From an uncultured bacterium (GTDB lineage: Bacteria > Hydrothermota > Tepidihabitantia > CAYHGV01): a stretch of 51,313 nt of DNA. A model generated the notes under the pieces. It saw nothing but the letters and a program-made list of their open reading frames with translations. It had not been told where the DNA came from and ran no database searches. The first letter of the stretch is position 1, and every line of letters begins with the position of its first letter. Location of the stretch: NCBI GenBank assembly GCA_964356135.1, contig CAYHGV010000002.1, forward strand, positions 1 to 51,313, given 5' to 3'. Positions 1-51,313 of the stretch are shown piece by piece. The position numbers and the translations under genes were made by a program.

Positions 1-1046
1 TTAAGAAAGGATACGCCACTTTTTTCAAATTTCCACACCTTTTTATATTATCTCCCAGGCAGTTGATCAAAGCAATGGTTGAAGTTATGAAACCCGAACC
101 TGATTTAACTATTTGTGACCCCGCCTGCGGCACCGGGGGGTTTATGCTCGTTGCACATGATTATATTGTTAAAAACTACAAACTTGATAAAGACCAAAAG
201 CAACATTTGAAATATAAGATGTTCAAAGGTAAGGATATCGTCGATGCGGTAGTCCGATTATGCGTTATGAACATGTATTTACACGGCATCGAAGCGACGA
301 TCGAAAGTGGCGACAGCCTTATTTCTGACCCGGGTGAGCGCTTTAATATGGTCTTAACAAATCCACCGTTCGGGAAAAAGAGTAGTGTTACTATTATTAA
401 CGGCGAAGGCAAATCCGATAGAGAATCTTTAACTTACGAACGACAGGATTTCTGGGCAACAACATCTAACAAGCAACTGAATTTTCTCCAGCATTGCAAA
501 ACTCTGTTAAAAATAAACGGCCGGTGCGCCATCGTTGTCCCTGATAATGTCCTTTTTGAAGGCGGTGCCGGCGAGACGGTACGCAGGAAACTGCTTCATG
601 AATGCGATGTCCATACCCTTTTACGACTTTCCACCGGCATTTTTTATGCCCAGGGTGTTAAGGCAAATGTCCTATTCTTCGATAGAAAACCGGCAAGCGA
701 AAAACCCTGGACCGAGAAACTATGGATATACGATTTAAGAACTAATAAGCACTTTACCCTCAAAGAGAATCCTTTGCGTTACGAGGATTTACAGGACTTT
801 ATCAAGTGTTACAATCCAGCAAAACGAAATGATAGAAAAAAAACCGAACGGTTCAAGGTGTTTACCTATAACGAACTGATGCAAAGGGACAAAGTAAGCC
901 TCGATATATTCTGGTTAAAGGACGAGAGCCTCGAAGATTACGATAACTTACCCGCACCCGACATTCTCGCCCGCGAAATCGCCGACAACCTCGACTCGGC
1001 CTTAGAACAGTTTAGAGGCATTTATGAGGATTTAAGTAAGAAATAA
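1..1046 (+). CDS. hsdM: Type I restriction-modification DNA methyltransferase subunit HsdM (N6-adenine), 5'-partial at window edge
   Basis: Frame 3 has no stop from nt 3 to the TAA at 1044-1046, and the listed ORF starts at an internal TTG (nt 63). SPRQLIKAMVEVMKP resembles the TPRPLIK segment of EcoKI-type HsdM. AdoMet motif I is DPACGTGGF and catalytic motif IV is LTNPPFG. The first ~20 codons align less well. Confidence 0.85.
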   Translation, partial: KKGYATFFKFPHLFILSPRQLIKAMVEVMKPEPDLTICDPACGTGGFMLVAHDYIVKNYKLDKDQKQHLKYKMFKGKDIVDAVVRLCVMNMYLHGIEATIESGDSLISDPGERFNMVLTNPPFGKKSSVTIINGEGKSDRESLTYERQDFWATTSNKQLNFLQHCKTLLKINGRCAIVVPDNVLFEGGAGETVRRKLLHECDVHTLLRLSTGIFYAQGVKANVLFFDRKPASEKPWTEKLWIYDLRTNKHFTLKENPLRYEDLQDFIKCYNPAKRNDRKKTERFKVFTYNELMQRDKVSLDIFWLKDESLEDYDNLPAPDILAREIADNLDSALEQFRGIYEDLSKK

Positions 1047-1062
1047 AATAAAAGGAGGAACA

Positions 1063-2763
1063 ATGGCTGCATTAAGATCAGAAACGAGACCAACCACAAT
1101 GACGGTTGCTGAGTTGGTTAGATTATTCAAAAGGGGTGGAATACAGATACCAGAAATTCAAAGAGATGTGGTCTGGGAACCAGAAGACGTCAAAAATTTA
1201 ATAGATTCGATATTTCATGATTACCCTTGTGGGAGTTTAATAATGTGGGAACCACGAATTAAAGATGAACACATCATAAGGGATTTAATTAGACCTGAGA
1301 GACAGAAAATGTTTCCTGAGCCACCCCAATATTTTCTGGTTGATGGTCAACAACGTTTAACGGCACTTACGGCAATCATTATTGGATCAGATTTTATAAA
1401 TAATCTCGAACGTGAATCCGAATACAATTGGCCAACATTTTACTTTAACATCGACTTGAATCTAAATAAGACAAAAAATATCCAAAAAGCCATTGAAGCT
1501 TCATCGGAAACCGGCTACTACGCCTTTCCTTGGGTACCAATTCAAGCCTTGTTTGATGGAAATTTAGAAAGTTCCAAGAATTTCAAAAAGCTTTCAGATG
1601 AAAAACGCAAACAACTATCCGATTTTAGAGATATGATATCTACTTACTCTTTTCCAGTACAAATAATCAAAGGATTTGATTACCCTGATATTGGTGAAAT
1701 CTTTTGGAGGGTCAATTACCTAGGTACTCAGATTTCAGGAGCCGAAATTCACATTGCTAAAATTATACCTTACTGGAAGGGAATAGCAAAAGAATTTAGA
1801 AAATACTTGAGAGAGCTTGAAAAAGATAAATATATACTTGACCTAACTTTCTTAATGCGATGTTTAACCGCTTTAGGAACAAATCAATCTAAAATTGATA
1901 AGTTCTCTGATCAAGTAAAAAGCGGCAAATTGTCTAAAAATGCATTAAATCGCATTTGGAAAACGAGTAGAAAACATGTTGACAAACTCGTTCGAATTCT
2001 GAAATCAAGTGCATATCTTGATAAAACGAAATACTTCACATCAAAGAATGTCTTAGTACCTCTTGTTTATTATCTAAGTAAGAATGCCGGACGATATATT
2101 GACGAAAAAGCTATACTTCGATTCTTTTTCTTTTCTCAACTTGGAAATCATTACTCCGGCAGCACTGATACTGTCTTAAAGAAAGATTTACAACCTTTAT
2201 CAAAGCCAAAGACCAGCATAAAAAAAGCTTTACAGGACCTTTGCTCAGATATCGAGAGCGAAACAAAACAGGAATATAAAGGTCTCTATGTCGCCCCTCA
2301 TAAAATAATGGGTTCCCCCACTAAGAATCCATTAATTTTGTTGATGTATGCGATCATGAAAAAATCCGGGGCAACAGATTTTGATCTAAGCAATAAACGT
2401 TACCTCGATGAAATTGCACCTGATGAAATTCATCTCCATCATATATTTCCATACGACTTTATGATGAAGAGTAAAGAAGCTAAAGCATATCAGCTTTCAA
2501 AAGGTTTAACAGCTAGTGAATTTCGTGCAGAAGTTAATGACATTGCAAACCTAACTTTCATAAGCAAGAATCAGAATAGTAGTATCGGCAAAGAATCTCC
2601 ATGGCAGTATATGCCTAATTATACGACAAAAGATAACCTCAAAAACCATTTCATACCAACTCAAGAGAAATATTGGCGACCTCAAAAATATGATAAATTC
2701 CTCAAAAAGCGAAGAAAATTACTTTCAAAAGCAATTAATAAATTCCTCAAATCAATGAAATAA
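1063..2763 (+). CDS. DUF262 + DUF1524 protein (GmrSD-like type IV restriction / ParB-like NTPase fused to His-Me nuclease)
   Basis: SD AAGGAGG lies just upstream of the ATG. N-terminal DUF262 signatures are IPEIQRDVVW and FLVDGQQRLTAL. The C-terminal HNH/His-Me-like DUF1524 signature is EIHLHHIFP ... NDIANLTFISKNQNSSIG. The gene starts 16 nt after hsdM. Confidence 0.75.
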   Translation: MAALRSETRPTTMTVAELVRLFKRGGIQIPEIQRDVVWEPEDVKNLIDSIFHDYPCGSLIMWEPRIKDEHIIRDLIRPERQKMFPEPPQYFLVDGQQRLTALTAIIIGSDFINNLERESEYNWPTFYFNIDLNLNKTKNIQKAIEASSETGYYAFPWVPIQALFDGNLESSKNFKKLSDEKRKQLSDFRDMISTYSFPVQIIKGFDYPDIGEIFWRVNYLGTQISGAEIHIAKIIPYWKGIAKEFRKYLRELEKDKYILDLTFLMRCLTALGTNQSKIDKFSDQVKSGKLSKNALNRIWKTSRKHVDKLVRILKSSAYLDKTKYFTSKNVLVPLVYYLSKNAGRYIDEKAILRFFFFSQLGNHYSGSTDTVLKKDLQPLSKPKTSIKKALQDLCSDIESETKQEYKGLYVAPHKIMGSPTKNPLILLMYAIMKKSGATDFDLSNKRYLDEIAPDEIHLHHIFPYDFMMKSKEAKAYQLSKGLTASEFRAEVNDIANLTFISKNQNSSIGKESPWQYMPNYTTKDNLKNHFIPTQEKYWRPQKYDKFLKKRRKLLSKAINKFLKSMK

Positions 2764-2977
2764 ATCGTGAGGTATACGAAGGAGCAGAGATCATATTATC
2801 CCGTATTACAATAAAGGGAACGGGCTACTTTTCAGTTTGTTTTGATCATTAAGAGTGGAGTATCCCTTGGGCAATCCCCTGAAATCCTCCGCTCCCTAAC
2901 GCCCGATGGCAGATTCATAATCCCTTTGTTTCAAACTTCAATGTCTTTCATTATAGGACCCAAATAAGCGAGTGTTT

Positions 2978-3691
2978 TTAAATTGCTTCTGCAGAAACTT
3001 TAAAAGTCGCTAAAATCAGACTTTTTGCATAGTGAGGATGGATGAACCCTCGTCCCAGTATATTCTGAAGAAAAAGGCGATAAAGGATAATTATTAGTGC
3101 TCGGACCCCATCTTTTATCGCTTTCCTTTTCCTACCCAGGGCTCGAAATGACTCTGCCCGGCAAATATAGTAGTGTGCTGCCATCAGTTTCGGTACTAAA
3201 GAAATAGCTTCGGTGAGATCTTTTATAGCCTCTCCATATTCACCAATTTTAAGAAAGAGTGCCCCTCGATTGCCCCAAATAGACCAGTTTTTCGGGTCGA
3301 GCTCAATGGCTTTTGTAAATCCAGCCAACGCTCTATCATTCATTCCCTTCTCTTTGAATAAAAAAGCCTGGCGATTAAATTCTTCACCGGTAGTTGGTGT
3401 GAAATCAACATCAAACACATCATTCACGATGACCTTCTCCTCAGTCCTCAACACATCGTCAATAAAATCAACGCTGACGGTAACCGTTTCCCCTTTTCGG
3501 TAGCCGTAGGTTTTTACGAAGGCGTTGTAGACCTTGCCGACATAGACTGGGTCGACCGGGTAAAATTTCCCGGTTGGGTCAGTGCCGATAAGCGACTCAA
3601 TCAAGCCGCGATTCAATTTCTTTTTCCCATCCGCTCGGATTATCCCCTGGCGGCGGAAATGGTTAAAAATGGCTTGGGCATAGGTAATCAT
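2978..3691 (-). CDS. TPR-repeat protein with unassigned N-terminal domain
   Basis: ATG 3691 lies 2 nt after the stop of the upstream ORF (3694), so the two are translationally coupled. TPR-like repeats are AFLFKEKGMNDRALAGFTKAIELDP and WGNRGALFLKIGEYGEAIKDLTEAISLVP. I recognise no motif in the first ~100 aa. Confidence 0.6.
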   Translation of the reverse strand: MITYAQAIFNHFRRQGIIRADGKKKLNRGLIESLIGTDPTGKFYPVDPVYVGKVYNAFVKTYGYRKGETVTVSVDFIDDVLRTEEKVIVNDVFDVDFTPTTGEEFNRQAFLFKEKGMNDRALAGFTKAIELDPKNWSIWGNRGALFLKIGEYGEAIKDLTEAISLVPKLMAAHYYICRAESFRALGRKRKAIKDGVRALIIILYRLFLQNILGRGFIHPHYAKSLILATFKVSAEAI

Positions 3692-3693
3692 AT

Positions 3694-4734
3694 TTATTTT
3701 TCCTTGATTATTTTAGGTAGAATTTCCTCCAGTTTCTCTTTTCCTATCCAATGTAGAGATTTTTTTAACCATTCCATAGAGCGGCAGTTTTTAGAAGTGC
3801 ATTCAATTAGCCACTTAGCATCGAGAGTCTTATCTTTATCAGTTTCATCTGATTTGGTAAGGCCCAGCGTATAATCGGAAGGGCCTTCGTGTTTAATGTT
3901 TTCTATTCGCTTGACCTGAAAACTTACTTCACTTTTGTCGGAATTTACAGGAAGCCCGAGTTCTTCTCTAATAGTTTTGCCGTCTTCAGCTTCGGTTTTG
4001 GTTATTATATCAATATCTTTCGTCGTTCCACCCCGCCAAGCAGGACAGTGGAAACCTCTTTCGTGAAGATTTAAGAACAGGAGAGTTTCAAATTCAAGTG
4101 GGCTGAGACATTCGATAAGCTCTGTAGAATCTTTAGGAAGTTGCATGGCCTCTAGTTCATTCATAACCCATCGTGCTGCTTGTATATGCCAAAATTCTTT
4201 TTCTTGATTTTCCTCCAGTTTTTTGAAGGTTACACTGCTAAAAGCTCGGCTATTAGGAAGCGTAGCAAGTATATGTGGTATCTTAGCGAGTTCTTTTGAA
4301 TGAACCACTTCGCAATAGATATATTTAGGAATAATTTCGCTTTCTTTATATTTCCAATTTTCTTTAACGCCGTCATTATATTTCTTTATCATATCATCTC
4401 CAGCCAAGTCACAGACTTTATCGCCACTAATTTTAAGAATATGTAGCTTTCCTTTATTAAAGACGAGGAACCTGCTTTTTTCTTTATTGTTTTCTACTGC
4501 CGTAAAAAATTCTTTTATTTGACCCCAGTCCCTTTTTGATATTTTGCTATGCTCTAGTGGACCTGTATGATTTATATTACTTCTGATTTCCTCAGATTTT
4601 ATTCCACCAAAATAGATTGCTACTGCAGGGCAACCTAAAGCGTTTTGCGAGTTTTCTAATTGTAACCAGTAGTTAGCTAAGGAATTTGATACACCTAATT
4701 TCATCCAATAAAAATCTATCTTTTCATTCGCCAT
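3694..4734 (-). CDS. Mrr-like PD-(D/E)xK restriction endonuclease domain protein with novel N-terminal domain
   Basis: The C-terminal LSPLEFETLLFLNLHERGF...TKDIDIITK...VSFQVKR fits the Mrr_cat pattern (FE..L...GF, D-x-D, Q-x-K-R). The N-terminal ~220 aa are unassigned. The track ORF extends to 4860, but ATG 4734 (MANEKIDFY) has the SD AAGGAGG 5 nt upstream, so 4734 is preferred. Confidence 0.65.
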   Translation of the reverse strand: MANEKIDFYWMKLGVSNSLANYWLQLENSQNALGCPAVAIYFGGIKSEEIRSNINHTGPLEHSKISKRDWGQIKEFFTAVENNKEKSRFLVFNKGKLHILKISGDKVCDLAGDDMIKKYNDGVKENWKYKESEIIPKYIYCEVVHSKELAKIPHILATLPNSRAFSSVTFKKLEENQEKEFWHIQAARWVMNELEAMQLPKDSTELIECLSPLEFETLLFLNLHERGFHCPAWRGGTTKDIDIITKTEAEDGKTIREELGLPVNSDKSEVSFQVKRIENIKHEGPSDYTLGLTKSDETDKDKTLDAKWLIECTSKNCRSMEWLKKSLHWIGKEKLEEILPKIIKEK

Positions 4735-4799
4735 AAACACCTCCTTTTTAATCCTTTCACTAATGTTATTATCACTTAAGCACTTGTCAATATTTTTCA

Positions 4800-5048
4800 T
4801 CAGTCTATTATTCCGTTTTTGACGAGCCATCTTTTCATTTCGCCTAATCGTTTTTCCCATTCTTCTATCGTCCTTTTGCCGTTTTCAATTGAGGACTCTA
4901 ATTCCCTAATAAACTCCAGAGGTTTATTATGTTGCCGGGTCTTTATAAGGATGTCAATGATACAGGCTTGATTTTCTTTGAAATCCGCTACAATCTTCTC
5001 CCGCTCCTTGTATTCGGTATAAACCCTGGATACAAGGGGGGACAGCGA
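4800..5048 (-). pseudogene. Start-less 82-codon open frame (possible C-terminal gene remnant)
   Basis: Hand translation of the minus strand gives SLSPLVSRVYTEYKEREKIVADFKENQACIIDILIKTRQHNKPLEFIRELESSIENGKRTIEEWEKRLGEMKRWLVKNGIID*. It is bounded upstream by TAG (5049-5051). It has no in-frame ATG/GTG/TTG until 10 codons before the stop, and it abuts the repeat block at 5101-5160. Confidence 0.25.
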
Positions 5049-5100
5049 CTATTTTCCGTTAAAGCGCCGAAATCGCAGTAACCGCAGGAGACGATAGAAT

Positions 5101-5160
5101 GAGCAAGGGAGATTGGGAGCTGAGGTGCGAGGAAATTTAACAAAAATAGAACGCAGAAAC
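5101..5160 (-). repeat. Dispersed repeat copy A (pairs with 6326-6393)
   Basis: gagcaagggagattgggagc..tgaggtgcgaggaaatttaacaaaaatagaacgcagaaac is near-identical to 6326-6393 apart from an 8-nt insertion and a few substitutions. The pyrimidine-rich strand is the minus strand. Confidence 0.8.
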
Positions 5161-5240
5161 CGCAGAAAGGTTTCAGACTACCTGTGCAGGAGTGAAAATC
5201 AAAATCTTATCTGCCCCTTTCCCCCACCGTAAGTTTATCC

Positions 5241-5269
5241 TTGACGGAAGGATAAAAACTCAATAGTAT
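5241..5269 (+). promoter_or_regulatory. Sigma70-like promoter upstream of SWIM gene
   Basis: TTGACG (5241-5246), a 17-nt spacer, then TAGTAT (5264-5269). Confidence 0.45.
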
Positions 5270-5362
5270 GTCCTTATAAGAAGGATAAAATGATAATTAA
5301 AGGGGTAATCATTTACACACTTATTTCCTTGCAAAAATCTTGCCAGTTTTCTTTTTCTCTTT

Positions 5363-6250
5363 ATGCAAATCATATCGGCGACTGAATCGCTATTGAATAA
5401 ATCTGAAGAAGAGGTTTGGTTTCGGGGGGAAGCGTATGCGGATACGGGCAGAGTTACGATAGTAAGGGCGGACGATAAGGGAGTTGAAGCGATAGCGAGC
5501 GGCACGAAAAAGTATAAAGTCTCACTAAAATTTGTTGCCAATGGGATCAGCCGGGATTGCTCCTGTCCTTATCCGAAGGGAATTTGCAAGCACATGGTTG
5601 CGACGGCGATTATTTGGGACGAAATGCGTAGGATTAAAAGACCCGATAAAAAAGCAATAAAATCTTATACCATTGCCCCGCCAGCAGTTTCACGGCGGGA
5701 AATAGATATACTTTTCAACGACCCCTTAAATGCTAATTTAAATATACTCCGGATTGCCGCTGATGTTTTTGCCCGCTCGCCACGTGAACATAGCCGGTTA
5801 CCCAACTGTCCTAAAATTGACTTCGACGATAAAAGCCCTTTGAAACTTAAAGAGATAGAAAAGGCCTTTCGGGAAATGGAACGCTGGGGGAAACGGTTGA
5901 CTTATGATCCCTATTTCTGCGCCGGCGAAATGGCAGCCGCATTTTGCGAGTTATTACAGGTGATTGAAAAACGGATTTCTGTTTCTGAACCCGGCGTGGC
6001 CATCCTTATTATGGCTCATTGTGTTGATTGGTATTACCGGGGATTTAATCAAATGGTTGATAGCAGTGACGGAGTCTGGCTTTTTCCGACAGTAAGAATC
6101 GGAAAGGTAGTTGCTCTCTTAAAAGAAAAATATCCTTCCCATTCTGCCTGGTTAGATTTTGAAAAGGTAGTAAAAAGGGTTGGGGAATGGTGGGGGGAAC
6201 CGGAGTTGAATAGAGAGGTAATCGCGGGCTGGAAAGATAGCCGACTTTAA
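5363..6250 (+). CDS. SWIM zinc-finger domain protein
   Basis: CSCPYPKGICKHMVATAIIW matches the CxCxnCxH SWIM finger. The rest is helical and unassigned. Confidence 0.75.
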   Translation: MQIISATESLLNKSEEEVWFRGEAYADTGRVTIVRADDKGVEAIASGTKKYKVSLKFVANGISRDCSCPYPKGICKHMVATAIIWDEMRRIKRPDKKAIKSYTIAPPAVSRREIDILFNDPLNANLNILRIAADVFARSPREHSRLPNCPKIDFDDKSPLKLKEIEKAFREMERWGKRLTYDPYFCAGEMAAAFCELLQVIEKRISVSEPGVAILIMAHCVDWYYRGFNQMVDSSDGVWLFPTVRIGKVVALLKEKYPSHSAWLDFEKVVKRVGEWWGEPELNREVIAGWKDSRL

Positions 6251-6325
6251 GAAAACCACATTGAGTATTGGGTAATGGGACGATCAAGCAACAATAGAAC
6301 GGAGCACAACAGGAATCGCTGGAAG

Positions 6326-6393
6326 GAGCAAGGGAGAATGGGAGCAGGGGAGCTGGGGTGTGATGAATTGAACAAAAATAGAACGCAGGAAAC
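6326..6393 (-). repeat. Dispersed repeat copy B (pairs with 5101-5160)
   Basis: gagcaagggagaatgggagcaggggagctggggtgtgatgaattgaacaaaaatagaacgcaggaaac is a direct repeat of copy A, so the two copies bracket the SWIM gene. Confidence 0.8.
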
Positions 6394-6442
6394 GTCTTTT
6401 AAACAATAAAGCTATTGAGTCAATAAAATATGAATATCTGCG

Positions 6443-6471
6443 TTGACAAGCGAAAAAGGATTCTGTAAGTT
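6443..6471 (+). promoter_or_regulatory. Sigma70-like promoter upstream of AIM24-family gene
   Basis: TTGACA (6443-6448), a 17-nt spacer, then TAAGTT (6466-6471). SD AAGGAGG precedes ATG 6494. Confidence 0.5.
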
Positions 6472-6493
6472 GTGACAAACCAAGGAGGAATTA

Positions 6494-7168
6494 ATGGAAC
6501 ATGAAATACTCTATAAACCATCGTATTCGTTGGTCAAGATTAAACTCAACAAAGGCGAGACGGTACAAGCCGAATCGGGCGCGATGGTCAGCATGTCGAG
6601 CTCGGTCGAAATCGCTACCGCGATGAAAGGCGGGCTCTTCGGCGCTTTGAAACGCAGTGTCTTAGGCGGCGAAAGCTTTTTTATGAACACCTTCAAAGCG
6701 AACGATGCCGGTGAAGTAACCTTCGCCCCGGCGCTCCCGGGCGACATTCATCCCCTTGAGCTCAAAGGTCAGACCTACTTCGCCCAATCAACATCCTACA
6801 TCGCCTCGTCACCCGAAATTCAAGTTGACACCAAATGGGGCGGGGCGAAAACCTTCTTCTCCAAAGAAGGCTTTTACCTGCTCAAACTAAGCGGGACCGG
6901 CACAGTATTTGTCTCAAGCTATGGGGCAATCCATGAGGTTGACCTCGCCGCCGGACAGAAATACATCGTTGACACCGGCCATATGGTCGCGTTTGCCGAA
7001 GGGGTTGATTATAAGGTGAAAAAGGTCGGCGGGTTAAAATCGACGCTTTTGAGCGGTGAAGGGCTCGTCTGCGAACTGACCGGCCCGGGCAAGATACTCA
7101 TCCAGACCCGGTCGACCGATTCGTTCCTTGCCTGGCTGATTCCGCATCTGCCCAAGGCGGGTAGTTAA
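6494..7168 (+). CDS. AIM24 / TIGR00266 (DUF124) family protein
   Basis: The whole sequence has the typical family pattern (MEHEILYKPSYSLVKIKL..GETVQAESGAMVSMS...GPGKILIQTRS), the size is 224 aa, and there is a strong SD. Confidence 0.8.
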   Translation: MEHEILYKPSYSLVKIKLNKGETVQAESGAMVSMSSSVEIATAMKGGLFGALKRSVLGGESFFMNTFKANDAGEVTFAPALPGDIHPLELKGQTYFAQSTSYIASSPEIQVDTKWGGAKTFFSKEGFYLLKLSGTGTVFVSSYGAIHEVDLAAGQKYIVDTGHMVAFAEGVDYKVKKVGGLKSTLLSGEGLVCELTGPGKILIQTRSTDSFLAWLIPHLPKAGS

Positions 7169-7230
7169 CCAGAGCTTCTGAGCGGTGGAGTCATAAAACC
7201 AAAAAAATAGAATTTAAACCACCGGTAAAC

Positions 7231-7274
7231 AAAAAACCATCCGGCTACTGCGCTTAATCACCCAGTAGCCGGAT
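7231..7274 (-). terminator. Rho-independent terminator of the efflux operon
   Basis: A 12-bp stem ATCCGGCTACTG (7239-7250) / CAGTAGCCGGAT (7263-7274) encloses a 12-nt loop. On the minus strand the stem is followed by GG TTTTTT GTTT. Confidence 0.65.
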
Positions 7275-7309
7275 CGCTTCATTGCTCGATAGCGTTAAAG
7301 CTTAATCGC

Positions 7310-10300
7310 TTATCGTCCCCGTGTCGCTACCTTTTTCACTCCCCGCTTGAATTTGTCACCGAGCGTGTCGAAGACTTCGTACAGACAGGGAACGACGACC
7401 AGCGTCAAAAAGGTCGAGCTGAACAGCCCCCCGACCACCGCAATGCCCATCGACTTCTGTAAATTCATCCCCTGGGTGCTGCCGAGGGCAATCGGTATCA
7501 TCGCAAACAAAGTGGCAATTGCCGTCATCAGAATCGGCCGCAGCCGCACCTTGCCGGCATCGATCACCGCTTCGCGCCGGTCCATCCCGCGCTCGCGGTT
7601 CCTCAACACAAAGTCGATGAGCACGATCGCATTGGTCGAGACGATACCGACGAGCATGATCAACCCGATGAACGAGGTCGTATTGAGCGCCGAACCGGTT
7701 ATAACCAGGGCAATAATTGCACCGGTAAAGGCGAACGGGATCGAAACCATAATCGTTAACGGATGAATCAAGGATTCGTAGAGCGAAGCCAGAATCATAT
7801 AGACGAGAAGAATCGCTAAAAGTAAGACGAAGAACAAACTCGAAAAGGTCTCGGCCATGCTCTGCTGCTCACCGCCGAAGTCGTAGAAATAACCCTGGGG
7901 CATTTCGTATTTTTTGAGTACCCCGGAAATGGCACTACTCACCTGGGACAGGCTGCGTCCGGAAAGACCGGCACTGACTAAGACCAGCCGTTTGGCGTTC
8001 TCGCGCTGAACCATGCTTGGTCCTTCCGAGTAGCCGACCGTTGCGACATCGCGCAAAGGCACCGAAAACCCGATCGGGGTCGGAACCGGCAGATCCTTAA
8101 TTGCCTCGAGCGAAGCAACATCCGAAGTCGCAAGCCGGACCCGAATATTAATCTCCCGGCCTGCCTCCCGGTAGAACGAGGCTACCTGGCCTTTCAGCGC
8201 GGTCGAGATTGCATTCGATATCTGCGCTGCGCTCAGCCCGTAGCGTGCTACCCGCTCCCGGTCAAAAGAGAAGATCACCTCGGGCAACCCGCGCTCGACG
8301 CTCGTGGTAATATCTTTTAATCCCGGCACTACCGAAATCTGGTTTTTAATTTCGGCCGAAATTTCTTTGAGTTTCGCAAGGTCGTCACCAAAGATTTTTA
8401 TCTCGATCGGATGTTCACTGCCGAACAAACCGGATGCCATCGACGGCATCGTGATCTGAATATTCGGGTTCTGCGCCAACTCATCTTTGACGATTGCCGC
8501 CACGACCGCATCGGTCGTGACCCGCTTTTTCTTCCGCGCCAGGCGCACCATAATCTGGGCATCGCTCGAAGCGCGCATATCACCGGAGTGCACTCCCGAG
8601 GACCCTCCGGTCGTTCCAATAATACTCGTCACCTTATCAACATCGGAACGGCCAATAAACCGGTTTTCAATTCGCTCGACCGCCGCCGAGGTTGCATCGA
8701 CCGATGAACCCTTGGGCAGAGAAATCACCAGCTGGTACATCCCCATACTCATTCGGGGCAAAAACTCTTTATTGACTTTGATAAACAGGAAACCGGTAAC
8801 GACGAGCAGGAATCCGGCACCGCCGAGAATAATAGTTTTATAGCGCAACGACCACGCAAGCGCCCGGCCGTAAAAATTTCGTATTGCCGGATAGACACCT
8901 TTATCCTTTTCTTCCCCCATTGACTTCCCCATCCGGTAAATCTGGGAGGAAAACATCGGCACGACCGTGAACGCTATGAGCAGCGAGGCGGTCAAAGAAA
9001 AAAAGACGGTGAGGCCGAATGCCTTAAAGAGCTGACCGGCAATGCCGGTCGCAAAGACGATCGGCAAAAAGACCACGACCGTCACCAGCGTCGAAGATAT
9101 CACCGCGGTCGAGACCTCGGACGAACCGTCGATTGCCGCCTGGCCGGCGCTCTTTCCCATCCGCAAATGGCGAAAGATGTTCTCCATCACAACAATCGAG
9201 TCGTCAACCAACCGGCCTAAGGCAATCACCAGACCGCCCAAAGTCATAATGTTAATCGTCATCTTGTTAAAATACATCCCGGCAAATGCCAGCAGCAACG
9301 AAAGCGGAATTGAAAGTGAAACGATAATCGTCGGTCGAATGCTCAGCAGGAATAAAAATATGATGACAACGGCCAGGATTGCACCTTCGACTGCGCTCCG
9401 TTCGAGGCTGGTGATCGAATCCGAGATCATCTCCGACATATTGAAGACGACACTCAATTGGACGCCTTCCGGCAGTTCCTTATTAATCTGCGGCATCGCT
9501 TTTATCAACCGCTTGGCAACCTGAACACTATTCGCATCGGTTGTTTTGGTGATGTAAATCGTCAATCCCGGTTGCTGATTGATGCGCGACAAACCGGTCT
9601 CGTCCGCCAGGGCATCGTCAATCCGGGCAATATCGCGCAGGTAGATCGAAACACCGTTTTTAACCCCGACGACCAGATTACGGAGCTCGTCGAGATTTTT
9701 GAACTCGCCCAACCCGCGCACCGCATACTCCTGCTCGGCTCCTACCAGGGTACCGGCGGAGAGATTCAGGTTTTCAAACCGGATGCGGGCGATGACCTGA
9801 TCGAGCGAAAATCCGTATGCCACCAGCCGCGCTTTGTCAACATAGACCTGGATTTCCCGGTCCCGGCCGCCGCTCACCACCGTGTTCGCCACCCCGTCCA
9901 CCCGCTCGAACTTGGGGACGATCTCGTCATCCGCCAGCCGTTTCAACTCGCTGATACTCAAAGGTCCGGTCAAACTGATAAACAGCACCGGTATCTGGGA
10001 GATATCAATTTTTAAGACCAGCGGTTCGTCAGTCCCTTCGGGCAAATATTTCTTAATCATCCCGATGCGATCCCGAATTGCGGATGATGCCTCGTCGAGG
10101 TTAGTTCCCCAGGGAAACTCGGCAGTAATCAGCGATACCCCTTCCGAGCTGGTCGACTTTACATTTTTTATTCCCGGCACACTGCGCACCGCTGACTCCA
10201 GGGGCCGGGTGAGCGATTTTTCAATCTCCTCCGGAGCCACACCCGAATAGGTGGTAACAACCGAAACATTGGGAAACTTGATCTGCGGCATCAGGTCAAC

Positions 10301-10399
10301 GGTCAGGCGCGAGAGCGAGAGACCACCGAGTACGAGGATGATCAACATCATCATGACGATCGTGACCGGACGTTTGACTGGAAATTCGGTGAATTTCAT
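7310..10399 (-). CDS. RND efflux transporter permease (AcrB/CzcA family)
   Basis: The ORF is 1029 aa with the typical N-terminus MKFTEFPVKRPVTIVMMMLIILVLG. It has two large periplasmic loops and 12 predicted TM segments, and it is the last gene of the tetR-tolC-MFP-RND series. Confidence 0.9.
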   Translation of the reverse strand: MKFTEFPVKRPVTIVMMMLIILVLGGLSLSRLTVDLMPQIKFPNVSVVTTYSGVAPEEIEKSLTRPLESAVRSVPGIKNVKSTSSEGVSLITAEFPWGTNLDEASSAIRDRIGMIKKYLPEGTDEPLVLKIDISQIPVLFISLTGPLSISELKRLADDEIVPKFERVDGVANTVVSGGRDREIQVYVDKARLVAYGFSLDQVIARIRFENLNLSAGTLVGAEQEYAVRGLGEFKNLDELRNLVVGVKNGVSIYLRDIARIDDALADETGLSRINQQPGLTIYITKTTDANSVQVAKRLIKAMPQINKELPEGVQLSVVFNMSEMISDSITSLERSAVEGAILAVVIIFLFLLSIRPTIIVSLSIPLSLLLAFAGMYFNKMTINIMTLGGLVIALGRLVDDSIVVMENIFRHLRMGKSAGQAAIDGSSEVSTAVISSTLVTVVVFLPIVFATGIAGQLFKAFGLTVFFSLTASLLIAFTVVPMFSSQIYRMGKSMGEEKDKGVYPAIRNFYGRALAWSLRYKTIILGGAGFLLVVTGFLFIKVNKEFLPRMSMGMYQLVISLPKGSSVDATSAAVERIENRFIGRSDVDKVTSIIGTTGGSSGVHSGDMRASSDAQIMVRLARKKKRVTTDAVVAAIVKDELAQNPNIQITMPSMASGLFGSEHPIEIKIFGDDLAKLKEISAEIKNQISVVPGLKDITTSVERGLPEVIFSFDRERVARYGLSAAQISNAISTALKGQVASFYREAGREINIRVRLATSDVASLEAIKDLPVPTPIGFSVPLRDVATVGYSEGPSMVQRENAKRLVLVSAGLSGRSLSQVSSAISGVLKKYEMPQGYFYDFGGEQQSMAETFSSLFFVLLLAILLVYMILASLYESLIHPLTIMVSIPFAFTGAIIALVITGSALNTTSFIGLIMLVGIVSTNAIVLIDFVLRNRERGMDRREAVIDAGKVRLRPILMTAIATLFAMIPIALGSTQGMNLQKSMGIAVVGGLFSSTFLTLVVVPCLYEVFDTLGDKFKRGVKKVATRGR

Positions 10400-10408
10400 G
10401 TCTGCTCC

Positions 10409-11311
10409 CTACTTCCCTTCCCGAACCTGAACCCGGCTGCCGTCGATTAGGACGTTCATATCGCTCGTGACCAACCGGTCGCCGCTCTTGACCCCTACGA
10501 GAATCTCGACCGACTTCCCGTCGTCGAAACCAGTCTCAATGTTCGACTTGCGGGCGATGCCGTCGACATAGAGGAAGACGTACTTTTCTCCCATTTTTTC
10601 AATAATCGCATTTTTGGGAATGACGACCGTATTGTCATGGCGTCCAAGGGTAAGCTCAACCGTTGCCGACATTCCCGGTTTTAACCGAAGCTCCGGATTA
10701 GCAATCCTCACCTCGACTTTTGCCGTATGGCTCATCGGGTCGACGATCGGCAGAATATTACTCACCGTCCCCGGGAATTCCCGGCCCGGATACGCCGGCA
10801 CGCTCACCCGTGCAGCCAAGCCCTGGTGGACCTGGCCGATCTCCGACTCGATCACGTTGACAATCGTTTTGACGACAGCCATATTGATTACGGTTGCAAT
10901 CGGAACGGTCGGTGCGACCATCGAACCCGGGTCAAAGGAGATCTTGGCAACGATTCCCGCAATCGGTGATTTCACCTGGTAATTATTTATCTCGGCACCG
11001 ATTTCGTCGCGGTTGACCTGGGCAATGACCTCGTCTTTCGCCACCCGCGCGCCTTCGCGCACGCTTTTTTCGACGATCTTGCCCGGAATCTTTGAAAACA
11101 CCATCACCTGCTCCCAGGGTTCGATCATCCCCGCGAGCGAAAGCCGGTTCTCGATCGAACCGTTAACCACGGTCTCGACCGAAACCTTCAAGCCCGGGGT
11201 CGCGCCCTGGATTCCATCGCCTTGCTGCGGCGGCTTGCACCCGACCAGCACCGCCAGTAACACCATCAACGGTAAAAGTGAAAATCGTTTTATCATTCGT
11301 TCCTCCTTCAT
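10409..11311 (-). CDS. Efflux RND periplasmic adaptor (MFP/HlyD family) lipoprotein
   Basis: The signal peptide has the lipobox LVGC. The biotinyl-lipoyl-like and beta-barrel MFP pattern is present. It overlaps the tolC-like stop by 4 nt and ends 9 nt before the RND start. Confidence 0.85.
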   Translation of the reverse strand: MKEERMIKRFSLLPLMVLLAVLVGCKPPQQGDGIQGATPGLKVSVETVVNGSIENRLSLAGMIEPWEQVMVFSKIPGKIVEKSVREGARVAKDEVIAQVNRDEIGAEINNYQVKSPIAGIVAKISFDPGSMVAPTVPIATVINMAVVKTIVNVIESEIGQVHQGLAARVSVPAYPGREFPGTVSNILPIVDPMSHTAKVEVRIANPELRLKPGMSATVELTLGRHDNTVVIPKNAIIEKMGEKYVFLYVDGIARKSNIETGFDDGKSVEILVGVKSGDRLVTSDMNVLIDGSRVQVREGK

Positions 11312-12684
11312 TCGCCGATTAATTGAACCAACTTCGCACGGGCAATCAGATACCGTGATAACGACGACAGGTACTCGGTTTGAGCCGTTAACTGGGCAAC
11401 CTGGGTATCCATATATTCTAAATTGCTAATAACGCCGTTTTGATACTGCTCGTCGGCAATCCGCATCGCCTCATCCGCCTGGGCGCGATTTCCTTCCTGG
11501 CTTTTCAGAATTTCTTCTTCCTGCTTGAGATTCAGGTAGGCGCCAGTGATCTCAATCGCAATCCCTTTTTTCAACTGCTCGAAATTGAACTTGACCTGTT
11601 TGACCTGGGCTTGACGTCCTGCAATTTTACTGAGCCGGGAAAAACCGGAGAACACCGGCAGCGCAAAACCGACCGTCACATTCCAATCGGTCCCCCATTC
11701 GTTCTGGGATAACGTCACCGGTTTTTTATAATCGTAATTGAATGCCGCAAAAAGGTTGGGCGAAAAATTCGCCGCTTCGATGTGTAACGCTCCCTGTGTG
11801 ATCCTGAGGGTGTTCTGCACGATGAGAATTTCCGGTCGAGTGACGAGCGCGGAATCGATCGCACGCTCGACCGCAATCGTATAGGGCTCGTAGCCCAGCT
11901 CGCCCGCCACCTGCATCGAATCGTCGGGCTGCAAGCCGATCGCGATCTTTAAACCCGCCTGACTGAGGCTGGAACCGTTCTCCGCCCGGATGAGCTGGGT
12001 CTTTAAATTGGTAAGCCCGACCCGTGCCCGCAGCAGGTCAAGCTTGGAAATTATACCGTCGTTGTATAACTGTTCGACCTGCTTCACATGCCGCTCCATC
12101 TGATTGTAGGATTCGGTGATTAACCGTACCCCTTCCCGGGCGGTCAACGTCTGGTAAAACGCCTGGCGGGCATTAAATTTTACGCTCTGGACCGTTTTCC
12201 GATAATTCTGATTTTCGATTGCCAGGCTGTAGCGGGAAATATTATAGGCATTCAAGAGCTTCCCGCCGGTAAACAGCGTCTGCTTCACTGTTCCCCGTAA
12301 ATCATAATTATCCTGTTGCCCCATCGGTATCTTCACCGTGTCGGCTCCGATCGTCACCGGAATCTCATCGGTATATCCGATCATCTGACCGGTCTGGATA
12401 TCGTATACGCCGAGCGGCAGCATGGTATCGTGGGATGCAATCAGGTCAAACGACTGGACCGTGCCCAGCCGGGTATAGGTTCCCGAGAGGTCAACCGTCG
12501 GCAAAAACGCGGCCAGCGCAACATTCCGGTCGGCCTGCTTTTCCGACAGTTTCGCCTTGGCCGCAAGCACCGATTCGTTCCTGACGAGAGCCAGGTCGAC
12601 CGCCGCATCAAGACTCAGGGTGTAGACCTCACCGGCGACACACAAAGCCGGCACCAGCACGGCAAGACAGAGAAACCGCTTCAT
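11308..12684 (-). CDS. TolC-family outer membrane efflux protein
   Basis: It has a signal peptide and the duplicated OEP repeat pattern (LSLDAAVDLALVRNESVLAAKA..., YQNGVISNLEYMDTQVAQ). It overlaps the tetR stop by 4 nt. Confidence 0.85.
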   Translation of the reverse strand: MKRFLCLAVLVPALCVAGEVYTLSLDAAVDLALVRNESVLAAKAKLSEKQADRNVALAAFLPTVDLSGTYTRLGTVQSFDLIASHDTMLPLGVYDIQTGQMIGYTDEIPVTIGADTVKIPMGQQDNYDLRGTVKQTLFTGGKLLNAYNISRYSLAIENQNYRKTVQSVKFNARQAFYQTLTAREGVRLITESYNQMERHVKQVEQLYNDGIISKLDLLRARVGLTNLKTQLIRAENGSSLSQAGLKIAIGLQPDDSMQVAGELGYEPYTIAVERAIDSALVTRPEILIVQNTLRITQGALHIEAANFSPNLFAAFNYDYKKPVTLSQNEWGTDWNVTVGFALPVFSGFSRLSKIAGRQAQVKQVKFNFEQLKKGIAIEITGAYLNLKQEEEILKSQEGNRAQADEAMRIADEQYQNGVISNLEYMDTQVAQLTAQTEYLSSLSRYLIARAKLVQLIGE

Positions 12685-13268
12685 CGCCGCTCCTTGTTTA
12701 AACCGTACAACAGCATATTGAGCACTCCTTTTTTTGGTTGTTTAAATTTAACCGGCAGAGTATGAATCAGAAACGCGGTCCGGAGCATATTCAAAAAATA
12801 GACCGCTGCCAGTTTCGGGTCAACATTTCGGAACTCACCGCTCCTGATACCGTCCTTAATAATCCCGGCAATCTCATCAATGATCGCCCCGAGCCGCAGC
12901 AAAAGCATCGGCCCGATCCCTTTCATCAGCCGGCGGGTTAAATTGACATTTTCCATTCCGAACATCGGAAATTCGTGCTTGAAGGTAAACATGTAATCCA
13001 ACCACTCATCGACGATCCGCTGTAACTTCTCTCGGCTCGAAAGTTTCAGACGCCGGATTGCGACCAGCGAATTGACCGCCAGGGTAAAGTGCTGTTCGAT
13101 AATATCAATGTAGAGCGACGGCTTATCCCTAAAATAGAGATAGACCGTCCCTTTGGCGATCTTTGCCGACCGGGCGATATCGTCAACCGTCGTCTCAAAA
13201 AATCCTTTTTCGGCAAAGATTTTGATCGCCGCCGTAATAATATTTTGTTTTACATCACTCTGTTTCAT
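12681..13268 (-). CDS. TetR/AcrR family transcriptional regulator
   Basis: The N-terminal HTH is ITAAIKIFAEKGFFETTVDDIARSAKIAKGTVYLYFRDK. It is the first gene of the efflux operon. Confidence 0.9.
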   Translation of the reverse strand: MKQSDVKQNIITAAIKIFAEKGFFETTVDDIARSAKIAKGTVYLYFRDKPSLYIDIIEQHFTLAVNSLVAIRRLKLSSREKLQRIVDEWLDYMFTFKHEFPMFGMENVNLTRRLMKGIGPMLLLRLGAIIDEIAGIIKDGIRSGEFRNVDPKLAAVYFLNMLRTAFLIHTLPVKFKQPKKGVLNMLLYGLNKERR

Positions 13269-13323
13269 GTCCTTGTCAACGCTCCTTACTTGGTTTTATT
13301 GGTCCGTGGGTCGCATATTAAAA

Positions 13324-13341
13324 TGACTGACCAGTCAGTCA
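13324..13341. promoter_or_regulatory. Palindromic operator candidate (TetR-type)
   Basis: TGACTGAC ca GTCAGTCA is a perfect 8+8 inverted repeat. It lies between the predicted -10 (13360-13365) and the tetR ATG (13268). Confidence 0.55.
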
Positions 13342-13359
13342 CTTTAAGAAGTAGTGACA

Positions 13360-13388
13360 ATAGTATAAAAACGCCGGATTTTTGTCAA
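13360..13388 (-). promoter_or_regulatory. Sigma70-like promoter of tetR-efflux operon
   Basis: On the minus strand: TTGACA (13388-13383), a 17-nt spacer, then TACTAT (13365-13360). Confidence 0.6.
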
Positions 13389-13508
13389 GAGGTTACGGTC
13401 GAGCAATCCGGATGGCTTGTACCGACCGGTGCGTTCGAGGACACCCCGGGTTCAGAATGACAATCGTGATGTCATCGGGAACGGTCAATCAACCGATCGC
13501 GGAAAAAC

Positions 13509-15278
13509 TCAATAGCTGAATTCCAACTGGCTGGCAAAATCAACCGTCGTCGAATCGTTGTGGGTAAAACCGGATTTGACCCCCCAGCGCAGTCGTTTTC
13601 CGAACCGGAGGGTCACGATTCCCAGGGCTCGAAATCCATTTCCGGAAAATGAACGATTGCCACCGAGACCGGCGAGACCCGGTTCATAGGCGTAGATGCG
13701 GGCGGACGATGAACCGATGTTGAACCGATACCATCGGAGCGCGAGACCGACCCCCCGGGCATCGCACTCGCAATTACCAAACACCAAAAAACTCCGTTTG
13801 ACCGTCTTGTCCAGAACATAGCGGTCTTCCAACCGGAGCGATAGCGTCAACCATTTCCACGGACTATAACCGGCATCAAACCGCATCCCCTGACTCCGGG
13901 GCGAACCCTCCTTAAAACTCTCTTTTAAGACCAGCCCGAAATTAAAAAATTTTTCCGTCTTTGTAATTTCCAGTTGGAGCCGGGACGGCATCGAATCGGT
14001 TACGAAATCCCGATAGGTTGTTCCGTATAATAGGAACTGAAAACTCTTCAGCCGATAGCGGGAAGAAAAATACGCCTCGAGCCTATCATGCCGCGATGCC
14101 AATGAGCTGACCCGGCTGTGGGGTGAAAAAAACCGGTGTTGGTAGCCTCGCAGGCTGAATCCGACTTTCAACCGGTCCATATCCCCCATCAACCCGGCGA
14201 TACCGGCTAAACCATTGCCCAGCGAATAGCCGACCTCGCCATAAGTGAAATAGTTACCCCAAATTCCCGCATAGTCGGCACCGGCGACTGTGAGGTGGTT
14301 GCCGTAAAATGAATCGGTCGAATCCTCCGGGCGAAAATCCCGGTCATAGCGATTGGTATAGCCGGTAATCCCCATTGCCCAGTCCTTGCGCTTACAGGCA
14401 AGCCGGGCTCCCAACAACCGCTCCCCCAATCTATCCTTTTCCGCCCGCTCTGCCGAATCGGCGTGCAGACCATCATACGAGACGTTATCGACACTTCCAT
14501 CCGGATTGATCGTAGCATCGAGCGTTTGCGATGAAACCAACACCATCGGCATCCAGCTTCCCAGTTTCTGGGAACAGCCGATGCCGAAAAGACTCGTATT
14601 CTCCCCGCTGACGGTCTGGGGGACGAGATCATCGCCTTTACCGATATCGAGTGAAAATTCCCGCCCGGAAATAAACCCGAACGGTGCAGCGAAGACCAGC
14701 CCCTGGCCAGCCGAGATGAGAAAATTCCCCACTGCCAACCGGCGACCGGCTGCGGAATAGCCGAGGCCGGATGCCCAGAAATCGAAAAAATCGGTTTCAC
14801 CCGAATCCTTCTCGGTAATCACAACCAGGCGGCTGTTTCCTAACGTTCCGTCAATCCGGGAATAGAGCGACCGGTTTTTAAAAGACTCCGGGAAGGAAAA
14901 ATCTCTATCAACCAGCCGCAGCCGGGTTTCAAGCTCTTTTTTTATCCCCCGCTTTTTCTCGATCGTGACTGCTACGGTTACCAGTTCTGAAAGTTTACGG
15001 ACCAGTTCGGAATCAAAACCGGAAATTTTTGCAAGGTCGGCCACCTGCCTGAATCCGGATTCTTTACGATATCGTATGATCCTATCGACCAGCACCGGAT
15101 TAAGATACGGTATCGTTACCAGCTCCTCTCCGGTCGCCCGGTTCAAATCGAGCGGATGCTCTTTGAGTTCAAGCAGGACCTCTTTCTGGAGCAGCTCTTC
15201 CGGCAGGTCCTCGTCTAATTCAAAGAGCTCCTGCTCGCTCGATTGACCTACGAGCCACAGAATAAGTAAAATGGTCAT
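13509..15278 (-). CDS. Helix-hairpin-helix (ComEA-like) domain protein with large beta-rich C-terminal region, probable outer-membrane protein
   Basis: LNRATGEELVTIPYLNPVLVDRIIRYRKESGF and QVADLAKISGF are HhH repeats. The C-terminal ~450 aa have alternating beta-strand character and end in an aromatic residue (LEFSY). Confidence 0.55.
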   Translation of the reverse strand: MTILLILWLVGQSSEQELFELDEDLPEELLQKEVLLELKEHPLDLNRATGEELVTIPYLNPVLVDRIIRYRKESGFRQVADLAKISGFDSELVRKLSELVTVAVTIEKKRGIKKELETRLRLVDRDFSFPESFKNRSLYSRIDGTLGNSRLVVITEKDSGETDFFDFWASGLGYSAAGRRLAVGNFLISAGQGLVFAAPFGFISGREFSLDIGKGDDLVPQTVSGENTSLFGIGCSQKLGSWMPMVLVSSQTLDATINPDGSVDNVSYDGLHADSAERAEKDRLGERLLGARLACKRKDWAMGITGYTNRYDRDFRPEDSTDSFYGNHLTVAGADYAGIWGNYFTYGEVGYSLGNGLAGIAGLMGDMDRLKVGFSLRGYQHRFFSPHSRVSSLASRHDRLEAYFSSRYRLKSFQFLLYGTTYRDFVTDSMPSRLQLEITKTEKFFNFGLVLKESFKEGSPRSQGMRFDAGYSPWKWLTLSLRLEDRYVLDKTVKRSFLVFGNCECDARGVGLALRWYRFNIGSSSARIYAYEPGLAGLGGNRSFSGNGFRALGIVTLRFGKRLRWGVKSGFTHNDSTTVDFASQLEFSY

Positions 15279-15348
15279 GGTGATAACGCGGAGAAGCTCG
15301 GATAGACGCGGAGGTGGTTTCCTGCACCAGGGATAACGAGAAGCCGGG

Positions 15349-16122
15349 TCATTTCAGGCATATTCCCAGCCCAATCAGATGGGTCTCTTTCAACCGGGGA
15401 TGGAATCGGCAGGCGTAATCTACCCGGACCGATTTGTAACCCACCCCGGCACCGATTGCGACCAGAAACGGATTGGTTCCCATGCCCACCCTTAAAGCAA
15501 ACAGCGGCACGAGCTCGAATTCGGCACCGGCTGACAACCACTCCCCAACGCTCTTTTCTTTTATAAAATCGAGAGCCAATTTCAGATTTCCAGCAGGCTT
15601 TCTTACCGCCCCCAATCCGATTTTTGCCGGAAGCTCATCACCGGCGCTATTCCGGGGCTGGTTGAGATTATCAATCATGAACCCGACGGAATATTTCTGT
15701 TTATTCCACAAAATCCCCAGATCGAAGGCGGGAACCAAATCCGTCCCATAGCCGGCGACCGAAAGATACAATCCCTGCAGGGCAAAACCGTAGCTGAGCT
15801 CAGGGCTGAACGAAAAAGCAACCCCGACCGAAAAGGTTGCTTCCTCGTACCCCTCGGTTCCCAAGCCCATCACTCCCAATCCGAGATTGACCGGTTTTTT
15901 AAGATTGGCCGCGATTTGGCTGCTGGTAAGCCCGGCGACCGCAAACGGGTTAGTATAAGAGAAACTCAGGTCATAACCGTTGAGCTGGGCAAGCATTGCC
16001 GGATTTGCAAATACCGAGTTCTGGGGTGAAACCAGGGCGCAGGTTACTACCATCGAGCTCGAAACCCCGCCCGGCTCAACAAACTCAAAGGAAGCCAACA
16101 GGTAGAAAATAACAAAGTTCAC
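15349..16122 (-). CDS. Hypothetical outer-membrane beta-barrel protein
   Basis: GTG start. The sequence has a hydrophobic N-terminus, a Gly/aromatic-rich alternating pattern, and a C-terminal HLIGLGICLK. I assign no family with confidence. Confidence 0.45.
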   Translation of the reverse strand: MNFVIFYLLASFEFVEPGGVSSSMVVTCALVSPQNSVFANPAMLAQLNGYDLSFSYTNPFAVAGLTSSQIAANLKKPVNLGLGVMGLGTEGYEEATFSVGVAFSFSPELSYGFALQGLYLSVAGYGTDLVPAFDLGILWNKQKYSVGFMIDNLNQPRNSAGDELPAKIGLGAVRKPAGNLKLALDFIKEKSVGEWLSAGAEFELVPLFALRVGMGTNPFLVAIGAGVGYKSVRVDYACRFHPRLKETHLIGLGICLK

Positions 16123-16249
16123 TATCCCTTCCGAAAACTATCATAGACATAAAAGCGAAAATGTCAACAACCAAAACTATCAAGAAATCAACTTGATATG
16201 AACTGCGTTTAGTCATTCTACTCTTCGTTTTCTTATCAATCTTTCCAAG

Positions 16250-16278
16250 GGAACTTTATTGTGCTACCATTCGTCTAA
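16250..16278 (+). promoter_or_regulatory. ECF-type (autoregulated) promoter
   Basis: GGAACTT (16250-16256), a 15-nt spacer, then CGTCTAA (16272-16278). The AAC/CGT hallmark of ECF promoters sits about 20 nt upstream of the sigma gene start. Confidence 0.55.
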
Positions 16279-16299
16279 TTACATGAGAAATGAGGATAA

Positions 16300-16866
16300 T
16301 TGAACGACGATCGGCAATTAATCGAACAGATAAAACGGGGAGATAGCGAGTGCTTTCGACTCTTGTTCGAAAAGTACGCCCCGCGGCTCTTTAATGTCGT
16401 CAACCATCTGGTCGATGACTATGATGAGGCGAACGATATCACCCAGGAGGCGTTTGTGAAGGCGTATCAGGCGATCGGCTCGTTCAATTTTCGCTCCGAG
16501 TTCTACACCTGGCTGTACCGGATTGGCGTCAACCAGGCACGCGACCATTTACGGCGGCGCAAACATCGGATGGTCAGACTCACCACTTCCGATCAATCGG
16601 ACGCCCTTACCCCCCCTGGTCCCGCCGTTTCGCCCGATTCGAACCGCCTCCGCCTGCAGCATACCATTCGCCAGATTCTCACTACCCTCAATCCCGTCGA
16701 ACGAGAAATAATTACTCTGCGCGAGATTGAAGGGTTATCGTATGCGGAAATTGCCGAGACTCTTAAGATTTCGTTAGGCACGGTAAAATCAAGATTGGCT
16801 CGGACGCGCGAGAATGTCCGTCAGCGCTTCGGGTCGGTAAAAAATTTATTAAAGGAGTGGCTATGA
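16300..16866 (+). CDS. ECF (RpoE-like) RNA polymerase sigma-70 factor
   Basis: TTG start. Region 2 is DITQEAFVKAYQAIGSF..FYTWLYRIGVNQARD and region 4 is LSYAEIAETLKISLGTVKSRLARTRE. Confidence 0.9.
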   Translation: MNDDRQLIEQIKRGDSECFRLLFEKYAPRLFNVVNHLVDDYDEANDITQEAFVKAYQAIGSFNFRSEFYTWLYRIGVNQARDHLRRRKHRMVRLTTSDQSDALTPPGPAVSPDSNRLRLQHTIRQILTTLNPVEREIITLREIEGLSYAEIAETLKISLGTVKSRLARTRENVRQRFGSVKNLLKEWL

Positions 16867-17363
16867 ATTGTAAAAAAGTTCGTTCGTTACTTTCGCCGTT
16901 TTTCGATGGCGAATTACCCGAGCATACAAGAGTAACGCTGGCCGAACATCTACTCGATTGTGTCCGTTGCTCCGAGGCCCTGGAAGATTTTAAGGCGTTG
17001 AGGCAGCTGCTCAAGCTCAAAGAACAATTGACGATCATGCCCTCGCTCTGGTCTCGAACTGCTGCCGAGCTCCGAGCAGAGGACAGACCGAAACCCTGGT
17101 TTGCCCAAATTCATACCCCCTGGTTGAGCCGGGCAGCTGCCTTTGCCAGCGCCGTTCTCTTAATTGGTTCATTTCTCTTTATCGGTCTGAAAATCATCCC
17201 CAATGGTCAGGCGGAATCTGAACGGTATCCAGAATCGGGACCAGCCCAAACCACCCAAGCCGAGCTGCTCGCTCCCGGTTTCGTCGCCGACGCCAATCAG
17301 CTCACAAAAGATACGCTTTTATCAATTATTCTTTCGGACAATGGCGCAGCCGAACACAAATAA
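16857..17363 (+). CDS. Anti-sigma factor (zf-HC2 type, single TM)
   Basis: It overlaps the sigma gene by 10 nt. CKKVRSLLSPFFDGEL...HLLDCVRCSEAL is the zf-HC2 motif, and there is a central TM helix. Confidence 0.8.
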   Translation: MAMNCKKVRSLLSPFFDGELPEHTRVTLAEHLLDCVRCSEALEDFKALRQLLKLKEQLTIMPSLWSRTAAELRAEDRPKPWFAQIHTPWLSRAAAFASAVLLIGSFLFIGLKIIPNGQAESERYPESGPAQTTQAELLAPGFVADANQLTKDTLLSIILSDNGAAEHK

Positions 17364-17378
17364 ACTGAGGAGGATGGT

Positions 17379-17771
17379 ATGACCGCAAAAGGTAAATTTT
17401 CAATTTTTCTGGTGGTACTCTTTCTCATCGGCGGCAGTTTTGGATTCATTGGTGGATTCTACTACCATAAATACAAAATTCACCGCAGGTGGACCAAGAT
17501 GATGAAAACCAGTCCTAAGACGATGCAGCTCGATACATTTACCAAAGAACTCAAGCTCACCCCGGAACAACGTCAATCGGTTGATGCAATCCTTGAAAAG
17601 CAATTTAACGGTTTCAAAACCATCTGGGAAGAGACGAAACCGCGCTACGATGCCATCGGCGATTCCTCCCGTGTTGCAATTACCAATTTGCTTACCTCCG
17701 AGCAAAAAATCAAATACGACTCACTGATTGCACGCTGGCGGAAATTTACTAAAAAAAGTGAAAATAAATAA
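17379..17771 (+). CDS. Spy/CpxP/ZraP-like periplasmic protein (LTxEQ repeats)
   Basis: SD GAGGAGG. It has an N-terminal TM/signal segment and two LTPEQ/LTSEQ helices typical of the Spy/CpxP (periplasmic heavy-metal sensor) family. Confidence 0.6.
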   Translation: MTAKGKFSIFLVVLFLIGGSFGFIGGFYYHKYKIHRRWTKMMKTSPKTMQLDTFTKELKLTPEQRQSVDAILEKQFNGFKTIWEETKPRYDAIGDSSRVAITNLLTSEQKIKYDSLIARWRKFTKKSENK

Positions 17772-18210
17772 AACCGAACATAAACACCCGATAAGCGTAA
17801 TTGCCGATACCTCATTCAATTCGTTAGCCTGGACGATCGGCCTGCGGCTCGAACAAGTGAGTTACCATTGTCCGGTCAATCGGCAAGATGCCCGGCTCCA
17901 CCGGATTGCTACCCTCTATCCCGACATCACCGTCTACCGCGGTGTCAGCGGCAATATGAAAATGGTTGCCCTGGGGAAAATCTGGCAGGAACAAACAATA
18001 GATGTAACGAAATTAAAACATGCCCTCGCCGGTTACTGGGCGGCGGCTCACTCCAATAATGCTTCGGTTTTTTTATTCGTCGAAAAAGGGTTGTATCCCA
18101 CCGCTCAGACTCTGGCTCGAAAAATCGGCACTGCGCTCAGTATCTTCTGGTTCAAAAGTAAGCCGGGCCGGGAGTGGGAATTAGACCCGAATCTCTATCA
18201 CGACCTCTAA
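17728..18210 (+). CDS. Hypothetical protein (start uncertain)
   Basis: The ORF has a TTG start that overlaps the previous gene by 44 nt. An internal ATG (MKMVALGK) is an alternative start. I recognise no motif. Confidence 0.3.
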   Translation: MHAGGNLLKKVKINKTEHKHPISVIADTSFNSLAWTIGLRLEQVSYHCPVNRQDARLHRIATLYPDITVYRGVSGNMKMVALGKIWQEQTIDVTKLKHALAGYWAAAHSNNASVFLFVEKGLYPTAQTLARKIGTALSIFWFKSKPGREWELDPNLYHDL

Positions 18211-18221
18211 AAACTGTCGCC

Positions 18222-19313
18222 TCAAATCTTTTCGGCAATCGCCTGACCGACCTCTAAGGTCGTGTTCGTGCCTCCCAGGTCGTAGGTTTTGACCTTCCCT
18301 TCTAAAATTATTTGTGCGACCGCCCGCTCGATCGCATCCGCCTTCGTTTTCTCGCCCAACCACTCGAGCATCATTTTTGCCGCGAGGATCGTCGCAATCG
18401 GATTGACCTTATACTGACCGGCGTATTTTGGTGCCGAGCCGTGACTCGGTTCAAACACGGAGAATTTCTCGCCAATATTGCCGCTGCAGCCAAAACCTAA
18501 GCCGCCGACCAGCTGGGCGCAGAGGTCGGAAATAATATCACCATAGAGATTGGGCGCAACCAGCACATCGTAGTTCAAAGGATTTTTTAAAAGCCACATA
18601 CACAGGGCGTCGATGTTGGCGTTGTCGAACTCGATTTCCGGATACTCCAAAGCGATGCGTTGGGCAGCCTCCAAAAACATTCCATCGGTCACCCGCACGA
18701 CATTGGCTTTGTGCACCGCGGTCACCTTTTCCCGCTTGTGCTGTCTCGCAAATTCAAATGCCGCTCGGATAATGCGCTCACAGCCGCGCCTAGTGTTGAC
18801 CTTTAAGGAAATCGCGGCATCGCGCGGCACCTTCGCCATTCCCCGCGCCAAAAACATTTCTTCCGGAATCGGATAGAACTCAACCCCGGCATAGAGGTCT
18901 TCGGTATTCTCCCGAAAGACGACCAGGTCGATTCCCTCGCGATAGTTCAGGGCATTGCCCGGATAGGCTTTGCAGGGCCGCAGGCAGATGTAAAGGTCTA
19001 ATAGCTGGCGCATCCGGACAATCGGACTTACATATAACAGCCCTTTCCCCTGGAGCTCGGGTGCGAGTTCTTTCTGGGCATCGGGCTTGGGCTTGGAGGT
19101 GATCGCACCGAACAGAGCGCTGTCGCTCTTCCGTAAGAGCTCGATGGTTCTTGCCGGTAACGCTTCACCTTCACGTCTCCAGAATTCCCAGCCGATATCG
19201 CCGTAGACGTAATCCGCTTCGAGTCCGGTCTTTTGTAGGACTATCATCGCCGCCTCAATCACATCCTTGCCAACGCCGTCACCGGGTAAAATTGCAATTC
19301 GATATTTCGCCAT
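18222..19313 (-). CDS. Isocitrate/3-isopropylmalate dehydrogenase family enzyme
   Basis: YRIAILPGDGVGKDV, VFRENTEDLYAG and NLYGDIISDL are hallmarks of the beta-decarboxylating dehydrogenase family. Substrate (IPM, homoisocitrate or isocitrate) cannot be decided by eye. Confidence 0.85.
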   Translation of the reverse strand: MAKYRIAILPGDGVGKDVIEAAMIVLQKTGLEADYVYGDIGWEFWRREGEALPARTIELLRKSDSALFGAITSKPKPDAQKELAPELQGKGLLYVSPIVRMRQLLDLYICLRPCKAYPGNALNYREGIDLVVFRENTEDLYAGVEFYPIPEEMFLARGMAKVPRDAAISLKVNTRRGCERIIRAAFEFARQHKREKVTAVHKANVVRVTDGMFLEAAQRIALEYPEIEFDNANIDALCMWLLKNPLNYDVLVAPNLYGDIISDLCAQLVGGLGFGCSGNIGEKFSVFEPSHGSAPKYAGQYKVNPIATILAAKMMLEWLGEKTKADAIERAVAQIILEGKVKTYDLGGTNTTLEVGQAIAEKI

Positions 19314-19401
19314 TCATCCTCCTTTAATAGTTATTGTTGTAACCACCGGTCAACCATTGCCGTTGTCCACCTGCCCGTTCTGTAATCCTCCGTAATCCAT
19401 T

Positions 19402-20976
19402 TTAACCGGGGAAAGGCATTGGTGGTTCACGCTGAGCAACATCAATGATTTTAACATTTAAAAAATCGTCAAACGTATACAGGATATCCTCCCGGTCGTC
19501 GAGGCCGGCAACCGGTGTCCCGGAACCACGGGCGTACGCCGGAGCGGGTTCAATCAGCAACGGTGCCGGGTTACCCGGACCAAACGGCGCGAGCTTCATA
19601 AAGTCGCTCGTGAACTCGGACCGGGGCAAAATTCCTTCGGCGGTTCGGTCTGCCTTTGGTTGGCGGGGATGGAAATGGCTACGGGCATACTCCTGAGCCT
19701 CGTTCAAAAACGGTGCAAGCTGCTCTTCGCGTAGCGAAAAACCGCACGCCCGTTTATGACCTCCGTATTCTACTAAATAGTTTCCCAGGGATTTCAACAG
19801 AACGAGCAGGTCATCGCCATCAAATCCCCGCAGCTCACCGACCCAGGCATCGCCCCGCCACGTCATCACCAGCGCCGGCATTAAAAACCGATTCCGTAAT
19901 TTCGTCGCACAAAACCCTAAATGGCGAATGGGAATCTGGGGGTCATACGCCACCACCAGATTATCCGACAGATATGCCTGGCGCTCCAATTCCTCGAGTT
20001 TGGCTTTCCCTTCTTCCTTGAAATCGGCAACCCGCGAAACAACCGCTTCGATCGTCGCCTGCGCCTTCTCATAATTCTTTTCTAATAAAAATTGGACGGT
20101 CTGGTGGGCTGCAATCGACGAAAAAACCGGTATGACTTCACTCGTGATCGTTTCGACCGTGAGCCGGTCCGAGCCAAGACCAATTCCGGCACGCAACGCC
20201 CGGAACGGTGGCTCGTCGCTTTGCGCGATTGTCCGCAAACCGAATCGCACAAAAATCCGGTTCTCATCGATCAGTCGCACCCGGTCAGCGATCGTGCCTA
20301 ACGCCGCCAGGGCGACCAGCTCCGGCCAGAAGGAAGACGGCACTCGCCCCCGATTGTCGATTAACGCCTGACCGAGCTTGAACGCCACGCCCGCACCGGC
20401 CAGGTCGATACAAGGATAGCGAGAATCCGGTCGCTTTGGGTCCAGCACCGCACCCGCCTCAGGAATTCCGTCGGTCAGCTCATGGTGGTCGGTAATAATA
20501 ACATCAATGCCATTGTGCTGGGCAAACTTCACCTCCGTGAAATTCGTTATCCCGCAGTCGGTCGTGATGACCAGGCTGACGCCGGACCGGGAAAATTCCG
20601 CCAGTTGTCTGCTGTTCAGACCGTGTGGCTCCTTGGTCTTTGCCGGAATATACGAGGCGACCGTTCCACCTGATTCGGCTAAACACCTGACCAGCAACGC
20701 GACACTGGTCGCGCCGTCCAGATCATCGTGCCCCCAGACCACAATCTTTTGTCCCACGGCAATTGCTTTTCGGATTCTCAGAACCGCTCGCTCGATATCG
20801 GGCATCACTTCCGGCGGATGGAGATCGGTCAACTGCGGTTCGAGAAATCGCCGGGCCTGGACTTCGGTCATACAACCGCGCCCGACCAAAATGCGGGCAA
20901 CAACCGGATGAATACCGCACGCGGCTGCTAAACGGCTGACCGCACCTTCATCCACCTCTTTAATCGACCAGAGCAC
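19402..20976 (-). CDS. recJ: Single-stranded-DNA-specific exonuclease RecJ
   Basis: DHH motifs are GHDDLDGATS, ITTDCGI and IITDHHE, followed by a DHHA1-like GGH (EYGGHKRACGF). Confidence 0.85.
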   Translation of the reverse strand: MLWSIKEVDEGAVSRLAAACGIHPVVARILVGRGCMTEVQARRFLEPQLTDLHPPEVMPDIERAVLRIRKAIAVGQKIVVWGHDDLDGATSVALLVRCLAESGGTVASYIPAKTKEPHGLNSRQLAEFSRSGVSLVITTDCGITNFTEVKFAQHNGIDVIITDHHELTDGIPEAGAVLDPKRPDSRYPCIDLAGAGVAFKLGQALIDNRGRVPSSFWPELVALAALGTIADRVRLIDENRIFVRFGLRTIAQSDEPPFRALRAGIGLGSDRLTVETITSEVIPVFSSIAAHQTVQFLLEKNYEKAQATIEAVVSRVADFKEEGKAKLEELERQAYLSDNLVVAYDPQIPIRHLGFCATKLRNRFLMPALVMTWRGDAWVGELRGFDGDDLLVLLKSLGNYLVEYGGHKRACGFSLREEQLAPFLNEAQEYARSHFHPRQPKADRTAEGILPRSEFTSDFMKLAPFGPGNPAPLLIEPAPAYARGSGTPVAGLDDREDILYTFDDFLNVKIIDVAQREPPMPFPG

Positions 20977-21054
20977 TACGTGGGTATGGTTAACCGGCTT
21001 GAACGAATAAAATATTTGGATCGTTCGCTGCCCTTTGAACTATTCGCTCAAATT

Positions 21055-21789
21055 TCATTTCTCAAAAATCCTGGAAAAAGCCATAACCGTTCGATAATCG
21101 GTTTCCAGAACATTGCCGATGACGATAAAATCCGCGCCCGCTTTAATCCTCGTTTCACCATCGTCGGGCGTCCGGATACCGCCGCCGACGATAATCGGCA
21201 GGGCGATGTCGCTCCGAACCTTTTGGATGATGTGCTCTCCAACCATTGTACTCGCGCCGCTGCCCGCTTCAAGATAAATCATTTTCATTCCCAGGTATTG
21301 GCCGGCTAAAGCATGGGCGCTGACGATCTCGGGCTTGTCCTGGGGAATGGGTTTGGTGTCGGACATGAACTCGACACTCGTCAGTTTACCCGATTCGATC
21401 AAAATATAACCGACCGGTATCACTTCCAGACCGTAGTGCTTTATCAACGGCGCTGCCCGCACCTGCTCACCGATCAAAAATTCCGGATTACGACCGCTCA
21501 ACAGCGAAAGAAAAAAAAGTGCATCGGCCGCAGGCGAGAGCTGGTGGCTGCCACCGGGAAAGATAATGACCGGCACCGTCGCCGCCGCTTTGACCGCTTC
21601 CACAAATGCGCTGAAATCCGGTGAGTACAAAAGACTCGTTCCGACCAGAATCGCCGTCAGGCGGGAGTCACAAATCGTTTTCGTTATATCCGAAACCTGG
21701 TCATACCCACGTTTCGTATGCGGAATCCGGTCCGGGTCTAACAGGACAAAAAACCCGGGCCGCCGCTCTAACAGCCGTTCATAAACCAT
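21055..21789 (-). CDS. Geranylgeranylglyceryl / heptaprenylglyceryl phosphate synthase family protein (PcrB/GGGPS)
   Basis: The size is 244 aa with a TIM-barrel pattern: FFVLLDPDR at the N-terminus, YLEAGSGA, and the phosphate-binding IVGGGIRTPDD. Confidence 0.75.
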   Translation of the reverse strand: MVYERLLERRPGFFVLLDPDRIPHTKRGYDQVSDITKTICDSRLTAILVGTSLLYSPDFSAFVEAVKAAATVPVIIFPGGSHQLSPAADALFFLSLLSGRNPEFLIGEQVRAAPLIKHYGLEVIPVGYILIESGKLTSVEFMSDTKPIPQDKPEIVSAHALAGQYLGMKMIYLEAGSGASTMVGEHIIQKVRSDIALPIIVGGGIRTPDDGETRIKAGADFIVIGNVLETDYRTVMAFSRIFEK

Positions 21790-21930
21790 ACCGACCCCTT
21801 TCGTTATTTAATTTTCTAAAACTTTCATCACGAAACTCAGGAAATCTCGAAAACACGAAAAACAAATTCGAAGCGATAATCGTACGGAAGGGCCCTTCAA
21901 CAACTATGTTCCTTTCGTACTTTCTTGCTT

Positions 21931-23223
21931 TCATAGATTTCGTGATATGGCTTTTATTTTCCCTTTCCCCCTGTGTCGGGTTACGGCTTGTAATTGTTGA
22001 AACTGGTCGAGTAGGTGGTTCACCTCGTGCGGGGTCGTGCCCGAACCGGAGGCAATACGCCGCCGACGGGAGCCGTTAATTATTTCCGGATGGGCACGCT
22101 CATCTTTGGTCATCGAAAGAATAATCGCTTCGGTTTTCACAAATTCGTTCGGGTCGAGGTTCTGACCAGCGAAGCCGGGAACGAGCTTCGCAATCTTGGT
22201 TATATCCCCCATGCGCTTGAATGCACGCAGCTGGCTGAGGAAATCGTCGAAGGTCAGCTCGCCTTTGAAAACCTTTTTTGCCAACCGCTCTCCTTCTTCC
22301 TTGGAAACAACCTGTTCTACTTTTTCCGCCAGGGTTTGCACATCCGCCATCCCCATGAACCGGGCAGCAATTCGTTCCGGGACGAACTCCTCCAATTCTT
22401 CGAGGTGCTCACCGGTTCCAATAAAATAAATTGGCAGCTGGGTCACCCAGCGCACCGACAGGGCTGCTCCGCCCTGCTCGTCGCCATCGAGTTTGGTGAG
22501 AATCGCACCGCCGAGACCCACTTTTTCATGAAACTCCTTTGCCTGCTTGACCGCATCCTGGCCGGTCATGCCATCCACGACTAAAAGGTCGTAATGGGGT
22601 CGAAAACGTTTTTTAATCTCGATCAGCTCCTGGGTTAACTCGCTGTTGATATGTAACCGGCCGGCGGTATCGAAGATTACAAGTCCATGATTATTCACTT
22701 TCGCCAATGCAAGTGCCTCGACGCAGGTCGCAACGGTATCATTGTTAACAATATCGAAGAACCCGAGCCCTGCCCGCTGGGCTAAACGCTGGAGCTGTTG
22801 GGCAGCAGCCGGTCGTTTGGGATCACACGCAACGAGCAGCGGTTTTTTCTGGCGGTAGTGGAAGCCGATTTTCGCCGCGGTTACAGTCTTCCCCACGCCC
22901 TGCAGCCCCAAAAGGTTAATGACCAGCGGCGTATCGGTAAACTCAATCTTCGCCGCCTCCCCGCCCAACAATCTAACCAGCTCACGGTACACCGCCGTCG
23001 TAATCTGTTCTGCCGGCTTCAGGCTCGAGACCACGGTTTCCGATTTGAACGCTTCGGCAAGGCGCAGGTTGAGGTCCTTAACCACCTGGTAGTTGACATC
23101 CGCCTCTAACAATGAAACCCGTATCTCCCGGAGAGCAGTTTCTATCTCCTTCGGGCTGAACGCACCGAAACCCAGCAGCCGGCGCCGGAGCTTGATAAAC
23201 TTATCCGCTAAGTAGCCGAACAT
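21931..23223 (-). CDS. ffh: Signal recognition particle protein Ffh
   Basis: The N domain is MFGYLADKF...LLEADVNYQVV. The G domain has GLQGVGKTVTAAK, DTAGR and TKLDGD. It is followed by a Met-rich M domain. Confidence 0.92.
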   Translation of the reverse strand: MFGYLADKFIKLRRRLLGFGAFSPKEIETALREIRVSLLEADVNYQVVKDLNLRLAEAFKSETVVSSLKPAEQITTAVYRELVRLLGGEAAKIEFTDTPLVINLLGLQGVGKTVTAAKIGFHYRQKKPLLVACDPKRPAAAQQLQRLAQRAGLGFFDIVNNDTVATCVEALALAKVNNHGLVIFDTAGRLHINSELTQELIEIKKRFRPHYDLLVVDGMTGQDAVKQAKEFHEKVGLGGAILTKLDGDEQGGAALSVRWVTQLPIYFIGTGEHLEELEEFVPERIAARFMGMADVQTLAEKVEQVVSKEEGERLAKKVFKGELTFDDFLSQLRAFKRMGDITKIAKLVPGFAGQNLDPNEFVKTEAIILSMTKDERAHPEIINGSRRRRIASGSGTTPHEVNHLLDQFQQLQAVTRHRGKGKIKAISRNL

Positions 23224-23858
23224 TTCAACGCCTGGACAACACTTCGGTAATCGGTTGAACGGAAGATGGCACTGCCCGCAACCGCGATATCCACCCCTGC
23301 CGCCGTAAGCTCGGGCGCGAGCGCGGGATTCACTCCGCCATCGACCGCTAACCGGCAGTTCGGGTTCGCGCGATCAAGCAGCGCGCGCGCCTGGCGGAGC
23401 CTGGAAAGTGTTTCGCTGATGAACCCTTGACCGCCGAACCCCGGCCAGACACTCATCACGAGCAGCAGATCGAGCTCGGGAAGAAATTTTTCAATCCGAT
23501 CCACATCCGTCCCCGGATTTAAAGCGATACCCGTATTTTTACCTTGGGATTTTATGAGTTCGAGACACCGTCCTGGGTTCTTCGTTGCCTCGATGTGAAA
23601 AGTAATCGCATCCGAACCGCTCCGGGCAAACGACTCAATCAACGCCTCCGGTTCGGTCACCATCAGGTGGGATTCTAAAAAAAGCGCCGTAACCGGTCGG
23701 AGCGCTTTGAGCACGGGAATGCCAAAACTGAGGTTGGGAACAAAATGGCCATCCATGACATCGAGATGAAACAAATCGATCCCTGCCTGTTCAGCTTTTT
23801 TAATTTCTTCGCCTAAGTGTAAAAAATCGGAGTCGAGAATCGAAGCGGCAATTCTCAT
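23208..23858 (-). CDS. rpe: Ribulose-phosphate 3-epimerase
   Basis: SILDSDFLHLGEEI...HLDVMDGHFVPNLSFG...VDGGV is the classic Rpe pattern. It overlaps the ffh start by 16 nt. Confidence 0.92.
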   Translation of the reverse strand: MRIAASILDSDFLHLGEEIKKAEQAGIDLFHLDVMDGHFVPNLSFGIPVLKALRPVTALFLESHLMVTEPEALIESFARSGSDAITFHIEATKNPGRCLELIKSQGKNTGIALNPGTDVDRIEKFLPELDLLLVMSVWPGFGGQGFISETLSRLRQARALLDRANPNCRLAVDGGVNPALAPELTAAGVDIAVAGSAIFRSTDYRSVVQALKCSAT

Positions 23859-23862
23859 CAGC

Positions 23863-24597
23863 TCATTTTTTGATCACGATGAGCCGAATCGTATCCGCCG
23901 TGTCAACCTGGGCACCGGCGGGTGGTGACTGGATCAACACCATCCCTGGTTCACCCTCTGCCGTTACCTCCTTAATTTCTCCCACCAACAATTGCGATTG
24001 GGAAATGAGACTCTTCGCTGCATCGAGCGTCAGTCCGATCAAATTCGGTATGGTGATCTTACCCGACCCACCGGCTGAGATACCGAGCTCGAGCGGGCTC
24101 CCCTTATCAACCGAACTATTGGGCTCGGGGAATACCCGGCAGACCCTGCCTGCCGGAAACGTATCGCTGGCCAGGGATTCGACCTTTACCACTTTCAAAC
24201 CCAGATTGAGGGCAATGTTCTGCGCCTGCTCTAAAGTCAACCCGTAGAGATAGGGAACCCGCAGCCGTTGGGGACCGGTCGACACCACCAGCGAGACCAT
24301 CCGTCCCGCTTTGACCACACTCCCCGCTTTTGGCCGCTGTTCCATCACATAGCCCTGGGGCCAGAGGGTATCCGGTCGTTCATCATACACCTCATAGGTC
24401 AGCTCTTTGCCCTTTACAATCTCCTGCACTTCGGTTAAGGACTTGCCCACCAACTCCGGCACCTCAACCTCTTTACCTTGATGAACGATCCAGGGCATAA
24501 GCAAGAAATTAAAAACGACCAGACCGATGAGAAAGAACGCGAACACACCGCCGAGACTGAAAATAACATAGAGAATGACTTTGAGTGTTCTGGGCAT
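23863..24597 (-). CDS. PASTA domain-containing membrane protein (no kinase or PBP domain)
   Basis: An N-terminal TM helix is followed by three PASTA-like repeats (VPELVGKSLTEVQEI.., VPYLYGLTLEQAQNI.., IPNLIGLTLDAAKSL..). Confidence 0.75.
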   Translation of the reverse strand: MPRTLKVILYVIFSLGGVFAFFLIGLVVFNFLLMPWIVHQGKEVEVPELVGKSLTEVQEIVKGKELTYEVYDERPDTLWPQGYVMEQRPKAGSVVKAGRMVSLVVSTGPQRLRVPYLYGLTLEQAQNIALNLGLKVVKVESLASDTFPAGRVCRVFPEPNSSVDKGSPLELGISAGGSGKITIPNLIGLTLDAAKSLISQSQLLVGEIKEVTAEGEPGMVLIQSPPAGAQVDTADTIRLIVIKK

Positions 24598-24598
24598 G

Positions 24599-25318
24599 TT
24601 ATTCGAGGACGGTTGCGATCTGTAATGCGACGGTGTCGCCTTGCGATAAGCTCGTACCCGCTAATGGTTTTTGACCGGTGACCCGACCGGGCGAGTACTC
24701 GGTCGAAACCCGATACGAAATTTTACCGACTATGAATCCCAGTCCGGTAAGAATCTCTTTTGCTGCCTCTAAACGTTTGCCGATGAGATTGGGGACGACG
24801 ATCTCCTGCCGACCCTGGCTGATGGTTATGACAATTCCATCGCCTTTCTTGACGATGACACCGGCTTGGGGTTGGGTCGCGGAAATCACACCTTTCGGTA
24901 GTGAATCCGAGAAGCCGGAATCGACCCGTTCAATCTCTAACCCCATCTCTTCAAGCTGATTCCGGGCTCGCTCCAGACCGAAGCCGGCGAGTTCGGGAAC
25001 GATGAACCGCTCCGCACCTTTGCTGACCCAGACCGAAATTACTCCTCCCTTGGTTACAATCACGCCCGCCTGCGGTTCCTGGCGTAAAACCATACCTGCC
25101 ACCGAAGCATCGCTCGGCTCCTCACCGACCAGCTTGAGCCGCAGGTCTTTCGGTTTTAAGATAATGTGCGCCTGCTCCGGACTCACGCCGGACAATTCAG
25201 GAACCGCCACCCCGGCGCGAGGCTGGAGAATGGCAAAGTAGAAAACGACTACCACCATGATGGTGATGAAGAGAGCAGAAAAGACCATAATCAAAATCAT
25301 GCGCCAGATATTATTCAT
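24599..25318 (-). CDS. PASTA domain-containing membrane protein (paralogue of the downstream gene)
   Basis: An N-terminal TM helix is followed by three PASTA-like repeats (VPELSGVSPEQAHII.., VPELAGFGLERARNQ.., VPNLIGKRLEAAKEI..). It ends 1 nt before the next PASTA gene. Confidence 0.75.
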   Translation of the reverse strand: MNNIWRMILIMVFSALFITIMVVVVFYFAILQPRAGVAVPELSGVSPEQAHIILKPKDLRLKLVGEEPSDASVAGMVLRQEPQAGVIVTKGGVISVWVSKGAERFIVPELAGFGLERARNQLEEMGLEIERVDSGFSDSLPKGVISATQPQAGVIVKKGDGIVITISQGRQEIVVPNLIGKRLEAAKEILTGLGFIVGKISYRVSTEYSPGRVTGQKPLAGTSLSQGDTVALQIATVLE

Positions 25319-25437
25319 ACTGCCTCCTGATAGTTAATAGCCAAAAAAAGGAATTTTGTCAAGGCGGGCGAAACGGAGAACCATCGCCGGCCTTGACAAA
25401 GTCCATTGTCTTCTACAGGCTTTACCAGGAGGTAGTA

Positions 25438-26493
25438 ATGTTCTTGCGAAACGCTTTTTTTCTCGTCCTGGCAGTAGCTGGCATTGTGACCAGCGGTTGC
25501 CGTAAAGAACCGGAACACTCAAAAGCCGACTGGTATACCGAGGTCTTTACCACCCTGCCGACAAAATACAGTAAGATAAAAATCGCCATCGTCTATCACG
25601 AAAAATATGAAACCTTCGCCGGTGACACCGCCGACCTGCGGATAAACTCCTCGCCGGCGGCGTTAGCCGCCTATCAGCAAGGGGTCGGCTCGGATTACTT
25701 TATTGGAACCTTCGCCGGGTCAAATCAAAAAATCCTCCCGCCTGACAGCGGCTGCTATGTCGGAGTCTTCCCGGGCTGGGGACAGATGGAAGACTCGGTT
25801 TCTCTTCCGACCCTCGAAGATTTTGAAACCCTTGCCGGCAAAGGAGTGGCATTTGCTCCGTTTTCAAATTTCTGGGGAGAAAATTATAGTTCACGCCAGC
25901 AACTCGATATAATCGCAAACTACGGTGCGGTTCCGATGCTTCGATTGATGCCCTGGGGCGACTACTGGGTTCCGGCCTACGAGTCTACCTATGCCCTGCA
26001 AAAAATTATTGACGGCGACTTTGACCCATTCCTGGCGGATTGGGCTACCGACATCAAAGAATTCAGCAAACCGGTAATGGCAACTTTTGGCGTCGAAATG
26101 AACGGAAACTGGTTTCCCTGGTCCGGCTGGTTTCAGGGCAGAGACACTCTCACCGGCTTTGGCGACCCGGCCAAAGCCGATGGTCCGGAACGCTATGTTG
26201 CCGCCTTCCGCCATATTATCGACTTGTTTAAAAACCAGAGCGTCACCAATGTTACCTGGTATTTTCACCCCAATTACGACTGCCAACCGCCCGAAGCCTG
26301 GAATTCGATCGAAGCCTATTACCCGGGCGATGACTATATCGACTGGATAGCATTCAGCCTCTACGGCGCCCAATCCCAAACCGAACCCTGGCTCGGTTTT
26401 GAAGAAATCATCGACCTGGTGTATAACGACCTGATAATGAAATTTCCCGACAAACCACTGATGATTGCCGAATGGGGGGTTCGAGAACCGTAG
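25438..26493 (+). CDS. GH26-like glycoside hydrolase lipoprotein (mannanase family)
   Basis: The start is moved to ATG 25438, which has the SD AGGAGG 5 nt upstream and gives a signal peptide with lipobox VTSGC. FGVEMNGNWFPWSG and YPGDDYIDWIAFSLYG resemble GH26 catalytic regions. Confidence 0.6.
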   Translation: MFLRNAFFLVLAVAGIVTSGCRKEPEHSKADWYTEVFTTLPTKYSKIKIAIVYHEKYETFAGDTADLRINSSPAALAAYQQGVGSDYFIGTFAGSNQKILPPDSGCYVGVFPGWGQMEDSVSLPTLEDFETLAGKGVAFAPFSNFWGENYSSRQQLDIIANYGAVPMLRLMPWGDYWVPAYESTYALQKIIDGDFDPFLADWATDIKEFSKPVMATFGVEMNGNWFPWSGWFQGRDTLTGFGDPAKADGPERYVAAFRHIIDLFKNQSVTNVTWYFHPNYDCQPPEAWNSIEAYYPGDDYIDWIAFSLYGAQSQTEPWLGFEEIIDLVYNDLIMKFPDKPLMIAEWGVREP

Positions 26494-26560
26494 GAAAATG
26501 TAGTAAAAAAATTTTAACCACCGATCCGCCAAGAAGTGTGGCGGAGTATGGCGGACACGG

Positions 26561-26860
26561 AATTCACTGAATAAAAAAGTATACTAGCGGCTCTAAGTTT
26601 TCTTTATTTATGTCTGTCGTCTCTGTTCTATTTAACCATTCACAATTTAACCAGTTATTGTTTTCTCTCTGTCTTCCGTGGTTTGATCCATCTGTGCTCA
26701 TCCGGGTTTATCTGTGTGCATCTGTGGTTAATTTTTCTTCCGTGTTTTCGGTGTCTTCGGGGTCAATTCCTTTCTTTAAGCCTGTCGGCTGGGTGTTATT
26801 TAACCATTCACCATTCAACCATTTTGCATTCTCTTTCGTTTTTCTTGTTTTGTTTGGGTA
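26561..26860 (+). repeat. Short-period pyrimidine-rich repeat array (TCTGTG/TCCGTG cores)
   Basis: A typical stretch is gtcttccgtggtttgatccatctgtgctcatccgggtttatctgtgtgcatctgtggttaatttttcttccgtgttttcggtgtcttcgg. An internal direct repeat tatttaaccattcac(a/c)att(t/c)aacca occurs at 26629 and 26797. Confidence 0.8.
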
Positions 26861-26862
26861 AG

Positions 26863-26890
26863 TTGACAGTCTGGAGAAGTCGGTTAGACT
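26863..26890 (+). promoter_or_regulatory. Sigma70-like promoter upstream of MFS gene
   Basis: TTGACA (26863-26868), a 16-nt spacer, then TAGACT (26885-26890). It lies immediately after the repeat array. Confidence 0.45.
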
Positions 26891-26956
26891 TTGAAACCTA
26901 TGTTGATAATCCTCGACCTGATAACAAAAGAACCCTCGGGTAAGGAATAAATCCCG

Positions 26957-28231
26957 ATGGCGAACAACGCGGTCGTTCTCCGCTTGGGTAAAAGCATCAC
27001 CGGCTTCTGGCAGCGATTCGACATCCGGGTTTGGATCATCTTCTTTTGCCAGATCGTCATTTCGATGGGCTTTGCCATCGCCATGCCGTTCATCAGCCTC
27101 TACTTCCATTCGGTTTTGGGCGTGGCGATGAGTATCGTCGGCACGATTTTTCTGATTCGGGCCGCGGTCGCGGCACTGGGGCAGGTCGTGGGCGGCGAAC
27201 TCTCCGATCATTTCGGCCGGAAACGGGTGATGGTCTCATCGCTCGTCTTCCGCACCTTCCTGTTTATCCTCCTCGCAGCAACGATTGCGGTCCGCGCCAA
27301 TTACATCGTTGTCGCTTTAGTAATGATTTTAGGTCAAGGAATCAGCTCTCTGTTTATGCCCGCGTCCCAGGCGGTAGTCGCCGATGTCGTCGAACCGAAA
27401 AAGCGAATCGAAGCCTACGGCCTGCTCCGGGTCGGCGGAAACCTGGGCTGGGCGATCGGCCCGATCATCGGCGGTTTTTTAGCCGGCACCTCGTATGCCT
27501 ATCTTTTTCTTGTGACCGCTTTTGTCAGCCTGGTGGCAACCGTTTTAATCGCCGCCTTCATCCGGGAATCGGCACACTCCGGCTCGCACAAGGAGTTTAA
27601 ACTCCGCGACCTGCTCGGGCTTGGCCGGAACCGGCTCCTGCTCGCCTTCTGCGGTTTTAGTCTCTTGATCTTTATCGTCGCCGGGTTGTTGATCGCACCG
27701 CTTTCGGTCTACGCCGTCGAACGAGTTGGCATCACGACCGTTCAATTAGGTTACCTGTTTACGATTAACGGCCTTTTGGTTGTTGTCTTCCAGTTCCCGA
27801 TCGCCACCCTGATCAGCCGGGTGCGCCTCACTTCGGCGCTGGCGCTCGGCTCGCTCCTTTACGCAATCGGCTATTTTTCGGTCGGCCTCGCACCGTCGTT
27901 TCTCTTCCTCGCGCTATCGATGGTCGTCATAACCTCGGGCGAGGTCATGGTCAAGCCGGCAGGAATGAGCCTTGCCGCCAATATGGCGCCGCCCGATCAA
28001 AAAGGTCGGTACATTGGTATCTACGGTCTGACCGAATCGTTGGGCTGGTCGTTGGGACCGTTTTTGGGCGGAATCCTGCTTGATGTCTTTGTAACAAAAA
28101 CCGTCCACCCCTGGCTGATCGCTGTCTTACTCGGCATTTCGGCAATGGCCGGATATCTTTGGATTAGGTCAAAAATCCCGATCGCACTGGATCGAAGCAA
28201 TGAGCCGCAAAGCTCGGAAACAAAAATCTAA
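26957..28231 (+). CDS. MFS transporter
   Basis: There are about 12 TM segments. The loop 2-3 motif is GELSDHFGRKRVM, typical of the major facilitator superfamily. Confidence 0.85.
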   Translation: MANNAVVLRLGKSITGFWQRFDIRVWIIFFCQIVISMGFAIAMPFISLYFHSVLGVAMSIVGTIFLIRAAVAALGQVVGGELSDHFGRKRVMVSSLVFRTFLFILLAATIAVRANYIVVALVMILGQGISSLFMPASQAVVADVVEPKKRIEAYGLLRVGGNLGWAIGPIIGGFLAGTSYAYLFLVTAFVSLVATVLIAAFIRESAHSGSHKEFKLRDLLGLGRNRLLLAFCGFSLLIFIVAGLLIAPLSVYAVERVGITTVQLGYLFTINGLLVVVFQFPIATLISRVRLTSALALGSLLYAIGYFSVGLAPSFLFLALSMVVITSGEVMVKPAGMSLAANMAPPDQKGRYIGIYGLTESLGWSLGPFLGGILLDVFVTKTVHPWLIAVLLGISAMAGYLWIRSKIPIALDRSNEPQSSETKI

Positions 28232-28964
28232 GGCCGCGCCCAAAAGCGCGCGGTCGCGGCTCTCCTTCGTCGGCCACCTGGACGAACTGCGCAAACGGAT
28301 TATCTGGGCTTTGGTCGCGGTCGCCGTCACTGCGATCATCGGTTATCTGGTCAGCGGTTTTCTTCTCGAAATTCTGTCGAAACCGATTGGCAAACTCTAT
28401 TTTTTCGCTCCGGCGGAGGCGTTTTTAGTCCGGTTTAAAATCGCTCTCATTATCGGCATCGGTCTTGCCCTACCGTTCATCCTCTTTCAGGCATGGCGGT
28501 TTATCGCCCCCGCTCTCAATGTCCAAGAGAAAAAATGGGCTCTGCCCGTAATCGTCGCCGGGTATCTCCTCTTCTGGACCGGGGTTGCCTTCGCCTATTT
28601 TCTGTTAGTGCCGGTCGGTATGCGGGTACTCTTATCCTTCGGCACCCGAAGCATCGTCTCGCTGATCAATGTCTCAAAATACATTAACTTCATTCTCTGG
28701 ATGTTGCTCTTTTCCGGCTTGCTCTTCGAAATGCCGCTGATCATCCTCTTTTTGACCAAGCTCGGAATCATTCAACCCAGAACCCTGCGCCGTCACCGCC
28801 GGACTGCAATTGTAATTATTTTTATCCTCGCAGCCGTCCTGACCCCGTCGGTCGATTTTGTTTCGATGGTCATCCTCGCTCTGCCGTTGTTGTTCCTTTT
28901 CGAAACGAGCCTCTGGATAGCCCATTTCAGCCAGCCCAAATCAGCGCGGAGCAAGAAAAAATAG
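28200..28964 (+). CDS. tatC: Twin-arginine translocase subunit TatC
   Basis: FVGHLDELRKRIIWALVAV, six TM segments, and ...PFILFQAWRFIAPAL... all fit the TatC pattern. The start overlaps the MFS gene by 32 nt. Confidence 0.88.
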   Translation: MSRKARKQKSKAAPKSARSRLSFVGHLDELRKRIIWALVAVAVTAIIGYLVSGFLLEILSKPIGKLYFFAPAEAFLVRFKIALIIGIGLALPFILFQAWRFIAPALNVQEKKWALPVIVAGYLLFWTGVAFAYFLLVPVGMRVLLSFGTRSIVSLINVSKYINFILWMLLFSGLLFEMPLIILFLTKLGIIQPRTLRRHRRTAIVIIFILAAVLTPSVDFVSMVILALPLLFLFETSLWIAHFSQPKSARSKKK

Positions 28965-29058
28965 ACTCCAGATATCTATGTCGCGCCTTTATCTAATTGG
29001 GACACACCGCAGCAAATCATTTTTTTTAACCGCTTTAGCTGATAGTTCCCCTTCGCCC

Positions 29059-29119
29059 TACTCCCTACGCTCTACTCCCTCCTGCTTACTTCCTACTGCC
29101 TACTTCCTACTTTCCCTCC
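29059..29119 (+). repeat. Heptanucleotide tandem array (TACTYCC-like, about 8 units)
   Basis: tactccc tacgctc tactccc tcctgct tacttcc tactgcc tacttcc tactttcc. Confidence 0.8.
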
Positions 29120-29184
29120 GTATCTTCCCTGGTTTAATCCATCTGGTGTTGACAGTGCTTAAGCAAATCGTTTTTATGTAAACA

Positions 29185-29390
29185 ATTATTCATCTGTGTT
29201 TATCTGCGTCTATCTGCGGTTAAATTTATTCGTTCTTGTTCGTTTCAATTCGTAGTAAATATTTTTTCCGTGTCCTCCGTTTTTAAATCCTGTTTTTAAT
29301 CTTTGTCAATCTGTGTTTATCCGTGTCGGCACGCTTGGTGCCGCAATCTGTGGTTAAATTCTTCGTTTTTCTCCGTGTCTTCAGTGGTAA
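29185..29390 (+). repeat. Short-period repeat array (TCTGTG/TCTGCG/TCCGTG cores)
   Basis: Typical stretches are catctgtgtttatctgcgtctatctgcggttaaattt, ttccgtgtcctccgttttt, caatctgtgtttatccgtgtcgg, gcaatctgtggttaaatt and ctccgtgtcttcagtgg. It lies between the convergent tatC and lipoprotein genes. Confidence 0.8.
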
Positions 29391-29396
29391 AACTAT

Positions 29397-29795
29397 TTAT
29401 TCCTCTTTTTCTTCTTCGAACAGGACATCCGGGCTGACCTTATAACCGTAAATCAACCAATCTTTGTCTTTTTGGATAAGCTTGTAGCGGCAGCCCCATT
29501 TTCTCCCATCTTCGAGCGTCACCGTGCCCTTAACCACTGCGGTACTGTTCTTGATACTCACGTTGGTCAGACTGAAAGACTTAACCGGCACGCCTTCGGC
29601 ATGGGCAGTGAATTCTTCCAAAGCCTGGACGTCTTGCAGCTCGGGGGAAAAATAAGAATAGGCAAGCGCGTAGTTTTTCTCCGACCACGCTTTCAGATTC
29701 GCCTTCACCGGTTCCTTGGGTGCATTGAGCATCGCACACGAAACCACCAACAGGATCAGCACCGGAAACGAACTGCGGAGTACCCGCTGAATCAT
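29397..29795 (-). CDS. Small lipoprotein, NTF2-like (DUF4864-like)
   Basis: The start is moved to ATG 29795 (MIQRVLRS), which has the SD GGAGGAG. The lipobox is LVVSC. The KNYALAYSYFSPELQ pattern recalls DUF4864. The track ORF to 29945 adds 50 unlikely residues. Confidence 0.5.
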   Translation of the reverse strand: MIQRVLRSSFPVLILLVVSCAMLNAPKEPVKANLKAWSEKNYALAYSYFSPELQDVQALEEFTAHAEGVPVKSFSLTNVSIKNSTAVVKGTVTLEDGRKWGCRYKLIQKDKDWLIYGYKVSPDVLFEEEKEE

Positions 29796-30010
29796 ATCTC
29801 CTCCTTGGTTTGATTGACAACCTCTTTTTTGTAGCCCGGGGTTTTTCTTTTTACCTGCATTCCTTTTCATCGGCGTAACTATAAGATTTAGCCCCACTCT
29901 GTCAAGACAGTGAAGAGAGACCTCTGAAAAACTCAATTTTATCACGAAACCTGAAGGATAGAACGACTGCAGGGAGTCAAAAACTTTAATATATTGAAAA
30001 TAGTACCTCT

Positions 30011-30085
30011 TTGTTTTCGTGAATTTCGTCCTTTCGTGATTTGATGTCGTCCGCCATATTGTGTGACGGATTTCGTGGTAATTCT
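30011..30085 (+). repeat. Short-period repeat array (TTCGTG cores) with CCGCC..GACGG hairpin
   Basis: ttgttttcgtgaatttcgtcctttcgtgatttgatgtcgtccgccatattgtgtgacggatttcgtggtaattc. Confidence 0.7.
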
Positions 30086-30120
30086 TATACTTATCAGAGT
30101 TTTCGTTGACTTGCTTGACG

Positions 30121-30972
30121 CTACCTCCGTCCCAGAATCATTCCCAACACATAGAGCATCCCTAAAACTCCCAGCGACATCTTGTTAGTCAGGTCTCCCC
30201 GCCGGGGAGTAGGTCCCAGGACAAAAGCGAGATTGATTGCCATTCCCGCGACAATAATTCCGACAATACAGTATAAATATCCGGGTCGGAAACCGCCCAG
30301 CCAATACCCAGCAAGTGCACAGCCATAGGCGATCACCTCATTGACGATGAGAAAAAGTGAAGCCGTGCGTAATCCGTAGCGCTGGGGAATGGTGACGGTT
30401 TTAACTTTAATGTCATGGGGCATGTCCCGAACATCACCCATCACCCTGCCGCCGGTCATGGCAAAAAATAAAAAAAGAACGATAACAATCGCACTCACGC
30501 CAAATCGGTGCGCGGCAAGGCTGCCGATGAGCACATACATTCCCTGAATTGCTCCGAGGCTTACCGAACGCAGAATCGGCGAATCTAAAATCCCTTTTGC
30601 CATGCCTGCGACAATCAGAATAACACCTGCCCACGGCAGTAAAATCCAGCGGCTGGTGAAAAATCCTAACACCCCGCTCGCTCCGATGCCGACGACGGCT
30701 AAAATCGTTCCCACTGCCGGCGAGATTTCACCCTGCGCAATCGGATTGAGCATCTTACCCGATGCCCGGTCCTTTTTCCAATCCGCCCGATAGTCGAGAT
30801 AGAACCCGCCCAAGGCGAGAAAGATTGCGGCGAAGGCGGCACCGATCACCTGCTTGGAAGAACCTCCGAATCCGTAGGCGGTCGAACCGGTCACCAGCGC
30901 CATCATTATCAATCGACCGACGCGCCAGGCTTCAAGAATTCGCCAGAATTTTTTAATCATCCGTTCTGCCAT
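30121..30972 (-). CDS. UbiA-family aromatic/glyceryl prenyltransferase (integral membrane)
   Basis: It has 8-9 TM segments. The first Asp-rich motif is YLDYRADWKKD (DxxxDxxxD) and the second is GDVRDMPHD. Confidence 0.7.
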   Translation of the reverse strand: MAERMIKKFWRILEAWRVGRLIMMALVTGSTAYGFGGSSKQVIGAAFAAIFLALGGFYLDYRADWKKDRASGKMLNPIAQGEISPAVGTILAVVGIGASGVLGFFTSRWILLPWAGVILIVAGMAKGILDSPILRSVSLGAIQGMYVLIGSLAAHRFGVSAIVIVLFLFFAMTGGRVMGDVRDMPHDIKVKTVTIPQRYGLRTASLFLIVNEVIAYGCALAGYWLGGFRPGYLYCIVGIIVAGMAINLAFVLGPTPRRGDLTNKMSLGVLGMLYVLGMILGRR

Positions 30973-31481
30973 AATAATAGTTCTCTTCCGGATTGCAAGG
31001 CCTTTTGGAAATAAAGGGGACAGATTCTTTTATTTTTAGAAAAAATCTGGTCTCTGTCTCTTAATAACCTCCGAGACCCGGGTCTTTACTATCAGCGAAC
31101 CCCTGCACTTTGCCCGAGCCTGGGAAAAACCCGACCCTCTCGCTGAGCTGACGCCCGACTCGTCACAGTCGCACTCAGGCTGTTCCATTATCTTTAGAAA
31201 AAGTGTGAAAGGCTTTTTCGTCGGCACCACCGTCGGCAAAGAATTTGCACGTGGCCTGCGCGGTGCTAACTATGCTACCTCGGAAGTTGAGATTAGCTCC
31301 GACCGCTTAATCATCTGGGACCGGGGCTACAACCAAAACGGCGAGCAGGTCTGGGGTCCGACCCGGGGACCGTATATTTTTAAAAAAATCAAAGATTTTT
31401 AGCCAAAACCTAAAAAAAGGTTATTCGTTTTTCGTGGTTTTCGAATTTTCCAATTTTCGCGGTAATTCTCAGATTTTTTAC

Positions 31482-32240
31482 TTATCGGACGTAACTGCCG
31501 GCGTTGATGTCAATGGTCGAGCCGGTCGCGTGGTCCATCAAGCCGCTCGCTAAAAATAGAATCGTTCCGGCAACGTCAGCCGGCTCGGTCAATTTCGGCA
31601 GGGCTATTTCTTTCAAAACCGAAGCTTCGCCGTGCTGTTTAAAATAAGCTTCGGTCATTTCCGTCCGCACCCAGCCCGGCGCAATCACAAACGATTTGAT
31701 ATTATCTTTTCCGTAGGCGCGAGCGATCGACCGGCTCAAGGCTACCATTCCACCCTTTGCCGAGGCATACGCGAAGTACTCCTCGGTATCACCTCGAAAT
31801 GCGGCACGGGATGCGATGTTGATTATTCTGCCGCCGCCCTTCGTTTTAAAATGCTGGATCGCCTCCCGGCATAACACTCCAACCGAAGTTAAATTTATCG
31901 CGATATTTTTATTCCAGACCGACAACCATTCATCAATGTTTTTTTCGATCGGTGCACCATCCCAGACACCGGCATTGTTGACTAACGTATCGACGGTGCC
32001 ATAAGTTTCGGCTACCTTCTTAAACAACAGCGCTCCGTTTTTCGGGTCGGATAAATCAGCCTGAAAGGCTTTGGAATTATTCCCGACTTCTTGTGCCAAA
32101 TTTTCGGCGGATTGGGAGTGTTGATTAAAATGCAGTGCCACCGTCGCTCCGCTCTTCCCTAACAGCCGTGCCGCGGCTTCACCAATCCCGCCGGTCGCAC
32201 CGGTCACAAGAATTACGTTGTTACTCAAATCGATCTTCAT
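31482..32240 (-). CDS. SDR-family oxidoreductase (3-oxoacyl-ACP reductase-like)
   Basis: TGATGGIG is the cofactor motif, NNAG is present, and the catalytic YASAK (YxxxK) is present. Confidence 0.88.
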   Translation of the reverse strand: MKIDLSNNVILVTGATGGIGEAAARLLGKSGATVALHFNQHSQSAENLAQEVGNNSKAFQADLSDPKNGALLFKKVAETYGTVDTLVNNAGVWDGAPIEKNIDEWLSVWNKNIAINLTSVGVLCREAIQHFKTKGGGRIINIASRAAFRGDTEEYFAYASAKGGMVALSRSIARAYGKDNIKSFVIAPGWVRTEMTEAYFKQHGEASVLKEIALPKLTEPADVAGTILFLASGLMDHATGSTIDINAGSYVR

Positions 32241-32306
32241 ACAGGCACCGGGTTAAATAGTTATTGGATACGTCTATCGCTGCCGCTGACTTCTTTCACT
32301 CGCCGG

Positions 32307-33254
32307 TCACCGCCGCGGTCGACGTCTTCGCCGGGCGAATAAAATTATTCCGACCGCCGCGAACAACGAAAGGTCACCCCAGCCTTTACCCGAATCGGCA
32401 TAAAAAATAATCTCACGATACTCCGTATCGTCCGACGCCTGGGTAAAGCTGATATCTTCCATATCGGTTGTAAAACGACGATACAATTTCGTCAAAAAAT
32501 AGGTCCGGTCAATAACCGGTGAGCTCTCGCGGAAATCCTGGGGAGAAACCCAACCGGCAAATTTGAGCGTAGCACCTTCGGCGCGCATCCGATGCTCGGT
32601 CAAGAGATAGAGAATCAGATCGGCCGAGTCCGAGCTCAAAGAAGTGATCTTCATCGGATAGACCGGCTGGCCGGCTGCAAAGGCGAGCCGTATCGCAACC
32701 TCACCCGATAACGGTATCGTCGCGGTATCGGTTTCGGCCACCAGGAAGTAGTGCCAGTCTTTAGCCAGGTAAGAATTCAAAACCGACGGAGCACTACCGG
32801 GATAACCATAACCATTATCAGTCAGATACAGGCTTAACCCATCGAGTGTCTGGACTTCGAGAATTGTATACGCAAACCCGGCGATTACCCCTTGCCCGAC
32901 CTCGCGCGTTTCGTTATCACCACCCTTACCGTCTTCCAGAGGATTACCGCCTAAAATTCCACTGCAGCCTGAACCTCGCTGCTGATAGAGCGGCCGGCTG
33001 AAATCCTGCAGGTTGTAGAAAAGCTGAACCGGCACCGAATCGACCGACGGCAGCGCCGGTAGCGGAATCACCCAGGCAAAGTCTTTGCTGTTGCCCTGAA
33101 ACTTCACATCGATAATCAGTTCTTCCTTGCCCGCCGTGTGTTTAATAATCGCCACCTGCGCCTGCTGTTCGATATAATAATCGGGCGGCGGGTCGAACCA
33201 GCCGTCGGCGAAAATGCCTGCTGCCAGTAAACCGAGTAGTGCAAATTTTTTCAT
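32307..33254 (-). CDS. DUF2330-like secreted protein with C-terminal TM + poly-Arg anchor
   Basis: The start is moved to ATG 33254 (MKKFALLGLLAAGIFA signal peptide; SD GGGGAGG). It overlaps the upstream stop as TAATG. AQVAIIKHTAGKEELIIDVKFQG..FAWVIPLPALP fits DUF2330. The C-terminus is LSLFAAVGIILFARRRRRPRR. Confidence 0.6.
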   Translation of the reverse strand: MKKFALLGLLAAGIFADGWFDPPPDYYIEQQAQVAIIKHTAGKEELIIDVKFQGNSKDFAWVIPLPALPSVDSVPVQLFYNLQDFSRPLYQQRGSGCSGILGGNPLEDGKGGDNETREVGQGVIAGFAYTILEVQTLDGLSLYLTDNGYGYPGSAPSVLNSYLAKDWHYFLVAETDTATIPLSGEVAIRLAFAAGQPVYPMKITSLSSDSADLILYLLTEHRMRAEGATLKFAGWVSPQDFRESSPVIDRTYFLTKLYRRFTTDMEDISFTQASDDTEYREIIFYADSGKGWGDLSLFAAVGIILFARRRRRPRR

Positions 33255-33841
33255 TACAACCTCCCCACAGTTAAGCTCAAAGAAAGACCGGACAGGTCGA
33301 TCGGATAACGACCCCATTCGTTCCGGACCGGTATCGCCAAAAATCGTATGCCGCTTTCGACGCCGATCGACCATTTTCCCAACGGGATCAGTCGGGCACC
33401 AAGAAACACCACCCCTCCCAGACCTACCCCCCAATTGGTTCGGGTTGTGATCGTAGCGGAAGTATCGGATGCGGGTATCCGCTCGCTGCCCAAACCTAAG
33501 ACTGGACCGATGCCGTAGTAAAAATTCTTACGTTCAAAAAATGGGGCGGAAAATTCCCAGCTCGTTTCCAAAGTCAGCGCGGCAAGATCGGTATAACCCC
33601 GGAATTCGGTATCCGGCGGGTAATCCGAAACCTCACCCCGGCCATAGATAAAATCGGCCGCGGTTCGAAACGCCCGGTTCGGAGACAACGTCATCGATAT
33701 CCCGATGCCGACCGAAGGCAGGATGTTATAAATCTCTTGCATATCGCCGGTAAAAGATTTATTGATAGAAAGATCAAAACCGGGATTGACTCCTGTAAAA
33801 ACCACAAAGGCAAGCAGCGATGAAATCATTCGGTCCTCCAT
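33254..33841 (-). CDS. Small beta-barrel outer-membrane protein (hypothetical)
   Basis: It has a hydrophobic N-terminus and alternating Gly/aromatic beta-strand pattern. It is translationally coupled to the DUF2330 gene. Confidence 0.45.
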   Translation of the reverse strand: MEDRMISSLLAFVVFTGVNPGFDLSINKSFTGDMQEIYNILPSVGIGISMTLSPNRAFRTAADFIYGRGEVSDYPPDTEFRGYTDLAALTLETSWEFSAPFFERKNFYYGIGPVLGLGSERIPASDTSATITTRTNWGVGLGGVVFLGARLIPLGKWSIGVESGIRFLAIPVRNEWGRYPIDLSGLSLSLTVGRL

Positions 33842-33887
33842 AACAGACTATAATAAATAACCCTTTCCGTCAAGCCGAACTGAAGTC

Positions 33888-34820
33888 TCACACCACCTCC
33901 AGCATCCGCTCCACTGCCCGACGGGCTCTTGAAACAGTCGGTTCCGGCACATTGATTTCATTCTCTCCGGTCTCCAAAACCCACAGGACCTTGCCGAGAG
34001 TCGTTTTTTTCATATTCGCACATCGAGCATTCACGTTTAAGGGGTGACACTGTTTCGCCGGGTATTCCCGATGAATCCGGTTGCACATGTCTGCCTCGGT
34101 GCCCAGCACCAGCTCGTCATAGTCCGCGGCCAGTCTTACCATTCCGCTCGTCGAGGTGACAAAATCGGCGGCTTCGATCACCTCGGGCAGGCATTCGGGA
34201 TGGACGACGATTTTCGCCTTGGGATATTTTGCGCGCGCCTGCTGTATATCCAAAGCGGTAAAATACCGGGCGTGGACAAAGCAAAAACCCTTCCAGGGAA
34301 TGATGTCGCGGCCGGTTTGGCGCCCCACCCACCAGGCTAAATTCTCATCCGGCACAAAGAGAATCTTTTTACCGGTCGGCAGCGAAGCGACCACTTTGTC
34401 GGCATTTGCCGAGGTGCAGCAGATATCCGATTCTGCTTTGACCAGGGCAGTGGTATTGACATAGGCGACGGTCCAGACATCGCCCAATTCTTTCTTTCGC
34501 TGCCGGAGCGCATCAGCGGTAATCATATCCGCCATCGGGCAGCCGGCAGTGATATCGGGCATCACCACCCGCCGCGCCGGATTGAGGATCTTGGCGGTCT
34601 CCGCCATAAAATGGACCCCGCAGAAGACGATCCAGTCCGATTTCACCCCTTGCGCTTTACGTGACAGATCGAGCGAGTCACCGATGAAATCGGCGACCTC
34701 GTAAATCTCCGGTCGTTGATAATTATGAACTAAAATCGTCGCCTGCTTCTCCTGCTTCAGTTTTTGTATTCGTTCGGTCAGTTCGCGGTCCCCAAGCAAC
34801 GAGTAGTCGTTACGCTCCAT
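33888..34820 (-). CDS. nadA: Quinolinate synthase NadA
   Basis: From MERNDYSLL..: [36 protein letters not shown] and VHPEC are classic NadA segments. The track ORF extension to 35225 overlaps the DUF488 gene and is rejected. Confidence 0.88.
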
Positions 34821-34839
34821 CGCTATTTTCTCGGCTGCC

Positions 34840-35265
34840 CTATCCGGTTTTCGGATACCATATCCGGTTTTCGTCAATGATATGGGTGATTTCGACTTGC
34901 TGCTTTGCCAGTTCCTCGGCAATAAACCTCCGATGGCAGTGGTCGGGCAGGAGCTCGGCACAGAGAATCGCCGACACCCGGTTCTGGGCAGTCCGTTTAA
35001 TGATCTCGACCCCGCGCTTAAACTCTTCCGATTTGATATAATCCTTGTGCCGGTCTTGCCGATAGTCCCCCAGTTCATTGCCGAGAAAAATATATTCGAC
35101 TCCCTGACTCTGACAGAGCGCCTGGAGGCCGTCCCGATTAAAGTGGGGAACCTGAGAAGTAGGAAAACGCCGAACGTCGAAAACAACCTCAATCCCATAT
35201 TTCGAGAGAATCTTGGTGAAGTCATAGGGCTTGCGATTGCTCGTGCCGAGGGTAAATACTCTCAT
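34840..35265 (-). CDS. DUF488 domain protein
   Basis: [37 protein letters not shown]...[19 protein letters not shown] is the DUF488 pattern. The start is moved to ATG 35265. Confidence 0.8.
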
Positions 35266-35348
35266 TGCCGTATCCTGAACCGGATTGTACCGATTGTCAA
35301 GAGAAATCCGTAGAGAAGGATTATTGGAGAGCAAAATACGGCGAACAC

Positions 35349-35552
35349 ACGAAGTGCCCCGCCGGCGACCGAATTCTCGATTGAATAAAATTGAGGCGAT
35401 GCCTATCGCCGAAATCCGCCATGCCCTGTGGCGGATGGAGGCGACGGGCTATACGAAGTGCCCCGCCGGCGACCAAATTCTCGATTGAATAAAATTGAGG
35501 CGATGCCTATCGCCGAAATCCGCCATACCCTGTGGCGGATGGAGGCGACGGG
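35349..35552. repeat. Tandem direct repeat, 104-nt period, about 2 copies, hairpin-rich
   Basis: acgaagtgccccgccggcgacc(g/a)aattctcgattgaataaaattgaggcgatgcctatcgccgaaatccgccat(g/a)ccctgtggcggatggaggcgacggg starts at 35349 and again at 35453. Each copy holds the hairpins GGCGATgcctATCGCC and ATCCGCCA-N7-TGGCGGAT. Confidence 0.9.
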
Positions 35553-35613
35553 AATCGTTTCGATACTTCGCCGATGACCGACGTCTCCCTCCAAAATCCT
35601 AATATAATAAAAG

Positions 35614-35980
35614 TGGAGGCGGCGGGAATCGAACCCGCGTCCGAAGCGGTCAGGCTTTGAGGACTACATAGTTAGTCGCCTCTTTGATCTCGCAGCGTAA
35701 CCGCCTGGCGACCGGCTTTCACGCTGCCAGCCCCAGTCCGTCACTTTCATGACGGCATCCATTCTGGCCCTGGGACCAAACCAGAACTTCACCTATCCTG
35801 TTAGACCCCACTTCGGGACCGGACAGGCAGAGTCCCGGGCAGAGTGGCTACTTAATTAAGCAGCCAGTGCGTAGTTGCTGTTGGCAACTGTATTTTCCCC
35901 ACGTTATATTTACGAGGTCTGTGGAGCGACCTCGCTATGCCCTCGGGGCCATCGGCACTCCGTCGAAACCCTTCGCCCCC
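35614..35980 (-). ncRNA. ssrA: tmRNA (SsrA)
   Basis: On the minus strand the 5' end is GGGGGCGAAGGGTTTCGACGG. The 3' end is GGACGCGGGTTCGATTCCCGCCGCCTCCA (T-arm plus acceptor with the G-U pair), and the terminal CCA is not fully encoded. The tag reading frame is GCC AAC AGC AAC TAC GCA CTG GCT GCT TAA, which gives ANSNYALAA. Confidence 0.93.
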
Positions 35981-36162
35981 GATACAGCATTTCCTTACAT
36001 ACTATATATAGGCTTTTTGCCTCAAAAGTCAAGGTTTATCTGCACGCCTTTTCATTGTTCGCTCTCCTGCCTCACCCCAACAGGGTTTTCATCAAAATAA
36101 GTCTTCCCTTTCCACAATCGGGATACTGTCGGCTAAAGCCGATCACAACAAAAAAGGGCCGC

Positions 36163-36223
36163 TGTAGTGGTGCGATTTATCGCACTGAAACCTTGTCTCC
36201 GTCGCATAAATGCGACCACTACA
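36163..36223. repeat. Nested palindromic (REP-like) element
   Basis: The outer inverted repeat is TGTAGTGGT (36163-36171) / ACCACTACA (36215-36223). It encloses the hairpins GCGATttATCGC (36172-36183) and GTCGCATaaATGCGAC (36201-36216). Confidence 0.7.
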
Positions 36224-36370
36224 ACGCAGTGTTGGGTTTGTCTTTGGGTGGTAGGGGATAAATTGGGGGAGCGATTTCCAGTCGCGACAAATCACATATT
36301 TTTTAACAGAAATTGATCGTCACGGTAAACCATTGTATTGGTTCAATCACTAAGCACCTCAAAATTTCCC

Positions 36371-36399
36371 TTGACTTTTTAATATTTTCATTATAGTTA
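36371..36399 (+). promoter_or_regulatory. Sigma70-like promoter upstream of hpf
   Basis: TTGACT (36371-36376) is followed by TATAGT (36392-36397, 15-nt spacer) or TAGTTA (17-nt spacer). SD AGGAGG precedes ATG 36416/GTG 36410. Confidence 0.45.
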
Positions 36400-36409
36400 T
36401 CGACAGGAG

Positions 36410-36727
36410 GTGCACATGCGGTTTAGTTTAACGACCCGGCACTTTGAAACCACCGAGGCCTTAGAGGAGTTCGTTGCCAAAAAGGTCTCAAAATGGGAAC
36501 GATTCGGACACCATATCATCGATTCGGAATTTATCCTTTCCAAAGATAACATTATGAGTATCGCCGAAGGTAAAGTAAACCTCAAGCGTGAAACGTTTAC
36601 CGCCAAGGCAAAAGCACCCGATATGTATGCCGCGATCGCGGCACTCATATCGAAACTGACCAAGCAGCTCAGCAAGTATGATGAACGGCTGAAAGCGAAA
36701 AAACGGTTATCAAAGGTGCGGCGCTAA
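36410..36727 (+). CDS. hpf: Ribosome hibernation promoting factor / RaiA family (short form)
   Basis: MRFSLTTRHFETTEALEEFVAKKVSKWERF...MYAAIAALISKLTKQLSKY is the sigma-54 modulation/S30EA pattern. Confidence 0.88.
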   Translation: MHMRFSLTTRHFETTEALEEFVAKKVSKWERFGHHIIDSEFILSKDNIMSIAEGKVNLKRETFTAKAKAPDMYAAIAALISKLTKQLSKYDERLKAKKRLSKVRR

Positions 36728-37708
36728 GTGGCTAACAACAAATCTCTTAGCGTCGAAACCCTCTATACTGATAAAAAGAGTGAATGGCAGCTTGAGGTTC
36801 TGGCTGGCGCCACCGGCATGGCTCAGCGCTCAATTACCACTGCCGACATTAACCGCCCCGGTTTGGCTCTTGCAGGCTACACCGGCTATTTTTTAGCCGA
36901 ACGGGTTCAAATTATCGGCAAAACCGAGGTCTCCTATTTAGCCACCCTCCATGCCGATCAAGTATCCGAAGCCGTGAAACGGATCTTTTCTTTTAACCCA
37001 CCCTGTTTTTGCATCGCCGAATCGCTGACTCCACCTGCGGAATTTATCAATCTTGCCGCCGAGACCAAAATTCCGATCTTACGCACTTCCATCTCCACCA
37101 CACCCTTTATTCATCTCATCACCTCGTATCTCGATTTGAAGCTTGCCCCCGAGGTTCACATCCACTCAACTCTGGTCGATGTCTACGGAGTAGGGGTTTT
37201 GATTGTCGGTGACGCGGGAATCGGCAAGAGTGAATGCGCCCTCGATCTGGTCGAACGGGGGCACCGACTCGTTGCCGACGATTTAGTGAAAATTGTTCGG
37301 ATGGGCTCAGGCATTCTCATCGGTCGGGGAGCGGAGAAGAGCGACCTCTTACTCCACCATATGGAAATTCGGGGAGTCGGCATTATCGATATCGCCGCCC
37401 TTTTTGGAATTCGAGGAATTCGACTCCAGAAACGGGTCGAGGTCGAAGTCGAACTCGTACCGTGGGGCGCCGACCTCGACTACGAACGGTTGGGAATTGA
37501 AGAAAAATTTACCGAAATCCTCGACACAAAAATCCCGTTGGTCAGAGTACCGATGCTGCCCGGTAAAAACATCTCGGTCATTCTCGAAGTCATCGCCCTC
37601 AACTACCTTTTAAAACTCCGCGGCTACCATCCGGCGAAGGTCTTCGATACCGAGCTGAAACGGATTCTCCAATCGGGTATTGGTCACCGTGAGGACGACC
37701 TCGAATAA
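36728..37708 (+). CDS. hprK: HPr kinase/phosphorylase
   Basis: GTG start directly after the hpf stop. The Walker A is GDAGIGKSECALDLVERGHRLVADD and the signature is LEIRGVGIIDI-like (MEIRGVGIIDIAALFG). Confidence 0.9.
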   Translation: MANNKSLSVETLYTDKKSEWQLEVLAGATGMAQRSITTADINRPGLALAGYTGYFLAERVQIIGKTEVSYLATLHADQVSEAVKRIFSFNPPCFCIAESLTPPAEFINLAAETKIPILRTSISTTPFIHLITSYLDLKLAPEVHIHSTLVDVYGVGVLIVGDAGIGKSECALDLVERGHRLVADDLVKIVRMGSGILIGRGAEKSDLLLHHMEIRGVGIIDIAALFGIRGIRLQKRVEVEVELVPWGADLDYERLGIEEKFTEILDTKIPLVRVPMLPGKNISVILEVIALNYLLKLRGYHPAKVFDTELKRILQSGIGHREDDLE

Positions 37709-38084
37709 TCCGGTCCGGGCGGTCATTTTCGGACATAATGATTTGCCCCAGTCTCTCCTGGCAACCCTCCAGGCGATCGCCGGCGATGTCCCGGGGATTA
37801 TCGTCCTTTCGAATAAAGGAATATCGCGCACCGAAATGGAGCACCGCTTAAAGGAAATCCTCGACGCCGCTCCCTTTCACACGATCATCTTCGTCGACCT
37901 GTTTGGCGGGAGCTGCCCGATGGTCTGCGGAGCGTTGAAACGGGAACGGAAAAATATCGCCGTCATTTGCGGCGTCAACCTACCGATGCTCCTGGAATTC
38001 ACCTTTGCCCGTGAAAAGATGAAATTCGCCGAACTCGTCAACCACTTAACCAACGCTGGGAAAGATGGTATACGGATATTATAA
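37680..38084 (+). CDS. PTS EIIA component, mannose/fructose family
   Basis: VRAVIFGHNDLPQSLLATLQAIAGD (the phospho-His region) and DLFGGSC are typical of EIIA-Man. The exact start is uncertain (TTG 37680 or GTG 37689), and it overlaps the hprK end. Confidence 0.75.
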   Translation: MVTVRTTSNNPVRAVIFGHNDLPQSLLATLQAIAGDVPGIIVLSNKGISRTEMEHRLKEILDAAPFHTIIFVDLFGGSCPMVCGALKRERKNIAVICGVNLPMLLEFTFAREKMKFAELVNHLTNAGKDGIRIL

Positions 38085-38274
38085 TAAGAGCGCATTGATG
38101 GAAACTGAGATAAACTGATGAAACCTGAGGATGACCTGAGGATGATAGGTTAAAATTTGCGAAACCCGTCCCGGTAGGTTTCAATTTGAATCAATGCCGA
38201 TTAAATTTAAAAATCTCAGTGTACCTCAATGCTTTAAGAATCATACGACAGTTCAACCAAAAGGAGGCTGAGCT

Positions 38275-38490
38275 ATGCGTGAGATCGCACGACACTGGCC
38301 GGGTCGGATATTCTTACTAGTCCTCCTCCTGGCCGTTATCGGAATGCTGGTCGCTCCAAAATTCTTCTTTAAGCCAATCCTTGTCTTCGGCTGGATTCCC
38401 CTCCCCTACTTCGTCGGGGTTATCTTCTGTCTCGTCTGGCTCATCGCCTATCTCATCTATTTTTTCCGGTTCTGGCCTTATCGCCATTAA
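38275..38490 (+). CDS. Small two-TM membrane protein (DUF3311-like) preceding the symporter
   Basis: SD AAGGAGG. The 71-aa product has two TM helices and ends 9 nt before the symporter gene, which is the usual DUF3311/SSS arrangement. Confidence 0.6.
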   Translation: MREIARHWPGRIFLLVLLLAVIGMLVAPKFFFKPILVFGWIPLPYFVGVIFCLVWLIAYLIYFFRFWPYRH

Positions 38491-38499
38491 GGAGGTCGA

Positions 38500-39999
38500 A
38501 TGCTTCTCAACTTCATCGTCTTAGGTGTTTTCGGACTTATCATCTTATGGATATCGGTTTACGGCTACCGACTCTCGGCCAAGACCGCCGAAGACTATAT
38601 GTTAGCCGGTCGAGGAATCGGCCTGATCGTGATGTTCTTCTTTATATTATTCGGCATATCGAGTGCCTGGACCTTCTACGGCTACCCCGGTTTCTTATTC
38701 CGGCACGGTCCGAGCTTCGTCTATTTCATCTGGGGGTGTGTTGCCGGTTTCATCAGCCTCTACATGTTCATCGGACCACGGTTCTGGGCAATCGCTAAAT
38801 TGAACCACTTCATCTCACCGGTCGAGGTCATCGCCGAACGTTATCAATCGAAATCGTTGCGGACTATCGTCGCCTTTGTTCTCCTGGCAGCCCTTGTCCC
38901 CTATATCGCGGTTGAGCTGTTGGGGGTCGGTCTGGGATTTAAGGCATTAACCAACCTACCGGTCATCATCGGCATCGTCTATACCATGGTTCTTTTGATT
39001 ATCATTGTGATCTTAGGCGGGATGCGCACAACCGCCTGGGGTAATGTCCTGTTGGGCACGATCTACACCCTCGTCTTCTTGGGTGCCCTGGTCTGGGTCG
39101 TCAAGCTCCTGTTCCCGGGCGGGCTCCCCCAAGCGGTAAAAATCATTGCCGACAAAAATCCCGCGCTCCTCTCCGCACCCGGTCCGACCGTTCCCCACGA
39201 ACCATCCCTCGGCTATGTCTTCATCGTCGGATTTTTCATCGCCGGATTGTTAGCCTTCAGCTGGCCCCACATCGTCGTCGGTTCATTAACCGCCCGCGAC
39301 AAATCAATCTTTAAATGGATGCCGCTTCTGGGAATCGTAGCCGGCGGATTGGGATTTTATACCATTCCCTTCATCTGGGGTTCGATCGCCGCTCCGGCCG
39401 CCGCGTTAATCGGAAAAGCCCCGCTCGTAACCGGCAAAGCCGCCGACAACATCGTCCAGGTCATCGCCAGCCAGAACCTGCCCCACTGGTTCGGGGTTTT
39501 TATGGTGCTGGGCGTGATCAGTGCTGCGGTCTCGACCGCTTCGGTCCAGCTCCTGTTAGCGGCGATTTTAGTCTCCCGCGATTTGATCCACTCCGTTTTC
39601 AAACCCGATGCCTCCGACCGCCAGCTGTTGCTCTGGACCAAACTCGGCGTCCTCGGTCTCCTCGCCCTGTCATTGGTCATCGCCCTCTGGCATCCGATCG
39701 CACTCGCGCTCTATCTGACTTCGATTGCCGTTCCCGGATTTGCCCAATGGGCGCCGGCTCTGGTCGGAACGGTTCTCTGGCCGCGGGCAACCAAACAGGG
39801 TGCGCTGTCAGGAATCATCGCCGGCACCGCCCTGGTCATCCTCGGATTCGTCTTCCACATCGAAAATATGATCATCCCCGCGCTGGTCGTTAACATCCTC
39901 CTGTTTGTAATCGTCAGCCTGCTCACCAAACGACCGCCGGACGAAATCAAACGCCGGTTCTATGACGAAGTCGACGAGTACCTGTCGACGAAAGAGTAA
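38500..39999 (+). CDS. Sodium:solute symporter (SSS) family transporter
   Basis: The 499-aa product has about 13 TM segments, an N-terminal YMLAGRGIG motif, and SD GGAGG. Confidence 0.85.
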   Translation: MLLNFIVLGVFGLIILWISVYGYRLSAKTAEDYMLAGRGIGLIVMFFFILFGISSAWTFYGYPGFLFRHGPSFVYFIWGCVAGFISLYMFIGPRFWAIAKLNHFISPVEVIAERYQSKSLRTIVAFVLLAALVPYIAVELLGVGLGFKALTNLPVIIGIVYTMVLLIIIVILGGMRTTAWGNVLLGTIYTLVFLGALVWVVKLLFPGGLPQAVKIIADKNPALLSAPGPTVPHEPSLGYVFIVGFFIAGLLAFSWPHIVVGSLTARDKSIFKWMPLLGIVAGGLGFYTIPFIWGSIAAPAAALIGKAPLVTGKAADNIVQVIASQNLPHWFGVFMVLGVISAAVSTASVQLLLAAILVSRDLIHSVFKPDASDRQLLLWTKLGVLGLLALSLVIALWHPIALALYLTSIAVPGFAQWAPALVGTVLWPRATKQGALSGIIAGTALVILGFVFHIENMIIPALVVNILLFVIVSLLTKRPPDEIKRRFYDEVDEYLSTKE

Positions 40000-40126
40000 T
40001 GGTAAAAAATAAAAACACGAATAGCTCGCATGAATTTATCTATCAGTCATTCGTGCCATTCGCGCGGCTCGTGCGGCTTGCGGTAAGCCGACCGAGCCGA
40101 ACCGTTCGTGTAATTCGTTTCTGGTA

Positions 40127-41533
40127 ATGGCAAACGAATGGCGCCTGCTCTTTAATCCCAACGCCGACACCGCCGATTTGCTGGCATTACCAACCGCGGT
40201 CGCCGAAGGAAAAATTGCCGGCCGCTATATGCTGGCAGCCAAGTCCGCGCCCGAGACGATCATCATCCAGCATGTCAAAAAACGCGGTGTGGTCGTCGGC
40301 AGCGAGGTTTTTGTCGATCGGGCTGAAGCCGAAAAAGCCGGCATCGAAGTCGTGGTCCAACCCCACGCCGGCCGCGGCGCCCTCAAACCGGCGGAGACGA
40401 TTCAACTGCAGGAATTGATGCTCAAAGCCAAAGACGACTTCAAAGCCGAACCGGTCGCCGAGGATGAAACCGCCTGCCTCATCTACACCTCGGGCACGAC
40501 CGGCAAACCCAAAGGCGTTATCCTCACCCATAAGAACTTTTTAACCGAATGCGAACTGACCGAGCAGGTGATTAAAACCACGCCCGATGACCGGTTTGCC
40601 ACCCTCGTTCCTTTTTTCCATATCTACGGTTTAGCCTGCGGTCTGGTCGTCAGTCTCTATCGGGGTTTGAGCTCGGTCGTCATCCCCCAGTATACCCCGC
40701 GCCAGTTTTTAAAATCGATTGCCGAAAACAAAATTACGGTTTTGGTCGCCATTCCGACCCAGTATTTCCACCTCCTGATAGCTGCCCGGCGCCAACCGCC
40801 TTCACCCAAACCGAACCTCCGCTACTGCGTTTCGGGTGCGGCAGCGCTGCCGGTCAGCATCATCGAAAACTTCAAGGAAGTATTCGGGGTAACAATCATC
40901 GAAGGTTACGGTATGACCGAAACGACCGCGGCGGTGGCATTAAATCCCCCTGAAAAAATAAAGCCCGGTTCGATCGGTGTCCCGTTACATGGCATCGAAC
41001 TTGAAATTATCGATGACCAGGGGAAACAACTGGCGACCGGAAAAGCGGGCGAGATTATTATCAAAGGTGCGGTTGTATTCAAAGGCTACTACAACCTCCC
41101 CCAGGATACGGCTCAGACTTTACGTAACGACTGGCTCTACACCGGCGATATCGGCTATAAAGATGAAGACGGCTATTTCTTTATTACCGACCGGAAAAAA
41201 GATATTATTATTAAAGGCGGATTCAACATCTCGCCCAAAGAAGTCGAAGACCTGCTGGTCGAGCATCCCAAAATAAAGGAAGCGGCGGTAATCGGCTTCA
41301 AAGAAAAAGCCGGGCGGGAAGAAGGGATAAAAGCCTACGTGGTTCTGGAGGACGGCAGCGTGGCAACGGTCGAAGAAATTCTCGAATACTGCCGCAAGAA
41401 CCTTGCCCCGCACAAAACCCCGGACTCGGTTGAGTTCAAAGAAGACCTGCCCAAGAGTGCCACCGGCAAGGTGCTGCGCAAAGAACTCAAGCCCGACCAT
41501 AAAGACGAGCGGCTTTTGGAAAAAAATGAATAA
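40127..41533 (+). CDS. Chimeric ORF: LplA/BPL-like N-terminal segment (about aa 1-88) fused to the central and C-terminal parts of an AMP-dependent acyl-CoA ligase
   Basis: Aa 5-86, WRLLFNPNADTADLLAL...IIIQHVKKRGVVVGSE...GIEVVVQPHAGRGAL, parallel the LplA start (RLL...VVIGR...RRxSGGGAV). From aa ~92 the sequence is a normal acyl-CoA synthetase with LIYTSGTTGKPKGV, EGYGMTET, YTGDIGY and SATGKVLRKEL, but it lacks the usual ~130-aa N-terminal region. Confidence 0.8.
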   Translation: MANEWRLLFNPNADTADLLALPTAVAEGKIAGRYMLAAKSAPETIIIQHVKKRGVVVGSEVFVDRAEAEKAGIEVVVQPHAGRGALKPAETIQLQELMLKAKDDFKAEPVAEDETACLIYTSGTTGKPKGVILTHKNFLTECELTEQVIKTTPDDRFATLVPFFHIYGLACGLVVSLYRGLSSVVIPQYTPRQFLKSIAENKITVLVAIPTQYFHLLIAARRQPPSPKPNLRYCVSGAAALPVSIIENFKEVFGVTIIEGYGMTETTAAVALNPPEKIKPGSIGVPLHGIELEIIDDQGKQLATGKAGEIIIKGAVVFKGYYNLPQDTAQTLRNDWLYTGDIGYKDEDGYFFITDRKKDIIIKGGFNISPKEVEDLLVEHPKIKEAAVIGFKEKAGREEGIKAYVVLEDGSVATVEEILEYCRKNLAPHKTPDSVEFKEDLPKSATGKVLRKELKPDHKDERLLEKNE

Positions 41534-41606
41534 CAATGCAAACTGCAAAATGAAAAATGCAGAATTGAAAACACCTGCACGAATCCGCGTTTTAAACGAT
41601 GGAGAG

Positions 41607-41745
41607 CGATGCAAAGCATAGGTGGAACAAAGTGACACCAGGCGACATCAAATGCGGAGCATAGATGGAACGTTATGCGCAGCATCGGTTGAGCGTAGCG
41701 AAACCAAGTGACATCAAATGCGGAGCATAGATGGAACGAAGTGAC
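41607..41745 (-). repeat. About 31-nt degenerate repeat units (ATGCrrAGCATnGrTGrAnC..AGyGACAyC)
   Basis: The units are atgcaaagcataggtggaacaaagtgacacc, atgcggagcatagatggaacg, atgcgcagcatcggttgagcgtagcgaaacc and atgcggagcatagatggaacgaagtgacatc. A 29-nt perfect duplicate, gacatcaaatgcggagcatagatggaacg, is present. A related unit lies at 44541-44571. Confidence 0.8.
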
Positions 41746-42633
41746 ATCAATTTGGGCGCAGTAGTCGAACGCTGGGCAAAGGAAACTCCAAAAAAAACCG
41801 CCCTGGTCTATGAAGGTAAGGAAACGAGTTTTTTGGAATTAAACCGGAATGTTAACCGCTTAGCCAATGGCTTCCGGAGCCTGGGGATAAAAAAGGGTGA
41901 CCGGATAGCGATCATGCTGCCGAATACGCCGGAGTTTATCTATTCTTTTTTTGCCTGCCAGAAATTGGCTGCAGTCGCGGTTCCGTTCAACACGATGTAT
42001 AAAGGCGGCGAGATCATTCACATCCTCCGAGACTGCAAGGCAAAAGCGATCATCACCTTGACCAATTTCGTCACGCTCATCAATGAAATCAAACCCGATG
42101 TCCCCAGTCTCGAACACATCATCACCACCGGCGAGCGCACCACCACCTTTGCCGATCCCCAAAGTACTATTTTTGTCCAGGCGGTTTTGGCGAAAAATAC
42201 TTTCAAGAGTCTCGACGATGCCTATCGTGATACCGGTGAAGCTCTGGTTGAAGGGTTCCAGGAATTGGGCTTGAAAGGAACCTGGTACAAACACCGGGGC
42301 AGCTTGCGGATCGGCGGGAAGAAACTGGCGGGCTTTCTCATTTCCGAGGTCGAGAATGTCTATGTCATGAATATGGTCTGTTTTTTAGGCCGTTTTCGCC
42401 CCGGCGACTTCTTCTCGGTTATCTGGGTGCCGCCCGAAGTCAAAGACAAAATCCTTGAACCGTTGACATCCGCCGAAGAAGAAATCGGACACATTCCCAC
42501 CGATGAAGAATTTAAAAGTGCGGTGATGAAATCATTGGAAAAGCGGTTCGGCATTATTCTCAAAGAAGGCTCCCTCACCCGGGACGAAAAATTCAGCTAC
42601 CAAAAACAGCGTTCTATCGCTTTACGCAAATAA
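41731..42633 (+). CDS. Chimeric ORF: N-terminal ~135 aa of an AMP-dependent acyl-CoA ligase fused to the C-terminal half of an LplA/BPL-like catalytic domain
   Basis: Aa 8-135, GAVVERWAKETPKKTALVY..TSFLELNRNVNRLANGF..GIKKGDRIAIMLPNTPEF..AVAVPFN, form the standard ligase N-terminus. Aa ~146-300 (LRIGGKKLAGFLISEV...VMNMVCFLG...PLTSAEEEIGHIPTDEEFKSAVMKSLEKRFG) parallel LplA residues after the GGGAV loop, including the catalytic-Lys region. Confidence 0.75.
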   Translation: MERSDINLGAVVERWAKETPKKTALVYEGKETSFLELNRNVNRLANGFRSLGIKKGDRIAIMLPNTPEFIYSFFACQKLAAVAVPFNTMYKGGEIIHILRDCKAKAIITLTNFVTLINEIKPDVPSLEHIITTGERTTTFADPQSTIFVQAVLAKNTFKSLDDAYRDTGEALVEGFQELGLKGTWYKHRGSLRIGGKKLAGFLISEVENVYVMNMVCFLGRFRPGDFFSVIWVPPEVKDKILEPLTSAEEEIGHIPTDEEFKSAVMKSLEKRFGIILKEGSLTRDEKFSYQKQRSIALRK

Positions 42634-42670
42634 ACGCTGGTAGAACACTGGGGGCGCACTTCCTCATAAT

Positions 42671-42717
42671 CCGCGTGTCTCCGCGTCAATCCGCGTCCGC
42701 CTCCGCGTTTTTCCGCG
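42671..42717 (+). repeat. Phased TCCGCG(T) array, 5 units at 10-12 nt spacing
   Basis: CCGCG starts at 42671, 42681, 42691, 42703 and 42713. The array is bracketed by the 7-bp inverted repeat CTGGGGG (42648-42654) / CCCCCAG (42730-42736). Confidence 0.85.
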
Positions 42718-42738
42718 AGAGCATTAGCTCCCCCAGGA

Positions 42739-42766
42739 TTGACAAAACCGTCGATTGCATTATCTT
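42739..42766 (+). promoter_or_regulatory. Sigma70-like promoter of leuC, possibly giving a leaderless mRNA
   Basis: TTGACA (42739-42744), a 16-nt spacer, then TATCTT (42761-42766). The ATG at 42775 is only 8 nt after the -10 and has no SD. Confidence 0.45.
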
Positions 42767-42774
42767 AAAATCCC

Positions 42775-44028
42775 ATGGCTAAGACCATAATCGAAAAAAT
42801 TTTAGCTCGCGCCTCGGGCCGAGCCCGGGTATCGGCCGGAGAGCGGGTCTGGGCGAAATTGGATTTTGTGGCGATGCGCGATTTTGGCGGCCCCAATGTC
42901 ATCCTTGAATATCAAACTGCGTTTGATTGTAAACCGATCTTTGACGGTTCGAAAGCGGCGTTCACCTTCGATTTGCACATTCCTGCCCGGGATGAACGGG
43001 TGGCAAAAAACCAAAAAGACTGCCGGGAGTTTGCCCGGACGATGGGAATGCGGGTATTCGATGTCGATGCCGGCGTCGGCCAGCATGTCCTGTTCGAACA
43101 GGGTCTGGTTCGACCCTGGGATGTGATTGTCGGAACTGACAGCCATATGAATCTCTTGGGTGTATTCGGCAGCTTTGCCTCCGGTGTCGGCACCACCGAC
43201 ATCGTCGCCGGCCTGGCATACGGCAGGCTCTGGTTTAAGGTCCCCGAGACCCATAAGTTCATCGTTACGGGCACGCCTGAACCTCCGGTCAGCGCCAAAG
43301 ATTTGATTTTATATATATTAAAAACGATAAAAACCGACGGTGCGATTTATAAAGCGGTCGAGTTCACCGGTTCCACTATCGATGCGATGTCATTAGCATC
43401 CAGAATTACCCTCGCCAGCATGGTGACCGAAATGTCAGGCAAGGTCGGTTTTATTGAACCGAACGATGCTGTCCTTCAGTTTATCCGGGAAAGGTCGAAA
43501 CGAAAAATTGAACCGGTGAAAGCTGACCCGGATGCCCGCTACGAAACGACCGTCAAGTTCGAAGTGAATGATCTGGAACCACAGATCGCCTGTCCCCATT
43601 CACCCGATAATGTCAAACCGGTGAGGGCAGTCGAGGGCACCGCCATTGACCAGGCGTTCATCGGTTCCTGCACCAACGGTCGGTTTGAAGACCTCGAGGC
43701 TGCCGCCCAACTACTGAAAGGCAGGAAAGTGAAAGACGGCGTGCGGCTGATCGTCGTGCCGGCGACAATTGAGGTTGCACGCGAAGCTCTGAACCGAGGC
43801 CTTTATGAAATTTTTATCAGTGCCGGCGCAATCGTCTGCAACCCATCCTGTGCCTTGTGCACGACCGGCCACCCCGGAATCCTGGCGCCGGGCGAAGTCA
43901 TGGTCTCGACCTCCAACCGGAATTTCGTCGGCAAATTGGGCAAAGGTGCCGAGGTCTATTTGGCATCGCCTGCTACTGCCGCCGCTTCGGCTGTAACCGG
44001 GGCGATAACTGATCCAAGAGACATATGA
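42775..44028 (+). CDS. leuC: 3-isopropylmalate dehydratase / homoaconitase large subunit (aconitase family, archaeal-type short form)
   Basis: KTIIEKILARASG, VGTDSHMN, GSCTNGRFEDL and cluster ligands C..C (PSCALC) are present. The size is 417 aa. Confidence 0.85.
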   Translation: MAKTIIEKILARASGRARVSAGERVWAKLDFVAMRDFGGPNVILEYQTAFDCKPIFDGSKAAFTFDLHIPARDERVAKNQKDCREFARTMGMRVFDVDAGVGQHVLFEQGLVRPWDVIVGTDSHMNLLGVFGSFASGVGTTDIVAGLAYGRLWFKVPETHKFIVTGTPEPPVSAKDLILYILKTIKTDGAIYKAVEFTGSTIDAMSLASRITLASMVTEMSGKVGFIEPNDAVLQFIRERSKRKIEPVKADPDARYETTVKFEVNDLEPQIACPHSPDNVKPVRAVEGTAIDQAFIGSCTNGRFEDLEAAAQLLKGRKVKDGVRLIVVPATIEVAREALNRGLYEIFISAGAIVCNPSCALCTTGHPGILAPGEVMVSTSNRNFVGKLGKGAEVYLASPATAAASAVTGAITDPRDI

Positions 44029-44576
44029 ACGCATCACTCCGCGGGCGAAGTTGGTGTTTTGGCAACGATATAGATACGGATCAGATCTACCCCGGTAAAT
44101 ATCTCCCGCTAACCGACAAAAAAGAGATGGTGCAGCATGCGATGGAAGGTGTGCCCGAAGGTGAAAATTTTATCAAGAATGTCAAACCCGGCGATATTCT
44201 CGTAGCCGGAAAAAACTTCGGCTGCGGTTCGAGCCGGGAACATGCAGCCATTGCAATTCGGGGCGCTGGCATTTCGGTCATCATCGCCCGATCCTTTGCC
44301 CGGATCTTTTATCGCAACTGTGTCAATATGGCATTGCCGATTCTCGAATTACAGGCAGCGGATGAATTTAAAACCGACGATGAATTGGAAGTAAACCTGG
44401 AAACGGGTGAAATTCTTAATCTCACCCGCAAGAAAAAATACCAGGCACAGCCGGTCTCCGGACTGGAAATGGAGATTATGCACGCCGGCGGCTTGATTGA
44501 ATATCTGAAACTAAAATCTGAAACCACGAATAAACACGAAATGCGAAGCATCGGTGGAGCAGAGCGACACCAATGA
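44025..44576 (+). CDS. leuD: 3-isopropylmalate dehydratase / homoaconitase small subunit
   Basis: It overlaps leuC by 4 nt. GRSWCFGNDIDTDQIYPGKYL, GKNFGCGSSREHA and FARIFYRNCVN are present. The last ~20 codons (..SETTNKHEMRSIGGAERHQ) are encoded by repeat sequence. Confidence 0.8.
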   Translation: MNASLRGRSWCFGNDIDTDQIYPGKYLPLTDKKEMVQHAMEGVPEGENFIKNVKPGDILVAGKNFGCGSSREHAAIAIRGAGISVIIARSFARIFYRNCVNMALPILELQAADEFKTDDELEVNLETGEILNLTRKKKYQAQPVSGLEMEIMHAGGLIEYLKLKSETTNKHEMRSIGGAERHQ

Positions 44577-44962
44577 AGACGAACGGACACAAAGAAAAAA
44601 TATTTTTTAAAGACCTATCCTACGAAATAATAAATGCAGCGATTAAAGTTCATGCTCAGTTAGGGCACGGATTCTTGGAAAAGGTGTATGAAAATGCCTT
44701 GGCAATAGAACTTAAGAACAAAAATATCACTTTCCACCAGCAAGCACCGATCAAGGTTTTTTACGAAAGCAAGCTTGTCGGCGAGTATGCGGCAGATATT
44801 CTTGTAGACGATAAAATTATTCTTGAACTTAAGGCGGCGGATGAGGTCTCCGGTACCCACAAGGCGCAACTGATCAATTATTTACGAGCGACCGGCTTCA
44901 GGTTGGGCATTATTATCAATTTTGGCAAACCACGCTTAGAATACAAAAGGGTAGTCCTATGA
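44573..44962 (+). CDS. GxxExxY protein (PD-(D/E)xK nuclease superfamily, PDDEXK_3-like)
   Basis: LSYEIINAAIKVHAQLGHGFLEKVYENALAIEL contains G-F-L-E-K-V-Y. ADILVDDKIILELKA is the D...ExK core. The ATGA start overlaps the leuD stop. Confidence 0.85.
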   Translation: MKTNGHKEKIFFKDLSYEIINAAIKVHAQLGHGFLEKVYENALAIELKNKNITFHQQAPIKVFYESKLVGEYAADILVDDKIILELKAADEVSGTHKAQLINYLRATGFRLGIIINFGKPRLEYKRVVL

Positions 44963-45260
44963 TTCTTCGTGTAATTTCGTTTAGTTTTCGCTTTCGTTCG
45001 TGCTTCAAAAAGGGGGCGATTTTATGATTATTCGTGAATATTCGTGCTCATCTTCGTGTCCATTCGTATTTCAAATCGAGGTCTTTTTAATGATTCTTCG
45101 TGTAAGTTCGTGGCTACCCTTCGTGTCTATTCGTGGTTCAAATTCTGGTTATTTTTATCCTATTCGTATCCATTCGTGTTTCAAATCGAGGTCCATTTCA
45201 TGATTCTTCGTGTCAATTCGTGGCTACCCTTCGTGTTCATTCGTGGTTATCATTTGTTAT
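44963..45260 (+). repeat. TTCGTG short-period array with higher-order 110-nt tandem
   Basis: I count about 14 TTCGTG cores by eye at 10-13 nt spacing. The module atgattNttcgtg..ttcgtg..cttcgtgt..attcgt starts at 45024, 45090 and 45200. The 80-nt blocks 45061-45140 and 45171-45250 are near-identical. Confidence 0.9.
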
Positions 45261-45274
45261 CTTAAGGAGGATAA

Positions 45275-45790
45275 ATGAACCGTGACGATTTAGAAAAAAT
45301 CTTCCCTGAGCTGCAAGAGATAAAGGATACTGAGCTCAGGGATAAAGTCATTGAAGTCTGGCTGCTGGCGGTCGAAGAAAGCGGGTTTCAGGATTTGAAC
45401 CGGATTCCGTTCACCCTCCTCGCACAAACCACAACCTCTCTGGTCGACCACACCCGCCGGGTGACCCAAATGGCGATGGCGGTGGCAAAAATCCGCACCG
45501 ACCTCAATTATGCTGTCGTCGTTGCCGGCGGTCTATGCCACGATGTCGGCAAGCTCCTGGAATACAAAGAACAGTCTGGCAAGTTCTTAAAAAGTGACTA
45601 CGGCCAGCTCGTTCGCCATCCGGTGTCGGGTTACGGCCTGGCAGTCGAGGTCGGGCTGCCGGTCGAGGTTGCCCACATCATCGCCGCCCATTCCGACGAA
45701 GGCGAGAAGGTAAAACGAACTGCCGAAGCGATTGTCATCCACCACTGCGACTTCATCGACTTCGAAATCGAAAAATCAAAAACAGAATAA
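45275..45790 (+). CDS. HD-domain phosphohydrolase
   Basis: SD AAGGAGG. H..(RR)..GGLCHDVGK gives the HD motif, followed by HIIAAHSDEG and VIHHCD. Confidence 0.8.
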   Translation: MNRDDLEKIFPELQEIKDTELRDKVIEVWLLAVEESGFQDLNRIPFTLLAQTTTSLVDHTRRVTQMAMAVAKIRTDLNYAVVVAGGLCHDVGKLLEYKEQSGKFLKSDYGQLVRHPVSGYGLAVEVGLPVEVAHIIAAHSDEGEKVKRTAEAIVIHHCDFIDFEIEKSKTE

Positions 45791-45810
45791 ATTCGGTTGA
45801 TCGAAGTCTA

Positions 45811-45839
45811 TTGACTCAAGTCTAAACAGCCGTTATACT
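45811..45839 (+). promoter_or_regulatory. Sigma70-like promoter upstream of Fic gene
   Basis: TTGACT (45811-45816), a 17-nt spacer, then TATACT (45834-45839). Confidence 0.55.
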
Positions 45840-45901
45840 CCTTTTATGAAGATAACCTACCTGATATTTTTTAATACTTTATTTTAAAAGGAAAATGAAT
45901 T

Positions 45902-46939
45902 ATGTTTAACCCCAACTTCCACTACAGCCATAAAATAGTCAACAACCTAACCCGGATTGCGGTAGCACGAGAACTAATCCTCAATTCTCCGTTGGTTCCG
46001 AAATGGGAAGTGGCGCTTCGCCGCGATGCGATCATCCGCAGTGCCCATTCCTCAACAAGCATCGAAGGAAACCGGCTATCTTTGGAACAGGTGAGTGATT
46101 TAGCCAACGGTCGGAAAGTAATGGCAACCCGTAAAGACAAACAGGAAGTCTTAAATTATTTGAGGGTGTTGGAAAAAATTGAGAAATTAACTAATGGCAA
46201 AACGATTCAAGAAAAAGACATTTTCAATATTCACAAAATGTTAACTCAAGATACTTTGGAGAATTCATCCGATTGTGGAGTCTATCGAGATCGTTATGTC
46301 ATAGTCGGAAACAGGCTAACCGGCGAGGTCTTTTTTCGCCCCCCGGTCAATGAAGCGGTGCCGGGGTTAGTACAAAATCTCCTCGAATGGCTGAATTCAC
46401 CCGAAGCGGAAGAACTGGACCCGGTGGTTGCGGCCGGAATTACCCATTATGAATTTGTTAGAATCCACCCGTTTGTAGATGGCAATGGAAGAACCGGCCG
46501 AGTTCTGGCGGCATTGATACTTTACCGGCGGGGTTTTGATACGAAACAATTTTTCTGCCTGGATGATTACTACGATTCTGACCGACCGGCTTATTATCAA
46601 GCGTTACGGAGTGTTGACCAAAAGACATTGGACTTAACTCAGTGGCTTGAATATTTTGTCGAAGGAGTGGAAGCGAGCCTTGCTGCGGTCAAGGAAAGAG
46701 TATTACGGCTCAACAGCGAACGATTGCGAACAACGAAAAAAGGACAGATCGCCCTCACCGAAAGGCAGATGAGAATTGTGGAGCATATCGTAGCTAAAGG
46801 CAAAATCACGAATTACGAGACAAGAAAAATGTTTAAGTTCACAGACCGGGCAGCATTAAAGGAAATAAGAAAGTTAGTTGATTTAGGGGTTGTTAGACCC
46901 AGCGGCAAGGGAAGGACTTTGCATTATGTACTGGCATGA
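45902..46939 (+). CDS. Fic-family protein (AMPylase-type) with C-terminal winged-helix domain
   Basis: The Fic motif is HPFVDGNGRTGR. An N-terminal inhibitory-helix-like motif is SSTSIEGN, fitting (S/T)xxxE(G/N). The C-terminus is LTERQMRIVEHIVAKGKITNYETRKMF..LVDLGVV (wHTH). Confidence 0.88.
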   Translation: MFNPNFHYSHKIVNNLTRIAVARELILNSPLVPKWEVALRRDAIIRSAHSSTSIEGNRLSLEQVSDLANGRKVMATRKDKQEVLNYLRVLEKIEKLTNGKTIQEKDIFNIHKMLTQDTLENSSDCGVYRDRYVIVGNRLTGEVFFRPPVNEAVPGLVQNLLEWLNSPEAEELDPVVAAGITHYEFVRIHPFVDGNGRTGRVLAALILYRRGFDTKQFFCLDDYYDSDRPAYYQALRSVDQKTLDLTQWLEYFVEGVEASLAAVKERVLRLNSERLRTTKKGQIALTERQMRIVEHIVAKGKITNYETRKMFKFTDRAALKEIRKLVDLGVVRPSGKGRTLHYVLA

Positions 46940-46950
46940 CTCAACAGATG

Positions 46951-46986
46951 GTTCGGGATTAAGTTCGGGATTAAGTTCGGGATTAG
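46951..46986 (+). repeat. 12-nt tandem repeat x3 (GTTCGGGATTAA)
   Basis: gttcgggattaa gttcgggattaa gttcgggattag begins 12 nt after the Fic stop. Confidence 0.9.
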
Positions 46987-47043
46987 GTTGATGATTTTAG
47001 AATCCCTGGTAAAACACTTTAAACCCGGGACGCTCGGTAGGTC

Positions 47044-47071
47044 TTGCCTTAAAGTCGGTTGCTGTTACAAT
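47044..47071 (+). promoter_or_regulatory. Sigma70-like promoter of the HhH-MTase-HEPN operon
   Basis: TTGCCT (47044-47049), a 16-nt spacer, then TACAAT (47066-47071). ATG 47086 is preceded by AGGAA. Confidence 0.45.
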
Positions 47072-47085
47072 AATGTAGACAGGAA

Positions 47086-47412
47086 ATGAAATATCAGGAA
47101 AAGAAGGCAATTGATAAAGAAGGCAAGGAAATTGTCTGGAAGCATCCCGGAGGAAAGCTGCGAAGGCTTGGTCCAACTTCACTAACAGATGCAGAGCTTT
47201 TAACCGTAATTCTCGGTTCAGGAAGTCGGGGCAGGTCAGCGAAAGAAATAGCCGAGGAAATTATCTGCAAATACTATTCACTGCAAGGATTAATGGGAAA
47301 AACGATCAGCGAGTTAATGAAAGTCAGAGGATTGAAAGAAGTAAAAGCAACTCAAATCGCCGCAGTCTTTGAGGCTGCACGCAGAATTGTAAAGGGAATA
47401 GAAAAAGAGTAA
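47086..47412 (+). CDS. RadC/UPF0758 N-terminal helix-hairpin-helix domain protein (no JAB/MPN domain)
   Basis: LRRLGPTSLTDAELLTVILGSGSRGRSAKEIAEEIICKYYSLQGLMGKTISELMKVRGLKEVKATQIAAVFEAARRI matches the RadC N-terminal region. The ORF stops where the JAB domain would begin. Confidence 0.7.
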   Translation: MKYQEKKAIDKEGKEIVWKHPGGKLRRLGPTSLTDAELLTVILGSGSRGRSAKEIAEEIICKYYSLQGLMGKTISELMKVRGLKEVKATQIAAVFEAARRIVKGIEKE

Positions 47413-47413
47413 A

Positions 47414-49936
47414 ATGTCAGAGTTTGAGACCAAGATCCCAACGGTAGAAAAATCAGAAATAAATCATTTGAATAGGCAATTTCCTCCCTTAGCCCATACA
47501 CCGATGTATAACTGGCATAAATTTTGGGGTAGAAAGACCTGGAATGTTGTTGCGGAGTACATCAAAACATATTCTAAAGAAGGCGAGATAGTATTTGACC
47601 CATTTGCGGGCAGCGGTGTTATGGCGATGGAAGCATTAAAAAATAGGCGCCGGGTTATAATTTGTGACCTCCTTCCTGTTGCTACCGAAATTGCACGATT
47701 AACAATTAAACCCGTCTCTGAAGTGGAACTTTTTAACGCTTATAAAAGAGTTGAAAAAAGGGTAAAGAACAAAATTTTAACCCTTTATAAAACAAGATGC
47801 CGAAAATGCAAAACAGTATTCCCATTTACCTGCTCGGTATGGGAAAACAATAAAATGATCGAAATTCGTTATCAGAGTTGCCCTCATTGCGGTGACAGGA
47901 GAGAAAAAAACACCCCTCCTACAAAAGAAGATTCAGAATTATTACAACGTATCGAAAAAAGAGGAATTAAAGAATGGTACCCTAAAAACCCGCTCTATTA
48001 TCCCGATGGCAAGCCTTTTAAAGAAAAGCAACAATATGAATCCCTTGATGGATTGTTTACAAAACGGAACCTCCAGACATTAGCTTGGTTAATGGAAGCT
48101 ATCGAAGAAGAACCTCATAAAGATTTAAGAGATTTTTTGAAAATCGGCTTCACTTCGATGGTTCATTTAGCGACCAAAATGATGCCGGATAGACCTACAA
48201 GGCCTTTTAGCTCTGTCTGGAATGAACATAGTTACTGGTTTGCTGATCACTTTATGGAACAAAATGTTTGGGATTTATATGAGAGTGCTATTGCTGGCAA
48301 ACAAGGTTTAATAAAAGGTAAGAACAGCTCTAATCAACATTTTAAAAATATAAAATTTGCAAAAGATTATGACGAAATTCTAAATGGCAAAGCGGATGTT
48401 TATATCCATACCGGCTCATCCTTAGAACTAATGGAACAAATGCCAAAAGGCAAGATTGATTATATTTTTACAGACCCCCCTTACGATTCTTCTATTCAGT
48501 ATGGTGAACTTGCCTATCTTTGGGTTGCTTGGTTAAAGAAAGATAAAGATTATTTGAATTACCTACTTTCGAATGAAATAATTCGTAATGAAAAACAGAA
48601 TAAAGATTTTGGTATTTACAATAGTTTACTTTCAAGAAGCTTCGACGATATGCTTGAAATCATAAAGCTTGGGGGATATTTAACCGTCACCTTCCACAAT
48701 CCCACTTTTAAAGTAAGAAATGCCACTATCAGGGCAGGGATTTTTGCAGGGTTTGAATTTCAAAAAATTCACCATCAAGAACTTGCACGCCCATCTGCAA
48801 AATCACTTTTGCAGCCATTTGGTTCGGCTCAAGGTGATTTTTATCTCAGATTCTACAAACCCCAGCTCACCGAAACCGTCCCTCGACCAGAGGAAATTGA
48901 TGAGAAAAGATTCGAAAATATAGTCGTAGAAACAACAATTGGTCTTTTAGCTGAACGAGCTGAAGAAACTCCATATACTCAAATAATAAATTCAATAGAC
49001 CCTGTCCTCGCTAAACACGGATATTTTTCAAGTCTTGAGACCGGTCTTGATGTGAAGAAGGTTTTACTAAAGCACAAAGGGGAAGAGTTTATTTTGGTTA
49101 AGGCTAAAATTGGTGGAGCGACCGGAGAATTGTGGTGGCTGAAAGAACCCTCAAAATATATTAGGTATGATATACCACTTTCCGAAAGGGTGGAGGAAAC
49201 GGTTTACCGAGAACTTTTAAGCAAAGGTAAAGTAACTTTTACAGAAGTATGGGATGCGGTTAGCACAAAATTCCCTAATTCCTTGACATCTGATAGCAGT
49301 AGTATAATGAACGCATTAGTTCAATATGCAAGGAAGGTTCCCGGTGGACACTGGATGCTAAAACCAGATTATTTCGCTCGCGAGAGTCAGCATAACGATG
49401 TGTTAGCACTATTAGCAGAAGTGGGAAAAAGTTTAGGCTTTAAAATCTGGATTGGCAAAAATGAACAAAGTAAACTCGCGGGTGGTTTAGCCGGGCATAA
49501 AAAACTAAAAGAATTAGTCACCGCCGACCTTAATGACATTAGAATAGATAATAAAACGACCATCGAGCTGATAGACCTTTTATGGATTAAAAACAACCAG
49601 ATTGCAAGTCTGTTTGAGATTGAATTCACCACTACGATGACAGGAGCTTTGAATAGAGGGTCAAATGTCGCCCCTCAAGTCCCCAAATACTTAGTCATTC
49701 CCGAGGAAAGAGAAGAACAACTGAAGAGAAAACAAAAATCCCCAATGTTTTCCGAACGATTTAAAAATGATAATTGGAATCTATTGTTTTTTGATGCTGT
49801 CAGAAATTCGTATAAAAAGCTGAAATCACATAAGATTGAATTGAAATCAATCATTAACAAACAAGGACCAATAGCACTACGTCCAAAAGGTCCCGAAAAT
49901 AGGCAAACAAATATGTTCCAGAAAAATGAACTATGA
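47414..49936 (+). CDS. Zn-ribbon-containing DNA (adenine/cytosine-N) methyltransferase with nuclease-like C-terminal domain
   Basis: It starts 1 nt after the previous stop. The AdoMet motif is FDPFAGSG (aa 61-68), the Cys4 ribbon is CRKC..CPHC (aa 129-159), and the catalytic motif is FTDPPY (aa 352-357). The C-terminal aa ~655-810, with IELIDLLWIKNNQIASLFEIEFTT, is reminiscent of a PD-(D/E)xK-like core (D...ExE). Confidence 0.75.
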   Translation: MSEFETKIPTVEKSEINHLNRQFPPLAHTPMYNWHKFWGRKTWNVVAEYIKTYSKEGEIVFDPFAGSGVMAMEALKNRRRVIICDLLPVATEIARLTIKPVSEVELFNAYKRVEKRVKNKILTLYKTRCRKCKTVFPFTCSVWENNKMIEIRYQSCPHCGDRREKNTPPTKEDSELLQRIEKRGIKEWYPKNPLYYPDGKPFKEKQQYESLDGLFTKRNLQTLAWLMEAIEEEPHKDLRDFLKIGFTSMVHLATKMMPDRPTRPFSSVWNEHSYWFADHFMEQNVWDLYESAIAGKQGLIKGKNSSNQHFKNIKFAKDYDEILNGKADVYIHTGSSLELMEQMPKGKIDYIFTDPPYDSSIQYGELAYLWVAWLKKDKDYLNYLLSNEIIRNEKQNKDFGIYNSLLSRSFDDMLEIIKLGGYLTVTFHNPTFKVRNATIRAGIFAGFEFQKIHHQELARPSAKSLLQPFGSAQGDFYLRFYKPQLTETVPRPEEIDEKRFENIVVETTIGLLAERAEETPYTQIINSIDPVLAKHGYFSSLETGLDVKKVLLKHKGEEFILVKAKIGGATGELWWLKEPSKYIRYDIPLSERVEETVYRELLSKGKVTFTEVWDAVSTKFPNSLTSDSSSIMNALVQYARKVPGGHWMLKPDYFARESQHNDVLALLAEVGKSLGFKIWIGKNEQSKLAGGLAGHKKLKELVTADLNDIRIDNKTTIELIDLLWIKNNQIASLFEIEFTTTMTGALNRGSNVAPQVPKYLVIPEEREEQLKRKQKSPMFSERFKNDNWNLLFFDAVRNSYKKLKSHKIELKSIINKQGPIALRPKGPENRQTNMFQKNEL

Positions 49937-49973
49937 AAAATATTTTTGAAAAAGGCTAACAACTGGAGGCTCT

Positions 49974-50858
49974 ATGAACGAAATGCAAAGCTTTGGGTTG
50001 TTGACCTACATGCCTTTCGGCGACCTCCAAAGTGAAATAAAATTTGAACGTGGAATTTCAATAACCCCTGTCCAGCAAAATAGTTTTGGCAAAATAGAAG
50101 AAATAGACAGAGGACGAGTTTCGGAGGAAGACTTTAAAATCATCAATAGTTACAATAACGCAGTCAAAAAAGAATATGATACTCCTACAACATACGCACA
50201 TGCAGAGAACGATATTCTTTGTTTCGTCGCCACATTGCGCATAGTTAAACCTATCCTTGCTTATCCGAATTATTTCCTTCACTACATACCCCATACAATG
50301 GAATGGAGGTTTAACAAACACAACATCGATTCTGCTTTTTCGATTGAAGAACATGAAAATAATGATCTAAGGGAATTTCCTGTAAACCGCCTGCCAGAAG
50401 TTATCCCTCTATGGGAAAATATGCCGGACATACAAACGAATAAAGGCCGTGTCTGGATAGCGTTGTGGTTAAATGAATTTGCCTATCAGGAGCGACAAAC
50501 TGAGTTTCGTATCCTGTATTTTGTCATGGCATTGGAAAGTCTCTTTGGTATATCAAATTCCGAGCTAAGATTTAGGTTATCTCTAACAACTGCAAGATTT
50601 ATATCAAACGACTTTGGCGAAAGAGACGAAATCTTTACGAACATTAAAAAAGCATACGATATAAGGTCAGGTATAGTCCATGGCTTACGAAAAGAATTAG
50701 AATTAAGCGATCTGCGGTTTGCTGAAATAAACCTTCGTGAATATCTCCGGAGAGCTTTGCTCAAAATTATGCAAGATAGAAGTTTAATTCAAATATTCGA
50801 AAGCACGGACGAGGATTACAATAAATTTATAAAAAACCTAGTTTTAGACAGTAAATAG
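49974..50858 (+). CDS. HEPN-domain protein (Apea/MAE_28990-like)
   Basis: SD GGAGG. The C-terminal helical region is ILYFVMALESLFG...RFRLSLTTARFIS...IKKAYDIRSGIVHG, which carries the Rx4H HEPN motif (RSGIVH). Confidence 0.65.
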   Translation: MNEMQSFGLLTYMPFGDLQSEIKFERGISITPVQQNSFGKIEEIDRGRVSEEDFKIINSYNNAVKKEYDTPTTYAHAENDILCFVATLRIVKPILAYPNYFLHYIPHTMEWRFNKHNIDSAFSIEEHENNDLREFPVNRLPEVIPLWENMPDIQTNKGRVWIALWLNEFAYQERQTEFRILYFVMALESLFGISNSELRFRLSLTTARFISNDFGERDEIFTNIKKAYDIRSGIVHGLRKELELSDLRFAEINLREYLRRALLKIMQDRSLIQIFESTDEDYNKFIKNLVLDSK

Positions 50859-51182
50859 TATCGGCAAAAATCAGGATGGGTTTAAGAGAGCAGCAAGGGG
50901 GTCTGCGTCTTAGCCAAACCTGATTGTAACTGTAGAAAGTTGGCCAGTTCCTCAGCCGAAAAGTAGAGCCCCCGGTTTACCCTTCCTAAAAAAGCTATAT
51001 TTCCGCTAAGCATAGATAATTATCATTTTTGTTAATTATCTGTCCTTAGTGACCTGCGTCAACTATAAAGGTCGTGCCCCGGGAAAATCTGGTGGAAGGA
51101 ATGATACCGTTGTTATAATCGTTGGCTGGAGCAAATATCGAAAAAAATCGGGACACAGAGCTTGTCCCAAAAGTCCTTATAG

Positions 51183-51284
51183 TCATTGCGAGCGACCGTA
51201 GGGAACGTGGCAATCTCAGTATTTACAACATGTTTTATGAGATTGCTTCGTCGCTTTGCTCCTCCATTAGACTTAATAATGGAG
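51183..51284. repeat. Inverted 'cattgcgag...gcaatctc' palindromic element plus second hairpin
   Basis: tcattgcgagcgaccgtagggaacgtgGCAATCTC (to 51217), a 21-nt loop, then GAGATTGCttcgtcgctttgctcctc (from 51239). A second hairpin is CTCCATTA (51262-51269) / TAATGGAG (51277-51284). Confidence 0.7.
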
Positions 51285-51313
51285 ATAAGTTATAATGGAA
51301 CACTTGGGAAAAA

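Follow-up and report, generated by a model that had tools for sequence, protein, structure and literature searches.

The reader of E. coli Mrr is a winged-helix domain, Mrr_N. A different, already described group of predicted type IV enzymes joins an EVE/YTH-like domain to a PD(D/E)XK nuclease (PMC7641849, PMC6765204). Lutz et al. 2019 tested modification-dependent endonucleases of the PUA superfamily, including TspA15I (EVE-HNH) and YenY4I (EVE-DUF3427-PD-(D/E)XK); most of the characterised members carry HNH domains, and PD-(D/E)XK fusions were rare in that screen (PMC6765204).

Layout of the locus

The window (the whole stretch of DNA that was analysed, 51,313 nt, which is the entire contig C2) carries two minus-strand open reading frames, 3694..4860 (388 aa) and 2978..3691 (237 aa), here called gene A and gene B. 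The stop codon TAA of gene A occupies 3694-3696 and the ATG of gene B 3689-3691, which leaves 2 nt between the genes, as given in the preliminary description. An hsdM gene and a gene with GmrSD_N and GmrSD_C domains (Pfam) lie on the plus strand, convergent to the pair, and the AT-rich setting that had been reported is evident in a GC content of 0.35-0.44 at the pair vs. 0.52-0.54 further into the window. The GmrSD-type gene also matches PADLOC HEC-05 (E 9e-40). The features are as follows.

3..1046, plus strand: hsdM (type I N6-adenine methyltransferase), truncated at the contig end (Pfam N6_Mtase, E 4.9e-55)
1063..2763, plus strand: GmrSD-type (DUF262/DUF1524) type IV restriction gene (Pfam GmrSD_N, E 4e-25; GmrSD_C, E 3.6e-4)
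2978..3691, minus strand: gene B, 237 aa, an orphan N-terminal domain, about three TPRs and a short tail (ORF, Pfam)
3689..3699, minus strand: junction AAA-TAA-AT-ATG, with the 2-nt spacer between the gene A stop and the gene B start
3694..4734, minus strand: gene A, a two-domain nuclease of 346 aa, with revised start
3697..4134, minus strand: C-terminal Mrr_cat-like PD-(D/E)xK domain of gene A, aa 201-346 (hhalign, Pfam in relatives, conservation)
3910-3912, minus strand: K275, catalytic candidate of gene A
3916-3918, minus strand: Q273, catalytic candidate of gene A
4009-4011, minus strand: D242, catalytic candidate of gene A
4087-4089, minus strand: E216, catalytic candidate of gene A
4210..4734, minus strand: N-terminal domain of gene A, aa 1-175, a probable PUA-like beta-barrel (weak Foldseek matches)
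4740..4790, minus strand: expression signals of gene A, a promoter-like site and a Shine-Dalgarno sequence

The start of gene A at 4860, which gives the longest frame (388 aa), was discarded. A Shine-Dalgarno sequence (AAGGAGG, 4746-4740) lies 5 nt before the ATG at 4732-4734, a promoter-like TTGACA-16-TAACAT is found ahead of the gene at 4790-4763, and every homologue begins at the position equivalent to ATG 4734. All three favour this ATG, which is almost certainly the true start and gives a protein of 346 aa (MANEKIDFYW...). The part preceding the Mrr core therefore spans ~175-200 aa. An N-terminal part with no assignable sensor domain, as first described, is indeed present, whereas its proposed length of ~220 aa does not hold after the revision of the start.

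The two domains of gene A

Gene A has no match in Pfam (E<=1), NCBIfam, PADLOC or PHROG, and a PF04471 scan of the window's own genome at 1e-8 did not match it. A profile search returned a family of ~311 cluster representatives, mostly ~300 aa long, with matches spanning both domains. At 50% identity the family falls into ~300 clusters, with members in archaea and in several bacterial phyla, and these are labelled 'hypothetical protein' throughout (e.g. WP_022931912.1). The motifs on which the Mrr-like assignment had been based (LSPLEFETLL..RGF, KDIDII and FQVKR) are all found in gene A, and the candidate catalytic residues are kept in 86 members of the family (E216 99%, D242 100%, Q273 99% and K275 98%). 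Profile comparison of the family C-terminal domain with 15 genuine Mrr_cat domains, all above the Pfam cut-off, gave an hhalign E of 4.2e-5 with a probability of 70% over 70 columns, in a register that places the FE of Mrr_cat on E216, the GID on D242 and the QxK on Q273/K275. As a control, the N-terminal domain of the family gave an E of 0.27 with the same set. The Pfam Mrr_cat model itself matches 20 of the 86 relatives weakly (best E 1.1e-5). Thus, the description of the C-terminal core as Mrr_cat-like is borne out by the alignment in register, the weak Pfam matches and the conserved E/D/QxK residues.

Compared with E. coli Mrr and PF04471, gene A has the glutamate of the catalytic helix, the aspartate that opens a beta-strand and the QxK on the next strand in register, and, like Mrr, it is predicted to be a modification-dependent restriction effector. 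Unlike Mrr, the gene A family has a ~175-aa domain of beta-barrel type and a Trp-rich helical tail after the catalytic core, in which W308, W322 and W329 are conserved; unlike the PF04471 enzymes, gene A reaches no Pfam Mrr_cat score. An AlphaFold2 model of gene A has a pLDDT of 93.2 and a pTM of 0.91 (an earlier model from four sequences, with a pLDDT of 63, was set aside). In the model, the C-terminal domain consists of a helix (212-224), four strands (229-232, 243-246, 269-274 and 288-290), with a helix between the second and third of them, and a helix (306-314), and this order fits the alpha-beta-beta-beta-alpha-beta core of the PD-(D/E)xK fold. No PD-(D/E)xK structure is listed among the 50 best Foldseek PDB matches of the whole model, and searches of the PDB sequences with the four-sequence and 86-sequence profiles gave chance matches only.

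The top Foldseek PDB matches of gene A, obtained with the whole protein rather than the N-terminal domain as the query, are YTHDF2, THYN1 (EVE), YTHDC1, 2ar1, 3eop and 2g2x, with E of 0.03-0.8. All are weak matches of the N-terminal domain (target-normalised TM-scores of 0.26-0.46, below 0.5, with E >0.001). The best of them, YTHDF2, has an E of 0.034, a probability of 0.75 and a TM-score of 0.46 per target, and the match to YTHDC1 has an r.m.s.d. of 4.8-5.9 over 160 columns. A BFVD fold search returned ASCH proteins, also at E >0.001. The domain has an aromatic residue at positions 9, 10, 41, 42 and 76 in 85-99% of members, and K12, N17, K137, P153 and T169 are also conserved. From the model, the N-terminal domain is probably a PUA-like (YTH/EVE/ASCH-like) beta-barrel, and it is plausibly a modified-base reader, because YTH, EVE and ASCH proteins are the only fold matches it has. 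The domain is in no domain library. The idea of a reader gains from the identity of the fold matches; against it, the matches are weak and the comparison with EVE profiles was negative (hhalign against 30 archaeal EVE domains, E 0.41). The Pfam EVE, YTH and ASCH models do not match gene A or any of the 86 relatives at E<=0.1. A search for PF04146 (YTH) in 401 archaeal genomes and the control genomes found nothing, so there was no YTH reference set.

The architecture follows the same logic as the predicted type IV enzymes of Bell et al. 2020 (PMC7641849), a PUA-like reader (predicted here) at the N terminus and a PD-(D/E)xK nuclease at the C terminus. Unlike those enzymes, the N-terminal domain of gene A is missed by the Pfam EVE, YTH and ASCH models and by hhalign against EVE, and weak fold similarity is the only link. 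The enzymes of Lutz et al. 2019 (PMC6765204) likewise combine a PUA-like sensing domain (predicted here) with an endonuclease domain and rarely have a methyltransferase alongside; unlike YenY4I, gene A has no DUF3427.

The reading that we favour, and consider probable, is that gene A encodes an autonomous single-chain, horizontally acquired type IV-like restriction enzyme and that gene B is an unrelated neighbour. The PUA-like domain would read a modified base on incoming DNA, and the Mrr_cat-type PD-(D/E)xK domain, rigidly attached to it, would cut through E216, D242 and Q273-x-K275. Gene A would then be a type IV, modification-dependent restriction enzyme that needs no partner and that entered a small defence island beside hsdM and the GmrSD-type gene by horizontal transfer. 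Gene B would be co-transcribed with gene A because it abuts it by 2 nt, but would belong to a separate WOR-3-specific family and have no conserved part in the nuclease system. Recombination at the gene B 5' end would most likely have brought the two genes together.

Gene B and its pairing with gene A

Gene B consists of an N-terminal domain (aa 1-100, nt 3392-3691) and a TPR region (aa 105-205, nt 3077-3379). The TPR repeats noted earlier were recovered by Pfam, which places TPR_1 in two stretches (E 1.6e-14) and TPR_2 in three (E 1.7e-13) at ~aa 105-205 and has no match over the first ~100 aa. A search of 5.8 billion clusters yielded no full-length orthologues and generic TPR matches only. 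The N-terminal domain shares homology with a very small WOR-3 family (pairwise E 3e-6). An HMM of this family, built without the window sequence, matched only gene B among the 24,462 ORFs of the window's genome (G000), scoring 18.1 bits vs. a maximum of 9.0 in 20,000 shuffles. Gene B is without the first ~20 residues and the ~60-aa C-terminal region of the family, and its TPR part is closer to generic TPR proteins than to the family TPRs. Weak matches of the N-terminal domain in two other genomes (G007 and G008) were rejected as AAA-type ATPase-like and DapA-like proteins, as judged from their sequences and not by a family search.

The alternative that survives best, although we regard it as unlikely, is that the two genes make up a genuine module, in which the TPR protein binds the nuclease as a regulator, inhibitor or sensor-adaptor and the partner is exchangeable. 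The 2-nt spacing and the ribosome-binding site of gene B inside gene A (AAGGA, 9 nt upstream of the gene B ATG) have the look of a deliberate operon, and the homology of the gene B N-terminal domain to the WOR-3 family also speaks for a module. In three genomes (G032, G098 and G099) and two metagenome contigs (L028 and L029), the WOR-3 family gene follows a tandem PDDEXK_3 gene of 265 aa (PF13366, GxxExxY) or its remnant, which hints that the adjacency of genes A and B may not be accidental. The gap is 0-3 nt in four loci; in G099, where the copy is degraded, it is 149 nt. In G000, the sole family member follows the Mrr-like gene, and the PDDEXK_3 orthologue lies on another contig (C30) without a TPR gene. 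The window pair thus shares with the WOR-3 pair the same TPR family, placed right after a PD-(D/E)xK-fold gene; unlike gene A, the upstream gene of the WOR-3 pair belongs to another PD-(D/E)xK family and has no reader domain.

However, none of the 33 distinct nuclease-homologue loci carries a TPR-protein-like ORF (a phmmer search for gene B-like ORFs at E<=10 was negative in 31 distinct homologue loci, 33 being listed with two contigs duplicated). The two closest relatives of gene A stand alone, according to the called genes and precomputed Pfam tables, and the neighbours of the nuclease homologues are heterogeneous. The pairing is not conserved on the nuclease side, and the dedicated TPR partner of the preliminary description therefore fails there by that description's own measure, the conservation of the pair in other genomes. 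On the side of the TPR gene, the family gene follows a different nuclease-fold gene in 3 of 272 genomes of the phylum and is found in only 3 of the 31 class genomes with tandem PDDEXK_3. The PDDEXK_3-TPR link is facultative, and either partner decays while the other is intact (in L028 only a remnant of the PDDEXK_3 gene is left, and G099 has a fragmented TPR gene). In a PDDEXK_3 tree, which tested whether the TPR gene of G000 had moved from its PDDEXK_3 locus, the TPR-linked genes do not form a clade, and the backbone is unresolved. A tblastn search found no PDDEXK_3 remnant beside the window pair, with matches only on C30, C24, C6 and C86 and at ~44.6 kb of the window. In addition, the junction of the two genes coincides exactly with a rise in GC3 from 0.30 to 0.60, which, together with the family ends missing from gene B, suggests a recombination joint; the generic character of the gene B TPRs likewise argues against a module.

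A functional link between the TPR family and nuclease-fold proteins may still exist, because the family gene lies directly downstream of tandem PDDEXK_3 genes in a few WOR-3 genomes. It is doubtful that the WOR-3 TPR family serves PD-(D/E)xK-fold proteins as a dedicated, exchangeable partner (of tandem PDDEXK_3 proteins across several WOR-3 lineages and of PUA-Mrr in the window) and, at the same time, that the N-terminal domain of gene A represents a new PUA-like reader family. If true, the two genes would exemplify a modular system not described before, with a small TPR adaptor that gates a nuclease or directs it to its target.

Distribution, function and meaning

The gene A family is absent from 60 genomes of the same class. 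Its closest relatives are 32-33% identical, many of them archaeal, and the homologues are scattered over archaea, Treponema, TA06, Rhodoferax and Verrucomicrobia. The GC3 of gene A is 0.30 vs. a genome median of 0.58, within the lowest 1.4% of long ORFs. Taken from these comparisons, horizontal acquisition is the best reading of gene A, since the family is absent from the class genomes, the composition is atypical and the nearest relatives are distant. No relatives were found in the viral contigs and plasmids searched, and none of the public sequencing runs searched carries the locus; the metagenome scan for homologues used a four-sequence alignment. With hsdM and the GmrSD-type gene adjacent, gene A has both a defence or restriction-modification (RM) neighbourhood and a patchy, HGT-like spread. 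The enzymes of Bell et al. 2020 (PMC7641849) share these traits: they too are single-chain and patchily distributed, occur often in archaea and have defence or RM genes as neighbours.

These data also bear on a second alternative, in which gene A encodes a PD-(D/E)xK enzyme that is not a modification-dependent restriction enzyme but serves repair or recombination, acts on RNA or is an abortive-infection toxin, its N-terminal domain being another nucleic-acid- or RNA-binding module. The archaeal homologues fit such a role, as they are single and lie amid housekeeping genes (enolase, PGDH, L32e, FEN1 and CCA-adding enzyme) with no obvious defence islands. The negative Pfam and hhalign searches for a sequence-level link to EVE, YTH or ASCH point the same way, and in many proteins RNA is the ligand of YTH and EVE domains (PMC7641849). 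However, the bacterial homologues adjoin RM or defence genes (HsdS, GmrSD, HNH and Mrr_cat), two homologues are pseudogenised (L013 and L016), and the patchy spread over scattered hosts, with none in the 60 relatives, and the atypical composition argue for an accessory, mobile, defence-type gene. We consider the non-restriction role improbable.

Less probable still, and in our view very unlikely, is that gene B is a recent functionless mosaic relic, a 5'-truncated resident gene fused to foreign TPR-coding DNA by recombination. Such an origin would account for the composition of gene B, in which codons 1-90 have a host-like GC3 of 0.60-0.67 between AT-rich flanks (0.27-0.50 downstream in the gene and 0.17-0.37 in gene A), whereas its homologues elsewhere are uniform, and for the missing N-terminal 20 and C-terminal ~60 residues of the family. 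Against it, chance is unlikely to leave a frame of 237 codons intact in AT-rich DNA, complete with start codon and ribosome-binding site, and the TPR motifs are well kept, as the TPR_1 score indicates. An Avs-like identity was discarded: the Avs/STAND antiviral ATPases share an Mrr-like nuclease and TPRs with the locus, but genes A and B are separate small proteins with ~3 TPRs, and the NTPase (STAND) domain is absent from both (Pfam, NCBIfam, PADLOC).

On the favoured reading of an autonomous type IV-like enzyme, gene A has an architecture of a known kind, and its family is unannotated. Because it lacks a model in Pfam, NCBIfam, PADLOC and PHROG, the family is invisible to current defence-system annotation. 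The outcome for gene B shows that tight spacing by itself does not make a system, and it provides a small lead on the partners of the widespread PDDEXK_3 (GxxExxY) proteins. If the N-terminal domain of gene A is a reader, it would be a new specificity module for the type IV restriction repertoire, and type IV enzymes of this kind are useful for mapping DNA modifications.

Locus layout and gene starts

The window is the entire contig C2 of genome G000 (2.78 Mb, 161 contigs). The coordinates of both open reading frames (ORFs) and of the stop and start codons between them bear out the preliminary description of two minus-strand ORFs 2 nt apart. The features are as follows:

3694..4860, minus strand: longest ORF of the nuclease gene (gene A), 388 aa
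3694-3696, minus strand: stop codon TAA of gene A
2978..3691, minus strand: ORF of the TPR gene (gene B), 237 aa
3689-3691, minus strand: start codon ATG of gene B
within 1-2763, plus strand: hsdM, convergent to genes A and B (Pfam N6_Mtase, E 5e-55)

The most likely start of gene A is ATG 4734, giving a protein of 346 aa (MANEKIDFYW...). AAGGAGG lies 5 nt 5' of this ATG, a TTGACA-16-TAACAT site is located 5' of the gene at 4790-4763, and all homologues begin at the equivalent position. Judged from these features, gene A almost certainly starts at ATG 4734 and not at 4860. Just 5' of the nuclease promoter lies an open frame of 82 codons that has no start codon (4800-5048, minus strand); it codes for a charged helical peptide and may be what is left of a disrupted gene. 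The gene of a SWIM zinc-finger protein (5363-6250; PADLOC candidate PDC-S62, E 1.7e-12; DpdE N-terminus, E 1e-6) is flanked on both sides by direct repeats (5085-5162 and 6310-6394).

The convergent hsdM and GmrSD-like (GmrSD_N/GmrSD_C) genes on the plus strand and the AT-rich setting (GC 0.35-0.44 at the locus vs. 0.52-0.54 further into the window) were likewise confirmed. In this region the gene 3' of hsdM, 16 nt away, is the GmrSD-type gene and not hsdS. The contig end truncates hsdM, leaving the remaining type I system outside the visible sequence.

Domain structure of the nuclease family

The gene A protein has no match in Pfam, NCBIfam, PADLOC (each even at E<=1) or PHROGs. A word-indexed search of 5.8 billion clusters returned just three relatives, whereas 1.84 billion representatives scored with a four-sequence profile yielded 311 proteins at E<=1e-3, of which 103 reach E<=1e-30. 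Most of the 311 are ~300 aa long and match across both profile halves. The nearest relative has 33% identity, and the sources name members 'hypothetical protein' (e.g., WP_022931912.1 of Treponema bryantii). The family is real yet unannotated. Long variants of 518 aa (L012/L042:502-2058) and 426 aa (L001:6001-7281) carry a large charged insertion within the N-terminal domain.

Conservation was analysed in an 86-sequence alignment. P153, T169, E216, T217, L218, D242, Q273, K275 and W322 are conserved in at least 98% of the members, K12, N17, F76, K137, L210, G235 and G236 in 93-95%, and W308 in 90%. The first group includes the candidate catalytic residues E216, D242, Q273 and K275.

The Mrr_cat-like C-terminal core proposed from the motifs LSPLEFETLL, KDIDII and FQVKR, all present in the protein, was upheld. 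Pfam Mrr_cat matches 20 of the 86 members at E<=0.1 (best 1.1e-5), and no other Pfam family recurs among them at this threshold. Profile-profile comparison of the family C-domain (aa 201-346) with a diverse set of 15 genuine Mrr_cat domains, all taken from WOR-3 genomes and above the Pfam cut-off, gave E 4.2e-5 and a probability of 70%; E216 pairs with the helix 'FE', D242 with 'GID', and Q273/K275 with 'QxK'. The N-domain, as a control, gave E 0.27 against the same profile. The order of secondary structure elements in the AlphaFold model (helix 212-224, strands 243-246, 269-274 and 288-290, then helix 306-314) fits a PD-(D/E)xK core; a strand at 229-232 is seen solely in a low-depth model. 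No PD-(D/E)xK structure is among the best 50 Foldseek PDB matches of the whole protein.

The model from the 86-sequence alignment has a pLDDT of 93.2 and a pTM of 0.91. The whole-protein Foldseek search gave no strong PDB match. The best weak match is YTHDF2 (E 0.034, probability 0.75, TM 0.46 per target); the other top matches are the THYN1 EVE domain with 5mC DNA, YTHDC1 (rmsd 4.8-5.9 Å across about 160 columns) and the EVE/ASCH-like entries 2ar1, 3eop and 2g2x. In a viral structure library the matches were proteins with an ASCH domain and an uncharacterised protein of a myovirus (E 4e-3). The best fold matches are all of one kind, PUA-like readers of modified bases. Across the 86 sequences, aromatic residues are conserved at positions 9, 10, 41, 42 and 76, as are the polar residues K12, N17, K137 and T169. 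Pfam EVE, YTH and ASCH match none of the 86 members, and comparison of the N-domain with 30 archaeal EVE domains was negative (hhalign, E 0.41). On balance, the N-domain is probably a divergent PUA-like reader.

Distribution and origin of gene A

The family was found in none of the 60 genomes sampled from the class of G000, nor in the viral contigs and plasmids searched. Homologues occur in Archaeoglobaceae, Methanophagales, other archaea, Treponema, TA06, Terrimicrobiaceae and Rhodoferax, with frameshifted or fragmented copies in Treponema (L013:5613-6525) and Methanophagales (L016:2673-3235). Bacterial copies adjoin HsdS, GmrSD and HNH, HNH, or Mrr_cat and Zn-ribbon genes; the broken Treponema copy, directly 3' of one GmrSD and one HNH gene, mirrors the GmrSD setting of the window. 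Archaeal copies are solitary amid housekeeping genes. The GC3 of gene A (0.30) is in the lowest 1.4% of long ORFs in the genome (median 0.58). Together, the patchy distribution, broken copies, neighbours and low GC3 indicate that gene A is an accessory, restriction-type gene that moves horizontally.

In Treponema-like contigs (L010, L036-L039), a 258-aa membrane-anchored Mrr_cat and Zn-ribbon protein (Mrr_cat E 1.7e-34) is always encoded 21 nt upstream of the nuclease homologue. The two may be a genuine conserved pair in that subfamily.

Relationship between genes A and B

TPR repeats and an unassigned N-terminus in gene B were both confirmed: Pfam TPR_1 (E 1.6e-14) and TPR_2 (E 1.7e-13) match at about aa 105-205, and no Pfam family matches the first 100 aa. 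Among the 5.8 billion clusters, the only matches to the gene B protein were generic TPR proteins covering 21-50% of the query. A 297-aa protein of the WOR-3 genome G032 aligns to residues 4 to 206, N-domain included, and the two N-domains alone give a pairwise E of 3e-6. With an HMM of four N-domains, window excluded, the window ORF was the sole match among 24,462 G000 ORFs (E 0.033), and its N-domain scored 18.1 bits, while the best of 20,000 shuffles matched for composition scored 9.0. These comparisons support homology of the gene B N-domain to the WOR-3 family. The family is tiny, occurring in four of 272 phylum genomes (G000, G032, G098, G099) and two metagenome contigs.

The preliminary description had also inferred that gene B is a dedicated partner of the nuclease, an idea that would fail were the pairing not conserved in other genomes. 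The 35 nuclease-homologue locus records, with two contigs duplicated, represent 33 distinct loci, and phmmer searches of 31 of them found no ORF of at least 60 aa similar to the gene B protein or to its relative from WOR-3, even at E<=10. The immediate neighbours vary between loci, and the two closest relatives of gene A are solo, with convergent genes on their flanks (called genes, precomputed Pfam tables). On the nuclease side the idea fails by this standard, no TPR match being present at the 31 loci searched. Gene B is co-transcribed with gene A but is not its conserved partner.

That the two genes form a functional module is unlikely and ranks second, behind an autonomous gene A. It is conceivable because the gene B family recurrently adjoins PD-(D/E)xK-fold genes, which belong to two different families, the sole observation favouring a link. 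Outside the window, every TPR gene of the family lies directly 3' of a 265-aa gene with two PDDEXK_3 domains (PF13366, GxxExxY-type) or its remnant, with a gap of 0-3 nt (149 nt in the degraded G099 copy). However, the tandem PDDEXK_3 gene occurs in 31 of 132 class genomes, the TPR gene accompanies only three of these, and the rest have unrelated genes downstream. The TPR-linked PDDEXK_3 genes form no clade, and one partner decays while the other is intact: the PDDEXK_3 gene of the metagenome contig L028 is a 101-aa remnant, and the G099 TPR gene (L050) is fragmented. G000 itself retains a PDDEXK_3 orthologue on another contig (C30:9779-10576, L065; 57-64% identity to the TPR-linked genes), followed by a repeat-rich spacer and no TPR gene. 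Moreover, the window TPR protein lacks the first ~20 residues and the ~60-residue C-terminal region of its family, and the TPRs of its own family are less similar to its TPR part than generic multi-TPR proteins are.

The PDDEXK_3 and ~295-aa N-domain/TPR proteins are a recurrent undescribed pair (L022, L051 and L050 in G032, G098 and G099; L028 and L029 in metagenome contigs), with HicAB-like genes nearby.

A GC3 jump falls exactly at the A/B junction, which also counts against a module: GC3 changes from 0.17-0.37 in gene A to 0.60-0.67 in codons 1-90 of gene B and to about 0.35 in the rest. The 270 nt encoding the gene B N-domain have host-like GC3 with AT-rich sequence on both sides (3392-3691 vs. 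2978-3391 and 3694-4734). TPR gene homologues elsewhere are compositionally uniform. The most economical interpretation is that recombination created a joint at the 5' end of a gene already resident there; the renewed AT-richness of the TPR part does not follow from this.

Gene A most likely encodes a type IV-like restriction endonuclease that would act autonomously and was acquired horizontally; a probable PUA-like reader would be joined to a predicted Mrr_cat-like nuclease domain. This reader-nuclease arrangement has been described: among type IV enzymes Bell et al. reported 'a substantial variety' of EVE-PD(D/E)XK proteins, as well as fusions of archaeal YTH-like domains to PD(D/E)XK nucleases (PMC7641849). 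Endonucleases of the PUA superfamily were tested in experiments by Lutz et al. (PMC6765204). Gene A belongs to an unannotated family, and its probable architecture of a reader and a PD(D/E)XK nuclease is already known.

Follow-up and report, generated by a model that had tools for sequence, protein, structure and literature searches.

Three adjoining genes in the genome of an uncultured bacterium raise the question of whether they make up one defence system or separate units that lie next to each other. The window, by which we mean the whole analysed stretch of 51,313 nt, had received a preliminary description in which these genes were read as a single unnamed defence operon. The layout given there agrees with the coordinates: three open reading frames follow one another on the plus strand, ORF1 (47086-47412, 108 aa), ORF2 (47414-49936, 840 aa) and ORF3 (49974-50858, 294 aa), with gaps of 1 nt and 37 nt, respectively. 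The explanation that we regard as probable is a different one, namely two independent units in a small AT-rich acquired region: a restriction-modification (R-M)-type module (47086-49936) and an adjoining HEPN gene (49974-50858). It is built on observations: which domains the proteins contain, how well their motifs are conserved, and that ORF1 keeps synteny with ORF2 while ORF3 does not.

Sequence context of the locus

The GC content is 0.380 in the ORF1-ORF2 module and 0.371 in ORF3, against about 0.52 in the core of the window, which bears out the earlier remark that the block is AT-rich. It lies beside a Fic/DOC family gene (45902-46939, plus strand; Pfam Fic, E 3e-22; PADLOC SoFic, E 2e-61), as was also described, although this gene reaches only 91 bits against the NCBIfam SoFic model with its cut-off of 550. 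The Fic gene is outside the module and inside the same variable region, and the AT-rich block together with it, downstream of leuCD, looks like a small acquired island. The promoter-like site said to precede the three genes (TTGCCT-N16-TACAAT with a TG extension, 47044-47071, plus strand, 9 of 12 positions matching) is present but, as a sequence motif, weak evidence for a promoter: sites of this kind abound in the AT-rich stretch around it (23 in 6.8 kb versus 14.3 ± 4.0 in shuffles), and no related locus showed conservation upstream of ORF1.

ORF1 and the methyltransferase part of ORF2

The view that ORF1 represents only the helix-hairpin-helix (HhH) half of RadC holds. Residues 21-88 match Pfam UPF0758_N (63.4 bits, cut-off 27.1; E 2e-17), while the NCBIfam RadC model is covered only at positions 3-82 of 212 (67 bits, cut-off 180). 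The N-termini of full-length RadC proteins are 33-39% identical to ORF1, and its PHROG match is the HhH region of NAD-dependent ligase. Judged by these matches, ORF1 is the N-terminal (HhH)2 DNA-binding domain of RadC standing on its own. It is thus homologous to part of RadC/YicR (UPF0758), but it lacks the JAB/MPN domain that defines this family and is coupled to a methylase rather than free-standing.

In ORF2, the motif order that had been read from the sequence is correct, with FDPFAGSG at aa 61, CRKC at 129 and CPHC at 156; DPPY (aa 354) follows motif I at a distance of 293 aa. The region around the SAM-binding motif I (aa 44-94; 47543-47695, plus strand) corresponds to positions 169-219 of the 221 in Pfam N6_N4_Mtase, the C-terminal end of that model, and also matches the PDB methylases RsrI, MboIIA and PvuII; its motif I residues are nearly invariant among the homologues. 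It is followed by the Zn ribbon (aa 129-159; 47798-47890, plus strand), in which each of the four cysteines is kept by 90% or more of 55 homologues. The catalytic half (aa 326-484; 48389-48865, plus strand), with motif IV as TDPPY at aa 353-357, aligns with the beginning of models for beta-class methylases (NCBIfam PRK11524 positions 12-85; CcrM 6pbd), and DPPY is likewise conserved in at least 90% of homologues. Both halves of N6_N4_Mtase are therefore present in permuted order, and we read ORF2 as a DNA methyltransferase of the N6/N4 type, circularly permuted and equipped with a Zn ribbon and an insert like that of PglXI.

The PglXI and Type II methylase models of PADLOC match ORF2 with E values from 2e-43 to 1e-31, the best being PglXI of BREX type 3 (E 2e-43, aa 165-484). 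With PglXI and the DUF1156/COG1743 Zn-ribbon methylases, ORF2 shares the layout of motif I, Zn ribbon with helical insert, and DPPY. However, it covers only about 290 of the 919 positions of the PglXI model and scores 23.6 bits against NCBIfam DUF1156_antiphage, whose cut-off is 1000. None of the genes for BrxC, PglZ, BrxHII, DUF499 or DUF3780 was seen in the loci examined, and to our knowledge no PglXI or DUF1156 protein has been reported with a nuclease tail of the kind described below.

Winged helices and the nuclease-like tail of ORF2

Past the methyltransferase, the AlphaFold2 model of the C-terminal part of ORF2 (mean pLDDT 85) contains two winged-helix domains (aa 496-650; 48899-49363, plus strand). 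Foldseek relates them to tandem winged-helix proteins (Rpc5 tWHD2, E 3.5e-3; RPC62; STK19) and to forkhead domains, and they presumably bind or recognise DNA. The remaining tail (aa 652-805; 49367-49828, plus strand) had been described as resembling a restriction-endonuclease core, and this resemblance is supported from several sides. The tail has a modelled topology of alpha, beta, beta, beta, alpha, beta and carries the motifs IDLLW (aa 720) and FEIEFTT (aa 734). Precomputed assignments place Pfam PF27126 (NmeDI_C) in a fragment spanning aa 148-835 and not in one spanning aa 1-646. FokI ranks second in the Foldseek search with the C-terminal part, with a low TM of 0.20; the tail sequence itself matched neither solved nucleases nor the local Pfam copy. 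Nine residues (H660, E684, Q685, D721, E735, E737, T740, R748 and K758) do not vary in 55 close homologues. All but K758, the four acidic residues included, remain invariant once the most divergent members are taken in. The model thus indicates a nuclease-like domain of the PD-(D/E)xK type.

Its putative active site reads D...ExE, with Glu instead of Lys at the third catalytic position, and from the sequence this could be an altered or inactive site. Glu in place of Lys at this position is known from BamHI, and the invariance of the acidic residues in the tail argues for catalysis. The domain takes its name from NmeDI, a characterised restriction enzyme whose cuts fall on either side of its site and some way away from it (PMC2095814).

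Taken together, sequence and model suggest that ORF2 is most likely a single-chain R-M enzyme. Like the Type IIC/IIG/IIS-like enzymes, it has methyltransferase motifs and a PD-(D/E)xK-type domain on one polypeptide, and no separate restriction gene is conserved near it. The placement of winged-helix domains before a C-terminal cleavage-type domain recalls FokI, and the tail falls in the Pfam family of NmeDI. Unlike the described Type IIG/IIL enzymes such as MmeI and Eco57I, in which the nuclease is N-terminal and the methylase belongs to the gamma class, ORF2 has a C-terminal nuclease-like tail and a permuted beta-type methylase (PF01555) with a Zn ribbon. The D...ExE site sets it apart from single-chain R-M enzymes, FokI and NmeDI alike. 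Further differences of this putative enzyme from single-chain R-M enzymes are the translationally coupled HhH protein and the unusually high conservation across phyla.

We infer every enzymatic activity and the defence role in what follows. In the first unit, ORF1 would be translationally coupled to the 840-aa R-M-type enzyme, whose methyltransferase would methylate host sites, leaving unmethylated incoming DNA to be cleaved by the NmeDI_C-type PD-(D/E)xK tail with its D...ExE active site. The two winged helices probably position the enzyme on DNA and, as with FokI and NmeDI, the cut would probably fall some distance away from the site. ORF1 may assist as an accessory by binding DNA non-specifically, a role that some lineages can do without.

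Distribution and inheritance of the module

A scan of 185,579 species representatives with query-derived peptide patterns returned 41 related loci, a lower bound given such patterns. With three further loci (L047/L048, L049/L050 and L051) and the window, 45 distinct module loci were examined. In 24 of the 41 scanned loci, spread over many phyla, the methylase gene has the stub as its immediate upstream neighbour, and in several the stub is duplicated in tandem. DNA homology to the nearest loci (blastn) spans 47083/47087 to 49884 only, that is, from the start of ORF1 to just before the ORF2 stop, and does not reach ORF3. ORF1 and ORF2 are a conserved, tightly coupled two-gene module.

Several sequence features indicate that this module moves horizontally and can be lost. 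The methylase gene keeps a GC content of 0.41 ± 0.04 regardless of host, with flanks ranging from 0.32 to 0.58. Copies in the candidate phyla radiation (CPR) are 72-74% identical to that of the window, but other copies in Thermodesulfobacteriota only 59-61%. In three loci (L036, L037 and L040) the methylase is broken into fragments.

A different pattern is found in Bacteroidota, Ignavibacteriota and Chlorobi, where the enzyme occurs without the stub at a fixed site, flanked by enolase on one side and a phosphoglucomutase gene on the other. In these loci its identities in pairwise comparison track those of enolase (r = 0.91; mean 72% versus 78%) and of the phosphoglucomutase gene (r = 0.86), and it evolves more slowly than the latter. 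By these correlations the enolase-linked methylase looks vertically inherited and strongly constrained, which is unusual for R-M. One could therefore propose that ORF2 is not a restriction enzyme at all but a conserved chromosomal enzyme of DNA modification or processing, for example an orphan regulatory methylase whose tail does no more than bind DNA, or a repair enzyme with methyl-directed nicking activity; in that case the HhH protein would direct its partner to DNA and ORF3 would be an unrelated neighbour. Besides the fixed position and slow evolution, several observations agree with this proposal: more than 2000 full-length homologues, 45-79% identical over the 840 aa, occur in many phyla (10 or more); no hypervariable target-recognition segment was found in the ORF2 family; and the Lys position of the active site holds Glu. 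Most module neighbourhoods are also housekeeping in character rather than defence islands. What follows the methylase downstream changes from nearly every locus to the next and is in most cases a housekeeping gene; among the downstream genes are those for amidohydrolase, KAP NTPase, GAF-ANTAR, PdxJ, PriA, DUF2130, LarC, NuoG, HolA, an SDR, gamma-PGA hydrolase and a ParE/HTH pair. However, in the lineages that contain the stub the gene is clearly mobile, with a GC content foreign to the host and a phylogeny that conflicts with taxonomy. Contexts are unrelated even between copies that are 77-79% identical, the three fragmented copies speak of decay, and the pattern scan, which sets a lower bound, recovered the gene from only 41 of the species representatives. 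The tail, moreover, keeps its acidic residues and belongs to a domain shared with a bona fide restriction enzyme. We therefore consider a non-restriction role unlikely and prefer to read ORF2 as a putative R-M enzyme.

ORF3 as a HEPN-family protein

No match to ORF3 was found in Pfam, PADLOC or NCBIfam, ApeA and HEPN models included, although it matches phrog_28161 (E 1.4e-9) and a profile search collected 14043 cluster representatives. These belong to a large, unannotated family of proteins of about 300 aa encoded by stand-alone genes, some of which are named 'Apea-like HEPN' by their sources. The motif YDIRSGIVHG at aa 228 had been taken as the signature of a HEPN RNase, and its conservation supports this: E188, Y228, R231 and H236 are invariant in 69 homologues only about 20-25% identical to ORF3. 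They lie in a helical HEPN-like domain (aa 160-290; 50451-50843, plus strand), with ALESLF at aa 186-191 and R231-x4-H236 at nt 50664-50681. The model is poor overall (pLDDT 54.6) and better in the C-terminal half (67-89 per 10-residue block); its best PDB fold match is the HEPN protein 2hsb (probability 0.91, E 0.19). Similarity of the family to ApeA is weak, both for PADLOC ApeA (E 8e-5, in one of the 69 members) and for Pfam HEPN_Apea (E 0.076). Sequence and model together make ORF3 a predicted C-terminal HEPN domain, distantly Apea-like, with an invariant R-x4-H, preceded by an N-terminal domain without a recognised fold.

ApeA is an abortive-infection tRNA anticodon nuclease (bioRxiv 10.64898/2026.01.26.701840). 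Like ApeA, ORF3 stands alone as a gene and has its HEPN domain, with an invariant Rx4H, at the C-terminus. It also adjoins an R-M-type enzyme, and members of the ApeA family reportedly occur inside R-M operons (PMC3710099). In contrast, ApeA has about 580 aa, with N-terminal, Mid and split HEPN domains, and ORF3 has an N-terminal domain that is unrelated or without a match. As the second unit, ORF3 would be a latent RNase with its Rx4H site formed in a dimer; switched on during infection through the N-terminal domain, it would abort the infection.

Relationship between the module and the HEPN gene

Tight spacing, a shared strand, one promoter-like site and plausible nucleic-acid-directed domains in all three proteins would fit a novel defence system in which all three components are obligate. 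Synteny, on which the preliminary description itself had made the idea depend, speaks against it. Of the trio that had been proposed, the pair of ORF1 and ORF2 recurs, but neither ORF3 nor a relative stands next to the methylase in any of the 41 scanned loci or the three further ones, where the downstream genes differ as described. Conversely, the module is absent from all eight ORF3-family loci examined, and the DNA homology with the nearest relatives ends before ORF3. We rejected the obligate trio, which we hold to be highly improbable. ORF3 is a separate HEPN toxin-type gene outside the conserved module.

It may nevertheless be co-transcribed or functionally coupled with ORF2 in this genome, as the gap holds no terminator-like site and the GC content is almost the same. 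On a PrrC-like guard arrangement, coupling would not need obligate linkage: partners would be interchangeable across genomes and act together here. The R-M enzyme would be the first line and ORF3, held in check by it or sensing its state, would fire when a phage disables restriction, with Fic as a third prong. Such a combination, which the preliminary description did not recognise as a named system, has precedents. HEPN genes, those of the ApeA family included, were described in 2013 in or beside R-M operons, with PrrC/RloC found alongside Fic/Doc toxins, and a model in which HEPN genes work jointly with R-M was published (PMC3710099). PrrC-EcoprrI and other HEPN genes in R-M loci resemble our locus in having an R-M-type enzyme as their direct neighbour and a Fic/Doc toxin close by. 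PrrC, however, has an ABC-ATPase domain through which it is regulated and lies inside a Type Ic hsd operon, whereas here a HEPN protein without an ATPase domain adjoins a single-chain enzyme and the linkage is not conserved.

The locus itself and its counterparts bear on this arrangement in both directions. ORF3 follows ORF2 closely on the same strand, with its own GGAGG ribosome-binding site. One other module locus (L049) independently has the order Fic, stub, methylase, HEPN_Cthe2314 gene, but any HEPN gene lies downstream in only these two of the 45 distinct module loci. The HEPN family of L049 is unrelated to that of ORF3 and its Fic protein is 28% identical to that of the window, so that co-location in variable regions fits as well as coupling. 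Among the eight ORF3-family loci, an R-M or methylase cluster lies within 6 kb in three, and no R-M gene was seen in the other five. These considerations leave the guard arrangement a small though real chance, and we keep to two independent units.

The three loci with such clusters are varied. The closest full-length homologue of ORF3 lies two genes from an MmeI-type R-M enzyme; in L043 the neighbours of a family member are an MmeI-type R-M system and a TIR gene. L044 has Dam and SacI R-M genes nearby and an SNase-domain gene immediately upstream, and in L054 two methylases, Fic and then the HEPN gene follow in this order, with GmrSD also adjoining. The other contexts included AbiTii with a prophage, a toxin-antitoxin pair and two housekeeping neighbourhoods; surroundings of the defence, toxin-antitoxin or prophage type are frequent in this family. 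A HEPN gene beside R-M and Fic is an already published theme. What is new is modest and concerns the module, which is unnamed, unusually conserved and, in Bacteroidota and Ignavibacteriota, about as slow to evolve as enolase.

Gene layout and conservation of the block

The preliminary description had placed three same-strand genes near the end of the window in a single unnamed defence operon. The genes themselves are where it put them, with all coordinates, lengths and gaps reproduced: ORF1 (47086-47412, forward strand, 108 aa), ORF2 (47414-49936, forward strand, 840 aa) and ORF3 (49974-50858, forward strand, 294 aa) are separated by 1 nt and 37 nt, and the window ends 455 nt past ORF3. Every motif that it quoted was located, namely FDPFAGSG (aa 61), CRKC (aa 129), CPHC (aa 156), DPPY (aa 354), IDLLW (aa 720) and FEIEFTT (aa 734) in ORF2 and YDIRSGIVHG (aa 228) in ORF3. 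A Fic gene does lie just upstream, and the block is AT-richer than the core genes, with a GC content of 0.380 for the ORF1-ORF2 pair and 0.371 for ORF3 against about 0.52 in the core of the window. The single promoter-like site ahead of the three genes (47044-47071, 9/12 matches with a TG extension) is also present, but it is weak evidence because the AT-rich stretch has many sites of this kind (23 observed against 14.3 +/- 4.0 expected). Between the Fic stop codon and this site, the 12-nt unit GTTCGGGATTAA stands three times in tandem, the last copy being imperfect (46950-46986). An Rfam scan of 44500-51313 gave zero matches.

Whether the three genes belong together was a matter of synteny. 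Scanning one genome per species with peptide patterns taken from ORF2, an approach that biases the loci towards closer relatives, returned 41 loci with 45-79% identity. They span Thermodesulfobacteriota, Nitrospirota, Planctomycetota, several CPR phyla, Zixibacteria, Ignavibacteriota, Bacteroidota, Chlorobi and others. At 24 of the 41 the ORF1-like stub directly precedes the methylase, in several of them as a tandem duplicate or fusion, while ORF3 is found at none. A simple ORF caller delimited the neighbouring genes, about 30 of which were annotated; the gene that follows the methylase is different in almost every locus (examples are an amidohydrolase, a KAP NTPase, GAF-ANTAR, PdxJ, PriA, a PEP-CTERM protein, DUF2130, LarC, NuoG, HolA, a short-chain dehydrogenase, a ParE/HTH pair and a gamma-PGA hydrolase). 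Against the nearest relatives, L001 and L002, nucleotide homology begins at the ORF1 start codon and stops about 50 nt short of the ORF2 stop codon, so the conserved unit consists of ORF1 and ORF2 only, and beyond this pair the related loci show nothing conserved. Adjacency and plausible domains had suggested a new three-gene system; synteny corrects this to a two-gene module beside an independent HEPN gene, and an obligate three-gene system is essentially refuted.

A RadC-derived stub

ORF1 had been described as the helix-hairpin-helix half of RadC without its JAB/MPN domain, and the profile matches agree. Pfam UPF0758_N matches with an E-value of 2e-17 and covers the RadC N-terminal HhH domain only, the NCBIfam RadC model aligns only at positions 3-82 of 212, and identity to the N-termini of full-length RadC proteins is 33-39%. 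An assignment as RadC/YicR was rejected: the C-terminal JAB/MPN domain is absent, the reading frame ending at aa 108 with ORF2 beginning 1 nt on. A common operator or promoter upstream of the stub, sought as a test of a controller-protein role, was likewise rejected, with no 9-mer common to the upstream regions of the 24 stub-bearing loci, duplicate contigs aside. Two tandem copies of the RadC-N stub stand just upstream of the methylase at L007, L011, L014, L032, L036 and the further module locus L047/L048, either fused in a single reading frame (about 186-190 aa) or as a pair of genes.

A permuted methylase with a nuclease-like tail

ORF2 carries the SAM-binding motif I and the catalytic motif IV, (D/N/S)PP(Y/F), expected of a single-chain R-M enzyme (Type IIC/IIG-like). 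Pfam N6_N4_Mtase matches at 47 bits (cut-off 26.7), and motif I (FDPFAGSG) and motif IV (DPPY) are each at least 90% conserved across 55 homologues. The permuted motif order that had been inferred is upheld, since beta-class N6/N4 methylase models align by their C-terminal end (motif I) with aa 44-94 and by their N-terminal end (DPPY) with aa 326-402. The BREX type 3 methylase PglXI matches aa 165-484, the insert plus the catalytic half, with an E-value of 2e-43, and several Type II methylase models match the same parts. A full-length ORF2 profile against PDB sequences found the methylase motifs alone.

Other known assignments were considered. A BREX type 3 methylase is accompanied by brxC, pglZ, brxHII, brxA and brxF; no PglZ, BrxC or helicase set turned up near the methylase (about 30 Pfam-scanned neighbours and the precomputed tables for the further module loci L047-L051) or in the window itself. 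The DUF1156 anti-phage system was rejected at 23.6 bits against a cut-off of 1000 (NCBIfam NF042963), across 34 residues only, and no DUF499 or DUF3780 partner genes were seen. Some JGI names, such as RsmD, point to an RNA methyltransferase, which we judged unlikely: the best matches of ORF2 are DNA methylases, and the winged helices, the restriction-type nuclease domain and the HhH partner also oppose it.

The C-terminal part was modelled with AlphaFold (aa 486-840, built with 55 homologues, mean pLDDT 85). In the model two winged-helix domains precede an alpha/beta domain at aa 652-805, hereafter the tail, whose elements run helix, strand, strand, strand, helix, strand. Foldseek returned tandem winged-helix proteins, with FokI second (E 5.8e-3, 432 columns, low TM). 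H660, E684, Q685, D721, E735, E737, T740 and R748 are invariant even in the most divergent members, and K758 is invariant in the 55 closer homologues and Arg in some of the most divergent. In the model D721 starts the second strand and E735-x-E737 lies within the third, and the predicted active-site layout is that of PD-(D/E)xK with Glu replacing Lys. The same Glu-for-Lys variant occurs in BamHI. The precomputed Pfam annotation of the collection gives PF27126 (NmeDI_C), which maps to the tail because it is present in an aa 148-835 fragment and absent from an aa 1-646 fragment. NmeDI, a characterised restriction enzyme of 351 aa, cuts at a distance on both sides of RCCGGY (PMC2095814). A tail-only sequence profile gave only spurious LRR matches against PDB sequences and nothing against a local Pfam copy that does not contain PF27126. 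The proposal of a nuclease-like C-terminal module is borne out by the PD-(D/E)xK-like topology, the invariant E684, D721, E735 and E737 and the NmeDI_C match, and, as far as fold and motif go, ORF2 has an endonuclease domain in the same polypeptide, as in single-chain R-M enzymes.

Signs of mobility in some lineages, of vertical descent in others

In 33 loci the methylase gene has a GC content of 0.41 +/- 0.04, usually lower than its flanks, which range from 0.32 to 0.58. Identity to the copy in the window is 72-74% in CPR against 59-61% in other Thermodesulfobacteriota. The methylase is fragmented at three loci, L036 (2896-5392), L037 (2779-5347) and L040 (6004-8527), each copy being split over several ORFs and apparently either a pseudogene or the product of assembly frameshifts. 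In plasmid and phage collections nothing matched ORF2 over its full length; the only matches were methylase cores with 21-30% identity.

A different picture is given by the loci of Ignavibacteriota, Bacteroidota and Chlorobi (L018-L021, L023, L027, L028 and L035), where the stub is missing and the enzyme is in every case flanked by enolase on one side and a phosphoglucomutase-family gene on the other. Mean pairwise identity there is 72% for the methylase-nuclease, 78% for enolase and 58% for the mutase, and the methylase-nuclease identities correlate with those of enolase (r = 0.91) and of the mutase (r = 0.86). At these loci the gene looks vertically inherited at about the slow pace of enolase, and such a pace, together with a fixed position, is odd for an R-M or defence gene. 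The enolase-like evolution in this one superphylum suggests a non-defence, housekeeping-type role for the methylase-nuclease, a reading that we consider unlikely for the family. Also unlikely is that the ORF1-ORF2 family is no classical restriction enzyme but a strongly constrained chromosomal one that links adenine methylation with incision of DNA, as, for instance, methyl-directed nicking would do in repair or in the control of replication. It would then be resident and vertical in Bacteroidota, Ignavibacteriota and Chlorobi, with the fixed locus and enolase-like slowness seen there, and would later have been mobilised with a RadC-derived HhH partner into other phyla.

ORF3, a member of a large, probably HEPN-type family

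ORF3 itself had zero matches in Pfam, PADLOC and NCBIfam. A word-indexed search found four relatives only, all retaining ALESLF and Y..RS.IVHG, while an exhaustive profile search found 14043 cluster representatives (clusters at 50% identity) at E <= 1e-3 and 3568 at E <= 1e-10, mostly of about 300 aa. The HEPN-like motif noticed earlier is conserved among these homologues: in 69 divergent members, about 20-25% identical to ORF3, no substitution is seen at E188, Y228, R231 or H236, conservation is at least 90% at S232 and G237, and R231 and H236 supply the conserved Rx4-6H motif of HEPN proteins. Ten family members searched against Pfam gave no HEPN-family match; one of the 69 matches PADLOC ApeA (E 8e-5), single members match HEPN_Apea and HEPN_RiboL-PSP weakly, and for a few the JGI/NCBI names are 'Apea-like HEPN' or 'HEPN domain-containing protein'. 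ORF3 also matches the phage family phrog_28161 (E 1.4e-9).

The AlphaFold model of ORF3 is poor overall (pLDDT 54.6), with an all-helical C-terminal half in which residues 160-290 form a bundle (pLDDT 67-89 per 10-residue block). Its best fold match in the PDB is the HEPN protein 2hsb with a probability of 0.91, yet with an E-value of 0.19 and a TM of 0.46, and a viral structure library returned nothing meaningful. Membership in ApeA was rejected, there being no PADLOC or Pfam match for ORF3. Characterised ApeA proteins have three domains in about 580 aa, roughly twice the 294 aa of ORF3, and the HEPN domain of Ec2ApeA alone occupies residues 335-583; ORF3 is therefore a distant relative and not an orthologue.

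Recurring company of R-M, Fic and HEPN genes

Eight loci of the ORF3 family were inspected, and the ORF1-ORF2 module is at none of them. At L043 the family member lies beside an MmeI/Eco57I-type R-M enzyme with RAMA and TIR genes; at L044 an SNase-domain gene is immediately upstream, with Dam and SacI R-M genes a few kb off; and L054 (79-6912) has two N6/N4 methylases, an unknown 582-aa protein, Fic, the ORF3-family HEPN gene and two GmrSD genes, in that order. The L053 gene adjoins a Gp49/HTH toxin-antitoxin pair, the eighth locus adjoins AbiTii in a prophage-like region, and L045 and L052 are housekeeping settings. At L042, the contig of the ORF3 homologue P0004, the gene sits among unknown small genes; all 15 called neighbours have no Pfam match on record, and the region may be phage-derived or otherwise novel.

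The module locus L049 (4358-9132) has the order Fic, stub, methylase and a HEPN_Cthe2314 gene. A larger conserved block of this order was ruled out, since between the window and L049 the methylases are 68% identical, the Fic proteins 28% identical and the HEPN proteins unrelated. The Fic protein neighbouring ORF1 matches PADLOC SoFic (E 2e-61) but misses the curated NCBIfam equivalog score for SoFic (91 bits against a cut-off of 550), and it is best called a Fic family protein. At L049 and L054, Fic, methylase and HEPN genes are again in one another's company, with members that are not orthologous. HEPN domains have been described as 'tightly associated with many R-M systems', with ApeA-family genes embedded in R-M operons and PrrC/RloC found with Fic/Doc toxins (PMC3710099), and that published picture is the one seen here too, where R-M, Fic and HEPN genes keep recurring and their members are interchangeable. 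A looser, PrrC-like functional coupling of the genes in this genome is conceivable, if improbable.

We favour, with some confidence, a mobile HhH plus single-chain R-M-type module adjoining an independent single-gene HEPN protein. On this reading, the module would methylate the DNA of its host and cleave foreign DNA that is unmethylated, ORF2 probably cutting at a distance from its site by analogy with FokI and NmeDI. By analogy with ApeA, an enzyme that cleaves the anticodon loops of tRNAs (bioRxiv 10.64898/2026.01.26.701840), ORF3 would be a putative latent RNase acting in abortive infection.

Both R-M fusion enzymes and HEPN genes of abortive infection are already known, as is their presence side by side. 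What appears new, by the libraries and literature searched, is the ORF2 architecture, the frequent RadC-derived HhH partner, which accompanies the methylase-nuclease in many lineages, and the very large ORF3 family without a name. The methylase-nuclease family comprises more than 2000 clusters across many uncultivated phyla, and none of the libraries searched (PADLOC, NCBIfam and Pfam) has a full-length model or specific name for it. To our knowledge, a permuted methylase joined to two winged helices and an NmeDI-type nuclease has not been described; an active enzyme of this kind would represent a new subtype of R-M and might yield new specificities. The ORF3 family of short HEPN proteins, distantly related to ApeA, has about 14,000 representatives and no corresponding model in the Pfam and PADLOC sets searched; it is a candidate for a single-gene system of abortive infection.

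Other features of the window

A second low-GC (about 0.35) defence cluster lies at the opposite end of the window (63-2763, forward strand), where an N6_Mtase/Eco57I-type methylase fragment, cut by the window start, is followed by a GmrSD Type IV restriction gene. Upstream of the Fic gene, a PDDEXK_3 (PF13366) gene (44573-44962, forward strand, E 4e-42) overlaps a leuD-like gene, starting 4 nt before the latter's end, and marks the start of a lower-GC variable region that also contains the HD and Fic genes. The intergenic stretch between it and the HD-domain gene (44959-45248) holds a 91-nt direct repeat in two copies (88% identical, 110 nt apart) and a 22-nt repeat in four, with no Rfam match. 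The tmRNA gene at 35613-35980 on the reverse strand encodes the tag peptide ANSNYALAA.
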